Shown one piece after another: positions 1-64,000 of a DNA stretch of 64,000 nucleotides. The stretch lies in the NCBI GenBank assembly GCA_038087875.1, contig CM075991.1:10480001-10544000 (forward strand). The letters are read 5' to 3'. The translations under genes and the position numbers were made by a program. A model generated the notes under the pieces. It searched no databases, was not told the DNA's origin, and saw only the letters and a list, made by a program, of their open reading frames with translations. The stretch's first letter is position 1. Each line of letters begins with the position of its first letter. Source of the stretch: Malacoraja senta. Its lineage: Eukaryota.

Positions 1-630
<630 letters not shown>

Positions 631-639
631 TGGAAGGTT

Positions 640-1212
640 CATAAGTCAGAGTATTGAGTGTCATGTTACAGTTCTCCACGACATTGGTGAGATCACGTTT
701 GGAGTATTGTGTTTGGTTTTGGTCACCCTGCCATAGGAAGGATGTCGTTAAGTTGGAAAGATTTACGAGGACGTTGCCTGAACTAGATGACCAAAGCTAC
801 ATAGAGAGGTTCAGCAGGCTAGGACTCTATTCCCTGAAGCGCAGGAGGCTGAGAGGAGATCTTATAAAGGTATATAAAATCACGAGAGAATTATAGGGGG
901 GTGAATGCACACCTGTTTATTCTGTTTGAGTAGAGGAATCAAGAAGCAGAAGACATAGGTGAGACGGGAATGATATAATAGGAACCTAGTGGGCAAATTT
1001 TCACACTGAACAAGCTGCCAGAGGTAGTTGAGGCAGGCCTTTCAAAACATTTAAAAGATAATTTGACAGGTACCTGGATAGGAAAAGTTTAGGGGAATAA
1101 GGTCCAGATGCAGGCAGGTGGGACGGGTGTAGATGGGGCATCTTAGTCGGCATGGACACATTGGGCCGAAGGGCCTGTTTCAAAGCTGTATGGCTCTGCT
1201 GATCTATGACTT
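640..1212 (+). mobile_element. Decayed CR1-clade LINE 3' fragment (ORF2 C-terminus plus 3' tail)
   Basis: ORF 654-896 reads LVRSRLEYCVWFWSPCHRKDVVKLER..LGLYSLKRRRLRGDLIKVYKI, typical of CR1 ORF2; followed by tail ggccgaagggcctgtttc. Confidence 0.9.
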
Positions 1213-1217
1213 AGATT

Positions 1218-3696
<2,479 letters not shown>

Positions 3697-4176
3697 TGCA
3701 GGGTGAGTGAGAGGTTACTAAGCCTGATTTCCCCCAGCGTCCGTGACTGGAAGCTCTTGGCTGTCTCATTGTGAGGTGGGAGCAGTGAGTAACTGGAGCC
3801 CTCCTGACGGGACAGGTCATCCTGACCCATTTACACTGTTGAAAGAGGTCTTGTGTTCTCAGCAGTGGTTAAGAAAACCTTTAGATTATTCAGTGGGACG
3901 ACTTGCCTGCCGAGCCAGCAGTGGTGTGCAGCAAACAATAATCTGAGTGTCACAGATAACAGGGCTGCGATTCTCACACGAGCCTTTCCTTACAATGGGG
4001 TTGGAATCTGCCAGGATTGGGCTTTCTGTACCTGCAGTATATTTCCCATAATGAATACAAAACTCACAACTCACTGAACTAACTTACCATTGACTGTTGG
4101 AAATATTAACCACAAGAGCATTGCAGTACCTCATTCACCTCTGGAGCCAAGCAGAGTTCGCAGTTGTCCCAGTGAT

Positions 4177-4266
4177 AGATACAAAATGCTGGAGTAACTC
4201 AGCGGGACAGGCAGCATCTCTGGGTAAAAGGGATGGGTGACGTTTCGGGTCAAGACCCTTCTTCAT
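4177..4266 (-). mobile_element. Penelope-like element terminal fragment (family A)
   Basis: acaaaatgctggagtaactcagcgggacaggcagcatctc..gacgtttcgggtcaagacccttcttca, the same unit found next to GIY-YIG remnants elsewhere in the window. Confidence 0.75.
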
Positions 4267-4502
4267 CCCAGTGATATCGTCTTGATCTTTCCCACCTCCT
4301 TCTGTCTGAGATTCATCTAACGGCAGGAGATCAGAATCATTTGAAGGACCCTTAACCAGAACAGTGACGTGCAGTAGATATTTAAGTTAGTTCACGGACT
4401 CGCCAGTCACCTGTCACGTCTGTGGTGTGGAAGGGACCGTGTTCCATGTGTATGTGGCGTGTGAGAGGTTGCAGCCCCTGTTTGAGTATCTGAAGGGGCT
4501 TC

Positions 4503-4779
4503 TTTAGTCTAGTTTAGCATCGAGATACAGGCCCTTCGGCCCGCCGAGTCCGTGCCGACCAGCGATCCCCACACACAAGCACTATCCTACACACACTAGG
4601 GACAATTTACATTTATACCGAGCCAAGTGTGGGAGGAAACCGAAGATCTCGGAGAAAACCCACGCGGGTCACGGGGAGAAGGTACAAACTCCGTACAGAC
4701 AGCGGCCGTCGTCAGGATGGAACCCGTGTCTCGGCGCTGCAAGCGCTGTGAGGCAGCAACTCTACCGCTGCCCCACCGT
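4503..4779 (-). mobile_element. tRNA-derived V-SINE (HE1-like)
   Basis: Reverse complement of the full-length copy at 46955-47262 (A/B boxes, V-core ctgtacggagtttgtac, LINE-type tail). Confidence 0.88.
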
Positions 4780-4924
4780 GTTGCCTCAAGATCCGTCTGC
4801 ATTTCGGCCACATGCTTGTGATCTTTGGTCACCCGGTACGGAGGTGGGGAGGGGGAGGGAGTCGAGTGCGGCGTGGATGCGGATGATAATGTTGTAATCT
4901 GATGATTGATGTTTGCAAACTGCA

Positions 4925-5145
4925 GGGTGGAACTCATTGCCACAGGCGGTGGCTGTGGAGGCCAAGTCAATGGACATTTGTAAGGCGGAGATTGACAGAT
5001 TTTTGATTAGTACGGGTGTCAGGGGTTATGGGGCGAAGGCAGGAGAATGGGGTTGGAAGGGCGAGATAGATCGGCCATGATTGAATGGCGGGGTAGACTT
5101 GATGGGCCGAAGGGCCTAATTCTGCTCCTAGAATTTATGAACTGA
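4925..5145 (+). mobile_element. CR1-clade LINE 3' end fragment
   Basis: tggaactcattgccacag..gtggaggccaagtca..gatgggccgaagggcctaattctgctcct, matches other CR1 3' ends in the window. Confidence 0.85.
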
Positions 5146-5536
5146 TGGGCAGTTTTGATCTTTCCAATACTTTGTATTTAAGGAATGAAAGTTTCTTGTG
5201 AAGACAAAAAGATTTCCTTAACTCTCAAACTGTGAACATCTCCAGCTCTAGAAGCAGCTCGCCACTCGTTGTTCAGCACTTCAGTCCAGAATCTGATGGA
5301 TCAAAGTATACAACGGTACAAAAGTCTCTGTTCTCCTTCAGTTTTAGCTTTCATAAGTTTTTTGGGCAGTTCTGTACGAAAAGTATATAAAATTAGGAGG
5401 CGTCCGGACAGACTCCATCATGGAAGCTGCTCCCGTTGGTGAAGGGGTTTAGGTCAAGAGGTCATAGGTATAAAGTAAAGGGGAAGAGAATGAATTGATG
5501 ACCAGAAGGAAAAAAAATGTTTTACACAACGTGTGG

Positions 5537-6951
5537 CTGCAATCTGCAATCTGTAATATGTAATCTACAATCTGTAATCTGCAATCTGTAATCTACAATC
5601 TGTATTCTGTAATCTACAATCTGTAATCTGCAATCTACAATCTGTAATCTGCAATCTACAATCTGTAATCTGTAATCTGTAATCTACAATCTACAATCTG
5701 TAATCTGCAATCTGTAATCTGTAATCTGTAATCTGTAATCTGTAATCTACAATCTACAATCTGTAATCTACAATCTGTAATCTGCAATCTACAATCTGTA
5801 ATCTGTAATCTACAATCTGTAATCTGTAATCTGCAATCTGTAATCTACAATCTACAATCTGCAATCTACAATCTGTAATCTACAATCTGTAATCTGTAAT
5901 CTACAATCTGTAATCTACAATCTGCAATCTGTAATCTACAATCTACAATCTGCAATCTACAATCTGTAATCTACAATCTACAATCTGTAATCTACAATCT
6001 ACAATCTGCAATCTACAATCTGTAATCTACAATCTACAATCTGTAATCTACAATCTACAATCTGCAATCTACAATCTGTAATCTACAATCTGTAATCTGT
6101 AATCTACAATCTGTAATCTACAATCTGCAATCTGTAATCTACAATCTACAATCTGCAATCTACAATCTGTAATCTACAATCTACAATCTGTAATCTACAA
6201 TCTACAATCTGCAATCTACAATCTGTAATCTACAATCTACAATCTGTAATCTACAATCTGTAATCTGTAATCTACAATCTGTATCTGTAATCTACAATCT
6301 GTAATCTACAATCTACAATCTGCAATCTACAATCTGTAATCTGTAATCTACAATCTGTAATCTACAATCTACAATCTGCAATCTACAATCTGTAATCTGT
6401 ATCTACAATCTGTAATCTGCAATCTACAATCTGTAATCTACAATCTACAATCTGTAATCTACAATCTACAATCTGTAATCTACAATCTGTAATCTACAAT
6501 CTGTAATCTACAATCTACAATCTGTAATCTGTAATCTACAATCTGTAATCCGTAATCTACAATCTACAATCTACAATCTACAATCTACAATCTACAATCT
6601 GTAATCTAAAATCTACAATCTGTAATCTACAATCTGTAATCTACAATCTGTAATCTGTAATCTACAATCTGTAATCTACAATCTGTAATCTACAATCTGT
6701 AATCTACAATCTGCAATCTACAATCTACAATCTGTAATCTACAATCTGTAATCTACAATCTGCAATCTACAATCATACAATCTGTAATCTACAATCTGTA
6801 ATCTACAATCTGTAATCTGTAATCTACAATCTGTAATCTACAATCTGTAATCTACAATCTACAATCTACAATCTGTAATCTACATCTGTAATCTACAATC
6901 TGTAATTTGTAATCTACAATCTACAATCTGTAATCTGTAATCTGTAATCTG
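5537..6951 (+). repeat. 7-bp minisatellite AATCT(GT/AC/GC), ~200 units, embedded in an old CR1 fragment (~5375-7195)
   Basis: Units aatctgt, aatctac and aatctgc visible; flanks read ttacacaacgtgtggctgc[array]ggaa, i.e. the CR1 FTQRV..WN region. Confidence 0.95.
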
Positions 6952-7273
6952 GAAATTTGCATCTGCAATCATCTGGAATCATCTGGAATCAGGAAACATC
7001 TGGAATCTGGAGCTCTTATGGAAATGAGTTCCATTGTGGCCTTCAACAGGAATTGGAGAAATATATAGTGAGGAAAAAAAACTTTCAAGGCTGCAGAGAC
7101 TGGGCTGGGGATCTGGAGGTAGAGAGAGTTGCTCTGGCTGAGGGCTAGCATGGACACAATGGCCAAGCGGCCTCCGTCCGCGCCGTAACCGCGCTGTGAT
7201 TCAGTCTGAAGAAGGGGGTCTCGACTGGAGACGTCACCCATCCCTTCTCTCCAGAGACGCTGCCTGTCCCGCT

Positions 7274-8076
7274 GGAATACTGTGTACAGTTCTGGGGTCC
7301 ATACTTAAGAAAGGATGTACTGGCCCTGGAGGCAGTGCAGCGAAGGTTTACAAGATTAATTCCTGCAATGAGGGGATTGACATATGAGGAAAGGTTAAGT
7401 AGGCTGGAACTCTACTCTTTGGAGTTTAGAAGAATGAGAGGCGATCTCATTGAAACATATAAGATCGTGAGGGGCCTTGATCGGGTGGATGCACCGAGGA
7501 TGTTCCCAATGATCGGGGAAACTAGAACTAGGGGACAGTTGTAGAATAAGGGGGGGCTCTTTTAAAACTGAGATGAGGAAGAACTTCTTCACCCAGAGGG
7601 TGGTTAATTTATGGAATTCACTGCCCCAGGGAGCAGTGGAAGCAGAAACATTAAATATATTTAAGTCTAAAATAGATGGTTTTTTAGCTGCCAAGGGGAT
7701 AAGGGCTACGGGGAGAGGGCAGGGATATGGACCTAGGTAGGGTTAGTATAGTAAGACCTGAGTGATCTCCTGGACAAGTGTCGATCGCCTGGATTGGGGT
7801 CGGAGAGGAATTTCCCGGATTTTTTTCCCGAATTGGACCTGGGTTTTTATCCGTTTTTTTGCCTCCCCCAGGAGATCACGCGGTTCTTGGGGTGGAGAGG
7901 GGTGATAGCGCTATAAAAGGGGAGGGTAGTGTCTTGTGTTCTGTTTCTTGTGTCTACTGTTTGTGGGTGGGGGTGTTTGTTTGTTTGGTGTTCAGCCATG
8001 AGCGAAAGGCGGTGCGGGCTCGATGGACCTGGTGGTCTGCTCTCGCACCTACTTTCTATGATTCTATGATTCTATG
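7274..8076 (+). mobile_element. CR1 LINE 3' portion with long 3' UTR and (ATTCTATG)n terminus, inserted into a Penelope-like tail (7200-7273 / 8077-8106)
   Basis: ORF 7335-7544 QRRFTRLIPAMRGLTYEERLSRLELYSLEFRRMRGDLIETYKI; ends ttctatgattctatgattctatga; host cccgctg|agctactccag is split by it. Confidence 0.92.
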
Positions 8077-9310
8077 AGCTACTCCAGTTTTTTTGTGTCT
8101 ATCTTCGAGACGTTAGCAGGGATGTTTTTGCAGTTTTCTCGCTGCTTCCAGGAAGACCCACGTTTATTATAGACTCCTCTTGTAAACTTTTTGTCAGATG
8201 ACACAGGAGAGGGAGGGGGGGTGAGGGGGGGGAGGGGGGGGGGGGACCGTACAAGTTGTGAGGCACAGAAAAGGGTGCGTGCAGGTCAGCCCGAGAGGAA
8301 GTGAACCAGTAATGCCTCCAAAACGGAGGAGCTCTCAAACAGAGCAGGGAGGATCGCGGCTGTGACTCTGAGCGTTTGCACTAAAAATTATTCTTGAACG
8401 GGGAACTCGCAGGCTAAACCCGTACAGCTGAACAGGCCATTCACGTTCCATTGACTGACGTCCAAAGTTCCTTTTAAGATTAACTGCAACAAATGCCTGG
8501 CGACATAGAAATATTTTTTTTAAAACATAAACTCATCCAACGAACGACGGTGTTTTTGCTTCGAGTGAAATATATTGAATGTAAATTGAAAACTACCGAA
8601 GAAATTAATCTTCAAAGCCAGCTGAGGAACGGTGCAAATCCACACATCCCCAGTCAGCTAAAACATTGGCCGTAACAAAGTGAGATGTTAATGTATAGAA
8701 AAAGGTATACAAATTAGGATTGTGGTTTCCTCAACTCGAGAGGCCATTAAACCCAAGTTAAAAGTCCTCTTCAAAGTCTGTTTAAAAGGTTGTTCGTTTT
8801 TCAGTCTCGTAATGAAGTGAAGATTAAAGGGGTTGCTTCAGCCCTGTTCTGCACTGGGATTCCAGTCACTTCAAAGGATCGCTGAACTGTTCCTGCTGCC
8901 ATGTAACTCAAGTGTTCTTTTAAATGAACCAGATATGATGCTGGCATTCGAGAGGCACGTGGATCGGTGGAGATAGGCACAAAAAGGCTGGAGTAACTCA
9001 GCGGGACAGGCAGCATCTCTGGGGAGAAGGAATGGGTGATGTTTCGGGTCGGGACCCTTCCTCAGACTCGGGGGAGAGGGGGAGAGGGAGACTAGAGATA
9101 TGGATGGGTAAGGTGTGAAAAGGACAGATCAAAGCAGCTGATGGTCAAGGGGATGTAGAATGGTTCATTGTTGGCTGAGGGGATGGTGACAATGAGGCAT
9201 ACAAACAGCACCTCATGTTGGGCAGCTTACACCCCAGCGGTATGAACATTGACGTCTCTAACTTCAAATAGCCCTTGCTTTCCCTCTCTCTCCATCCCTC
9301 CCCCTTCCCA

Positions 9311-9555
9311 ATAGACAATAGACAATAGACAATAGGTGCAGGAGTAGGCCATTCGGCCCTTCGAGCCAGCACCGCCATTCAATGTGATTATGGCTGATCG
9401 TCCCCAATCAGTACCCCGTTCCTGCCTTCTCCCCATATCCCCTGACCCCGCTATTTTTAAGAGCCCTATCTAGCTCTCTCTTGAAAGCATCCAGAGAACC
9501 TGCCTCCACCGCCCTCTGAGGCAGAGAATTCCACAGACTCACCACTCTCTGTGAG
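9311..9555 (-). mobile_element. CR1 LINE 3' fragment with (TTGTCTA)n tail
   Basis: atagacaatagacaatagacaataggtgcaggagtaggccattcggccc.. similar to copies at 42821 and 57618. Confidence 0.9.
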
Positions 9556-10113
9556 ATTCCACAGACTCACCACTCTCTGTGAGATTCCACAGACTCACCA
9601 CTCTCTGTGAGATTCCACAGACTCACCACTCTCTGTGAGATTCCACAGACTCACCACTCTCCGTGAGATTCCACAGACTCACCACTCTCCGTGAGATTCC
9701 ACAGACTCACCACTCTCTGTGAGATTCCACAGACTCGCCACTCTCTGTAAGATTCCACAGACTCACCACTCTCTGTGAGATTCCACAGACTCACCACTCT
9801 CCGTGAGATTCCACAGACTCACCACTCTCTGTGAGATTCCACAGACTCACCACTCTCTGTGAGATTCCACAGACTCACCACTCTCTGTGAGATTCCACAG
9901 GCTCACCACTCTCCGTGAGATTCCACAGACTCGCCACTCTCCGTGAGATTCCACAGACTCACCACTCTCTGTGAGATTCCACAGACTCACCACTCTCCGT
10001 GAGATTCCACAGACTCACCACTCTCTGTGAGATTCCACAGACTCACCACTCTCTGTGAGATTCCACAGACTCACCACTCTCTGTGAGATTCCACAGACTC
10101 ACCACTCTCTGTG
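9525..10113 (+). repeat. 28-bp minisatellite (gagattccacagactcaccactctctgt), ~21 copies, derived from CR1 sequence
   Basis: Period 28 (accactctct at 9541 and 9569); unit matches the single-copy CR1 segment at ~43036-43066. Confidence 0.95.
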
Positions 10114-10624
10114 AAGAAGGGTCTCGACCCGAAACCTCACCTATGCCTTTCCTCCACAGACGCTGCCTGTCCCGCTGAGTTACTCCAGCATTTTTGTATC
10201 TGTCTTGGGTTTAAACCAGCATCTGCAGTTCCTTCCTACACTGTTAATCGCCATTGATATCTCTCTCAAGCGGGACATACCACTAGCCCATGGGGCTCCA
10301 TGTTGAACTCAAGCAGTCAGGGTCTGAGTGAGTAACCCTCTTTTCTCCCCCCATCCCCACCATAATTAATTTAAAGCTTTTTTAATTTAAATTAATGGGA
10401 ATGAAATGTGCTCCAATTTATTTCGGGAACCAGTTCATTTTTTTACGTCTCTGGTAAAAAGGCAAATAATTTAAAAATCAATGAAGTAAGGAGACAATAA
10501 TTGCCTAATCAATAAATTAGCAGAAAGGATGATTACAGAATACTGAGGATAGGAACACAGCAATAACTCACTTTGACATCAGCATGCAACATCAGTTAAA
10601 GTGTAGAGATGGATTCTCCATTTT

Positions 10625-10945
10625 AGAGTCATAGAGTGATACAGCACGGAAACAGGCCCTTCGGCCCAACTTGCCCACACCGGACAACTTGTCCCAGCCA
10701 CACTAGTCCCACCTGCCCATATCCCTCCAAACCCGTCCTATCCATGTACCTGTCCAACTGTTTCTTATACGTTGGGATAGTCCCAGCCTCAACTACCTCC
10801 TCTGGCAGCTTGTTCCCTGAAGGGGCCTCGACCCGAAACGTCGCCCATTCCTTCTATTCCAGAGATGCTGCCTCACCCGCTGAGTTACTCCAGCATTTTG
10901 TGTCTACCTTTGATTTAAACCAGCATCTGCAGTTCTTTCTTATAC
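10625..10945. mobile_element. CR1 3' fragment (-) fused to Penelope-like terminal unit (+, from ~10816)
   Basis: cacggaaacaggcccttcggcccaac.. then acccgaaacgtcgcccattccttc..ccagcatctgcag. Confidence 0.8.
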
Positions 10946-10989
10946 ATGATTACAATCAAGCTGTCTTTACATAGTGTACAGATACAGGA

Positions 10990-11400
10990 TGAAGGGAATT
11001 ATATTTTAATGCAAGGTAAAGCCCAGTAAAGTCTGATTAAAGATAGCTCGACAATCTCCAATGGGGTAGATGATAGGTCAGGACCCCTCTCCAGTTGTTG
11101 ATAGGATGGATCCCTTGCCTGATAACAGCTGGGAAGAAATTGTCCCTGCATCTGGAGGTGTGTGTTAAACATCTGTACCTCTTGCCCGATGGGAGAGGGG
11201 AGAAGTGGGAGTGGCTGGGGTGAGACTGGTCCTTGATTATGTGTGGGGTGGGGGGGGGGGGGGTAGCTTGCGTGAAGGACCGGGCTGCATCCGCAACTCT
11301 GCGATTTTTTTTCCTTGCGGTCATGGGCAGAGCAGTTGCCAAACCAAGCAGCTTTCAGTGGAGCATCTGTATAAATGGGTGAGAGTCATTGGGGAGACAT
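10990..11400 (-). mobile_element. Rex1/Babar-like LINE 3' fragment
   Basis: ORF 11037-11342(-) HIIKDQSHPSHSHFSPLPSGKRYR..SRCRDNFFPAVIR, a characteristic C-terminal motif. Confidence 0.75.
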
Positions 11401-11497
11401 CTTCACAGGAAGCCTCTGTCAGTACATTTAATTTTCAAGAACACGCTCTGTCTCCCTCTTCAGTCTGTAGAAGAGACCTGACCCAAAACATCACCTG

Positions 11498-11968
11498 TCA
11501 TAAGATCATAAGTGATAGCAGCAGAATTAGGCCATTCGGCCCATCAAGTCTACTCCGCCATTCAATCATTGGCTGATCTATCTCTCCCTCCGAACCCCAT
11601 TCTCCTGCCTTCTCCCCATAACCCCTGACACCTGTACTAATCAATAATCTATTTATCTCTGCCTTAAAAATATCCACTGACTTGGCCTTCACAGCCCTCT
11701 TTGACAAAGAATTCCACAGATTCACCACCCTTTGACTAAAGAAATTCCTTCTCATCTCCTTCCTAAAGTTACGTCCTTTAATTCTGAGGCTATGACCTAT
11801 TGTCCTAGACTCTCCCACTAGTGGAAACATCCTCTCCACATCCACTCTATCCAAGCCTTTCACTATTCTGTACATTTCAATGAGGTCCCTCCCCTCCCCC
11901 CCCCCCCCCCCCCCTCCTCCCCATTCTTCTAAACCAGCGAGTACAGGCCCAGTGCCGACAAACGCTCA
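11498..11968 (-). mobile_element. CR1 LINE 3' fragment
   Basis: ORF 11498-11875(-) YRIVKGLDRVDVERMFPLVGESRTIGHSLRIKG..FFSQRVVNLWNSL. Confidence 0.92.
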
Positions 11969-12737
11969 TTGTATCTCTGTCCATTCCCTCCGCAGAAGCT
12001 GCCTGACCCGCTGAGTTCTTCCAGTACTTTGCGTTTTGCTGAAGGCCGCAGCACCTGCAGTTCCTTGCGCCTCTTTGCGCTGTTCCTCTGCACATCCGTG
12101 AGCGGGGACTTGGAACGAGTGTGTTAATCACATCAAAGGGAAACCTGGCACCCTGCGCGAATGACTCAATGGCCTGTCGGCCGTTCACGACATTGACCGC
12201 TCTCTGAAGAAGTCGTCCCTGGTCCCCTCTGTCATCGTATCATTTCCTCTGCTCCTAAAGTTTATTTACTCTTCCCTTTAATGATTCATGGGTATTTGCT
12301 TCAACTGCTTCCTGTGGTGAAGTGTTCCCTGTGGCAGCAACCCACTGCACATAGAAATCCCTCCTAAACCTTCTTGTCACTTTGTCAGTGAACAGAGAGC
12401 TATAACACTGATACTCTTATCAAGACATGTTGCCATTTTCCAATCAAACCTCGAATTACATAAATCCTACCCACATTAAATCGTTACATTGTGCCTCGTG
12501 AATTTCCAAAGTGTTTTTTCAAAAACCTGCTATCATCCTGAAAATAGACGCAACATGCTGGAGTAACCCATTGGGACAATCACACTCAATACTTTTTTAA
12601 TCAACCGCATTATGATATGTTGCTCATTTTAATTCCGTGTCATGTATTCTGTGCTCTGCAAAGAATAACATGTGTACGAAAGAACTGCAGATGCTGGTTT
12701 AAATCAAAGGTAGACACGAAATGCTGGAGTAACTCAG

Positions 12738-14366
12738 CGGGTGAGGCAGGGTCTCTGAAGAGAAGGAATGGGCGACGTTTCAGGTCGAGAAGTCTGAAGA
12801 AGGGTCTCGACCCGAAATGTCGCCCATTCCTTCTCTCCAGAGATGCTGCCTCACCCGCTGAGTTACTCCAGCATTTTGTGTCGACCTGCAATGGATAAAG
12901 ATGCATATTTTCAGGATGATGTGTAGGAAGGAACTGCAGATGCTGGGTTACACCGAAGATAGGCACAAAATGCTGGAGTAACTCAGCGGGACAGGCAGCA
13001 TTTCTGGAGAGAAGGAATGGGTGACGTTTCCGGTCGGGACTGAAGAAGGGTCTCGATGCTGCCTAGCCCACTGAGTTCCTCCAGCACTTTGCATTTTGTT
13101 CAATATTCCAGCACCTGCAGTCTCTTGTGTCTCCAAACAAAAACATTATAGAAACGTACAAAATTCTTATGGGGTTGGACAGGCTAGATGCAGGAAGATT
13201 GTTCCCGATGTTGGGGAAGTCCAGGACAAGGGGTCACAGCTTAAGGATAAGGGGGAAATCCTTTAAGACCGAGATGAGGAAAAACTTTTTCACACAGAGA
13301 GTGGTGAATCTCTGGAACTCTCTGCCACAGAGGGTAGTTGACGCCAGTTCATTGGCTATATTTAAGAGGGAGTTAGATGTGGCCCTTGTGGCTAAAGGGA
13401 TCAGGGGGTATGGAGAGAAGGCAGGTACGGGATACTGAGTTGGATGATCAGCCATGATCATATTGAATGGCGGTGCAGGCTCGAAGGGCCGAATGGCCTA
13501 CTCCTGCACCTATTTTCTATGTATCTATGTATCTATGTTTTTAACAACCCTTCTTCGGGTCTCGACCTGAAACGTCACCCATTCCTTCTCTCCAGAGATG
13601 CTGCCTGTCCCGCTGAGTTACTCCAGCATTTTGTGTCTATCTTAGGTGTAAACCAGCATCTGCAGTTCCTTCCTGCACACCATCCTGAAAGTATACATCT
13701 TTATCCTTTGCAGAGTAGCTAACCAGCTCTGCACATGACACGGAATTAAAATGAGCAACATATCATAATGCAGTTGATTAAAAAAGGATTGAGTGTGATT
13801 GTCCCAATTTTGAAAGCAATTAAGTTATTAATGGTAGTTAACAAAAGATCCTTTTGAGAGGATTGAACAGACGCTTTTGAAATAGTGGAGGATTTAAACA
13901 GTTTCTTTTGATACCACAAAAAGCAATTAGTTCTAATGATTGGTTGTTAAAAACACAACAATGTTTTTGTTTGGAGACAAGAGGCTGCAGATGCTGGAAT
14001 ATTGAACGAGATACAAAGTGCTGGAGGAACTCAGTGGGCGAGGTAGCATTGAGACTCTTCTTCAGACCTGACCCGAAACGTCACCCATTCCTTCTCTCCA
14101 GAGATGCTGCCCGTCCCGCTGAGTTACTCCAGCAATTTGTGCCTATCTTCGGTGTAAACCAGCATCTGCAGTTCCTTCCTACACATCATCCTGAAAGTAT
14201 ACATCTTTATCCTTTGCAGAGTAGACACAAAATGCTGGAGTAACTCAGCGGGTGGAGGCAGCATCTCTGGAGAGAAGGAATGGGTGACGTTTCGGGTCGA
14301 GACCCATATTCAGACTTCTCGATGTGAAACGCCCATTCCTTCTCTTCAGAGATGCTGCCTCACCCG
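12738..14366. repeat. Local inverted duplication (12738-13147 vs 13960-14366) built of Penelope-like termini plus short unique linkers
   Basis: Reverse complement of 12738-13147 aligns by eye to 13960-14366 including the linker catcatcctgaaa..tttatcc.ttgcag. Confidence 0.85.
13144..13538 (+). mobile_element. Young CR1 LINE 3' fragment
   Basis: IETYKILMGLDRLDAGRLFPMLGKSRTRGHSLRIRG..KAGTGY*; near-identical to copies at 37606, 41348 and 52277. Confidence 0.93.
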
Positions 14367-14477
14367 GGGGGGAGGCTGGTTCTCTGGATACTTTCAAGAG
14401 AGAGCTAGATAGAGCTCTTAAAGATAGCGGAGTCAAAGGATACGGGGAGAAGGCAGGAACGGGGTAGTGATTGTGGA

Positions 14478-15010
14478 AGGTACACAAAAATGCTGGCGAA
14501 ACTCAGCGGGTGCAGCAGCATCTATGGAGCGAAGGAAATAGGCAACGTTTCGGGTCGAAACCCTTCTTCAGACTGATAGGGAGTGGGGAGAAGAAAGGAA
14601 AAGAAAGGAAAAAGGCGGAGGAGGAGCCCGAGGGCTGAAGGGGTGGGAGGAGACAGCCAGAGGGCTGAGGAAGGGGAGGAGACAGCAAGGGCTAGCAAAA
14701 TTGGGAGAATTCAATGTTCATGCCCCCAGGATGCAGACTGCCCAAGCGGAATATGAGGTGCATTTCCTCCAATTTCCGGTGCACCTCATATTTTCCGCTT
14801 GGGCAGTCTGCATCCTGGGGGCATGAACATTGAATTCTCCGCCTTTTTCCTTTCTTTTCCTTTCTTCTCCGCACCCCCTATCAGTCTGAAGAAGGGTTTC
14901 GGCCCGAAACATTGCCTATTTACTTCGCTCCATAGATGCTGCCGCACCCGCTGAGTTTCTCCAGCACTTTTGTCTACCTTCGATTTTCCAGCATCTGCAG
15001 TTCCTTCTTA
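14478..15010. mobile_element. Penelope-like element family B fold-back (- copy 14478-14781, + copy 14782-15010) with GIY-YIG C-terminal remnant
   Basis: ORF 14692-14874(-) HRKLEEMHLIFRLGSLHPGGMNIEFSQFC; both arms carry ctgaagaagggtttcg.cccgaaac. Confidence 0.85.
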
Positions 15011-15071
15011 ATCATTTTATGCCCAATTGTGTCCCATAAACTGTCCGTGTAAATATGCATTTGCGTTCCAT

Positions 15072-15385
15072 TAGACTTTAAGACTTTAGAGATACAGCGC
15101 GGAAGCAGGCACATCGACACACCGAGTCTGCACCGACCAGCGATAGCCCCGTACACTAGCACTATCCCACGCACACGCTAGGGACAATTTACAATTCTAC
15201 CAAAAGCCAATTAACCTGCAAACCTGTGCGTCTTCGGAGTGTGGGAGGAAACCGGAACACTCGGAGAAAACCCATGCGGGTCACGGGGGGGGGGGGGGGA
15301 CGTACAAACTCCGCACAGACAGCGCCCGTGGTCAGGATCGAACCCGGGAAGGCAGCAACTCTACTGCTGCGCCACTGCGCCGCCC
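15072..15385 (-). mobile_element. V-SINE (HE1-like)
   Basis: gagatacagcgcggaa..cgtacaaactccgcacagacagc..ggatcgaacccggg. Confidence 0.85.
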
Positions 15386-15391
15386 TTATTT

Positions 15392-16016
15392 ATTAGCCGA
15401 CAACACCACCGCTGCTGGACGAATTACAGATGGGGACGAGTCAGAGTATGGAGGTGAGATGGCCCGACTGACCGAATGGTGCCAGCACAACAACCTGGCT
15501 CTCAACCTCAGTAAAACCAATGAACCGATTGTGGACTTTGGAAGAGGAAGGATGAGGACCCACAATCCTGATTATATCAACGGGTCGACGGTGGAGAGAG
15601 TCAAAAACTTCAAATTCCTGGACTTGCATATTTCCGAAGATCTTTCCTGGACCCAGCACACTGATGCAATTATAAGTATAGCACATCAGTGCCTCTACCC
15701 TAGAGCCATCAGGCTATTAAACACTACAACCTCAAATAAGCTCTGAACCTCAATAGACATTATTATTATTACTATTATTTTGTACTACTATGGTTTGTTT
15801 TTTGAGTATGTGTGTATGTGTATATATATATTTATCTATATATATGTGTGTGCCTGTACTTGTGAGTATGTGTATATACACACACTGAACTTTTTAATCT
15901 CTCGTTTATCATATTGTTTACAGTGTACTATGATCACATCTTCTGTTGTGCTGCAGCAAGTAAGAATGTCATTGTTCTATCTGGGGATACATGACAATGA
16001 AACACTCTTGACTCTT
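15392..16016 (+). mobile_element. Rex1/Babar-like LINE reverse-transcriptase remnant plus 3' end
   Basis: Degenerate LADNT (xADD-like) then EWCQHNNLALNLSKTNEPIVDFG..VERVKNFKFLDLHISEDLSW (ORF 15459-15746). Confidence 0.8.
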
Positions 16017-16105
16017 GGCACGAGTGTTTTGGTTACAGTTAGTCATTCCTGTACAAGCTTATTTCTGCATTACAATTGATATTGCCTGCATTTGGTTTGT
16101 GTAAC

Positions 16106-16265
<160 letters not shown>

Positions 16266-16923
16266 TTTGGGTCACGCCAGTCCACTTCATCTGAGGCAGA
16301 AGCTGAAGCTGAAGACTCGGGGGGGGGGGGGGGGGGAAATTGGCCCGCAAACTCGGTGACGTTTCACTTTGGATCGGCACCAACATCCATCACCCAGGAC
16401 TGGAACAGATGGCGAGCAGTGAATCCAACCCTGTCTCCATGTGCATTAGTCCACGAACGAGCGCACAAAATGGCTCGCCGTCCCCAAAAAACCTGCGAGC
16501 TCCAACTCCCTGCACTTGATAAAACACTCACACTGCTTCAGTGGAGAGGGAAGCAGCAGAAATACAAAGTGTAAAGGAGGCCGGGGTTCTCATGGGGGCC
16601 ATGGATTGTGGTCCGTGGGGGAGGGGGAGAGGGGGGGGGGGGGAGCAGGCAGGTGTGAAAAAGAATGAAGTCACTTCAGAGAGCTGGACTTGAAACTGCA
16701 TCGGTGGGGAGGTGTGGACTGTACACACTGAGCTACTGAGTTTGATTGCTTCATCTTGGGAAGACAGTGAGGGGGGTGAGAAAGGGAGAGAGAGGGGGAG
16801 GGGGAGTGGGGAGGGAGAGAGAGGGACTGGGGAGGATGGAGGTGGGAAGGAGAGAGAAAGGGGGGGGGGAATTAAAGGGAGGGATAAGAGAAGGAAGGAG
16901 AGAGAGGGCAGAAATAGGTAGTT

Positions 16924-17241
16924 AGTCTGAAGAAGGGTCTCGCCCCGAAACTTCGCCCATTCCTTCTCTCCAGAGATGCTGCCGCACCCGCTGAGTTACT
17001 CCAGCATTTTGTGTCTATCTTCGATCTAAACCAGCATCTGCAGTTCATTCTTACCCATAGTAACAAGGAACTGCAGGTGCTGGCTTATACCAAAGATAGA
17101 CACAACGTGCTGGAGTAACTCAGCAGGTCAGGCAGCATCTCTGAAGACCCTTGAAGGGTCTCGACCCGAAACGTCGCCCATTTCTTCTCTCCCGAGATGC
17201 TGCCTGTCCCGCTGAGTTACTCCAGCATTTTGTGTCTATCT
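16924..17241. mobile_element. Cluster of Penelope-like terminal units in alternating orientation
   Basis: agtctgaagaagggtctcgccccgaaac.. (+), gaactgcaggtgctgg..gtaactcagc (-), gaagggtctcgacccgaaacgtc (+). Confidence 0.78.
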
Positions 17242-17264
17242 TTAAGACATTTCATATAAAGGTT

Positions 17265-17745
17265 TCAAGGTTCAATGGAGTGTTTAAATATAATCTATAC
17301 CAACAAGAGAACAAGAGTTCTTACTTTCAGCAGCATGCCAGGCCTGTGAAGGCAATGCACATAGATGGTACGTAATAAATAAAAATTAATAACCCCACCG
17401 TTAGTGCAAAAAAGCCCAAAGTCCTTCGTGGAACCAAAGATGACCCATTGTTCATCAGTTTGTTGTGTCGTGTTCAAGATTCTGATGGGTGTTGTGAAGG
17501 GGCTGTTCTATAAACTGGCGAGTGATCACGGTTTTCAGACAACTGTACCCTCTTCCTGATAGTAGGTGTGAATTGAGAGTGTAGCCACAGTGGTGTGGGG
17601 CCTTCATGAGGATGATGGTGTGGGTACTGGCTACTTTTTCGAGGCAGCATCTCCTGCAGATCCCTTCGATGTTGGGGAGGTCAGTACCCGTGATGTCCAC
17701 CACTGTCTGTAATTGCCTTCGCTCCTGGGCGTTCAAGTTCCCAAA
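17265..17745 (-). mobile_element. Rex1/Babar-like LINE fragment
   Basis: ORF 17455-17787(-) WFGNLNAQERRQLQTVV..ITGTDLPNIEGI..RCCLEKV..SGRGY. Confidence 0.72.
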
Positions 17746-18739
17746 CCATGAAACATCTTCCATCCCAATTAGAAAACAGAAACGCAAGGATTCATTCCGC
17801 TGTTTACATCTTCACTGCTGAGTTTAACCAGTTTATTTCAAATGGGTGCACGCCTTTGTTTGAACACACCGGCAGGTGGGATTAGTGTAGATGGGGCATG
17901 TTGGTCAGCATGGGAAAGTTGGGCCGGAGGGCCTGTTGACTCTATGACCAGTAGACAGGAGGGAATGTGACATGAATGAATTCAATGCTCTTTCTGCAAA
18001 CTATCTCCAAACCAAATTTCTAGGCTACAGCTTTGTTTGAATTGGTCCCCAAGTTAATAGGAATGGAAACATTGGGATTACCTAGTTATTAGAATGGGTT
18101 CTCAAATGTTTCTTTAATGCACGTCTAGACTGAACATTTGCCAAGTTAAATCTTATTTCTGAGGGGAAAAAAATGTCTGGAAAGATGTTCTCAATCACGG
18201 TTTCCTGTACAGTGCTGGGATTATATTACTGACTTAATGGTTAAAAGGCGTAGGTTAGAGGTGTTCGATTTATATCGGCTCATGATTCGATCGTATAGAT
18301 TCTATGGTACGTTATGTCATCTTGCAATATGCTAGTTTGATGTGTTCTCTACCATTTTCTTAGCAATTGACGTTCAAATTCACACGGGTCAGTAAGTGTA
18401 CCTTTAACATGTGTGGCATCAGTCATGACCCATCGATAATGAGCACACGGGCAAGGTCAAGAGTGTTTTATCGTCATATGTCCCAGATAGGACAATGAAA
18501 TTCTTGCTTGCTGCAGCACAACAGAATATGTAAACAGTACATAAAGGGTGAAAAAAAGTTCTGTGTGTGTATATCTACACATGCACACATACTCAATAAC
18601 TAAACAAGTATAGTGTTATAATAATAATAATAATAATCTGGTGTAGTCCAGATCTTATTTCTGAACCTTCTGAATTTTGAAGTCGGCAGGGCAGTACTCT
18701 GCATATCGCCAACTTGGACAATTAAACTTTTAAAAAAAA

Positions 18740-19140
18740 ATAAAGCCAATTAACCTACAAACCTGCACGTCGTTGGAGTGTGGAGGGAAACCGAAGATCT
18801 CGGGAAAACCCACGCAGATCACGGACAGAACGTACAAACTCCATACAGACAGCACCCGTAGTCGGGATCGAACCCGGGTCTCTGGCGCTGCATTTTGCTG
18901 TAAGGCAGCAACTCTACCGCTGCGCCACCGTGACTGCCCAATTGTTGCCGTGTTTAATAGCCTGATGGCTGTAGGGGAGAAGCTGTTCCTGGAACCTGGA
19001 CGTTACAGTTTTCAGGCTCCTGTACCTTCTTCCCGATGGCAGGGGTGAAATGAATGTGTGGCTAGGATGGTCTTTGATGATGGTGGCTGCCTTTTTGAGG
19101 CAGCGACTTCGATAGATCCCTTCGATGGTGGGGAGTATGT
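18740..19140 (-). mobile_element. V-SINE 5' part (18740-18935) adjoining a Rex1-like fragment (18940-19140)
   Basis: cgtacaaactccatacagacagcacccgtagtcgggatcgaacccggg; then gtgtttaatagcctgatggctgt..ctgtaccttcttcccgatgg. Confidence 0.78.
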
Positions 19141-19289
19141 CAGAGTCTCATGTAATTGCAGGACAATATCGCTCGGAAGAATATCATCGTGGAAGATAGT
19201 TTCATACACATTATGTGAATTAAATCTATCCAAGGAGGGAATTAGTCAGTCCTCTGCTTCTCTATAATATTGTGTGACTAGTGGCAGTT

Positions 19290-19605
19290 TAATTTAATTT
19301 AGTTCAGTTTAGTGATACAGCCGAGAAACAGGCCCTTCGGCCCACCGAGTCCACACCGACCTTGGATCACCCCTCATCACTCATTGTATGTTATCCCACT
19401 TACTCATCCACTCCCTACACACTAGAGGGCCGATTAACCTACGAACTTGCATGGCTTTAGGACGTGGGAGGAAACCAGAGCACCCGGAGGAAACCCACAC
19501 GGTCACAGGCAAACTCCGCACAGACAGCACCCAAGGTCAGGATCGAACCTGGGTCTCTGGCGCAGTGAGGCAGCGGCTCTACCTGCTGCACCACTGTGCC
19601 GCCCC
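19290..19605 (-). mobile_element. V-SINE (HE1-like, older copy)
   Basis: gatacag..aaacaggcccttcggcccaccgag..caaactccgcacagacagcac..ggatcgaacctggg. Confidence 0.82.
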
Positions 19606-19698
19606 CAGTTAGTGGTGCGGGTGGTTGCCACCTTGTAGAGTTAGTGGATCAAAGGCCCAGGCATGAGATTTGGCTCTGGACACTGCGGTGCCTTAGAA

Positions 19699-20356
19699 CC
19701 ATGATGAAATCTCCAAGTCAGCGAGTCATACAGCTTGGAAACAGGCCCTTCGGCCCAACTTGCCCACAACGAACAACATGTCCCATCTACATTAGTCCCA
19801 CCTTCCTGAGTTTGGCCCATATCCCCTAAACCCGATCCTATCCATGTACCTGTCTAATTGTTTCTTAAACGTTGCAATAGTCCCTGCCTCAACTCCGGCA
19901 GCTCGTTCCATACACCCATCACCCTCTGTGTGGAAAAAGTTACCCCTCAGGTTCCTATTAAATCTTTTCCCCCCCTCACCTTAAAACCCATGTCCTCTGC
20001 TTCTCGATTCCCAGGTTGAAAGTGTTTTTACGTCCCGCAAAGCACACGCCAGCCGCCTGCCAAATGAAGTTATGCTTGGCTCAGAGTTTCCATAAATGGC
20101 GGATTAAAATGACAAATTTATGCCTCTTTGTCCACGATCCACTTAATCATTGTTTCAGCACATTGTTTCCAAATGTGAAAAAATCTTATCTAAATATAAT
20201 TACGTGTTGAATGCGCCAAAAGTTTTAACGCAAGTGTGCGGGGAATAACACACATTTGGATGTGGTGAAAATGAAAGCGAATACCTTGGAAGGATTACAA
20301 GGAGGAATATTTAATTGAGGGAAATGTCTTGGTAATTTAAACCCATTGAAATTCTG
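19699..20356 (+). repeat. Left copy of ~658-bp direct duplication flanking the L1 element (contains a CR1 fragment at ~19725-20015)
   Basis: ccatgatgaaatctccaagtcagcgag...acccattgaaattctg recurs at 23191-23846. Confidence 0.95.
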
Positions 20357-23190
20357 AAGGAACAAGAGGAATTGGGTGCACAAATTTCAATTAAGGAATT
20401 AGAAGATACAATAAACTCACTAAAGAATGGAAAAACACCAGGCCCTGATGGATTTACTAATGAATTTTATATAAGCTTTTATGATAAATAATACCAAGAT
20501 TAAAAAAAATGTACCAATATGCTTTTAAAAAACAAATACTACTGATACATTAGCGGAATCAACGATTACACTAATACCTAAGAAAGACAAAGATTTAGAA
20601 GAACCGGGTTCATATAGAGCTATAGCATTGTTAAACACAGATCAAAAAATATTAGCGAAAACATTAGCTAGAAGATTAAGTAAATACATTAGTAAATTAA
20701 TAAACCCAGATCAGACGGGGTTTATCCCTAAGAGATACTCATCTAACAATATGAGACGTTTACTCAACATAATGCACTCACACAAATCTGAAGATCATTT
20801 TATCAATTATTTCGCTGGATGCTGAAAAAGCATTTGACCAAGTAGAATGGAATTTCGAGGATAAGTATTTATAGTAAGTATTCAAGCTGGGAGGTTTTTT
20901 ATCTAGATAAGAGTTACTATATAACAAACCTACAGCTAGAATACTTACTAATAACATATTATCCTCGAAATTCCAACTATCAAGGGGAAATAGACAAGGA
21001 TGCTCATTATCACCACAGCTGTTTGCTCTCATTATTGAACCGCTAGCAGAAAAAATTAGAATACACCCTGATATCCATGGATATAATACTAAAGATTCAT
21101 ATAATAAAATATCTTTATACGCGGATGATATATTACTGTACATTACAAAACCTCAAATCACTATACCAAATATATTAAATTTAATTGAAGACTTTGGATC
21201 TTTTTCTGGATATAGAAATAAATTGGAATAAAAGTGAAATTATGTCAATAAAACTGAAAGATTCAACACATCTTTTAAATTCCCTTATAAAATAGCTACA
21301 GAAAAATTTAAATACTTGGGAATCGAAATTACCAGATCATATCAAGGTATGTCTAAGGCAAATTTTGATCCCCTACTTAATAAATTAAACACACTAATTA
21401 AATTCTGGAAAACGCTCCCGATGTCTTTAATAGGCCGAATAAATGCAATAAAAATGATCTTTCTACCACGAATTTTTATACCTATTTCAATCGATTCCTA
21501 TATACTTACCAATGAAGTTTAAAAAAAAACTCGACTCAGATATCACTAATTTTATATGGGACTATAAATCACATAGAATACAAAAAACTCATCTGAATAA
21601 ACCTAAAGTATTAGGGGGTTTAGCACTACCTAATTTTATGTATTATTATTGGTCAGTAAATATTAAAAATATGATTCAACTGATGGATAACTCCGCCCAG
21701 CAAGTGGACTGGATTGTAATGGAGAAAGAGGATTGCTCCTCTAGAAACATTGGAGCGATCCTCCTCTCTCCAATGAAACTGAATAATATAAATATAATAA
21801 GAACCCAATTTTCATTTATAGTACAATCCGAATTTGGAAACAAATAAAACAAAATTTAAAATTAAGAAATTTTCCACTTTTATTACCCATAGTTAATAAC
21901 CCTTCGTTTAATCCCTCTATTATAGATAAAGCTTATACACAATGGGATAGATTAGGAATTAAAACGCTCGGTGACTTGTATGAAACTGGAAAATTACTTT
22001 CATTCCAACAATTACAAATAAAATATAAACTCGGAAATAATCAATATTTTAAATATTTTCAAATATGCGACTATTTGAAAAAATATACAAAAGATCATTA
22101 TAATAACCCAGTAGATGTATTGGATGAGGCAATGCAGATAAAAGCTGAATCAGCAAACTTAATATAATATTTGTATAATATTATCTTAAATGTACAAATA
22201 CCATCTACGGAGGGTATCAGAAGAGACTGGGAACAAGAGTTAGCTATTAAAATTTCAAAGGAAAGTTGGAATGAACACTTATTAAACGTGCATAAATGTT
22301 CGATTAATGTAAGACACACTTTAATACAATTTAAAATTTTACATAGATTATATTATTCCAAAACTAAAATTCATAAAATTTTCCCAAATTGTATCATCAA
22401 TTTGTGATAAATGTCAATCCCAAGAAGCTACTATAGCGCACTCATTTGTTTTCTGTACAAAAATTCAAACATTTTGGAATGAAATTTTCGAAATCTTTAC
22501 AAAATTATTTAAAATAAGACTGATACCCAAAGCAGAATGGATTATCTTCGGAATAACGGAAGATGGTCCAGAACTAAATGTGTTTCAAAAGAAACTAATA
22601 GACTATGGGTTAATAACTGGAAAAAAGCTAATTCTAAAATTTTGGAAGAAGGCTCCAATACCAACTATAAACATGTGGATTTCAAATATGTTCGAAACAT
22701 TACACCTAGAAGAGATAAGACTCCTCCTGGCAGGTAAACCAGATCACTTCCACCTGACGTGGTCCTGCATTTATAGAATTATTACAAATATAGGGTGCAA
22801 AGGTACCTTAAAAAAAAAATTGAGGTCAGGTAAGGGGGGATGCTAGTTGAAGAGTTGGTATGTCCCATTTACGTAATGCTCATAAAAAATATTTGTTTCT
22901 CTCTTTTTCCTCTTTCTCTTTCTCCTTCTTTTCTAGGGTCTATTTCTTAACTCTTTTTCTTTTGTTTTTAATTTTGTTCTTATAGGGTCTTCGTCCTTTT
23001 TTGTTGTCACATTTTCTACACTCTCACGTTTTCCTTCACTTTCTTCTTTCTTTCAATCTTATCTTTTCCTTTTACTAGTGTAAAAAACAAATGGAGTACA
23101 TTAATTGTAAGAAGACATAAGTGACGAGTACTAATGTATGTGGTTGTAATGTAATGTACTTCTAATAAATAAAAAATTAAAAAAAAAAAA
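20357..23190 (+). mobile_element. 5'-truncated L1-clade LINE: frameshifted ORF2 (RT and C-terminal Cys/His motif), T-rich 3' UTR, poly(A)
   Basis: ISIKELEDTINSLKNGKTPGPDGFTNEFY at ~20387; YRAIALLNTDQKILAK; RGNRQGCSLSP; SLYADD (YADD at 21118-21129); CDKC-x7-H-x4-C at ~22403-22455; aataaa 23164-23169 then A-tail to 23190; markedly AT-rich. Confidence 0.95.
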
Positions 23191-23846
23191 CCATGATGAA
23201 ATCTCCAAGTCAGCGAGTCATACAGCTTGGAAACAGCCCTTCGGCCCAACTTGCCCACAACGAACAACATGTCCCATCTACATTAGTCCCACCTTCCTGA
23301 GTTTGGCCCATATCCCCTAAACCCGATCCTATCCATGTACCTGTCTAATTGTTTCTTAAATGTTTCGATAGTCCCTGCCTCAACTCCGGCAGCTCGTTCC
23401 ATACACCCACCACCCTCTGTGTGAAAAAGTTACCCCTCAGGTTCCTAATAAATCTTTTCCCCCCTCACCTTAAAAACCCATGTCCTCTGCTTCTCGATTC
23501 CCAGGTTGAAAGTGTTTTTACCTTCCCGCAAAGCACACGCCAGCCGCCTGCCAAATGAAGTTATGCTTGGCTCAGAGTTTCCATAAATGGCGGATTAAAA
23601 TGACAAATTTATGGCTCTTTGTCCACGATCCACTTAATCATTGTTTCAGCACATTGTTTTAAAATGTGAAAAAATCTTATCTAAATATAATTACGTTTGA
23701 AATGCGCCAAAAGTTTTAACGCAAGTGTGCGGGGAATAACACACATTTGGATGTGGTGAAAATGAAAGCGAATACCTTGGAAGGATTACAAGGAGAATTT
23801 TTAATTGAGGGAAATGTCTTGGTAATTTAAACCCATTGGAATTCTG
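23191..23846 (+). repeat. Right copy of the ~658-bp direct duplication
   Basis: Starts immediately after the L1 poly(A); roughly 97% identical to 19699-20356 by manual comparison. Confidence 0.95.
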
Positions 23847-23987
23847 TAATCTGAAATGGATGGGAAGTTACTTGATGCACTGGGATTCTGTAGTGTGCGA
23901 GAGGATTGTCAAAGATGTGTTCCCTTTTACAACCCAGCGGTACGAATATTGATTTCTCTAATGATATAGAGATTAAAAAATGCCGTA

Positions 23988-24360
23988 AGGGGCTGTCCCA
24001 CTTGGGCGACCTAATCCGCGGGTTCTGGCGAGTTTGCCCTCGACTCATACTTGCAGCATCTTCGACACGAGGTCCTACGAAGTCTTTGTAAGGGCCTGTC
24101 CCACTTTCACGACCTAATTCGCGACCTCTGCCGAGTTTGCCCTTGACTCAGACTCGCAGCATGGTCGTCACGAGGTCGTAGGAGCTCGTAGTAGGTCGTG
24201 ATGCTAGTCGTAGGTACTCGTGGCATCAAGTAGGTCGGGGCGTTTTTCTAACCTGATGAAAAATGCCCACGAGAGTAGTCCCCCGCGTACTCGAGGCCTC
24301 AACTAGGTCGCAGTGTATTTTTCAACGTGTTGAATGCCCGCGAGTAAAAAAAGGTCGCCA
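23988..24360 (+). mobile_element. Nested PIF/Harbinger-like MITEs (outer from 23988, inner family-A copy from 24091), right ends truncated
   Basis: Two left TIRs aggggctgtcccactt and agggcctgtcccactt; inner body matches 39879-40105. Confidence 0.75.
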
Positions 24361-24365
24361 GGGAA

Positions 24366-24680
24366 TACAGCGACCCAGGCTCGATCCTGACTACCGGTGC
24401 TGTCTGTACGGAGTTTGTACGTTCTCCCCGTGACTGCGTGGGTTTTTCTCCTAGATCTTCGGTTTCCTCCCACACTCTGAAGAGTTACAGGTTTGTCGGA
24501 TAATTGGCTTGGTGTAAATGTAAAATTGGCCTTAGTGTGTGTGGGGATAGTGTTAATGTGCGGGGATTGCTGGTCAGTACCAAAGATACTAGAGGAGCTC
24601 CTCCAGTATCTTTGGTCTGTACGGACTCAGTGGGCTGAAGGGCCTGTTTCCACGCTGTATCTCTAAACTAAACAAAACTA
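24366..24680 (+). mobile_element. V-SINE (HE1-like), 5' damaged
   Basis: ggctcgatcctgact..ctgtacggagtttgtacgttctccccgtg..ctgtatctctaaactaaac. Confidence 0.87.
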
Positions 24681-25365
24681 ACTTCAAGTAACCCTTGCAT
24701 CCTGTCTCTCCCCATCCCTCACCCATCTAGTTCTCCGACTAGTTTCACTGTCCTGATTAATTTTTACTGATTGTATGCTTCGTTGTCACCTTCCCCTCAG
24801 CCAACAATGAACCATTCGACTTTTCCTGTTGAGTTTCACTGTCTGTATCACTTGCTTTCATCGACCGCAAGCCAACAATGGACCATTGTGGGCTCCACCT
24901 CTCCTTGATCATCGTTGCTGTTTGTACATCTTTCATCCGTGTGTTCTATGCACCTTCCACACCTCTCGTTGCCCTTTCCCCTGACTCTTCAAGATTCAAG
25001 AGAGTTTATTGTCATGTGTCACCTGATAGGACAATGAAATTCTTGCTTTGCTTCAGCACAACAGAACATAGTAGACGTGAATACAGAACAGATCAGTGTG
25101 TCCATATACCATTGTATAAATATATACACACATGAATAAATAAACTGATAAAGTGCAAATAACAGATAATGGGTTATTAATGTTCAGAGTTTTGTCCGAG
25201 CCAAGTTTAATAACCTGATAGCCGTGGGGAAGTAACTATTCCTGAACCTGAACTCAGAATCTCAGTCTGAAGAAGGGACACGACCCCAAAACGTCACCTG
25301 TTCCTCTTCTCCAGAGATGCTTCCTGATCCCGCGGAGTTACTCCAGCATTTTGTGCCTGACTTAT
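24678..25365 (+). mobile_element. Penelope-like 3' region (continuation of GIY-YIG remnant at ~23930-23961) with a Rex1-like 3' fragment inserted at ~24990-25250
   Basis: caacccagcggtacgaatattgatttctctaa | ctaacttcaagtaaccc reconstitutes QPSG.NIDFSNFK*; terminal unit at 25262-25360. Confidence 0.75.
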
Positions 25366-25565
25366 NNNNNNNNNNNNNNNNNNNNNNNNNNNNNNNNNNN
25401 NNNNNNNNNNNNNNNNNNNNNNNNNNNNNNNNNNNNNNNNNNNNNNNNNNNNNNNNNNNNNNNNNNNNNNNNNNNNNNNNNNNNNNNNNNNNNNNNNNNN
25501 NNNNNNNNNNNNNNNNNNNNNNNNNNNNNNNNNNNNNNNNNNNNNNNNNNNNNNNNNNNNNNNNN
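25366..25565. other. Assembly gap (200 N)
   Basis: Run of n; true gap size and contiguity across it are unknown. Confidence 1.
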
Positions 25566-25659
25566 TATTTGTCGGCGCTCGGGCAGCAGCTCCTGACGAT
25601 GGCAGCACCGTCCCTCAGCAGCCGGCTAAATATAACCACGCGTTGTATCCTGCGCCCAC

Positions 25660-27170
25660 GCACTCACTCACACACACACACACACACACAGACACACACA
25701 GAGAAACACACACACACACACACGTACACAGAGACACACACACACACACACACACAGAAACACACAGAGAGACACACAGAAACACAGACACAGAGAAACA
25801 CACACACACACAGACACACACACACACGTACACAGAGACACACACACACAGACACACACAGATAAACATACACACACACACACGTACACACACACACACA
25901 GAGAAACACACACACACACATACGTACACAGACACACACAGACACAGAAACACAGACACAGAGAAACACACACACACACACACACGTACACAGAGACACA
26001 CAGAGAACACACACACACATACGTACACAGAGACACACACAGCCACAGACACACAGAAACACACAGAGAGACACACAGAAACACACTCACAGAGAAACAC
26101 ACACACACACACGCACACAGACACAGACACACGCAGAGAAACACACACACACACACAGACACAGACACACACAGTGAAACACACACACACACACAAGTAC
26201 ACAGACACACACACACACACACACACAGAGAAACACACACAGACACACACAGAGAAACACACACACACACACGTACACAGAGACACACACAAACAGACAG
26301 ACACACACAGAGAAACACACACAAACAGACAGACACACACAGAGAAGCACACACACACACACACACACACATACACAGAGACACACACACATACACAGAG
26401 ACACACACAGACACACAGACACAGAGAGACACACAGAAACACACACACAGAGACGCACACACAGACACACACACACACACACACATGTACACAGAGACAC
26501 ACACAAACAGACAGACACACACAGATATACATAAACACACAGACACAGGGAGACACACACAGACACACACACACACACAGGCACACAGAAACACACATAG
26601 AGAGACACACAGAAACACACACACAGACACACACACAGAAACACGCATAGAAACACGCACAGAAACACAAACACGCACAGAAACACGCACACACAGAAAC
26701 ACACACGCACACACAGAAACACACACACGCACACACAGAAACACACACACGCACACACAGAAACACACACACACACCCACAGAAACACACAGACACACAC
26801 ACAGAAACACACACGCAGACACACATACAGAGACACAGACACAGAAACACAAACACAGACAGAGAGAGAGAGGGACTTACAGAGACACATACAGAGAGAC
26901 ACACACACGCAGAGACACACACGCACACACCAAGAGACACAGACACACCGATACATGCACACAAACAGACATGTATGGACACAGATGCACACAGCCACAT
27001 GGACGGACAGACACACACATCACACAGGGACAAATATCAACAAATGCAGAAATACACAGATACATACAAACCACACACAGGCACCAAGACACTAACAAAT
27101 ACCCACCCACACAGACACAACACCCATACACAAGGACGCACACACAGATACATGAACACAGATGGACACC
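25660..27170. repeat. Degenerate (CA)n / CACAGA compound microsatellite
   Basis: Directly visible. Confidence 0.96.
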
Positions 27171-27179
27171 AAGATAAGA

Positions 27180-27459
27180 TAGAGAGAGAGAGAGGTGAGG
27201 GAGAGATAAGAGAAAAAAGAGAGAGGGGGGTTTGAGGGGAGATATCTCACCTCACCCCTCTCTCTCTCTCTCTCTCTCTTATCTTTCTCTCACTCACTCT
27301 CACCTTCACTCTCTCTCTCTCTCTCTCTCTTTATCTTCTCTCACTCTCTCACCTTCACTCCTCACTCTCTCTCTCTCTCTCTCTCTTTCTCTCACTCACT
27401 CTCACCTTCACTCTCTCTCTCTCTTTTTAATCTTTCTCTCGCTCACTCTCACCTTCACA

Positions 27460-27505
<46 letters not shown>

Positions 27506-27595
27506 ATCTTTCTCTCACTCACTCTCACCTTCACTCTCTCTCTCACTCTCTCTCTCTCTCTCTCACTCACTCACCTTCACTCTTTCTCTCACTCA

Positions 27596-27645
<50 letters not shown>

Positions 27646-27845
27646 ATCTTTCTCTCACTCTCTCTCACTCTATCTTTCTCTCACTCACTCTCACTCTCAC
27701 ACTCTCTCTCACTCCATCTTTCTCTCACACTCTCTCTCACTCTCACACTCTCTCTCACTCCATCTTTCTCTCACACTCTCTCTCACTCTCACACTCTCTC
27801 TCACTCCATCTTTCTCTCACACTCTCTCTCACTCTCTCACTCTCA
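27180..27845. repeat. Short (GA)-rich tract followed by ~590-bp (CT)n/CTCA polypyrimidine array
   Basis: Directly visible. Confidence 0.96.
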
Positions 27846-27849
27846 CGAC

Positions 27850-28334
27850 CAGGAAGAGGCTGTCAGTTGGGCTTTTGCCCATCCACTCCACTCCGCAGTT
27901 TACCGCCCGCCCACCCCCGCCTTGCACAGATACCACATAGGAGTGGTATTGTTTAGGAAGCCTGAATGAGGAAGACAATTGACAAGCAGCTAACACAAGC
28001 CTCCCTCCCTCCCTCTCCGGAGCACCCGACGCTTGGTGGCTCTGGATGAGTCTGAGTAGGCAGTGGATATGCATGTCACGTTCTAAGTCTCTGCTGCTGC
28101 TGCTGCTACTGCTAATGCTAGTGTGACACTAGGAGGGTGGGAGGGAGGGTGTAGAGGGAAGCTCAGCAATATGATAATGATGCGTGAGCCTGACTACAAC
28201 AATATCTAATGTACCACAGTGCATGTAACACAGCTCAAAGAGAAGGAAGCAAGATGGCTGCCTGCTAGTGTCTGCTTGTGATGGAGACAGAGAGTCTTAC
28301 AGACCAGTGTGGGGAAATACACGGTGCAGTGTAG
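27850..28334 (+). promoter_or_regulatory. Putative promoter and non-coding first exon of an unidentified gene
   Basis: Unique TE-free sequence; GC-box-like ccgcccgcccaccccc at ~27903; (CTG)n at ~28091; YY1-type CAAGATGGCTGC at 28250-28261; uORFs at 28254 and 28281-28334; AG|GTATAT donor at 28335. Confidence 0.5.
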
Positions 28335-28672
28335 GTATATTTCACACAGCTTTTTTGACATCTTTTTTTTTTTTTCTTCCTGTTTAAAAAAAAAAAAATG
28401 GCTTTGTTGGACGTGTGTGCTGTGTCGTGCCTGCATTTCTTCCAGTTATATCAACGAGCTGAGAATTGTTCACTAAAGAGCAAATTTACAACAAAAAAAG
28501 ATTATTTCTCATCAATTTCCTTGCAAAATGTGCTCTCCAAACCCCTTTGTCAAGCACTGTTTCACAGCAACGTTCTTTAGCTTTGTGGTCTCGCTGGAGA
28601 TTTGCTTCACTGTCGCATTCCCTAATTGATTTTTTGTGTGTGTGTGTGTGTTTGGTTCTTTATCCCCTGCAG

Positions 28673-28729
28673 GTGGAGACCAGGAACAATACGAAAGCCC
28701 AAAGACAAAAGCAAGCCGCGGCTGGAAAG
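28673..28729 (+). other. Candidate 57-nt exon (probably 5' UTR)
   Basis: Branch-like cctaat at 28621, TG/pyrimidine tract, ttctttatcccctgcag| acceptor and AAG|GTAAAT donor. Confidence 0.55.
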
Positions 28730-28851
28730 GTAAATCCACTGTTTTTTTTGTCAAAGCTTCACTGTCAAGCGAAGTATTTTCTTTTATCCTTTAAGATAAG
28801 GTACTCTGGAAGCAGAGTGTTTGTGTATGTGTGTGTAGAAATTTATAGATA

Positions 28852-28853
28852 TA

Positions 28854-28920
<67 letters not shown>

Positions 28921-28945
28921 ATATATATTATATATATATTATACA

Positions 28946-29002
<57 letters not shown>

Positions 29003-29075
29003 ATATATATTATATATATATTATACATGTGTGTGTATATATATATACATGTATAATAACATATAATATGTATAT
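28852..29075. repeat. Compound (TG)n(TA)n microsatellite with internal duplication
   Basis: Directly visible. Confidence 0.95.
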
Positions 29076-30612
29076 AAACAGCAGGGAAGAATGAAAAATT
29101 TGATCTTTTTTTTCTGATTAATGCAGATGATTGTCATATGATATCATTTTCAATTAAATGTTTGAAACACACATTCCGTAGGCTGGTGAACCGAAGTCTG
29201 GATTGGGTCATTTTATATATATTTTTTAAATTTGGATGACAATAATTAAACGGGGAGCGGGGCTGTAGCATGGGTTAACCGTGCGTAAACAAAGGAGCTC
29301 CATTCACATATGCTGCCATTTGATACTGTTAACACTCCAGGACGTGGACAAGTAAAGTCTGCATGCAAATGCCGGCAACCTCGGTGTGCATTTTCGCAGC
29401 AGCTGTCCAAATATATATATGGGGCGGGATGAATTTGGATTTTCCGACTGAAATTCCGCAAAGCATGCTTGAATTATTATATCATGCTATTCCTGTTCTG
29501 TTTTTGTTTTAAAGCCGGTGTAGTATTACCATAGCACTGTGTGTGTGTGTGTGTGTGTGCGCGCCTTTAAGGTCCACAGTGGCTGTTTTTTTTGTGTGTG
29601 TTCAGCTTTATCTAAGGGGCCAAGGTTTGCTTTAAAAGCCTGCTCCCCTCCTCCCCCACCCCCCCACCTTGCCGCTGCCAACTGTGTTCTGGTTAAATCT
29701 TAACCCAGCAACAACAAAAAAAACTTTCCAGGGGCAGCTAACAAAACGTGTTAGGAACTGCGAGCTGGGAGGTTTGAGGCAGTCTCTCGCATTCCGTTTT
29801 CCCATTGAAAGCCATCTGAGATTCCACCCGCGCTGAAAGAGTTAACACATGCATTTTTCTGGCCAACATAATTATTTAACATGGGGCTGTCTAGAGGGAG
29901 AGGGGAGGGAGGGGGGGGAAGAGTCTCCTCGGTTGATTCAGTTCTCTCTCTTTCCCCTGTGCGAGTGCATTCCCTTTGTCTCCCTTCCTCTCCTCGGAGC
30001 ACGGCTTCAAAAAACTTTGCCAGCTGGAGACTTGCTGCAAGAGTGGACTGTGATTAGCATCTCCTCGTTGGTTTTTACTGAACCGACGAGCGAGCCCTCG
30101 TAGTTCGGTGAGTCAGCACTTTGGTCCGCTCCTCACTCACTCACTTTGCGCTCGCCAGTGCTTGCGCTGAGAAGTGAACCTTAGAAACATAGAAAATAGG
30201 TGCAGGAGGAGGCCATTCGGCCCTTCATTGTGATCTTGGCTGATCGTCCTCTATCAATAACCCGTGCCTGCCTTCTCCTTGGAGTTTCCAAGGCTTTGGT
30301 TCTATTTTGACATGAGTCCCATGGGGGTGGACGTTGTATTAAATTTATTGTCTTCAGCACATCAATGGGGCAGAAAAATACTCGCTCAACTCAAAAGGTT
30401 AACTCAAAAGCAACACTGGCTTGGCGGTCTTCCCTTGAAATCTTTCCACTTTTCCATGCACAAAGTCCGTGTAGATAAATGAATAATGTGGGGAAGTTTT
30501 AGGATGACTGTCATTGTGCTAAAGTCAACTTGCATCACAATCCTTGTCCTGCACTAAGTGCCGTGGTTACCTATCAGTAAATATTCCACCAACTACCAAC
30601 TTTAAAAAGTTT

Positions 30613-30826
30613 AGAGACACAAAAAGCCAGAGTAACCAGGCAGTATTTCTGGAGGAAAGAAATAGGGGACATTTTGGGTCGAGACCCTTCTTTAGACCTG
30701 AAGAAGGATCTCGACCTGAAACGTCACCCATTCCTTTTCTCCAGAGATGCTGTCTGACCCGCTGAGTTACTCCAGCTTTTTGTGTCTATCTTTGGCTTAA
30801 ACCAGCATCTGCAGTTCCTTCCAACA
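30613..30826. mobile_element. Penelope-like family A fold-back unit
   Basis: - arm to ~30697 then + arm ctgaagaaggatctcgacctgaaacgtcaccc..gcagttccttcc. Confidence 0.82.
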
Positions 30827-31529
30827 CAATTTAAACGTTGACTCATGAATCAAATTTTGCTGCTGTTTCAACCGAAGCCCCCCCATCCCTCCCCCAATTC
30901 CAAAGTGGCGGGGCGATCTCCAGATGGCACAGGATGGGTTGGCAGCCACAGTAGTTCTTGGTTTGTGGAGCTGGTAGTGAGGCGGTGTTTAGCTCTGACA
31001 CTCACGTGGTGCAAGGGGCCCCTTTGGAAAGACTGGGAGGGATGGCATGCTCGCTGTTTGGCAGGCAGACTTGGCAATTATGCTTACTGCAAGCACATGG
31101 CTTCAAGGTTTACAAACACAGTTCCAGCCCACGTCACCCGTGACTCATCATTCTAGCGGAATGTAGTGCAGGATCCGAACGCGAGGCACTTTCTGTTTCT
31201 TTCGGTCAGAACAAGGACCGTAATTCTCCAAGGGGCTCAGTTTATATTTCCCGTGAAGGGGAGAATCTTCAACGTTTCTCCATTCACTTTTTTGGAAGCC
31301 TGCGTCTAACCCAACAGGGTTTCAACAGGTGTCCTCCGCTGCTTGTCAACGAATCGCCCTGTTGGGTTGTCCATGCCTGTTGCGTTCCAACGTGAAGCTT
31401 AATGTTAAAGGCGCAAAGCACGGAGTTAATGCCTTCCTTTCCCAGTCCAGACCAAAGTGTGATCCGTTTTCCATCCTCGATTCAGATACAGTCAAAGAAT
31501 GCCGAGGTTGGCCGCAGTTTGTTTTGTAA

Positions 31530-31825
31530 CGCATGACTGGACGACGTGGATTTAGACTGAGAGGGGGAAAGTTTAAAGGGACGTGCAGGGCAAGTTTTTG
31601 TTTAACGCGCTGCGGTTGGTGCGTGGGACCCACTGCCGGAGGCGGTGGTGGAGGCAGATGTACGACAGTGGCGTTTAAGAGGCTTTTGCGAAGGCTTGTG
31701 GACATGCGGGGAACGGAGGGATACGGATCGCGTGCGGGCAGAGGGGATTAGTGCAACATGGCATCATGTTCGGCACAGACAGAGTGGGCTGAAGGGCCAG
31801 TTCCAATGCTGCAAGTTCTATGATT
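31530..31825 (+). mobile_element. Old CR1 LINE 3' fragment
   Basis: RGFRLRGGKFKG..AFKRLL; tail gggctgaagggccagttcc. Confidence 0.75.
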
Positions 31826-32336
31826 GTACTGAGATAGGCAGGGAGAGGAAGAATGGAAAGAATTTAACAAAGTGTAAAACTTAGATGGGTCAAGAGATAG
31901 CATACCACCAATCTCATTGGAGACCTTTGGACTATCTTTAATCGGACTCCACTGGGCTTTTAATCTTGCACTGAGTGTTATTTATTCTCTTTATCCTGTA
32001 TCTGGACGGTGCATAGATCTCGACCTGAAACGCCACCCATTCCTTCTCTCCAGAGATGCTGCCTGTCCCGCTGAGTTACTCCAGCATTTTGTGTCCATCT
32101 TCGGTGTAAACCAGCATCTGCGGTTCCTTCCTACACTGTTAGAGCTTTGGTCTCATTACATTAATCACAGACTTTAATAACACCAAATATAACCTGTGTT
32201 TCTCTGGTCAAATGTTTAAATCAGAAACCGAGGTCCAGATTCAAAAACAATGCTCCCCATGTCTTTATCCATGTCAGATGGAGTTCATTTTTGCATTTGA
32301 ATCTCTCTACCCTTCATAACAAGGCCTTCATAACAA

Positions 32337-32945
32337 GAGTATAGGAGTAAAGAGGTTCTTCTGCAGTTGTATAGGGCTCTGGTGAGACCACATCTGGAGT
32401 ATTGTGTACAGTTTTAGTCTCCTAATTTGAGGAAGGACATCCTTGTGATTGAGGCAGTGCAGTGTAGGTTCACGAGATTGATCCCTGGGATGGCGGGACT
32501 GTCATATGAGGAAAGATTGAAAAGACTAGGCTTGTATTCACTGGAGTTTAGAAGGATGAGGGGGGAAATCTTATAGAAACATATAAAATTATAAAAGGGC
32601 TGGACAAGCTAGATGCAGGAAAAATGTTCCCAATGTTGGGTGAGTCCAGAACCAGGGGCCACAGTCTTAGAATAAAGGGGAGGTCATTTAAGACTGAGGT
32701 TAGAAAAAACCTTTTCACCCAGAGAGTTGTGAATTTATGGAATTCCCTGCCACACAGGGCAGTGGAGGCCAAGTCACTGGATGGATTTAAGAGAGAGTTA
32801 GATAGAGCTCTAGGGGCTAGTGGAGTCAAGGGATATGGTGAGAAGGCAGGCATGGGTTATTGATAGGGGACGATCAGCCATGATGGCGGTGCTGGCTCGT
32901 AGGGCCGAATGGCCTCCTCCTGCACCTATTTTCTATGTTTCTACC
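32337..32945 (+). mobile_element. CR1 LINE 3' fragment
   Basis: EYRSKEVLLQLYRALVRPHLEYCVQF..MFPMLGESRTRGHSLRIKGRSFKTEVRKNLFTQRVVNLWNSLP; near-identical to 41904-42390. Confidence 0.93.
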
Positions 32946-33057
32946 CCTCTCACTAACACACAATGACAGTAAGACAAGTAATGCAAGGACCACTGTTCCT
33001 GTGGGACTTGGCGTCAGATGTCACTGGGAAAAGAACACAGGGGATTCTTCTTGGATC

Positions 33058-33660
33058 TTTAGAGATACAGCGTGGAAACAGGTCCTTCTGCCCACCGCGT
33101 CTACGCCGACCAGCGATCACCCCTTACACTAGCGCGATCCTACACACACTGGGGACAATTTACAATTTACCGTAGCTAATTAACCTACAAACCTGCACAA
33201 CTTTAGAGTGTGGGAGGAAACCGGGGAAAACCCCGTGTGGGTCACAGGGAGTACGTGCAAACTCCTTACGGACAGCACCCATTGCGCCAGTGTACCGCTC
33301 GAGTCATGGAGTCTTGCAGCATGGAAAGAGGCCCTTTGGCCCAACTTACCCATGCTGACTGAGATGCCCCATCTACGCTAGTCCCACCTGCCCCAATCCC
33401 ACAAAACCCGTCCTGTTCCCGTACCTGTCCAAGTGTTTTTTAAATGTTGTCATAGTATCTGCCTCAACGACCTCTTCCGGCAGCTCGTTGCATTTACCAA
33501 CCATGCTCAGTGTGAAAAAGCTGCCTCTTGGGTTCCTATTAAATCTTTCCCCTCTCACCTTAAATTCAAGTCCTCTGGTTCTTGATTCCCCCTACTCTGA
33601 GTGAAAGACTTGTTGCATCCACCCTATCAATTCCCCTCGTGGTTTTATACACCTACACAA
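33058..33660 (-). mobile_element. V-SINE (33058-33300) followed by CR1 3' fragment (33300-33660)
   Basis: SINE tail and V-core; ORF 33373-33558(-) RGERFNRNPRGSFFT..CNELPEEVVEA. Confidence 0.8.
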
Positions 33661-33664
33661 GAGT

Positions 33665-34270
33665 TTGGAGATACAGCGCGGAAACAGGCCGATCGGCCCA
33701 CCGAGTCCGCACCGACCAGCGATCCCCGCACACTAACACTGTTCTACACACATTAGGGACCATTTACATTTATATCAACCCAATTTAATTACAGCCCTGT
33801 ACGTCTTTGGAGTGTGACGGGAAACCGATGATTTTGCAGAAAGTCCAGGGGGAGAACGTACAAACTCCATACAGACGGTAACAGGATCGAACCCGGGTCT
33901 CTGGCGCTGTAAAGGGCCTGTCCCACTGACGCGATTTTTTTGGCCGCTTGCCGGCACCCGTCATGGTCACAAATTTCAACATATTGAAAATCCAACGACG
34001 ACCAGCAAAAAGGTACGACTGTTTGGGCGACTACTCACGACCAGACAAGCGTCACCCCCGCGACATGTCGCCTGTATGGTCGTGGTGACGCCTGTATGGT
34101 CGTGAGTAGTCGCCCGAAGAGTCGTACCTTTTTGCTGGTCCCCGCTGGATTTTCGACACGTTGAACATTTTCGGCCACCTGCTGCGACTATGACGGGTGC
34201 CGGCAAGTCGGCGAAAAAAATCGCGTTAGCGGGACAGGCCCTCCAGGCAGCAACTCTACCGCTGCAACAC
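33665..34270 (-). mobile_element. V-SINE interrupted by a MITE
   Basis: ctggcgctgtaa [MITE] ..ggcagcaactctaccgctg. Confidence 0.85.
33913..34242. mobile_element. PIF/Harbinger-like MITE family B (330 bp, near-palindromic)
   Basis: TIRs agggcctgtcccactgacgcgattttttt / aaaaaaatcgcgttagcgggacaggccct; preceded by TAA. Confidence 0.88.
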
Positions 34271-35021
34271 CGGGCCGCTCCTGGTTTTTGTTCCTCCTGC
34301 ACTCCAAGGAATCAAGTCCTACCATGGAAAAACAATTCCGTGCGTTCACCCTGTCTGTCCCCCCTCATGTTTTTTTGTGTGTTTTTTTTACACACACACT
34401 TGCTTAATTAAAGTAGCTTGTCTTGATATGTCTGAGGTAAGGAGTATGTGAGTGAGAGGGGTTTAGAGATTCAAGTGTGCATGTTCCATCTGACATGGGC
34501 CAACATATGGGAAAGAATCTGTTTTGAATCTGGCCCTCAGTTTGTGTAACTAATGTCTATTTGCGTCGAGCAAGATCATACATCGCTGTGTACAATGCGA
34601 TGACTATTCATCAATTATCCTTAAAGCCATACTCAACATGTGCATCCGATGATTTATGGTCCTCAATGGAATATACACAGACTTTGCAAAGGGATCTTAA
34701 TTCATTCCTTATGTTACAACTTGCAGCGCAAAATATGTCGACCTGCTGGACATGCAAACTATACAGGCAGAATGTCTGGGAGTTACAATATATGGCCACT
34801 TTTGCTGGATTTCATTACTATATTGTATTGTAAGATTCTTTCAATATGTCTGCTGAAGTATCCCCTCTGAACTATCCCGATAATTTATGAAGAGGCATCT
34901 TACACTTACTAGGATCAATATAAATGGGGTGAGAATATTTTAAACTATTTTCACAAAACACAGCCCAGACATCTAAAGGGATATTTATGGCCAATTAATC
35001 TAATAACCGACACATCTTTGG

Positions 35022-35291
35022 GACTCTGGTTTGATCCTGACCACGGGTGCTGTCTGTGCGGAGTTTGTGCGATCTCCCTGTGACCCGCGTGGGTTTCCTC
35101 CGGATGCTCCGGTTTCCAACTGCATTCCAAAGTCGAACAGGTTTGTAGGTTAATTGGCTTTGGTAAAAATTGTAAAATTGTCCCTAGTGCGTAGTATACT
35201 GCTGGTGTACGGGCATCAATGGTTCGTGCAGATTTGGTGGGCCGAAGGGCCTGTTTCTGCACTGTATCTCTAACTAAACTAAACTAAACTA
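35022..35291 (+). mobile_element. V-SINE (HE1-like)
   Basis: ggtttgatcctgacc..ctgtgcggagtttgt..(taaac)n tail. Confidence 0.85.
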
Positions 35292-35351
35292 CTACACATG
35301 GTAGGTACTTTCTAGCAAAGGTGTACTCCTGAAATCTTTATTGTGTCTAAG

Positions 35352-35830
35352 TAGGAACTACAGATGCTGGAAAATCAAAGGTAGACAAAAGTGCTGGAGA
35401 AACTCAGCGGGTGCAGCAGCATCTATGGAACGAAGGAAATAGGCAACGTTTCGGGCCGAAACATTGCCTATTTCCTTCGCTCCATAGATGTACCCGCTGA
35501 GTTTCTCCAGCACATTTGTCTACCATAAATCCTGTGGCAGGGTGGGGGGGGGGGGGGGGGGGAGAAGAAAGGAGAAAGGAAAAAGGAAGAGGAGGAGCCC
35601 GAGGGCTTAGGGAGAGCTGAGAAGGGGAGGAGACAGCAAGGGCTACCGGAAATTAGAGAAGTCAATGTTCATGCCACTAGGGTGCAGACTGCCCAAGCGG
35701 AATATGAGGTGCTGCTCCTCCAATTTCCGGTGGTGCTCACTCTGGCCACGGAGGAGGCCCAGGACAGAGAGGTCGGATTCGGGATGGGAGGGGGAGTTGA
35801 AGTGCGGAGCCACCGGGAGATCAGGTGTGG
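35352..35830 (-). mobile_element. Penelope-like family B fragment: GIY-YIG endonuclease C-terminus plus fold-back terminus
   Basis: ORF 35643-35843(-) DLPVAPHFNSPSHPESDLSVLGLL..HRKLEEQHLIFRLGSLHPSGMNIDFSNFR*. Confidence 0.87.
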
Positions 35831-35889
35831 CCTTCAGTGACAACCTTGTATTGGACGTTCAAAATGTTGAACTTTCTCAGAAGCAGAAG

Positions 35890-36245
35890 AGTCCTCTCAC
35901 ATGCCAAAGACGTGCAGGTTTGTAGGTTAATTGGCTTCTGTAAATTGTCCCTAGTGTGTAGGATGGTACTATTGTCAACGGGTCGGTGCGTGTTATTGTC
36001 AAGGGGGACAGCGCCAGAGCCCCACGTTTGATCATGACTAAGTGTGCTGTCTATGCTCCTTGTAACCTGCGTGAGTGATCTCTGGTTTCTTTCCACACTC
36101 CAAAGACGTACAGGTTTGTAGTCTAATTGGCTTGGTATAATTGTAAATTGTCCCTAGTGTGTGTGGGACAGTATTAGTGTATGGGGATCGCTAGTCGGCA
36201 CGGACCCGGTGGGCTGATGGGCCTGTTTCCGCGCTGTATCTCTTT
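35890..36245 (+). mobile_element. Two partial V-SINE copies
   Basis: ccaaagacgt.caggtttgtag..taattggctt..taaattgtccctagtgtgt appears twice; tail gggcctgtttccgcgctgtatctct. Confidence 0.8.
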
Positions 36246-37605
36246 AAAAATGTGATTTTTGTGCTGATGTCTCTGTGCATGCGCCTATGTGTCTCTGTGT
36301 GTGCATGTGTATAAATAAAGCTTGGTATTGTTGATATACATGTATATACTATTCATATCCGGCCCTTGAGAAGCGATCAAATGATATAATCAGTTGTTCA
36401 CTATCTTATTTGCTTCTTGCTGCCTTCAAGGAACAGATGGCAAATATTTTAAGCATCCAGCTCTTGAAGAGAATAAGCCAAATTTACCACTGTTTTATTT
36501 GCCCTTTAACCAAATCCTCAGCCTTTAAGTGCCACGGATACAGATTCTTCAGATTTCAGATGGGACAATATCGCTGTGTTTAAAAAAAAACAAAAAAAAA
36601 AAAAAAAAAGTTCTGTTTCCTGACCTGACATTGTGTGACGAGATTAAACTGCTGAAGAGAATGAAGCAGAGTAGCTTCATTTCAATCGGTGAAGCAATTG
36701 AAATCAACATCAAAGACTTTCCTCCCTTAAAGCAGCAAATCAAATTTGAATTGTTCCTTCATCTTAGATTCATGGTCCAATGGTCAGAGATGAATTCTGG
36801 ACCGAGCTATTAACAGGATTTAATCTTACTGGGGTGTGAGGGATTAGCATAAATGTTGAAACATTTTAAAACGGCCTCAATCGCTACCATAGTTACAACA
36901 ACTTGACATTGTGAGTAGTCCCAAGATGTGGAAATGTTAACAAAGGTCGGCAATGTTGTGGTGACATTGGACTCTTTATGTCCCGTCTGTGGGTGAGAGA
37001 CTGCAAGCTGCAATGTGCCTTGATAGGAGAAGGGTCTCGACCCGAAATGTCACCCATTCCTTCTCTCCAGAGATGCTGCCTGTCCCGCTGAGTTACTCCA
37101 GCATCTTGTGTCTATCTTCGGTGTAAACCAGCATCGGCAGTTCCTTCCTGCACATGTACCTTGATCGCTGTTTTACCTCGACGATGTGAGTAGGGTTTTA
37201 TATTGGACTGGTTTATGATTGTGAAGTGAATCTAACAGCCTGTAAAGGTGTCCACACATTCCCGGTGGAATCTTCCCTGAAGTGAAAGATACCAAGTCTG
37301 AAGAAGGGTCCCAATCCTGAACGTCACCTGTCCACAGATGTTGCCTGAACCGCTGAGTTCCTCCAGCGCTTTGAGTTTTGCTCAAAATACCAGCATTAGA
37401 ACGTAAGGCATATGAGCAGAGTTAGGCCATTTGGTCCATCGAGCCTGCCCCGCCATTTGATCAAGGCGGGTCTATTTTCTCTCTCAACCCCATTCTCCTG
37501 CGTTATCCCCATAACCTTTCACACTAATCAAGAATCTCTCAATCTCCGCTTTAAAAACACCCAATGACTTGGCATCCACAGCTGTCTGTGGCAATGAATT
37601 CCAGA

Positions 37606-38140
37606 GATAGAAACATAGAAACATAGAAAATAGGTGCAGGAGTAGGCCATTCGGCCCTTCGAGCCTGCACCGCCATTCAATATGATCATGGCTGATCATC
37701 CAACTCAGTATCCTGTACCTGCCTTCTCTCCATACCCCCTGATCCCTTTAGCCACAAGGGCCACATCTAACTCCCTCTTAAATATAGCCAATGAACTGGC
37801 CTCAACTACCTTCTGTGGCAGAGAATTCCACAGATTCACCACTCTCTGTGTGAAAAATGATTTTCTCATCTCGGTCCTAAAAGACTTTCCCCTTATCCTT
37901 AAACTGTGACCCCTTGTTCTGGACTTCCCCAACATCAGGAACAATCTTCCTGCATCTAGCCTGTCCAACCCCTTAAGAATCTTGTAAGTTTCTATAAGAC
38001 CCCCCCTCAATCTTCTAAATTCTAGCGAGTACAAGCCGAGTCTATCCAGTCTTTCTTCATATGAAAGTCCTGCCATCCCAGGAATCAGTCTGGTGAACCT
38101 TCTCTGTACTCCCTCTATGGCAAGAATGTCTTTCCTCAGA
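37606..38140 (-). mobile_element. Young CR1 3' fragment inserted into an older CR1 fragment (~37400-38340)
   Basis: ORF 37705-38181(-) LRKDILAIEGVQRRFTRLIPGMAGLSYEERLDRLGLYSLEFRR; host gaattcca|..caccaccctctgg is split. Confidence 0.92.
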
Positions 38141-38451
38141 TACACCACCCTCTGGCTAAAAAAATTGCTCCTCGTCTCCATTCTAAAGGTATGTCATTTT
38201 ATTCTGAGGGTGTGCCCCTCTGGTCTTGGGCTCTCCCACGAATGGGAACATTCTCCCCAAATCCACTCTTTTCAATATTCAGTAGACTTCAATGAGATCA
38301 CCCCTCATCCCTCTAAACACCAGCAAGTGCAAGCTCGGAGTCCTCCATCACACTGGCAATATTTTAAATTTAGTTTAGAGAAATAGTGTGGAAACACTGA
38401 GTCTGCGTTGACCAGCGATCTCAGAGTCTCTGAGAGTCTCTGAGACTCTAA

Positions 38452-38683
38452 AGGGTCTGTCCCACTTGGCAATTTTTTTGGCGTCTGCTGGCATCATTGA
38501 CTGACGTATCAGGTTATCGAAACATCACAGCGTGACGCGCCGTGGCGCAGAGTGATGGCGTATGACGCGCGGTGTTTTTCGAGTGTCGCAACGTTTTTTT
38601 GTCGCCGCTGGATTTTGAAATGTTCAAAATCTTTTGGCGGCGCTGATATGACGGCGAAAAAATTGCCAAGTGGGACAGGCCCT
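38452..38683. mobile_element. PIF/Harbinger-like MITE family C
   Basis: TIRs agggtctgtcccacttggcaattttt / aaaaattgccaagtgggacaggccct; flanks TAA/TGA. Confidence 0.87.
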
Positions 38684-39878
38684 TGAGTCTCTGGGTCACG
38701 TGACAGGCCTGTCGTCCCAACTCGCCTACACCGACCAACATGCCCCATCTACACCAGTCCAACCTGCCTGCGTTTGGCCCATATCCCTCTAAACCTGTCC
38801 TATCCACGTACCAGTCCAAATGCTTTTTAAAAGTTTTAAAACTTTTCCCTTCTCTCTCGCTCTCGAGAGCAAGCCATACTTGAGGGTGGCTGCCCACTCA
38901 CTCCAGCAATCTAGTTCAGTTCAGTTTTATTTGTCATATGTAGGGTCAACGGTACAATGAAATGTGTTAGACAAGACAACGGGTCACCTCTAACACAAGA
39001 TATTACAAGGATAAAATGAAGGTACACAAATGCTGGAGAAACTCAGCGGGTGCAGCAGCATCTATGGAGCGAAGGAAATAGGCATTGGTAGGGATAAGTA
39101 AGTAAGTTTATTGGCCAAATATTCACATACAAGGAATTTGCCTTGGTGCTCCGCCCACAAGTAACAACATGCCATACAGTGACAGTTACGAATGACTCGG
39201 AAAAAGACAGTAATAATTAAAATAATCAACATATATGATGTGTTTATGAGTTCAGAAGTCTGGTGGCATGATGATAACAACTGTTCTACTCACTATCCAC
39301 AATCTACAAGCTTGCCTGGTGGCTTGAAGATCTGACTCAAACCTAATTGACCTCTTGCTCCCATTTACCAGGAGCTGCCCAATCTCCGCGTTTATCTAGA
39401 GCTGGCTGGCAGGGACATAATCATCTCTGGGAGTATGGTTGGTGTTCCAGACACTCTGTGCTTGTGCCTCCATTGATAGGAACAAGCAGTTAATAACATG
39501 TACTCATAACAATCACGCAATTCTTTAAAGACAGCTGCCTGTTTCCTGTCTTTAGTTCTAGGTTGCAAATAACTCTCAAATAACAGAATGCAGTGCAACT
39601 TTATTTCAGCCAGAGCTATAAACCCCGCTCCTTATTTGTGAGTGTCCCATTGGCACAGAACGAGATACCGAGGTTTAAGATTACTGGAAAACAAAGCTTC
39701 CCCCCCACCTCACACGTTTGCTACAAGCCTTTATTAATGTTGTTTCATCAGCTACAAAGTTACTTGATCATCTGTTCCCAAATTTCTACGTTGTGCATTC
39801 TTGTCACGGAGAGAACCAGCAAACTCCGCACTGACAGCACCCGTAGTCAGGATCGAAGCGGAGTCTCTGGCGCTGTAA

Positions 39879-40105
39879 ACGGCCTGTCCCACTTTCACGA
39901 CCTAATTCACGACCTCTGCCGAGTTTGCCCTTGACTCGTACTCGCAGCGTGGTCGTCACGAGGTCGTAGGTAGGTCGTAGCAGGCCGTGATGCTAGTCGT
40001 GGGTACTCGTGGCATCAAGTAGGTCGGGGCGTTTTTTCAACATGGTGAAAAATGTCCACGAGTAAAAAAAGTCGTGCATTAGGTCGTGAAAGTGGGACGG
40101 GCCCT
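39879..40105. mobile_element. PIF/Harbinger-like MITE family A inserted in a V-SINE fragment (~39803-40133)
   Basis: TIRs acggcctgtcccactttcacgacctaat / attaggtcgtgaaagtgggacgggccct; perfect TAA duplication (39876-39878, 40106-40108). Confidence 0.92.
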
Positions 40106-40584
40106 TAAGGCAGCAACTCTACCGCTGCACCACTTAGGCTCTTTAGGACTAAGACAAGGAGAAATGTCTTCAGGAAGAGAGTGGGGAATCTTTGGAATTC
40201 TCTACTCGCAGAGGGCCGAGGAGAATCAGTCAATAGTTTTCAAGGCTTTGAGGTGAATTATAGGGGGATAATGCAGAGGAAATATTGCCGTGATCGCGAT
40301 GAACGGTGGAGCAGTCTCGAAGGTTCGAGTCTCTCCTCTGCTCTAAATTCTTCTACCCTGAGGGTTCTGATGTTCTTCATTCGAAGACCAACCCCCAGCA
40401 CACAGAGCGATGAACTTGCACGAATATGCTGGCGGAACTCAGCGGGCAGGGCGAGGGTCAAGATTGTAGAAACGTTACAATGAAATTGTTACTTGCAGCA
40501 TAACAAGCCGAGAACGCAGTACGTAGAGATAATATCATTTTATATTCGAATAATATATAATGGAGCCCAAATATGGTGCCTCTG

Positions 40585-40896
40585 GGGACGGCACGGTGGC
40601 GCAGCGGTAGAGTTGCTGCCTTACAGCGCTTGCAGCGCCAGAGATTTGGGTTCGATCCCGACTACGGGTGCTTGTCTGTACGGAGTTTGTACGTTCTCCC
40701 TGTGACCGCGTGGGTTTTCTCCGAGATCTTCAGTTTCCTCCCACATTCCAAAGACGTACAGGTTTGTAGGTTAATTGGCTTGGTGTAAGTGTAAATTGTC
40801 CCTAGTGTGTGTAGGGTAGTGTTAATGTGCGGGGATCGCTGGTCGGTGTGGGCCGAAGGGCTGTTTCCACGCTGTATGTCTAAACTAAACTAAACT
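40585..40896 (+). mobile_element. Near full-length V-SINE (HE1-like)
   Basis: A box tggcgcagcgg, B box ggttcgatcc, V-core, (taaac)n tail. Confidence 0.92.
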
Positions 40897-41155
40897 CATC
40901 CACACGGGATCAGTAAACAATTTCTGTGCAATCTGCTCTTCGGGGATGTGCTTAGGTACGGCAATACTCCACTGGAATTTTTGTAAGAAAAGAATTTCAC
41001 TCTGTGTGTGTGTTTCCACTTCGCACATGTGACAATAAACGCACCATTGAACCGATAATTAACAAATCAATAGATCAATAAATTAATAAAATGACAGTGC
41101 ACAAAGAACGAAGACAGTGTAACACAAGACAGCACATAATTCATCAGTTAGTCAC

Positions 41156-41695
41156 TAAATGCTGGAGTAAACTCAGTGGGTCAGGCAGCAACTCTGGAGA
41201 AAGGGAATAGGTGACGTTTCAGGTCGAGACACTTCAGTCTGAAGAAGGGTCTCGACCCGACACGTCACCTGTTCCTTCTCTCCAGAGATGCTGCCTGTCC
41301 CGCTGAGTTACTCCAGCATTTTGTGTCTATCTTCGGTTGAAACCAACATAGATACATAGATACATAGAAAATAGGTGCAGGAGTAGGCCATTCGGCCCTT
41401 CGAGCCTGCACCGCCATTCAATATGATCATGGCTGATCATCCAACTCAGTATCCCGTACCTGCCTTCTCTCTATACCCCCTGATCCCCTTAGCCACAAGG
41501 GCCACATCTAACTCCCTCTTAAATATAGCCAATGAACTGGCCTCAACTACCCTCTGTGGCAGAGAGTTCCAGAGATTCACCACTCTCTGTGTGAAAAAGT
41601 TTTTTCTCATCTCGATCTTAAAGGATTTCCCCCTTATCCTTAAGCTGTGACCCCTTGTCCTGGACTTCCCCAACATCGGGAACAATCTGCAGTTA
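41156..41695. mobile_element. Penelope-like fold-back (41156-41348) split near its end by a young CR1 3' fragment (41348-41685, -)
   Basis: Host aaaccaaca|..|tctgcagtt; insert carries a (tctatgta)n tail and LFPMLGKSRTRGHSLRIRG. Confidence 0.87.
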
Positions 41696-41903
41696 TTTCC
41701 GACACAGTTCATCCATTGGTGTTGGGTTCTGTTCAAGATGTCTGATGTTTTTTTGGGATGCGTGAAGGAGTGTTCTGGCCCGAAAAGTTAGCCATCAGTC
41801 AAAGCAGGGTCCCGACCCAAAACGCCATCTGTCCATTCGCTCCGACCTGCTGAGTTCCTCCAGCACCTTGTTATTTGTTCTCATGATTCCATCATCTGCA
41901 GTT

Positions 41904-42390
41904 TAGAAACGTAGAAACATAGAAAACAGGTGCAGGAGGAGGCCATTCGGCCCTTAGAGCCAGCACCGCCATTCATTGTGATCATGGCTGATTGTCCCCA
42001 ATCAATAACCCGTGCCTGCCTTCTCCCCATATCCCTTGACTCCACTAGCCCCTAGAGCTCTATCTAACTCTCTCTTAAATCCATCCAGTGACTTGGCCTC
42101 CACTGCCCTCTGTGGCAGGGAATTCCACAAATTCACAACTCTCTGGGTAAAACTTTTTTTTCTCACAGTCTTAAATGACCTCCCCTTTATTCTAAGACTG
42201 TGGCCCCTGGTTCTGGACTCGCCCCAACATTGGGAACATTTTTCCTGCATCTAGCTTGTCCAGTCCTTTTATAATTTTATATGTTTCTATAAGATCCCCC
42301 CCTCATCCTTCTAAACTCCAGTGAATACAAGCCTAGTCTTTTCAATCTTTCCTCATATGACAGTCCCGCAGGGATCAATCTCGTGAACCT
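41904..42390 (-). mobile_element. CR1 LINE 3' fragment
   Basis: ORF 42002-42250(-); same subfamily as 32337-32945. Confidence 0.92.
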
Positions 42391-42820
42391 TCTTGCTTTG
42401 CTTCTTCTGCTGGCTTTGAACGGAGGTGCTTAGCTTACAGCTAAGTTTGCAAGCTGGGTTGCCCAGTCACGTTCCTGACTTTCAAAATAGACTATCTTAC
42501 CACCGTGATCACGATGTCCCAGACCAATAAATAACCGTGTTAACTTTGGTTTCATGTCTTTCCAGTTCGATTAAAAATAACAAAACCACTTCCTCACCAT
42601 ATAGGTGGGGTGGTGTTTTAAAATAACGACTCAGTAGGGAGGTTGCATGGTGCAGTGATTTTGAACACCTCGGGCCCTGGGCATGTGCTGTGTGCCAGAA
42701 TTATATAGATTTTAAGGTCACAAAGATTAATTTCAAGATGGTGCCTAACCCAGGCGACTCTTTGCATGCTAGCTACAGTAGCAGATCCACAATCACATCT
42801 TACAATTGCTCCACGCTTTT

Positions 42821-43240
42821 AATAGACAATAGACAATAGGCACAGGAGTAGGCCATTCGGCCCTTCGGCCCTTCCAGCCAGCACCGCCATTCAATGTGAT
42901 CATGGCTGATCATCCCCAATCAGTACCCCGTTCCTGCCTTTTCCCCATATCCCTTGACTCCGCTATCTTTAAGAGCCCTATCTAGCTCTCTCTTGAAAGC
43001 TTCCAGAGAACCAGCCTCCACTGCCCTCTGAGGCAGAGAATTCCACAGACTCACCACTCTCTGTGAGAAAAAGTGTTTCCTCGTCTCCGTTCTAAATGGC
43101 TTACCCCTTATTCTTAAACTGTGGCCCCTGGTTCTGGACTCCCCCAACATCGGGAATATGTTTCCTGCCTCTAGCGTGTCCAAGCCTTAACGATCTTATA
43201 TGTTTCAATGAGATACCCTCTCATCCTTCTAAACTCCAGA
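42821..43240 (-). mobile_element. CR1 LINE 3' fragment with (TTGTCTA)n tail
   Basis: ORF 42920-43183(-) AGNIFPMLGESRTRGHSLRIRGKPFRTE..WNSLPQRAVEA. Confidence 0.92.
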
Positions 43241-43464
43241 TTGTAATCATGTATTGTCTTTCCGCTGACTGGTCACCATGCAACAAAAGCTTTTCACTGT
43301 ACCTCGGTCGCTAATCCTGACAATAAACTAAACTGAACTGCCTCTGATTTCAGAATTAATGGACTCCTGAATCTTTAATGAGAAAAAAAATGTTGAATGT
43401 TTCTTTAGACTTAGAATCAGGAGTTCATTGGATGTTTTCAAGAGAGAGTTGGATTTAGCTCTTA

Positions 43465-43648
43465 AGGGCCTGTCCCACTTTCACGACCTCTGCCGAGTTT
43501 GCCCTTGACTCATACTCGCAGCATGGTCATAGGAGGTGATAGGTAGGTCGTAGCAGGCCGTGATGGTAGTCGTAGGTACTCGTGGCATGATGAAAAATGT
43601 CCACGAGTAAAAAAAGGTCGTGAATTAGGTCGTGAAAGTGGGACAGGG
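43465..43648. mobile_element. MITE family A inserted at TTA in a CR1 fragment
   Basis: gctcTTA agggcctgtcccactttcacgacc..gtcgtgaaagtgggacag; host CR1 resumes ggctaaaggaatcaag. Confidence 0.85.
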
Positions 43649-44036
43649 CTAAAGGAATCAAGGGATATGGGGGGAAAAGCAGGAACGGGTTTACTGATTT
43701 TAGATGATCAGCCAGGATCATATTCTCCCCATATCCCCTGACTCCGCTATCTTTAAGAGCCCTATCCACCTCTCCCTTGAAAGTATCCAGAGAACCGGCC
43801 TCCACCGCCCTCTGAGGCAGAGAATTCCACACACAACTCACTGAATGGCGTACTCCTACACCTATTTTTCTATGTTTTCAATATCGGGAAGTGAACAGCA
43901 ACTGTGTAGGTTTTTGTCATGATGCCATCATACACCAATGATTTCCCAGCTGAGTGACTCTATGCCTCTCTGTGTCATTTTACCCAGACAGGATGAGCTC
44001 ATGGCTACTGGAAAAATGCCGAAGTATCATTTACGG

Positions 44037-44343
44037 CTCAGCGGTAGAGTTGCTGCCTTACTGAGCCAGAGACCCGGATTCCATCCCGACTACAGGTGCT
44101 GTCTGTACGGAGTTTGTACCTTCTCCCCGTGACCTGCGTGGGTTTTCACTGAGATCTTCGGTTTCCTCCCCACTCCAAAGACGTACAGGGTTGTAGGTTA
44201 ATTGGCTTGGTATAAAATCTAAATTGTCCCTAGTGTGTGTAGGATGGTGTTGGTGTGCATGGATTTCTGGGCGGGGCGGACTAGGTGGGCTGAAAGGTCT
44301 GTTTCCGCGCTGTATCTCAAAACTAAACGAAAGAAAACTAAAT
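44037..44343 (+). mobile_element. V-SINE (HE1-like)
   Basis: cagcggtagagttgctgcctta..ctgtacggagtttgtac..gctgtatctc. Confidence 0.87.
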
Positions 44344-44402
44344 CATTCAACCACACCAACCCCCCTCCCCCCCTCCCACTTTCCACTAGTGACAGAGTCT
44401 AA

Positions 44403-44609
44403 AGGGCCTGTGCCACTTGGGCGTCATTTGCTCGCCATTTACGCGACATCATTTACGCGTCACGACGCACGCATGGTGCGCATTACGCATGCGTGGTGAC
44501 GTAGGCAGTGAAGCGCGGACACGGGCGGCGCCCCAGGATTTTGGCACGTACGAAATCTTTGCGCGCCAACTACGTGACGTGCAAATGACGCCCAAGTGGG
44601 ACAGGCTCT
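44403..44609. mobile_element. PIF/Harbinger-like MITE family D inserted at TAA in a CR1 fragment
   Basis: TIRs agggcctgtgccacttgggcgtcatttgc / gcaaatgacgcccaagtgggacaggctct; TAA duplicated (44400-44402, 44610-44612). Confidence 0.9.
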
Positions 44610-45029
44610 TAAGACTAGAGGGCACAGTCTCAGAATAAAAGGATGTACCTTTAGAAAGGAGATGGGGAGGAATTTCTTTAGTCAGAGGGTGGTGAAACTG
44701 TGGAAAAAAAGAAAAAAGGAGGACCTGGCGCGGGATACTTTGTATCTTTGTTGGCGGCCTTTAGGTGGCCACTGTTTGCATACCTTGGGTATGAAAACAC
44801 AGAATTTCACTGTGACTTCTCAGGTGACAATAAAAAATTCATTCACTTTGTGTCTATCTTTGGGGGAAAAACTGCATCTGCAGTTCCTGGTAACTGCACA
44901 GATTATATAGAGGCCAATATCACAACAGCTGGAATTGTCCACTGGCTAGACAGCATCTGCGGAGAGAGGTGCCGTTGCATTGTGGCGATCACTGACTCCA
45001 TTGAGTCTGCAGCACTGGAACAGCAGCCG

Positions 45030-45322
45030 GTCCCCATGTTGGGGGGAGTCCAGAACCAGGGGCCACGGTTTAAGAATAAGGAGTAAGCCATTTAGAATGG
45101 AGATGAGGAAACACCTTTTCACACAGAGAGTGGTGAGTCTGTGGAGGCCGGTTCTCCTGGATGCTTTCAAGAGAGAGCTAGATAGGGCTCTTAAAGATAG
45201 CGGAGTCAGGGGATATGGGGAGAAGGCAGGAACGGGGTACTGATTGGGGATGATCAGCCATGATCACATTGAATGGCGGTGCTGGCTGGAAGGGCCGAAT
45301 GGCCTACTCCTGCACCTATTGT
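45030..45322 (+). mobile_element. CR1 LINE 3' fragment
   Basis: GESRTRGHGLRIRSKPFRMEMRKHLFTQRVVSLW..KAGTGY*. Confidence 0.9.
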
Positions 45323-45416
45323 CAGTACTGAAAAGCCTCGGACAGCGGTCCAACATGCGCCCATTCTGAAGAGGCTTCAATGCTAACCTATCTCCCAATA
45401 GTTGTTTAATTAACAC

Positions 45417-45710
45417 GTTTAGCTCAGAGATACAGCGCGGAAACCTCCCTTCGGCCCACCGAGTCCGCGCCGACCAGCGATCCCCGCACATTGACACTAT
45501 CCTACGCAGACTAGGGACAATTTACATTTATACCAAACCCAATAAACCTACAAACCTGTACACCTTTGGAGCGTGGGAGGAAAACCAAAGACCCAGGCAG
45601 GTCACGGGGAGAACATATAAAAACCCGTACTGACAGCCCGTGGTCAGGATCGAACCCGGGTCTCTGACGCTGTAAGGCAGTAACTCTACCGCTACGCCCC
45701 CGTGCCGCCC
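45417..45710 (-). mobile_element. V-SINE (HE1-like)
   Basis: gagatacagcgcggaaac..ggatcgaacccgggtctctgacgctgtaaggcag..cgtgccgccc. Confidence 0.88.
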
Positions 45711-45716
45711 AAAATG

Positions 45717-46083
45717 TCAAGTCAAGTCAAGAGAGTTTATTGTCATGTGTCCCTGATAGGACAATGAAATTCTTGCTTTGCTTCAGCACACAGAACATAG
45801 TAGGCATTGACTACAAAACAGATCAGTGTGTCCATATACCATTATATACGTAAATACACACATGAATAAATAAACTGATAAAGTGCAAATAACAGATAAT
45901 GGGCTATTAATGTTTAGAGATTTGTCTGAGCCAAGTTTAATAGCCTGATGGCCGTGGGGAAGTAGCTATTCCTGAACCTGGTCGTTGCAGTCTTCAGGCT
46001 CCTGTACCTTCTACCTGAAGATGGCAGGGAGATGAGTGAGTGGCCAGGATGGTGTGGGTCCTTGATGATACTCCCAGCATTTT
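45717..46083 (-). mobile_element. Rex1/Babar-like LINE 3' end
   Basis: ORF 45914-46180(-) AGSIIKDPHHPGHSLISLPSSGRRYRSLKTATTRFRNSYFPTAIRLLN; (cttga)n tail; matches 24990-25250. Confidence 0.8.
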
Positions 46084-46954
46084 GGTACGTGTGCACCAAA
46101 GTACAGTGAGATTCTTTGTTTGCATAAAGATCAGTGCGATTATTGCCGTCAGTGTGATTATTGCCGTGCGTAAGTACCATCCCCGGTACCGTACATAAGG
46201 ATTAGAAACAGCTCACTGAGTCTGCAGGCAAGAGATGTCAGGTTTTGGTGTCATTTCACAGTCCCAGCTGCAGCCGGCCATCAAGTCCCGTGGTTGCCAA
46301 CATCTACCTTCCTTTGTGGCCCGGGGGCCCCTCCCGCAGCCGACATTGACGGCGCGGAAGATAAGACCCCCACTCGGTTCTCCTTACCGACCCTTTTCCA
46401 TCTACCGCCACCGTCATGGCTCCCTGCGCCTCCTCTCCAGTTCCCGGTCAGCAGCAGCCAGGCTCGATGGCTTCCCCCTCCTGGTTCCAGTTCTCCAGCC
46501 TCTTCTACTCAACCCAGTGTCTGAAAGCAATGTAATGTCACAGCCCTGATAATTCTCCTCTGCTGCAATCAGCCCCTACATCTCCTGTTATCACGTGTTT
46601 AAAGGTCAACTCGGAATCTTTTCTGGCACTTGATCTCAATGTTTCACTTCTATTATTCAGTGACCTTTTGCTCCCTTGTATCGATAGATCACCAAAAGGC
46701 AGCATTCGGGGTGAAGTTTAGTTAGGTTTGTAGATGCAGCGCAGAAACAGGCCCTTCGGCCCATCAAGTCTATTGTCTATTCTGATTGGGGATGATCAGT
46801 CATGATCACATTGAATGGCGGTGCTGGCTCGAAGGGCCGAATGGCCTGCTCCTGCACCTATTTTCTATTGTCCAAGTCATAAATTCATAAGTGACAGGAG
46901 CAGAATTAGGCCATTCAGCCCACCAAGTCTACTCTCCCATTCAATCATGACGGA

Positions 46955-47262
46955 GGGCGTCACGGTGGCGCAGCGGTAGAGTTTCCGCCTTACAGCGCCA
47001 GAGACCCGGGTTCGATCCTGACTACGGGTGCTGTCTGTACGGAGTTTGTACGTTCTCCCCGTGACCGCATGGGTTTTCTCCGAGATCTTCGGTTTCCTCC
47101 CACACTCCAAAGATGGACAGGTTTGAGGGTTAATTGGCTTGGTATAAGTGTAAATTGTCCCTAGTGTGTGTAGGATTGTGTTAGTGTGCGGGGATCGCTG
47201 GTTGGCGTGGACTCGGTGGGCTGAATGGCCGGTTTCCGCACTGTATCTCTAAACTAAACTAA
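46955..47262 (+). mobile_element. Full-length V-SINE (HE1-like), inserted in a CR1 3' fragment
   Basis: A box 46966-46976, B box 47009-47018, V-core, LINE-like tail ending ctctaaactaaactaa. Confidence 0.93.
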
Positions 47263-47879
47263 TCCAAATCTATCTTTCCCTCTCAACCCCATTCCCCTGC
47301 CTTCTCCCCATGAACCCTGGCAGTAGTACTTGTTCAAGTGCCGACCAGCGATCCCAGCACACTAGCACTAGCCAACACACTGGGGTCAATTTTACCAAAG
47401 CCAATTAACCTACAAACACCTGTATGTTTTTGGAGTGCGGTAGAAAGCCAGAGCACCCGGAAAAACCCCACGCAGGTCACGGGGAGAACTTTACAATCTC
47501 TACAGGCAAGCACCCGTGGTCAGAATCGAACCGGGGTCTCTGGCGCTGTCAGGCAGCAACTCTACCGCTGTGCAACCGTGCCACACCGTCAGTGAGGACT
47601 GTCCCTTTAAGTTTCTCCAGGATGGGCTGCCTTTTTCCGCTGCGATCTAGTGTTGTGGCCAGGCCCCTTGTTGGTCATGCTTCAGTGTTGCAGCTGCAAT
47701 GTGAAATGGATTTAGCATGCGGATTGGCGTGGCTGTTGCACGCTCAGAGCCATGCAGCTGTGCAGCACAAGCACCCATTGTGGGTACCTGCTGCAGGAGT
47801 TGCCAATCGACCTCTCACCCCCATTTTCCTGCCTTCTCCCCCGTAGAATCGGACACTCTTACTCATCAAGATCCTGTCG

Positions 47880-48085
47880 ACGCTGGAGTAACTCAGCGGG
47901 ACAGGCAGCACCTCTGGAGAGAAGGAATCGGTGACGTTTTGGGTCGAGACTTGAGTGAAGAAGGTTCTCGACCCAAAACGTCACCCGTTCCTTCTCTCCA
48001 GAGATGCTGCCTGTCCCGCTGAGTTACTCCAGCGTTTTGTGTCTATCTTCAGTGTAAACCAGCATCTGCAGTTCCTTCCTACACA
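47880..48085. mobile_element. Penelope-like family A fold-back unit
   Basis: Inverted arms centred near 47952. Confidence 0.82.
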
Positions 48086-48287
48086 CAAACCTGTCTGTTG
48101 CAATTCCTACCTATGGTCCGAACCAACTTAGATTTCAATCAGAGAAGACATGTATTTATGCACCATGCTAGACACACACACACACACACACACTGGCCTT
48201 TGTATGTTAGTGTCCCAGCAGGTGACCTGCTGATCCACCTGTTAAAAGGTTGCGGTTTTGCACAACAAGGCACAGGTGAGACCACGT

Positions 48288-48883
48288 CGAGTCATGGAGT
48301 CAAACATTGGCTGAGATGGGGCCCTTCAGCCCAACTGGTCCATGCCGACCAAAATGCCCCATCCAAGCCAACCCAATTTGCCCACGATTGGCCCATATCG
48401 CTCTCAACCTTTCCTATCCATCCACCTGCCTAAAGGTCCCTGCCTCAACAACCTCCTCTGGCAGCTCCTTCTACACACCCACCACCCTCTGTGTGTAAAT
48501 GTTGCCCCTAAGGTTCCCATTAAATCTTCCCCCCCCCCCCCCCCCTCATATCTTAAACCTTTAAACCCATGTCCTCTGGTTCTTGATTCCCTACTCTGAG
48601 TATAACCATATAACCATATAACAATTACAGCACGGAAACAGGCCATCTCGGCCCTTCTAGTCCGTGCTGAACACTTACTCTCACCTAGTCCCATCTACCT
48701 GCACTCAGACCATAACCCTCCATTCCTTTCCCGTCCATATACCTATTCAATTTATTTTTAAATGATAAAATCGAACCTGCCTCCACCACTTCCACTGGAA
48801 TCTCATTCCACACAGCCACCACTCTCTGAGTAAAGAAGTTCCCCCTCTTGTTACCCCTAAACTTCTGTCCCTTAATTCTCAAA
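48288..48883 (-). mobile_element. Two CR1 3' fragments (48288-48598; 48601-48883 with a (GGTTATAT)n tail)
   Basis: ORF 48685-48945(-) LRIKGQKFRGNKRGNFFTQRVVAVWNEIPVEVVEAG. Confidence 0.87.
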
Positions 48884-49055
48884 TCTGGTCTTTTGAGGAA
48901 GAGAGATCCACACTCACCATCCTCTACTGAGGGAATTAACTTCACCTCATCTGTCTAAATTGGGTGACTCTTTCTTTTCAAACAGGGACCCCTAGTTCTA
49001 GATCCTCCAACAAGGAGACATAGCCTCTCCAGATCCAGACAGTCAAGACTCCTTA

Positions 49056-49383
49056 AAGCCCTGTCCCACTGTCCGAGTTCATTCCAAGAGTTCTCGAGTT
49101 TGTCCTGATTCGAACACGGAGATTTACGGTAATGGCCGCTCGTCGGTACTCGGGGCTCTCGTGGACATTTTTCAACACGTTGAAAAATCTTCACGAGTCT
49201 TCCCGAGCTTACCTGCCATTAGCGAGCCTTCCCGAGTACCTGCCGTTAGCGTTACGAGCCGCTAAGAGACGTCCCCGAGCTCCGACGTACCCACTACATC
49301 CATTCTCCGTGCTTACCATGAGTTTGATTTTTTTTAAACTCGGGAGAGCTCTTGGAATGAACTCGTACAGTGGGACAGGGCCA
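49056..49383. mobile_element. PIF/Harbinger-like MITE family E
   Basis: TIRs aagccctgtcccactgt.cgagttcattccaagag / ctcttggaatgaactcgtacagtgggacagggc; matches 61906-62235. Confidence 0.88.
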
Positions 49384-49799
49384 TTTTAGTGTATTCATGT
49401 CTCACTCTTGGGTCTGTACGCAATTGGTGCCAACCTTGCCCGTCCAACCTTCCCCCCCCCATCCCCAGGACAACCCTCTCATTCCAGGTATAAGTTGAGT
49501 AAACTTTACAGAGTTTACAGAGCATTGAAGTCAATCCTTAAATAAGGAGAATATCTCACACGAGAGATGTGAATGCATGGAGTCTTTGACCCATTGTAGG
49601 GAGATCTCGAGGGAAGCTTGAGGGGCAACATCTTCACACAGAAGGTGGGGTTAGATGTAACCAGTTGCCAGAGGCAATAGTTGAGGCAGGTAAGACAGCA
49701 ACATAAAAAAATTCAGACAATTCTCGAAGAGTTATTTTCCTCAGCTAATGTGGATTTTGCCAGGATTCGAAGACATGAGCTACAGGGAATGTTTGGGCA

Positions 49800-50660
49800 A
49801 ACTATAGCAGAAGGTTGAGAGGTGATCTTCTGGAGGTGTATAAAGTCATGAGGGAAATAGATTGGGTGAGTGCATGGAGTCTGTTTCCCAGGGAGGGGAA
49901 TCAAGAGTAGGAAGGAACATGCGTACAAAATCATGAGAGGAATAGATCGGGTAGATGCACAGAGTCTCTTGCCCAGAGTAGGGGAATCGAGGACCAGAGG
50001 ACATAGGTTCAAGGTGAAGGGGAAAAGATTTAATAGGGATCTGAGGGGTAACTTTTTCACACAGTGGGTGGTGGGTGTATGGAACAAGCTGCCAGAGGAG
50101 GTAGTTGAGGCTGGGACTATCCCATTGTTTGAGAAGCAGTTGGACAGGTACATGGATAGGGCAGGTTTGGAGGGATATGGACCAAGCACAGGCAAGTGAG
50201 ACTAGGGTAGCTGGGACATTGTGGGCTGGTATGGGCGAGTTGGGCCGAAGGGCCTGTTTCCACACTGGATTTATCTGTGACTCAACTGCAGATGTTGGTT
50301 TAAACCGAAGATAGACACAAAAAGCTGGAGTAACTCAGCGGGACGGGCAGCACCTCTGGAGAAAAGGAATAGGTGACATTTTGGGTCGAGACCCATCGTC
50401 AGACATCGTCGGCCCAAAACGTCACCTATTCGTTTTTTCAAGCGATGCTGCCGGACCCGCTGAGTTACTCCAGCTTTTTGTACCTATCTAGGGGAATCAA
50501 GAAGTAGGTGAGGGAGGTTGCTGAGGCAGGAACTATCGCAACACGCACAAAACATTTACACAGTTACATGGATAGGATAGGTTTAGTGTAATATGGGCCA
50601 AATGCAGGCACGTGGGACTAGTGTAGATGGGCCATGCTAGTCAGCATGGGCAAGTGGGGC
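49800..50660 (+). mobile_element. Nested CR1 fragments with a Penelope-like fold-back at ~50285-50490
   Basis: ORF 49870-50199 YKIMRGIDRVDAQSLLPRVGESRTRGHRFKVKG..WNKLPEEVVEAG. Confidence 0.85.
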
Positions 50661-52073
50661 CGAAGGGCCTGTTTCTTCGCTGAATGACTCCATGACAGTA
50701 GAAAATCAGAACTTAATAATATTTTTAAAGGTAGGATTAGATAAGCAAAGGTGAAAGGTTACCAGAGTTAGAAAAGTTGAGGTTACAAATAGCCTAGCTA
50801 TGATTGAGTAGATTTGGGGAACTCAGTCCTGAGGAATTATGCCTGGTCCTATTTCACTGAGTTCACTGTATCTCGGTACAAGTGACAAGCGGTGTATTTT
50901 GCAGGAATAGTGTATCAGAATGCCAGAGGATGGTGAATCTGTGGAATTCTTTGCCACAGATGGCTGCGGAGGGCAGGACATTGGGTATTTTTAAAGCGGA
51001 GATTAATAGGTTCTTGATCAGTAGGGGTAGCAAAGGTGCAGGAAGGAACTGCAGATGCTGGTTTGAACCGAAGATAGACACGAAAAGTTGGAAAAAAAAT
51101 CAAAGGGCTGGTTATCAAAGGTTTTGGGGAGAAAGGCAGGAAAATGGGGTCGAGAGGGAAAAATAGATCAGCCATGATGGAATAGTGGAGCACACTTCAT
51201 GGGCCGAATGGCCTAATTGTACTCCTATGTCTCATGGCCTTAAATGGCTGGGGTAAATGGCTTTGGAAAGTTGCCTCACATTTCCCCCCCGATGGTTTGT
51301 GAGGGCTCTGCTCCACGTTGCCCGATGTCACACACGTCGGGCCGGTGCGGTAGCTGGAAGGTGTGGCGTTTATAATAAACATTGCGGCTTACGGCTCGAT
51401 GTCGGGTGGGGTCGGAAACGTTGCTGCTCCTGATTGTAAATGATGAGTGGAGACGCTGAGCTGTGAGTGTCTCTGCGTGCGCTCGGTCACACACACACAC
51501 ACACTGTGCGCGTGGAGAGCAGTCTCCGCCTCGAGGCGGGGAAGTCCCCTTCTTCCTCTCCGCGACACCCGTGGCTAGGCTGAGTCGGGGGGGGGGGGGG
51601 AGGAAATGTTGACGATGACACAGCCCATACTGGTGCCACATAGCGATGGTTAGGACCTTATCCAGTCCAATCCAAAGGCACTCGAGTGCATTTGGAATGC
51701 CGCTGCTCTGCGCGCTTACATCTAAGCACAATCACCACAAGAGGAAGAGAACCCCTTTACCTCATCTGACGTTTTTGGGGGGGAGGGGGTGGGGGGGGGG
51801 CACTTGTGGTGATGTAATATCCAGCTGAGCACACCGTTTACTGTAACAAGGACCAGAGTCAGAAATTTGTGAATCACAGGTCTTAAAGGAACAGTAAGAT
51901 GACGGTCGATGTTGGAAAATAAAATCTGCTGCACGTTTGAATATAAAGTAGATCAAATATTCTGGCATTCGATGCATCAGAGAGATATCACCACTTCCTT
52001 CTTCATCTCCGCTGGCCTCGTGAGAACCAATCTTTTTTTTTAATGAGAAGCGATTGGCACCTTAACTTTTCAG

Positions 52074-52194
52074 CAGGACATTTAGCAGGTGTCAGTTGTC
52101 GGTGAATCTTTCTTTTCGTGAGAGAGGGAGCCTCATGTATCGGAGGGATTTTCAAGCACAGCAACCTTTCCATCCCTTTCTCTCATGTCTGTGG
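52074..52194 (+). other. Candidate internal exon (118 or 121 nt, tandem CAGCAG acceptor), probably 5' UTR
   Basis: ccttaacttttcag|cag acceptor; TGG|GTAAGT consensus donor at 52195; lies in unique sequence. Confidence 0.5.
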
Positions 52195-52276
52195 GTAAGT
52201 ACTTCACTCTGTGAATAATGCATGTTATCTTAGCCACAGAATGTTTGTACTAACGGCACCAGGTTGTAACGTGATT

Positions 52277-53029
52277 AGATACATAGAAACATAGAAAATA
52301 GGTGCAGGAGTAGGCCATTCGGCCCTTCGAGCCTGCACCGCCATTCAATATGATCATGGCTGATCATCCAACTCAGTATCCCGTACCTGCCTTCTCTCCA
52401 TACCCCCTGATCCCTTTAGCCACAAGGGCCACATCTAACTCCCTCTTAAATATAGCCAATGAACTGGCCTCAACTACCCTCTGTGGCAGAGAGTTCTAGA
52501 GATTCACCACTCTCTGTGTGAAAAAGTTTTTCCTCATCTCGGTCTTAAAGGATTTCCCCCTTATCCTTAAGCTGTGACCCCTTGTCCTGGACTTCCCCAA
52601 CATCGGGAACAATCTTCCTGCATCTAGCCTGTCCAACCCCATAAGAATTTTGTACGTTTCTATAAGATCCCCTCTCAATCTCCTAAATTCCAGCGAGTAT
52701 AAGCCAAGTCTATCCAGTCTTTCTTCATATGAAAGTCCTGACATCCCAGGAATCAGTCTGGTGAACCTTCTCTGCACTCCCTCTATGGCTATAATGTCCT
52801 TCCTCAGATTTGGAGACCAAAACTGTACGCAATACTCCAGGTGTGGTCTCACCAAGACCCTGTACAACTGCAGTAGGACCTCCCTGCTCCTATACTCAAA
52901 TCCTTTTGCTATGAAAGCCAACATACCATTCGCTTTCTTCACTGCCTGCTGCACCTGCATGCCTACTTTCAATGACTGGTGTACCATGACACCCAGGTCT
53001 CGCTGCACCTCCCCATTTCCTAATCGGCC
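52277..53029 (-). mobile_element. Young CR1 LINE 3' portion (ORF2 C-terminus, ~750 bp)
   Basis: ORF 52496-53158(-) QRDLGVMVHQSLKVGMQVQQAVKKANGMLAFI..VRPHLEYCVQFWSP..FFTQRVVNL; (tctatgt.)n tail. Confidence 0.95.
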
Positions 53030-53054
53030 ATTTCCTAATTGCTCATCTTTCCAT

Positions 53055-53885
53055 TCAGAGTAGGGGATTGAGTGTAGAAGTTGGGAGGTCACGTCGCAGT
53101 TGTGTAAGACGGTTGGTGATGCCGCATTTAGAGGATTGTGTTCAGTTCTGGGCACCATGTTATAGGAAAGATGCTGTCAAGCTGGAAAGGGTACAGATAA
53201 TAGACACAAAAAGCTGGAGTAAGTCAGCGGGACAGGCTGTGTCTGGAGAGAAGGAATGGGTGACATTTCGGTCGAGACCCTTCTTCAGACCCGAAATGTC
53301 ACCCATTCCTTCCCTCCAGAGATGCTGCCTGTCCCGCTGAGTTACTCCAGCTTTTTGTGTTTATCTTCGGTTTAAACCAACATCTGCAGTTCCTTCCTAC
53401 ACAAGGGTAGAGAGAAGATTGAAAAGAATGTTGCCAGGGCTAGAGGGTCTGAGCTACAGGGAGAGGTTGCGTAGGCTGGGTCTCTATTCCTTGGAGCGCA
53501 GGAGGATGAGGGGTGATCTTATTGAGGTGTATAAAATCGTGAGAGGAATAGATCGAGTAGGTACACAGAGCCTCTTGCCCAGGATAAGTGAGTCAAGGAC
53601 CAGAGAACATTGGTTTATGGTGAAAGGGAAAAGATTTAAAATGAATCTGAGGGGTAACTTTTTCAAACAAAAGGCCACTGTAGGTGTATGGAATGAGCTG
53701 CATGAAGAGTTCGTTGAGGCAGGGACTATCCAACATTTAAGAAACAGACAGATACATGGATAGGACAGGTTTGGAGGGATATGGGCCAAAAGCGGGCAGG
53801 TGGGACTAGTGTAGCTGGGACATGTTGGCCTGGTGTGGGCAAGTTGGCTGAAGGGCCTGTTTCACACTGTATCACTCTATGACTA
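53055..53885 (+). mobile_element. CR1 LINE 3' portion interrupted by a Penelope-like fold-back at ~53200-53402
   Basis: PHLEDCVQFWAPCYRKDAVKLERVQ | KRMLPGLEGLSYRERLRRLGLYSLERRRMRGDLIEVYKI. Confidence 0.92.
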
Positions 53886-54547
53886 AAATATTATAATGAC
53901 GTTCATTTTTTCTCATATGGAAACATTAACATATATTTTCATAGTTATAAATTATGTAGTCAAATTACCTTGATTTTACATTGACCTATTTATGTGTAGG
54001 ATTAAATGCAGACACAATTATGTGCATCTCGTCCCCTCATAGAATTTTTATATTTTGTAGCAATTTGCTGCAGAGATATAGATGTCAATTTTTTTTCATT
54101 TATAGTTTACAGGAAATAATAACCCTTTGATATGATTTCTTTCCATCTTTACAATCTTTGACGTGAAACAGAGAAACGTAAAAAAAAAATATATATGGCT
54201 GGTGAAGGAAAATCTTATTTTGTCTACACTTCTGCATTTTACCTTCATTGTGAAACCCAAAATGTTTAAATGGTTGCTGGCGTTAATTAGGCAGCAAATA
54301 GCTGCTCCTGTGTGAGTGAGAGAGTTGACCGTTGACCCTGTGTTAACCTACATATGACAAATAGAACTGAAAACTGAAATACAACAATCAAATTGAGGAA
54401 AATGACTGGACTTTGGAAATGGCGTCATAAACATGGTGGCGCTCGCTAAAATACGCTAAATATGCTAAAATAACTTCACTGGGCAGTTGCACAGCTGACA
54501 AATAAAGCGTCGTTGACCTGATTGTAAATAAATCTCAATGCTGAATA

Positions 54548-54822
54548 GTTTAGTTTAGTTTAAGAGATACAACGTGGATACACCGAGTCCGCGCTAACCA
54601 GCGATCCCCGCACACTCTCACTATCCTACACACACTAGGGACAGTTTACAATTTTTATACCAAACCAATTGACCTACAAACCTGTACGTCTTTGAGGAAA
54701 CGGAACACCCGGAGAACCTGGGGGGAACGTATAAACCCTGTGCAGGCAGCACCCGCAGTCGGGATCGAACCCGGGTCTCTGGCGCTGTAAGGCAGCAACT
54801 CTACCGCTGCGGCACCGTGACT
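54548..54822 (-). mobile_element. V-SINE (HE1-like)
   Basis: (gttta)n tail and gggatcgaacccgggtctctggcgctgtaaggcagcaactctaccgctg. Confidence 0.87.
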
Positions 54823-55519
54823 GCGACTACTGTGATCTGGGGAACGGTTCTGCAGTAGACCCCTCTCTCGGTGCTCGCAGCGATGGGCACTGAGAGAGAG
54901 TTGCAACCAGCTGATATGGAATGAGCGTGAAGGAACTGCAGATGCTGGTTTAAACCAAAGATAGACACAAAAAGCTGGGGTAACTCGGCGGGACAGGCAG
55001 CGTCTCTGGAGAGAAGGAACGGGCGACGTTTGGGTCGAGACCCTTCTCCAGAGTCTGCGCTGTGCTGTAAAGGCAGCAACTCTCCGCCACGCCACCGTGA
55101 CAAATGCTTTGCATTTTTGCTCTGGTTGAATGAGGACACTGCACCTCCTGTTTTCCGCGTTCCGGCAGGAACTTCAGGACGTTTCTGTGCTGGATAGCAA
55201 ACAAAACAAAAGTTTGGCACTATCTCGTTACACAGACAATAATAACCTGATACCCAATGTCAAAACCACCACACAGCCCGAGTGTGCACCCAGTTCCCCC
55301 ACGATACTGCCCCTCTATCCAGCCCCCCTCCACCTATATCCCTCCCTCTGGCTGTACATTCCACTCCTCTCTCTCCTGACCAGCCACCCTTTTGTCTTCT
55401 TATCATCTCCGGTTTTGTCCACCCATCCAAACCATGAGTCGCCTGTATCAACTTATTAGTAGTGAGCTTTGTCCCCCCCCCACCTCTCTTCAGCTTTCTT
55501 GCACCCCAATCCCCCAGTA

Positions 55520-55805
55520 CTGGTAGAGTTGCTGCCTTACAGCACCAGAGACCCGGGCTCCTCCCAACTGGGTGCCGTCTGTACGGACTTTGTTCGTTCT
55601 CCCGTGACCTGCGTGGGTTTTCTCCGAGATCTCCGGTTTCCTCCCACGCTCCAAAGACGTGCGGGTTTGTAGGGTTAATTGGCTTGATAGAAATGTAATT
55701 GTCCCTCGTGTGTGTTTCGGGTCGTGTTTAATGTGCGTGGATTCGCTGGACGGGGGCGAACTCGATGGGCCGAAGGGCCTGCTCCACGCAGCATCTCTAA
55801 ACTAA
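55520..55805 (+). mobile_element. V-SINE (HE1-like)
   Basis: ggtagagttgctgccttacagcaccagagacccggg..ggccgaagggcct..ctctaaactaaa. Confidence 0.83.
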
Positions 55806-57069
55806 AGATGCTGCCTGAGCCGCTGAGGTTGCTCCAGCCACTTTGTGCTTTCTAGTGCCAATCTCTGCTGACTGCACCTCACCCAGTAAGCCGAGATCCT
55901 CTCGGAGTTCGGGAGAGCAAAGGGCACCTCCTCCAGAGACGCCTGCTACTCGGCGACCTCACACCAGAGGTTGGCCACGGTTCTCTCTGTGGTAAGAGCT
56001 GTGGGCGAACCGATTCCCACCGCCTGCTTGTGGCGTCGACAGTATGAATGTTCCCGAGATGGAGTCAAAATGCTGGCCTAACTCAGCGGGACAGGGAGCA
56101 TCTCTGGAGAGAAGGAATGGGTGACGTTTTGGGTCCCGACCCTTCCTCAGACTGAGTTACACCAGCATTTTCGCAATGATAAATCATACTTTATTAGCCA
56201 AGTAGGTTTTGCAACATTCGAGGAGTTTGATGTCCCATACAGTCATACCATTAAAAGCAACAGAACACACAAAATACATTTTAACCTAAACATCCACCAC
56301 AGTGACTCCTCCACATTCCTCACTGTGATGGAAGGCGTAAAAAAAGTTCAATCTCTTCCCTTCTTTGTTCTCCCGCGGACGATCTTGGCTCCCGTAGCCG
56401 GCGGTCGGGCCCTCCGCGTCGGGGCCATCAAGCTCTCGCATCGGGGGGGGGGGCTGTCAGCTTTTGTGTCTTACCTTTGGTTTAAACCAGCATCTGTACT
56501 TCCATCCTACACATGACTGCTCCTACTCGGGTTCTCAGCTACCATGCATCATCGGCTGCAGATACTCACTCCAACAGAAACATCGTGTCATCGACACCCA
56601 CCTCTCTGCCCACACCTCCTCATTACTCCCTCTTTAAATTCGACAAAGCCTTTTCTGCGTGCTGGAGCTGAGCGCGAGTAGGTGGTTTTCGGTGTGTCAT
56701 GCGGTTGTGATGCCAGGGCAGTCGGAGACGTTGAGCACCAGCCAAAGTATCACTTTGTGCTTCTGTTCTCTTCCTCCGGAGAGATCACTGGGGAACGACA
56801 GTAAAATTGTCCCGTGGGCCCAAGTCTGTAATAAAGAAACATGAGGAACAGCTCCAGCAGCGGAGGGCTTCAGTCACTTGCTGCGACTGAGGACGCAGCC
56901 CCAGACCCTCACACAGACCCAACTCTCCTCCCATTGACTCCATTTATGCCTCGGCAAGGCCAGCAGCACAATCTAGGACGGGGCGCACCTTGGCCTCCCC
57001 TCTCCCATCGGGCAAAGATGCAGAAGTGTGGAAAGGACACCTCCAGATTCAGGGACAGTTTCTTCCCAG

Positions 57070-57270
57070 CGAAGGAAATAGGCAACGTTTTGGGCTGAAA
57101 CCCTTCTTCAGACTGAAGGAAATAGGCAACGTTTCGGGCCGAAACCCGGAAGGGTTTCGGGCCCGAAACGTTGCCTATTTCCTTCGCTCCATAGATGCTG
57201 CTGCACCCGCTGAGTTCCTCCAGCACTTTTGTCTACCTTCGATTATCCAGCATCTGCAGTTCCTTCTTAA
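57070..57270. mobile_element. Penelope-like family B terminal units, partly duplicated and inverted
   Basis: gaaggaaataggcaacgttt appears twice, then gggtttcgggcccgaaacgttgcctatttcc. Confidence 0.8.
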
Positions 57271-57456
57271 ACGCCTCATTGGAGACCCTTGGACAATCTT
57301 TGATCGGACTTCACTGGCTTTACCTTGCACTAAACGTTATTCCTTATCGTGTATCTGTACACTGTGGACGGCTCGATTGTAATCATGTATTGTCTTTCCG
57401 CTGACTGGTTAGCACGCCATAACAGCTTTTCACTGTACCTCGGTAGATGTGACAAG

Positions 57457-58070
57457 TTTAGTTTAGTTTTTGAGATACAGCACGGAAACAGGTCCTTCGG
57501 CCCACCGGGTCCGCAACGACCAGCGATCCCCGCTCATTAACACTATCCTACACCCACTAGGGACAATTTTTACATTTTTACCAAGCCAATTAACTAACAA
57601 ACCTGTACATCTTTGGAATAGACAATAAACAATAGACAATAGGTGCAGGGGTAGGCCATTAGGCCCTTCTAGCCAGCACCGCCATTCAATGTGATCATGG
57701 CTGATCATCCCCAATCAGTACCCCGTTCCTGCCTTCTCCCATATCCCCTGACTCCGCTATTTTTAAGAGCCCTATCTAGCTCTCTCTTGAAAGCATCCAA
57801 GAACCTGCCTCCACCGCCCTCTGAGGCAGAGAATTTCACAGACTCACCACTCTCTTTGAGAAAAAGTGTTTCCTCGTCTCTGTTCTAAATGGCTTACTCC
57901 TTATTCTTAAAGAGAATGTGGGAGGAAATCGAAGATCTCGGAGAAACCCACGCAGGTCACGGGGGAGAACGTACAAACTCGGTACAGACGGCACCCGTAA
58001 TTGGGATCGAACCCGGGTCTCCGGCGCTGCGTTCGCTGTAAGGCAGCAACTCTACCGCTGCGCCGCCGTG
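57457..58070 (-). mobile_element. V-SINE split by a CR1 3' fragment (57618-57910)
   Basis: Host tctttggaa|..|gaatgtgggagg; insert has an (aatagac)n tail. Confidence 0.87.
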
Positions 58071-58507
58071 TCTGCCTAAATAAACGAAACTGAAACTGAA
58101 AGTGACCAGGCGTCGTAGCGTTGTGCCTTGTTGTGCGATGAAGGATCTTGGCTCAAATGCCATTGCGGATGAAATGGGTTCCTCAGCCCTGCGCACACTC
58201 AGGGAGATGGAGACTTGTTCCAAAGTTACTTTGTTACAAGGGATGAAAACAGGCTTTTAATGCATAAATAATTAAATAAAATTAGCTGGTGATCACAGGA
58301 TAAGTGGACATAGTGCTCGGGTCATGGCTATGCTGAAATGTTGACGTAAGTGTATGATTTATTCGTGCTGTCTCCTGTTGTGCTACTGGGTGAAAAAGAC
58401 ACGGGATGCAGTTAAATGCAGGTCTGTGACTAATTGGAATCTGTGGTGTACTGGAAGGAGGGGTAAAATGCAAAACATTGCCACTGAGATATAGTTGTTA
58501 AAGGAAG

Positions 58508-58985
58508 ATGGGTGCAAAATAGCTGGAGTAACTCAGCGGGAAATAGACAACAGACAATAGGTGCAGGAGTAGGCCATTCAGCCCTTCGAGCCAGCACCGC
58601 CATTCAATGTGATCATGGGTCAGGCAGCATCTCTGGAGCGAAGGAAAGGGTGACGTTTCGGGTCTGAGACCCTTCTTCAGACTAGCCAGGGAAAGGGAAA
58701 CGAGAGATATGCACGATGATGTAGAGAGATAAAGAACAATGAATGAAAGATATGCAAAGAAGTAAGGATGATAAAGTAAACAGGCCATTGTTAGCTGTTT
58801 GTTGGGTGAAAACAAGAAGCTGGTGCGACTTGGGTGGGGGAGGGATAGAGAGAGAGGGAATGCCGGGGTCACTTGAAGTTGGAGAAATCAATATTCATTT
58901 CACTGGGCTGTAAGCTGCCCAAGCGAAATATGAGACGCTGTTCCTCCCAATTTGCGTTTAGCATCACTCTGACAATGGAGGAGAC
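58508..58985 (-). mobile_element. 5'-truncated Penelope-like element: GIY-YIG C-terminus, 3' UTR, hammerhead-like terminal unit; short CR1 tail inserted at ~58541-58618
   Basis: Minus strand of 58870-58985 reads LHCQSDAKRKL/EEQRLIFRLGSLQPSEMNIDFSNFK*; terminal unit at 58508-58684. Confidence 0.87.
58652..58680 (-). ncRNA. Minimal type-I hammerhead ribozyme-like motif in a Penelope-like terminus (representative copy)
   Basis: Minus strand CUGAAGA-A-GGGUC(UCA)GACCC-GAAAC-GUC: conserved core and stem II present; stems I and III are minimal; activity untested. Confidence 0.55.
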
Positions 58986-59449
58986 CTTCTGTGAAATCTC
59001 CTATAATAGTTAAATGTTTCTTTTAGATCGAGATGACCTTCACACATCAAGTATTTTTATTCTGTAACTATTGGCATTTGAAACAATGGGGATCTATCTG
59101 CAACTGAGATAACAGAAAGTGCCATAGCAACATCAATGTTACTTGTGGACAGCACAGAGGTGCCAGTGATCCGGGTTTCAATCCTGACTTTTGCTGCTGT
59201 CTGCGTGGAGTTTGCACGTCCACCTTGTGAACACGTGGGTCTCCCCAGGTGCTCTGGGTTCCTCCCCACATCCCAAAGACGTGCGGGTAGGCGGGTTACC
59301 TGGAGACACTAGGAACTGCAGATGCCGGAATGTCAGCAAAACGCAAAAGTACCGGAGTAACTCAGCGGGTCAAGCAGCATCTGTGGCGGGAATGGACAGT
59401 CGATGTTTCAGGTCAGGACCTGCCTGTCTGTTTAGTTTAGAGATAGAGT

Positions 59450-60290
59450 CATAGAATCATTGAATGAATTAGTGTGGAAACAGTCCCTTCAGCCCAACTT
59501 GCCCACACTGGCCAACATGTCCCAGCTACACTAGTCCCACCTGCCAGTATTTGGGCTTTATCCCTCCAAACCTGTCCTAGCCTCGTACCTGTCTCACTGT
59601 TTCTTAAATGTTGGGATAGTCCCTGCCTCAGCTACCTCCTCTGGCAGCTTGTTCCATACACCCACTGCCCTTTGTGTGAAAAAGTTACCCCTCAGATTCC
59701 TATTAAATCTTTTCCCCATCACCTTAAACCTATGTCCTCTGGTCCTCGATTCACCTACTCTGGGCAAGAGACTCTGTGCGTCTACCCGATCTATTCCATT
59801 TCATAATTTTATACATGCAGCATTGAAACAGGCCCTTCGGTCCATCGAATTCACACCAACCGTTCACACTTGTTATAAGGTCTTAAGTGATAGGAGTAGA
59901 ATTAGGCCATTTGGCCCATCATGGCTGATCTATCTCTCCCCCCTAACCCTGATTCTCCTGCCTTCTCCCCATAACCTCTGACACCCGTACACACCAAGAA
60001 TCTATCTATCTGTGCCTTAAAAATATCAGGTACACAAAAATGCTGGAGAAACTCAGCGGGTGCAGCAGCATCTATGGAGCGAAGGAAATAGGCAACGTTT
60101 CAGGCCGAAACCCTTCTTCAGACCTTAAAACCCTTCTTCAGAACCACTGACGGCCTCCACAGCCTTCTGTGGCAAATAATTCCACAGATTCACCGCCCTC
60201 TGACTAAAGAAATTTCTCCTCATCTCCTTCCCAAAAGAACGTCCTTTAATTCTGAGGCTGTGACCTCTAGTCCTAGACTCTCCCACTTAC
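59450..60290 (-). mobile_element. CR1 3' fragments (59450-59815; 59875-60290), the second split by a Penelope-B tail at ~60028-60143
   Basis: Antisense ORF FHTPTALCVKKLPLRFLLNLFPITLNLCPLVLDSPTLGKRL is the reverse of CR1 ORF2. Confidence 0.85.
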
Positions 60291-60626
60291 AGTATTCCTT
60301 ATTCCAAGGATCTGATCCACAGAAGGGAACAGCAAACACAGCCTCACTTCTGACCGCATAGACAACTGGAGTTAGGAAACTCCTGTCAAGTCTGATGAAT
60401 GACAGAAGCGATGAGGGTGGGCACACGCCTCCCGTTGATGGAATTCTTGCAATGTAATCCTTGGAGATAGACACAAAGTGCTGGAGTATCTCAGCGGGTC
60501 AAGCAGCATCGCTGAAGAAGATGGACAGGTGACGTTTCGGGTCCAGGTGACGTTTCGGGTCGGGACCCTTCCAGTTTGAAGTAGTGATGCTGCCTGACCC
60601 GCTGAGTTACACCAGCATTTTGTATC

Positions 60627-60725
60627 TTTAGTTTAATTTAGTGATAAAGTGCGAAACAGCCCCTTTGGCCCACCGAGTCCGTGCCGACCAGCGATCCCTG
60701 CACACTAACACTATCCCACACGCAC

Positions 60726-60762
<37 letters not shown>

Positions 60763-60965
60763 GGACAATTTACAATTATACCAAAGCCAATTAACCTGCA
60801 TACCTGTACGTCTTTGGAATGTGGGAGGAAACCGGAGCTCCCGGAGAAAGCCCACGCAGTCTCGGGGAGAACGTACAAACTCCGTATAGACAGCACTCGT
60901 AGTCAGGATCGAACCCGGGTCTCTGGATCTGTGAAGTCACAACTCTACCAGATGTGCTACTGTGC
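60627..60965 (-). mobile_element. V-SINE with internal (CA)n expansion
   Basis: Tail, V-core and B box present; (CA)n at ~60717-60759. Confidence 0.87.
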
Positions 60966-61236
60966 TGTCTATCTAAAAGTCTCTTAAATGCCACTGTTGT
61001 ATCTGCTTCCACCACCTCCCCTGATTATCTAATTAGTTTTACAAAGTTCCTTTTCACCTTTAATACTTTTTGCAGTTGCATTTGCTTCATAGGACATCAG
61101 TTATCATTAGTCTAACATTGTGATTGTAATCCCAATAAATGCCATTATTCCCCTCAGCCTGTTAGTTGTGGCTCAGATACAGCCCTGTCATCCCGACTGA
61201 AAGATACCAAAGGAATATTGACCCATTTCATACGTC

Positions 61237-61702
61237 CATAAGTGATAAGAGCCGAATTAGGCCATTCAACCCATCAAGTCTAGTCTATTCCACCATTCAA
61301 TCATGGCTGATCCATCTTTGCATCTTAACCCCATTCTCCTGCCTTCTCCCCATAACCCCTGACACTCTTACTAATCAAGAATCTGTCCAATCTCTGCCTT
61401 AAAAATATCCATTGACTTGGCCTCCACAGCCTTACGTGGCAATGAATTCCACAGATTCATTCCCCTGTGACTAAAGAAATTCCTCCTCGTCTTCCTAAAG
61501 GAACGTCCTTTAATTCTGAGACTGTGACCACTGGTCAGAGACTCTCCCACTTGTAGAAACATCCTCTCCGCATCCACTCATTGAAACGTTGGTGAGTTCC
61601 AATGAGGGCTCCCATCCTTCTGAACTCCAGCGAGCAGAGGCCCAGTGCCGACAAACGCTCATCATATGTTAAGCCACTCATTCCTGCGATCATTCTCGTA
61701 AA
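61237..61702 (-). mobile_element. CR1 LINE 3' fragment
   Basis: ORFs 61371-61577(-) and 61535-61768(-) FTRMIAGMSGLTYDERLSALGLCSLEFRRM. Confidence 0.88.
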
Positions 61703-61905
61703 TGTTGGTCGTGCTTTCTTTGGATGAGATATTAAACTGCTCACAACCCAACAGTATGAACATTGCAATTCTCCAATTTTTCAGTAACCTCTAGTTTTCC
61801 ACACATTGGTATGATACATGGTTTCTCACATGGTCCGAATACATTTTTGTATTCAGTTCAGTACAAGTATCACTGTACATAAGCACTTAGATACATCTTA
61901 GATAA

Positions 61906-62235
61906 TAGCCCTGTCCCACGGTACGAGTTCATTCCAAGAGCTCTCCCGAGTTTGCCCTGATTCGAACACGGAGATTTACGGTAACGGCCGCTCGTCGGTA
62001 CTCGGGGCTCTCGTGGACATTTTTCAACATGTTGAAAAATCCTCTCGAGTCTTCCCGTGCTTACCTGCCGTTAGCGAGTCTTCCTGAGTACCTGCCGTTA
62101 GCGTTACGAGCCGCTAAGAGACGTCCCCGAGCTCCGACGTACACACTACGTTCATTCTCCGTGCTTACCACGAGTTTGATTTTTTTTTAGCTCGGGAGAG
62201 CTCTTGGAAAGAACTCGCACCGTGGGACAGGGCTT
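61906..62235. mobile_element. PIF/Harbinger-like MITE family E (330 bp)
   Basis: TIRs agccctgtcccacggt / accgtgggacagggct; TAA duplication (61903-61905, 62236-62238). Confidence 0.92.
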
Positions 62236-62610
62236 TAAGCATCTCAGATACAGTACAAGTAGCACACTGAGACAGTATACAGAGTCGCCATGTTGCCGCC
62301 ATTCTCAAGTCCCGGTTGGTGTAAGATGTGCCTCATCTAAGTGGTTCTTCTTCTTTTCGTGTCCATCTCGTTACAAATGTTGGCCGCGCTGCCATCGTCC
62401 GTCCTGAAAAGGACGCAAGCTTCCGGCGACAATCAGTGGGAGCCATCACTTGTCACAATAGATGATGGTGGTAGCAGAATTAGCTCAGGATACTTCCAGC
62501 TTCCAGCCCCGCGACGTGGACGCTTCTGCTATGGGGGCCATCTAAGTGGTTTAAACTCTATAACAGTGAGACAATGAAAATAAGCACAAAAAGGAATGTT
62601 TGGCCTCTGA

Positions 62611-62809
62611 TTCACAACCTAATTCATGACCTTTTTTTACTCGTGGACATTTTTCATCGTGCTAGAAAAACGCCCCGACCTACTTGACGCCACGAGTACC
62701 TACGACTAGCTTCACGGCCTGCTACGACCTACCTACGACCTCGTTACGACCATGCTGCGAGTATGAGAAGGGCAAACTCGGCAGAGGTCGTGAAAGTGGG
62801 ACAGGCCCT
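62611..62809 (-). mobile_element. MITE family A, reverse orientation, one TIR lost
   Basis: Reverse complement of 39879-40105 body; ends gtcgtgaaagtgggacaggccct. Confidence 0.85.
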
Positions 62810-63247
62810 TGATGCAGCAGTTGACTGTACAAATAGAATAAGTTGAAACACCTGCATATTTCATCCGCACTGGTTTATATTGCTGAGCATTTTTCCTGAG
62901 GGTGTAAGCCCCAATTACCTGGAGATCTACCGGTTGTACAGACTGACATAAATTACCTGCTTATCATGTCTACCTGCAATGGCCACTGAAGTTTTACAGA
63001 AGTATTTTGAGGAGTGATTAGCGAGTGGAGAGATAACATGAATTGCAACAGCTCCCTCTCAGAGCAGAATGGATAATATGACAAAAATGCTACACACCTT
63101 TCAATCCTGAAACTGCGGCTTTGCGATGAAGTGTTTTACAGGGACCCACATATTTTTCTTTGAAAATGGCTGTTCATCGCCTTGCGTGACGGACGTATCC
63201 CAATACACCAAACAATTAGCATGTGCCGGTGAAGGCTGCATTACGAG

Positions 63248-63788
63248 TTTTGGTCTCCTAATTTGAGGAGGGACATTCTTGCTATTGAGGGAGTGCGGCG
63301 TTGGTTCACCAGGTTAATTCCCAGGGTGAAGGAATGGATCGACTGGGCTTATATTCACTTGAATTTAGAAGGATGAGAGGGGATCTTTTAGAAACATATA
63401 AAACCCTTAAGGCTAGATGCAGGATAAATGGTCCCCATGTTCGGGAAGTCCAGGACCAGAGGTCGCACAGTTTAAGAATAAGGGGTAGGCCATTTAGGAC
63501 TGAGATGAGGAATAACATTTTCAGCCAGAGAGTTGTGAATCTGTGGAATTCTCTGCCACAGAAGGCAGTGGAGGCCAGTTCACTGGATGTATTCAAGAGA
63601 GTTAGATATAGCTCTTAGGGCTAACGGAATGAAGGGATTTGGGGGGGAAAGCAGGAACGGGGTACTGATTCTTGCTGATCAGCCGTGATCATATTTAAGA
63701 AAGAACTGCAGATGATCTCATTGAATGGCGGTGCTGGCTCGAAGGGCTGAATGGCCTACACCTGCACCTATTGTCTATGATTCTATGA
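63248..63788 (+). mobile_element. CR1 LINE 3' fragment
   Basis: ORF 63301-63618 DRLGLYSLEFRRMRGDLLETYK..FSQRVVNLWNSLPQKAVEASSL; tail ctatgattctatga. Confidence 0.9.
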
Positions 63789-64000
63789 GCACTCACTGGG
63801 AGAGGTTATTGTCTGGAAAGAGTTAATGTTTTACAGACTGAGCAGGAGCCTCACAGCCAACTCTGCACTTGCCGCTCAGGGAGGCAGTCGGCAACTAAAA
63901 CCAAGCGGCATTCAGCAAATCTAGATACAAGGAACCGCAGAGGCTGGTGTACAATTTTTTTAAAAGACACAAAGTGCTGGAGTAACTCAGCGGGCCAGGC

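Follow-up and report, generated by a model that had tools for sequence, protein, structure and literature searches.

A 5′-truncated L1-clade element between 660-bp direct repeats in a skate genome assembly: a possible large target-site duplication

Large target-site duplications (TSDs) at LINE insertions are not new (PMC5223499, PMC2666801, PMC9977147). TSDs of human L1 range up to kilobases and exceed 100 bp in up to 10% of the events in HeLa cells, the median TSD was 1,495 bp in NER-deficient cells, and single cases of 503-614 bp are described (PMC5223499); insertions of human L1 with large TSDs in cultured cells are also attributed to Gilbert 2002/2005, as cited in Servant et al. 2017 (PMC5223499). 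For the zebrafish element ZfL2-2, assayed in chicken DT40 cells, one of the 25 insertions in the wild type had a TSD of 1,228 bp (Suzuki et al. 2009, PMC2666801). In Chlamydomonas, host sequence with a median length of 900 bp is duplicated on either side of the LINE Dualen-4b_cRei (Lopez-Cortegano et al. 2023, PMC9977147), long TSDs being a property of the lineage in Dualen, and for the rotifer element R9 a value of 126 bp is cited in the same paper. Tandem duplications of 1-10 kb that are associated with L1 in cancer genomes and in L1-induced clones are likewise regarded as large TSDs (bioRxiv 10.1101/2024.12.14.628481). A further candidate precedent, bioRxiv 10.1101/522623, was discarded as irrelevant, its 'long TSDs' measuring 9-18 bp. 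Copies with large TSDs are under-counted because many genome surveys set an upper limit to the TSD length (5-30 bp in PMC2912911).

Here we analysed a window of 64,000 nucleotides from the skate Malacoraja senta, in which the initial annotation had described an approximately 97% identical direct duplication (19699-20356 and 23191-23846). Self-BLAST and pairwise alignment confirmed this duplication in the assembled sequence, far above chance (BLAST E = 0), with an identity of 97.0% (14 mismatches and 6 gaps in 662 columns); a second alignment comprised 663 columns with 19 differences, 11 substitutions and 8 one-base indels. Both copies had been recognised correctly, but their start had been placed 2 nt short of the aligned one at 19697 and 23189, an edge that is ambiguous because the two extra A's are common to the poly(A) tail. 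Similarity ends abruptly beyond either copy on both sides of the pairwise alignment. The 2,832 nt that separate the copies consist of an L1 ORF2 remnant, a 3′ UTR and an A-rich tail, with no N from 20356 to 23189, and the abutment of the copies on the L1 truncation point and on the poly(A) end, as claimed before, holds in the assembly within 2-3 nt. The repeat structure is located near a contig end (Table 1). The duplication stands as assembled sequence, and one DNA molecule may carry the whole.

Table 1. Position of the repeats, of the element between them and of neighbouring features in the window
Feature	Position	Strand	Basis or remark
Direct-repeat copy 1 (candidate 5′ TSD)	19697..20356	+	Self-BLAST and pairwise alignment; 660 bp
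Direct-repeat copy 2 (candidate 3′ TSD)	23189..23846	+	Self-BLAST and pairwise alignment
Endonuclease-like site TT/AGAA	19693..19698	+	At the left end of copy 1, offset by 2 nt from where the aligned duplication starts
Older dispersed-repeat fragment, presumably 3′ end of a CR1-like LINE	19716..20012	-	Window matches and translated match
Low-copy half of the duplicated block	20013..20356	.	Sole other match in the window is copy 2
3-nt microhomology CTG	20354..20356	+	Last 3 nt of the duplicated block, also present at the L1 5′ truncation point
L1-clade ORF2, 5′-truncated, broken	20357..22800	+	Retains the RT domain and a C-terminal cysteine motif; no endonuclease domain
Fold-back in the RT coding region	20848..20975	.	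In place of about 60 nt, an imperfect inverted copy of the 60 nt that follow
L1 3′ UTR (T-rich), then A-rich tail	22801..23188	+	Sequence; AATAAA at 23164-23169
Scaffold gap, 200 N	25366..25565	.	Sole gap in the window; 1,520 nt right of copy 2

The ORF2 remnant corresponds to a 1,281-aa relative from about residue 460 up to the C terminus, the match to relative P0005 starting at residue 463, and is interrupted by about eight frame changes and a few stops. In a Pfam profile scan RVT_1 exceeded the cut-off in two of the nine ORF2 pieces (E 1e-10) and zf-RVT stayed below it (E 0.005); the last ORF2 frame contains a C-x2-C-x8-H-x4-C cysteine motif. Human L1 ORF2p proteins are the best solved relatives (74 bits, next class 22.5 bits), and the remnant is 88% identical to relative P0001. 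Judged by its sequence, the element encoded an L1-type reverse transcriptase and belongs to the L1 clade, L1 and its sister group Tx1 being not formally separated because the identity rests on similarity without a tree. Full-length relatives carry one APE-type domain; the N-terminal APE endonuclease and ORF1 are missing here owing to the 5′ truncation. AATAAA and the A tail span 23164-23190, two A's being common to the tail and copy 2. Self-comparison of the 64,000-nt window revealed one copy of this L1. We also compared the short-read contigs of four of the 24 public runs (X1, X22, X23 and X24), the other 20 having small shares, and at least 11 L1 sites are unlike more than 80% of the family depth in X22, indicating an age of the same order as approximately 0.8% change per copy. 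Aligned to the reverse complement, the fold-back agrees in 56 of 65 columns; at six of the eight places where family contigs differ from the window, the letter of the window is that of the inverted arm; and the DNA fold has a z of -11.8. Among the records listed, 20872-20909 is without cover in the X22 and X23 contigs, which is not taken as proof because contigs drop variants.

The L1 endonuclease prefers TT/AAAA (PMC2912911), a preference against which TT/AGAA was judged and which may not be that of this L1 lineage, and three TT/AAAA-like motifs occur in the 1,356 nt around the site. The fit of TT/AGAA is imperfect because its G is missing at the corresponding place before copy 2. At the other end of copy 1, the L1 contig of run X1 aligns from 20354 on, its first 533 letters lying elsewhere, and the alignment of relative P0027 begins with the codon at 20354. 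Such microhomology is typical of truncated L1 and is not expected of a blunt artefact. Microhomology at L1 5′ junctions is also treated in PMC2912911. The alignment flanks revealed no separate short TSD at the L1 ends.

Within the duplicated block, the older repeat fragment, the 3′ end of a LINE that we take to be CR1-like, has nine further matches in the window (130-300 nt, 69-83% identity) and, when translated, matches the other LINE ORF of the window (E 4.5e-8). The low-copy half is represented by single contigs with a depth of 24.6 in X22 and 4.27 in X23, figures not to be read as copy numbers, and the contigs of X24 and X1, which like all contigs show presence and not absence, gave no cover over 20046-20321. 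Two other readings of the block were rejected: the repeats are not LTRs, as they consist of low-copy DNA and a fragment of a host repeat and enclose a poly(A)-tailed LINE, and 3′ transduction does not apply to a block that sits beyond the L1 tail without a tail of its own. No host gene is duplicated or affected; we scanned 118 of the 128 non-repeat ORFs of at least 55 aa, and none reached the Pfam cut-off.

The X23 contig matches copy 1 over 19950-20348 with no other letter and one gap, has the copy-1 letters at all seven covered substitution sites and ends at 20348, one base short of the last difference between the copies. The X22 contig has the copy-2 letters at the three sites listed and five other letters in all relative to copy 1; its left side is lost in repeat, and on the right it departs at exactly 20356, where the L1 starts, continuing unbroken past the expected L1-branch fork with 164 further letters that lie outside the compared stretch. 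The real SNPs thus sort by sample, the letters of each copy being unmixed in a different one, and both letter types are real DNA in the organism. This split suggests that the copies may be two alleles. When contigs are built from short reads, bubbles are merged and branches that lead into high-copy repeats are lost. Unmixed letters fit alleles better, and contig merging or exchange with empty alleles can give the same picture; independent-site probabilities of 0.016 (six sites) and 0.03-0.125 (three to five sites) overstate the case because neighbouring sites share reads. Among the records listed no contig bridges the copy-1/L1 junction at 20356/20357, an absence not taken as proof because contigs drop variants, and among the joints listed, from which the tail was skipped as repeat, none leads from the L1 tail back to 19697; the stop of the X23 contig at 20348 may be what an unclosed fork would produce. 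Since the 164 letters of X22 would end 25 nt inside the next right-flank repeat, the junction between copy and right flank is probably real. The low-copy end of the block had no exact match in metagenome contigs. Exact look-up in the collection of six chance ORFs that span four junctions also gave none (0/6), a result that is uninformative because ORFs over junctions accepted by all models are missing as well.

The differences between the copies are enriched in indels, with 6 gaps to 14 mismatches, whereas 17 control repeat pairs together have 33 to 271 (p = 0.022 in the like-for-like comparison, replacing a p of 0.0009 that mixed two aligners), and with 8 indels to 11 substitutions compared to 9 to 91 in six control pairs when one aligner was used. 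At least three of these indels are assembly errors, being contradicted by the contigs: X22 as well as X23 has a base at 20209 that copy 1 lacks, and X22 has two bases that copy 2 lacks. The consensus error is local, as a young repeat elsewhere in the window has no indel in 390 nt. Thus, the substitutions that had been reported between the copies include real SNPs, but part of the 3% is consensus error and not mutation.

The explanation that we favour, at a probability of roughly one half, is a genuine L1 insertion with a large TSD, a one-off accident of a known kind without sign of function. The geometry, the poly(A), the L1 identity and the microhomology of such an insertion are all seen in the assembly; for the positions of the nicks, the order of events and the single-molecule structure we infer the following. 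The L1 endonuclease would nick the bottom strand at or next to TT/AGAA, and the freed 3′ end would prime reverse transcription on the poly(A) tail, with cDNA synthesis halting after 2.8 kb. The top strand would be opened about 660 nt downstream by a distant, probably host-made nick, or replication might restart from the other break end instead. The cDNA end would be joined at the distant opening via the 3-nt microhomology, fill-in would double the 660 bp, and the copies would later diverge or swap letters with empty alleles. The earlier reading as a giant TSD fits the anatomy, namely the abutting copies, poly(A), TT/AGAA and CTG, but a haplotype mis-join may be the cause instead, and the only outside data, the unmixed SNP letters, lean partly towards it. 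The large-TSD reading is weakened because the records listed contain no contig over 20356/20357, because the X22 contig passes the expected fork unbroken, because divergence after the insertion should leave the letters of both copies mixed in a sample, because TT/AGAA is offset by 2 nt, and because the indel excess and the nearby contig end are marks of false duplications (PMC9516828).

The most probable rival is an assembly artefact, i.e. a heterotype false duplication or haplotype mis-join, which we regard as less likely than a genuine large TSD. In that case one haplotype of the animal would have an ordinary L1 insertion at about 19697 and the other would be empty. The contig would read the empty haplotype through 660 bp, jump from there to a place midway in the L1 of the filled one and then re-read the 660 bp; the jump could be due to a chimeric read, to the filling of a gap or to a thin join close to the contig end. 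Both edges would then abut the L1 automatically, because the '5′ truncation' would merely be the jump. The letters of copy 1 and copy 2, each unmixed in a different sample, and the local, indel-rich error agree with this, as does the 200-N gap 1.5 kb away, such marks being described together with gapless joins (PMC9516828). Heterotype false duplications contain more erroneous k-mers (Ko et al. 2022, PMC9516828), and allele-like differences with a raised error rate are found here too. Contig building can, however, also yield unmixed letters, the copies have no gap between them, and a random jump leaves the 3-nt microhomology unexplained (a rough chance of about 6% by our own estimate). The artefact further requires an allelic divergence of about 1.5% in the low-copy half (five other letters in 320 nt) together with a heterozygous L1 at this place.

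Unmixed allele-like letters, microhomology and gapless geometry would be accounted for jointly if the join were real and inherited and connected homologous chromosomes, the copies being different alleles from the start and insertion, duplication and crossover arising at once. The reverse-transcribed end on one homologue could be joined to a break 660 bp along the other, or a fork on the empty homologue could switch by microhomology into a pre-existing L1 on the filled one. Joining of ends made by L1 to other breaks is known, and break-induced replication has been held responsible for small duplications (10.1101/2024.12.14.628481); the fold-back, if real, points to template switching at the locus. 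We nevertheless consider this improbable, as it needs two rare events or one rare geometry, leaves the local indel errors unexplained, finds no junction evidence in the reads and, as far as literature listings show, has no described germline case. More improbable still is a tandem duplication that came first, with the L1 inserted later exactly at its junction, or a pseudo-TSD from recombination between older duplicates, a model discussed for HERV-K sites with 111-250 bp repeats (PMC5488345). The insertion would have to hit one exact base of a 1.3-kb tandem pair, the short TSD of its own is not seen at the L1 ends, and the X22 contig appears to pass from the block into other sequence and not into a second copy.

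If the large TSD is genuine, an outcome that is mostly known from tumours and cell lines would have occurred naturally and been inherited in a vertebrate other than a mammal, and the locus would bear on what makes the second-strand break in LINE insertion. One copy settles nothing; the case would gain weight if many family copies were alike or if the copies came from different homologues. If it is an artefact, it is a warning that a contig which jumps between haplotypes within a heterozygous L1 looks exactly like a giant TSD. For long TSDs as a property of this L1 lineage, as suggested before, or for a high-copy L1 family that makes TSDs of hundreds of bases as a routine germ-line source of small duplications we found no support either way: among 328 candidate stretches of metagenome contigs there was no relative with flanks, and viral contigs gave one in 52 (L001, a 35% match), which was of no use.

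Compared to the described systems, the locus shares adjacent near-identical copies, allele-like differences and nearby gaps with heterotype false duplications (Ko et al. 2022, PMC9516828), in which a gap lies between the copies 'most often', not always, whereas here a gapless L1 piece separates them. With the duplications of cancer genomes and L1-induced clones it has the L1 at the junction in common, but those are somatic, human and slightly longer. In Dualen the proposed cause is the possession of two endonucleases, in contrast to the one APE-type domain (PF03372) in relatives of the skate L1. ZfL2-2 is likewise a fish LINE with a TSD of like order and differs in belonging to the L2 clade and in having been observed in an engineered assay. 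The combination of a 5′-truncated L1, poly(A) and direct repeats of several hundred bp on both sides is the same as for human L1 in cultured cells (Servant et al. 2017); the human events are new insertions in cell lines, verified by sequence and flanked by identical copies, whereas the skate case, known from the assembly, is aged and apparently inherited, with diverged copies, in a non-mammalian vertebrate.

Self-BLAST of the window aligned the two copies flanking the L1 with 97.0% identity, and a pairwise alignment gave 19 differences in 663 columns (11 substitutions, comprising 5 transitions and 6 transversions, and 8 single-base indels, mostly at short homopolymers), confirming the ~97% direct duplication around an L1 that the initial annotation had described. 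Both the duplication and the L1 are real in the assembly. The likeness breaks off sharply at both edges, and the repeat period is 3,492 nt. The ends of the copies were placed correctly before, whereas their starts, set at 19699 and 23191, were 2 nt short, since the pair of A's at that edge is common to the poly(A) tail. About half of the block is an older dispersed-repeat fragment and half is low-copy DNA. The window has a single assembly gap, 1,520 nt beyond the right end of copy 2 and immediately preceding a CA-rich microsatellite. No host protein domain reached the Pfam cut-off in the 118 of 128 non-repeat ORFs of the window that were scanned.

Coordinates of the duplication, the L1 and other repeats in the window
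Feature	Position	Remarks
GT-rich microsatellite	1245-3687	2.4 kb
Array of 7/14-nt unit	5537-6970	about 1.4 kb
Array of 28-nt unit	9528-10114	21 copies, 97% match
Copy 1	19697-20356	
Older dispersed-repeat fragment	19716-20012	within copy 1
L1 insert	20357-23188	2,832 nt, + strand
Fold-back	20848-20975	in L1 RT region
Copy 2	23189-23846	
103-nt unit, twice, head-to-tail	23985-24177	belongs to dispersed repeat
Same dispersed repeat	39878-40062, 43463-43647, 62640-62810	
Assembly gap	25366-25565	200 N
CA-rich microsatellite	25657-27200	1.5 kb
CT-rich microsatellite	27258-27844	
Dispersed repeat pairs	32466-32944 / 41911-42390; 49057-49381 / 61907-62233	92-93% identity
Second LINE family, young copies	13146-13539, 37607-38141, 41345-41688, 52276-52809	94-99% mutual identity, 0-2 indels

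The insert is a 5'-truncated L1-clade LINE. RVT_1 scored above the Pfam cut-off in two of its nine translated pieces, and among solved structures human L1 ORF2p matches it best, at 74 bits against 22.5 for the next class. Thirty of 143 candidates proved homologous, the closest being 88% identical, and the named ones are from teleost fishes; the repeat landscape of the window presumably resembles that of cartilaginous fish. A 1,281-aa relative is collinear with 20360-22798 over residues 463 to 1275, the reading frame of the insert shifting about eight times, and the 3' end consists of a T-rich UTR followed by AATAAA and an A-rich tail. The 64-kb window contains no second copy of this L1; that very long TSDs might be a trait of its lineage is a conjecture of the initial annotation. 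A viral-collection contig (L001, 4645-4827) shows a weak, 35% reverse-transcriptase-like match to a piece of it.

An L1 contig of the public run X1 begins to align at 20354 and a protein relative (P0027) at the same codon, indicating a 3-nt microhomology at the 5' junction. The flank bordering copy 1 on its left carries TT/AGAA, a candidate L1 endonuclease site 2 nt off the aligned edge. Motifs of this type occur three times in 1,356 nt, and the fit is only suggestive because the G is absent ahead of copy 2.

We aligned contigs of four of the 24 runs listed by a run search, all short-read contigs, to 19080-23190, which spans the sequence left of copy 1, copy 1 itself and the L1. X22 and X23, different samples of organism F, contained 0.62 and 0.60 of the words. 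One 485-nt X22 contig (depth 24.6) covers 20037-20356 with five other letters and one gap relative to copy 1, carries the copy-2 letters at 20123, 20206 and 20309 (3 of 3 sites among those listed), and departs at exactly 20356. Its remaining 164 letters lie off the aligned region; if they were right flank, they would end at 24010, 25 nt into the repeat starting at 23985, where a contig stop would be expected. The single 400-nt X23 contig (depth 4.27) matches copy 1 over 19950-20348 with no other letters, including all seven covered substitution sites, and ends one base short of the last difference between the copies (20349). Over the low-copy half of the block, neither X24 nor X1 has contig coverage. 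Among the records listed for the four runs none bridges 20356/20357, and none joins the L1 tail, which was skipped as repeat, back to the block. The L1 family is highly abundant in organism F (summed depth >250,000 versus about 25).

The base missing from copy 1 at 20209 is present in the X22 and X23 contigs, and two bases missing from copy 2 are present in the X22 contig; therefore, consensus errors around real SNPs account for no fewer than three of the eight indels. Gaps to mismatches numbered 6:14 in the copy pair, against 33:271 for 17 repeat pairs of the window taken as controls (p = 0.022), and, with one aligner, 8:11 versus 9:91 in six pairs. A second LINE family, which we take to be CR1-like, supplied young copies as a control for local quality, and as one young pair elsewhere showed no indels in 390 nt, this weakness is local. 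Within the RT region about 60 nt have been supplanted by an inverted and imperfect copy of the next 60 nt (56 of 65 columns reverse complementary; folding z = -11.8), relatives aligning collinearly across it. This fold-back is either a badly read real template switch or another mark of unreliable consensus. Its left arm partly has family-like letters, giving a mosaic appearance.

The initial annotation read the structure as a giant target-site duplication (TSD). Geometry, tail and microhomology, all directly visible, fit this, and we put the probability of an L1 insertion with a large TSD, an event of a kind already known, at roughly one half. Target-primed reverse transcription would have begun at a nick at the left edge. 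Either the second strand may then have been opened some 660 nt further downstream, or replication may have resumed at the opposite end of the break, and the truncated cDNA end would have been joined by microhomology; the nicks and this order are what we infer. The same picture would result, however, if the assembly had switched out of an empty haplotype and into the L1 carried by a filled one, since truncation can place the 5' end of an L1 anywhere. This main rival, possible but the weaker candidate, predicts the unmixed letters of each copy in different samples, the local errors and a contig end nearby, all as seen. Contig simplification can also yield unmixed letters and drop the branch into a high-copy repeat. 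Three points argue against the haplotype jump: it requires about 1.5% allelic divergence, no gap separates the copies, and the 5' join has microhomology. That the same join was made in the animal, the insertion being resolved between homologues, seems improbable, and an earlier tandem duplication hit by an L1 at its junction is very unlikely. These odds are judged, not computed.

The five papers listed for one search of open-access literature mention no large L1 TSD in their titles or abstract openings, a weak negative. One genome survey was restricted to TSDs of 5-30 bp (peak 14-16 bp; PMC2912911), human long-read data gave a median of 21 bp (PMC12350158), HERV-K sites with 111-250 bp repeats carry a pseudo-TSD caveat (PMC5488345), and marks of false duplications in assemblies are described (PMC9516828). 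Earlier work reports TSDs longer than 100 bp among as many as 10% of L1 events in HeLa cells, a median of 1,495 bp in NER-deficient cells and a distant-nick model (PMC5223499), a 1,228-bp TSD in one of 25 ZfL2-2 insertions and a model of second-strand position credited to Gilbert 2002 (PMC2666801), Dualen LINE duplications with a median of 900 bp and an R9 duplication of 126 bp (the latter as cited in PMC9977147), and 1-10 kb duplications viewed as large TSDs (bioRxiv 10.1101/2024.12.14.628481).
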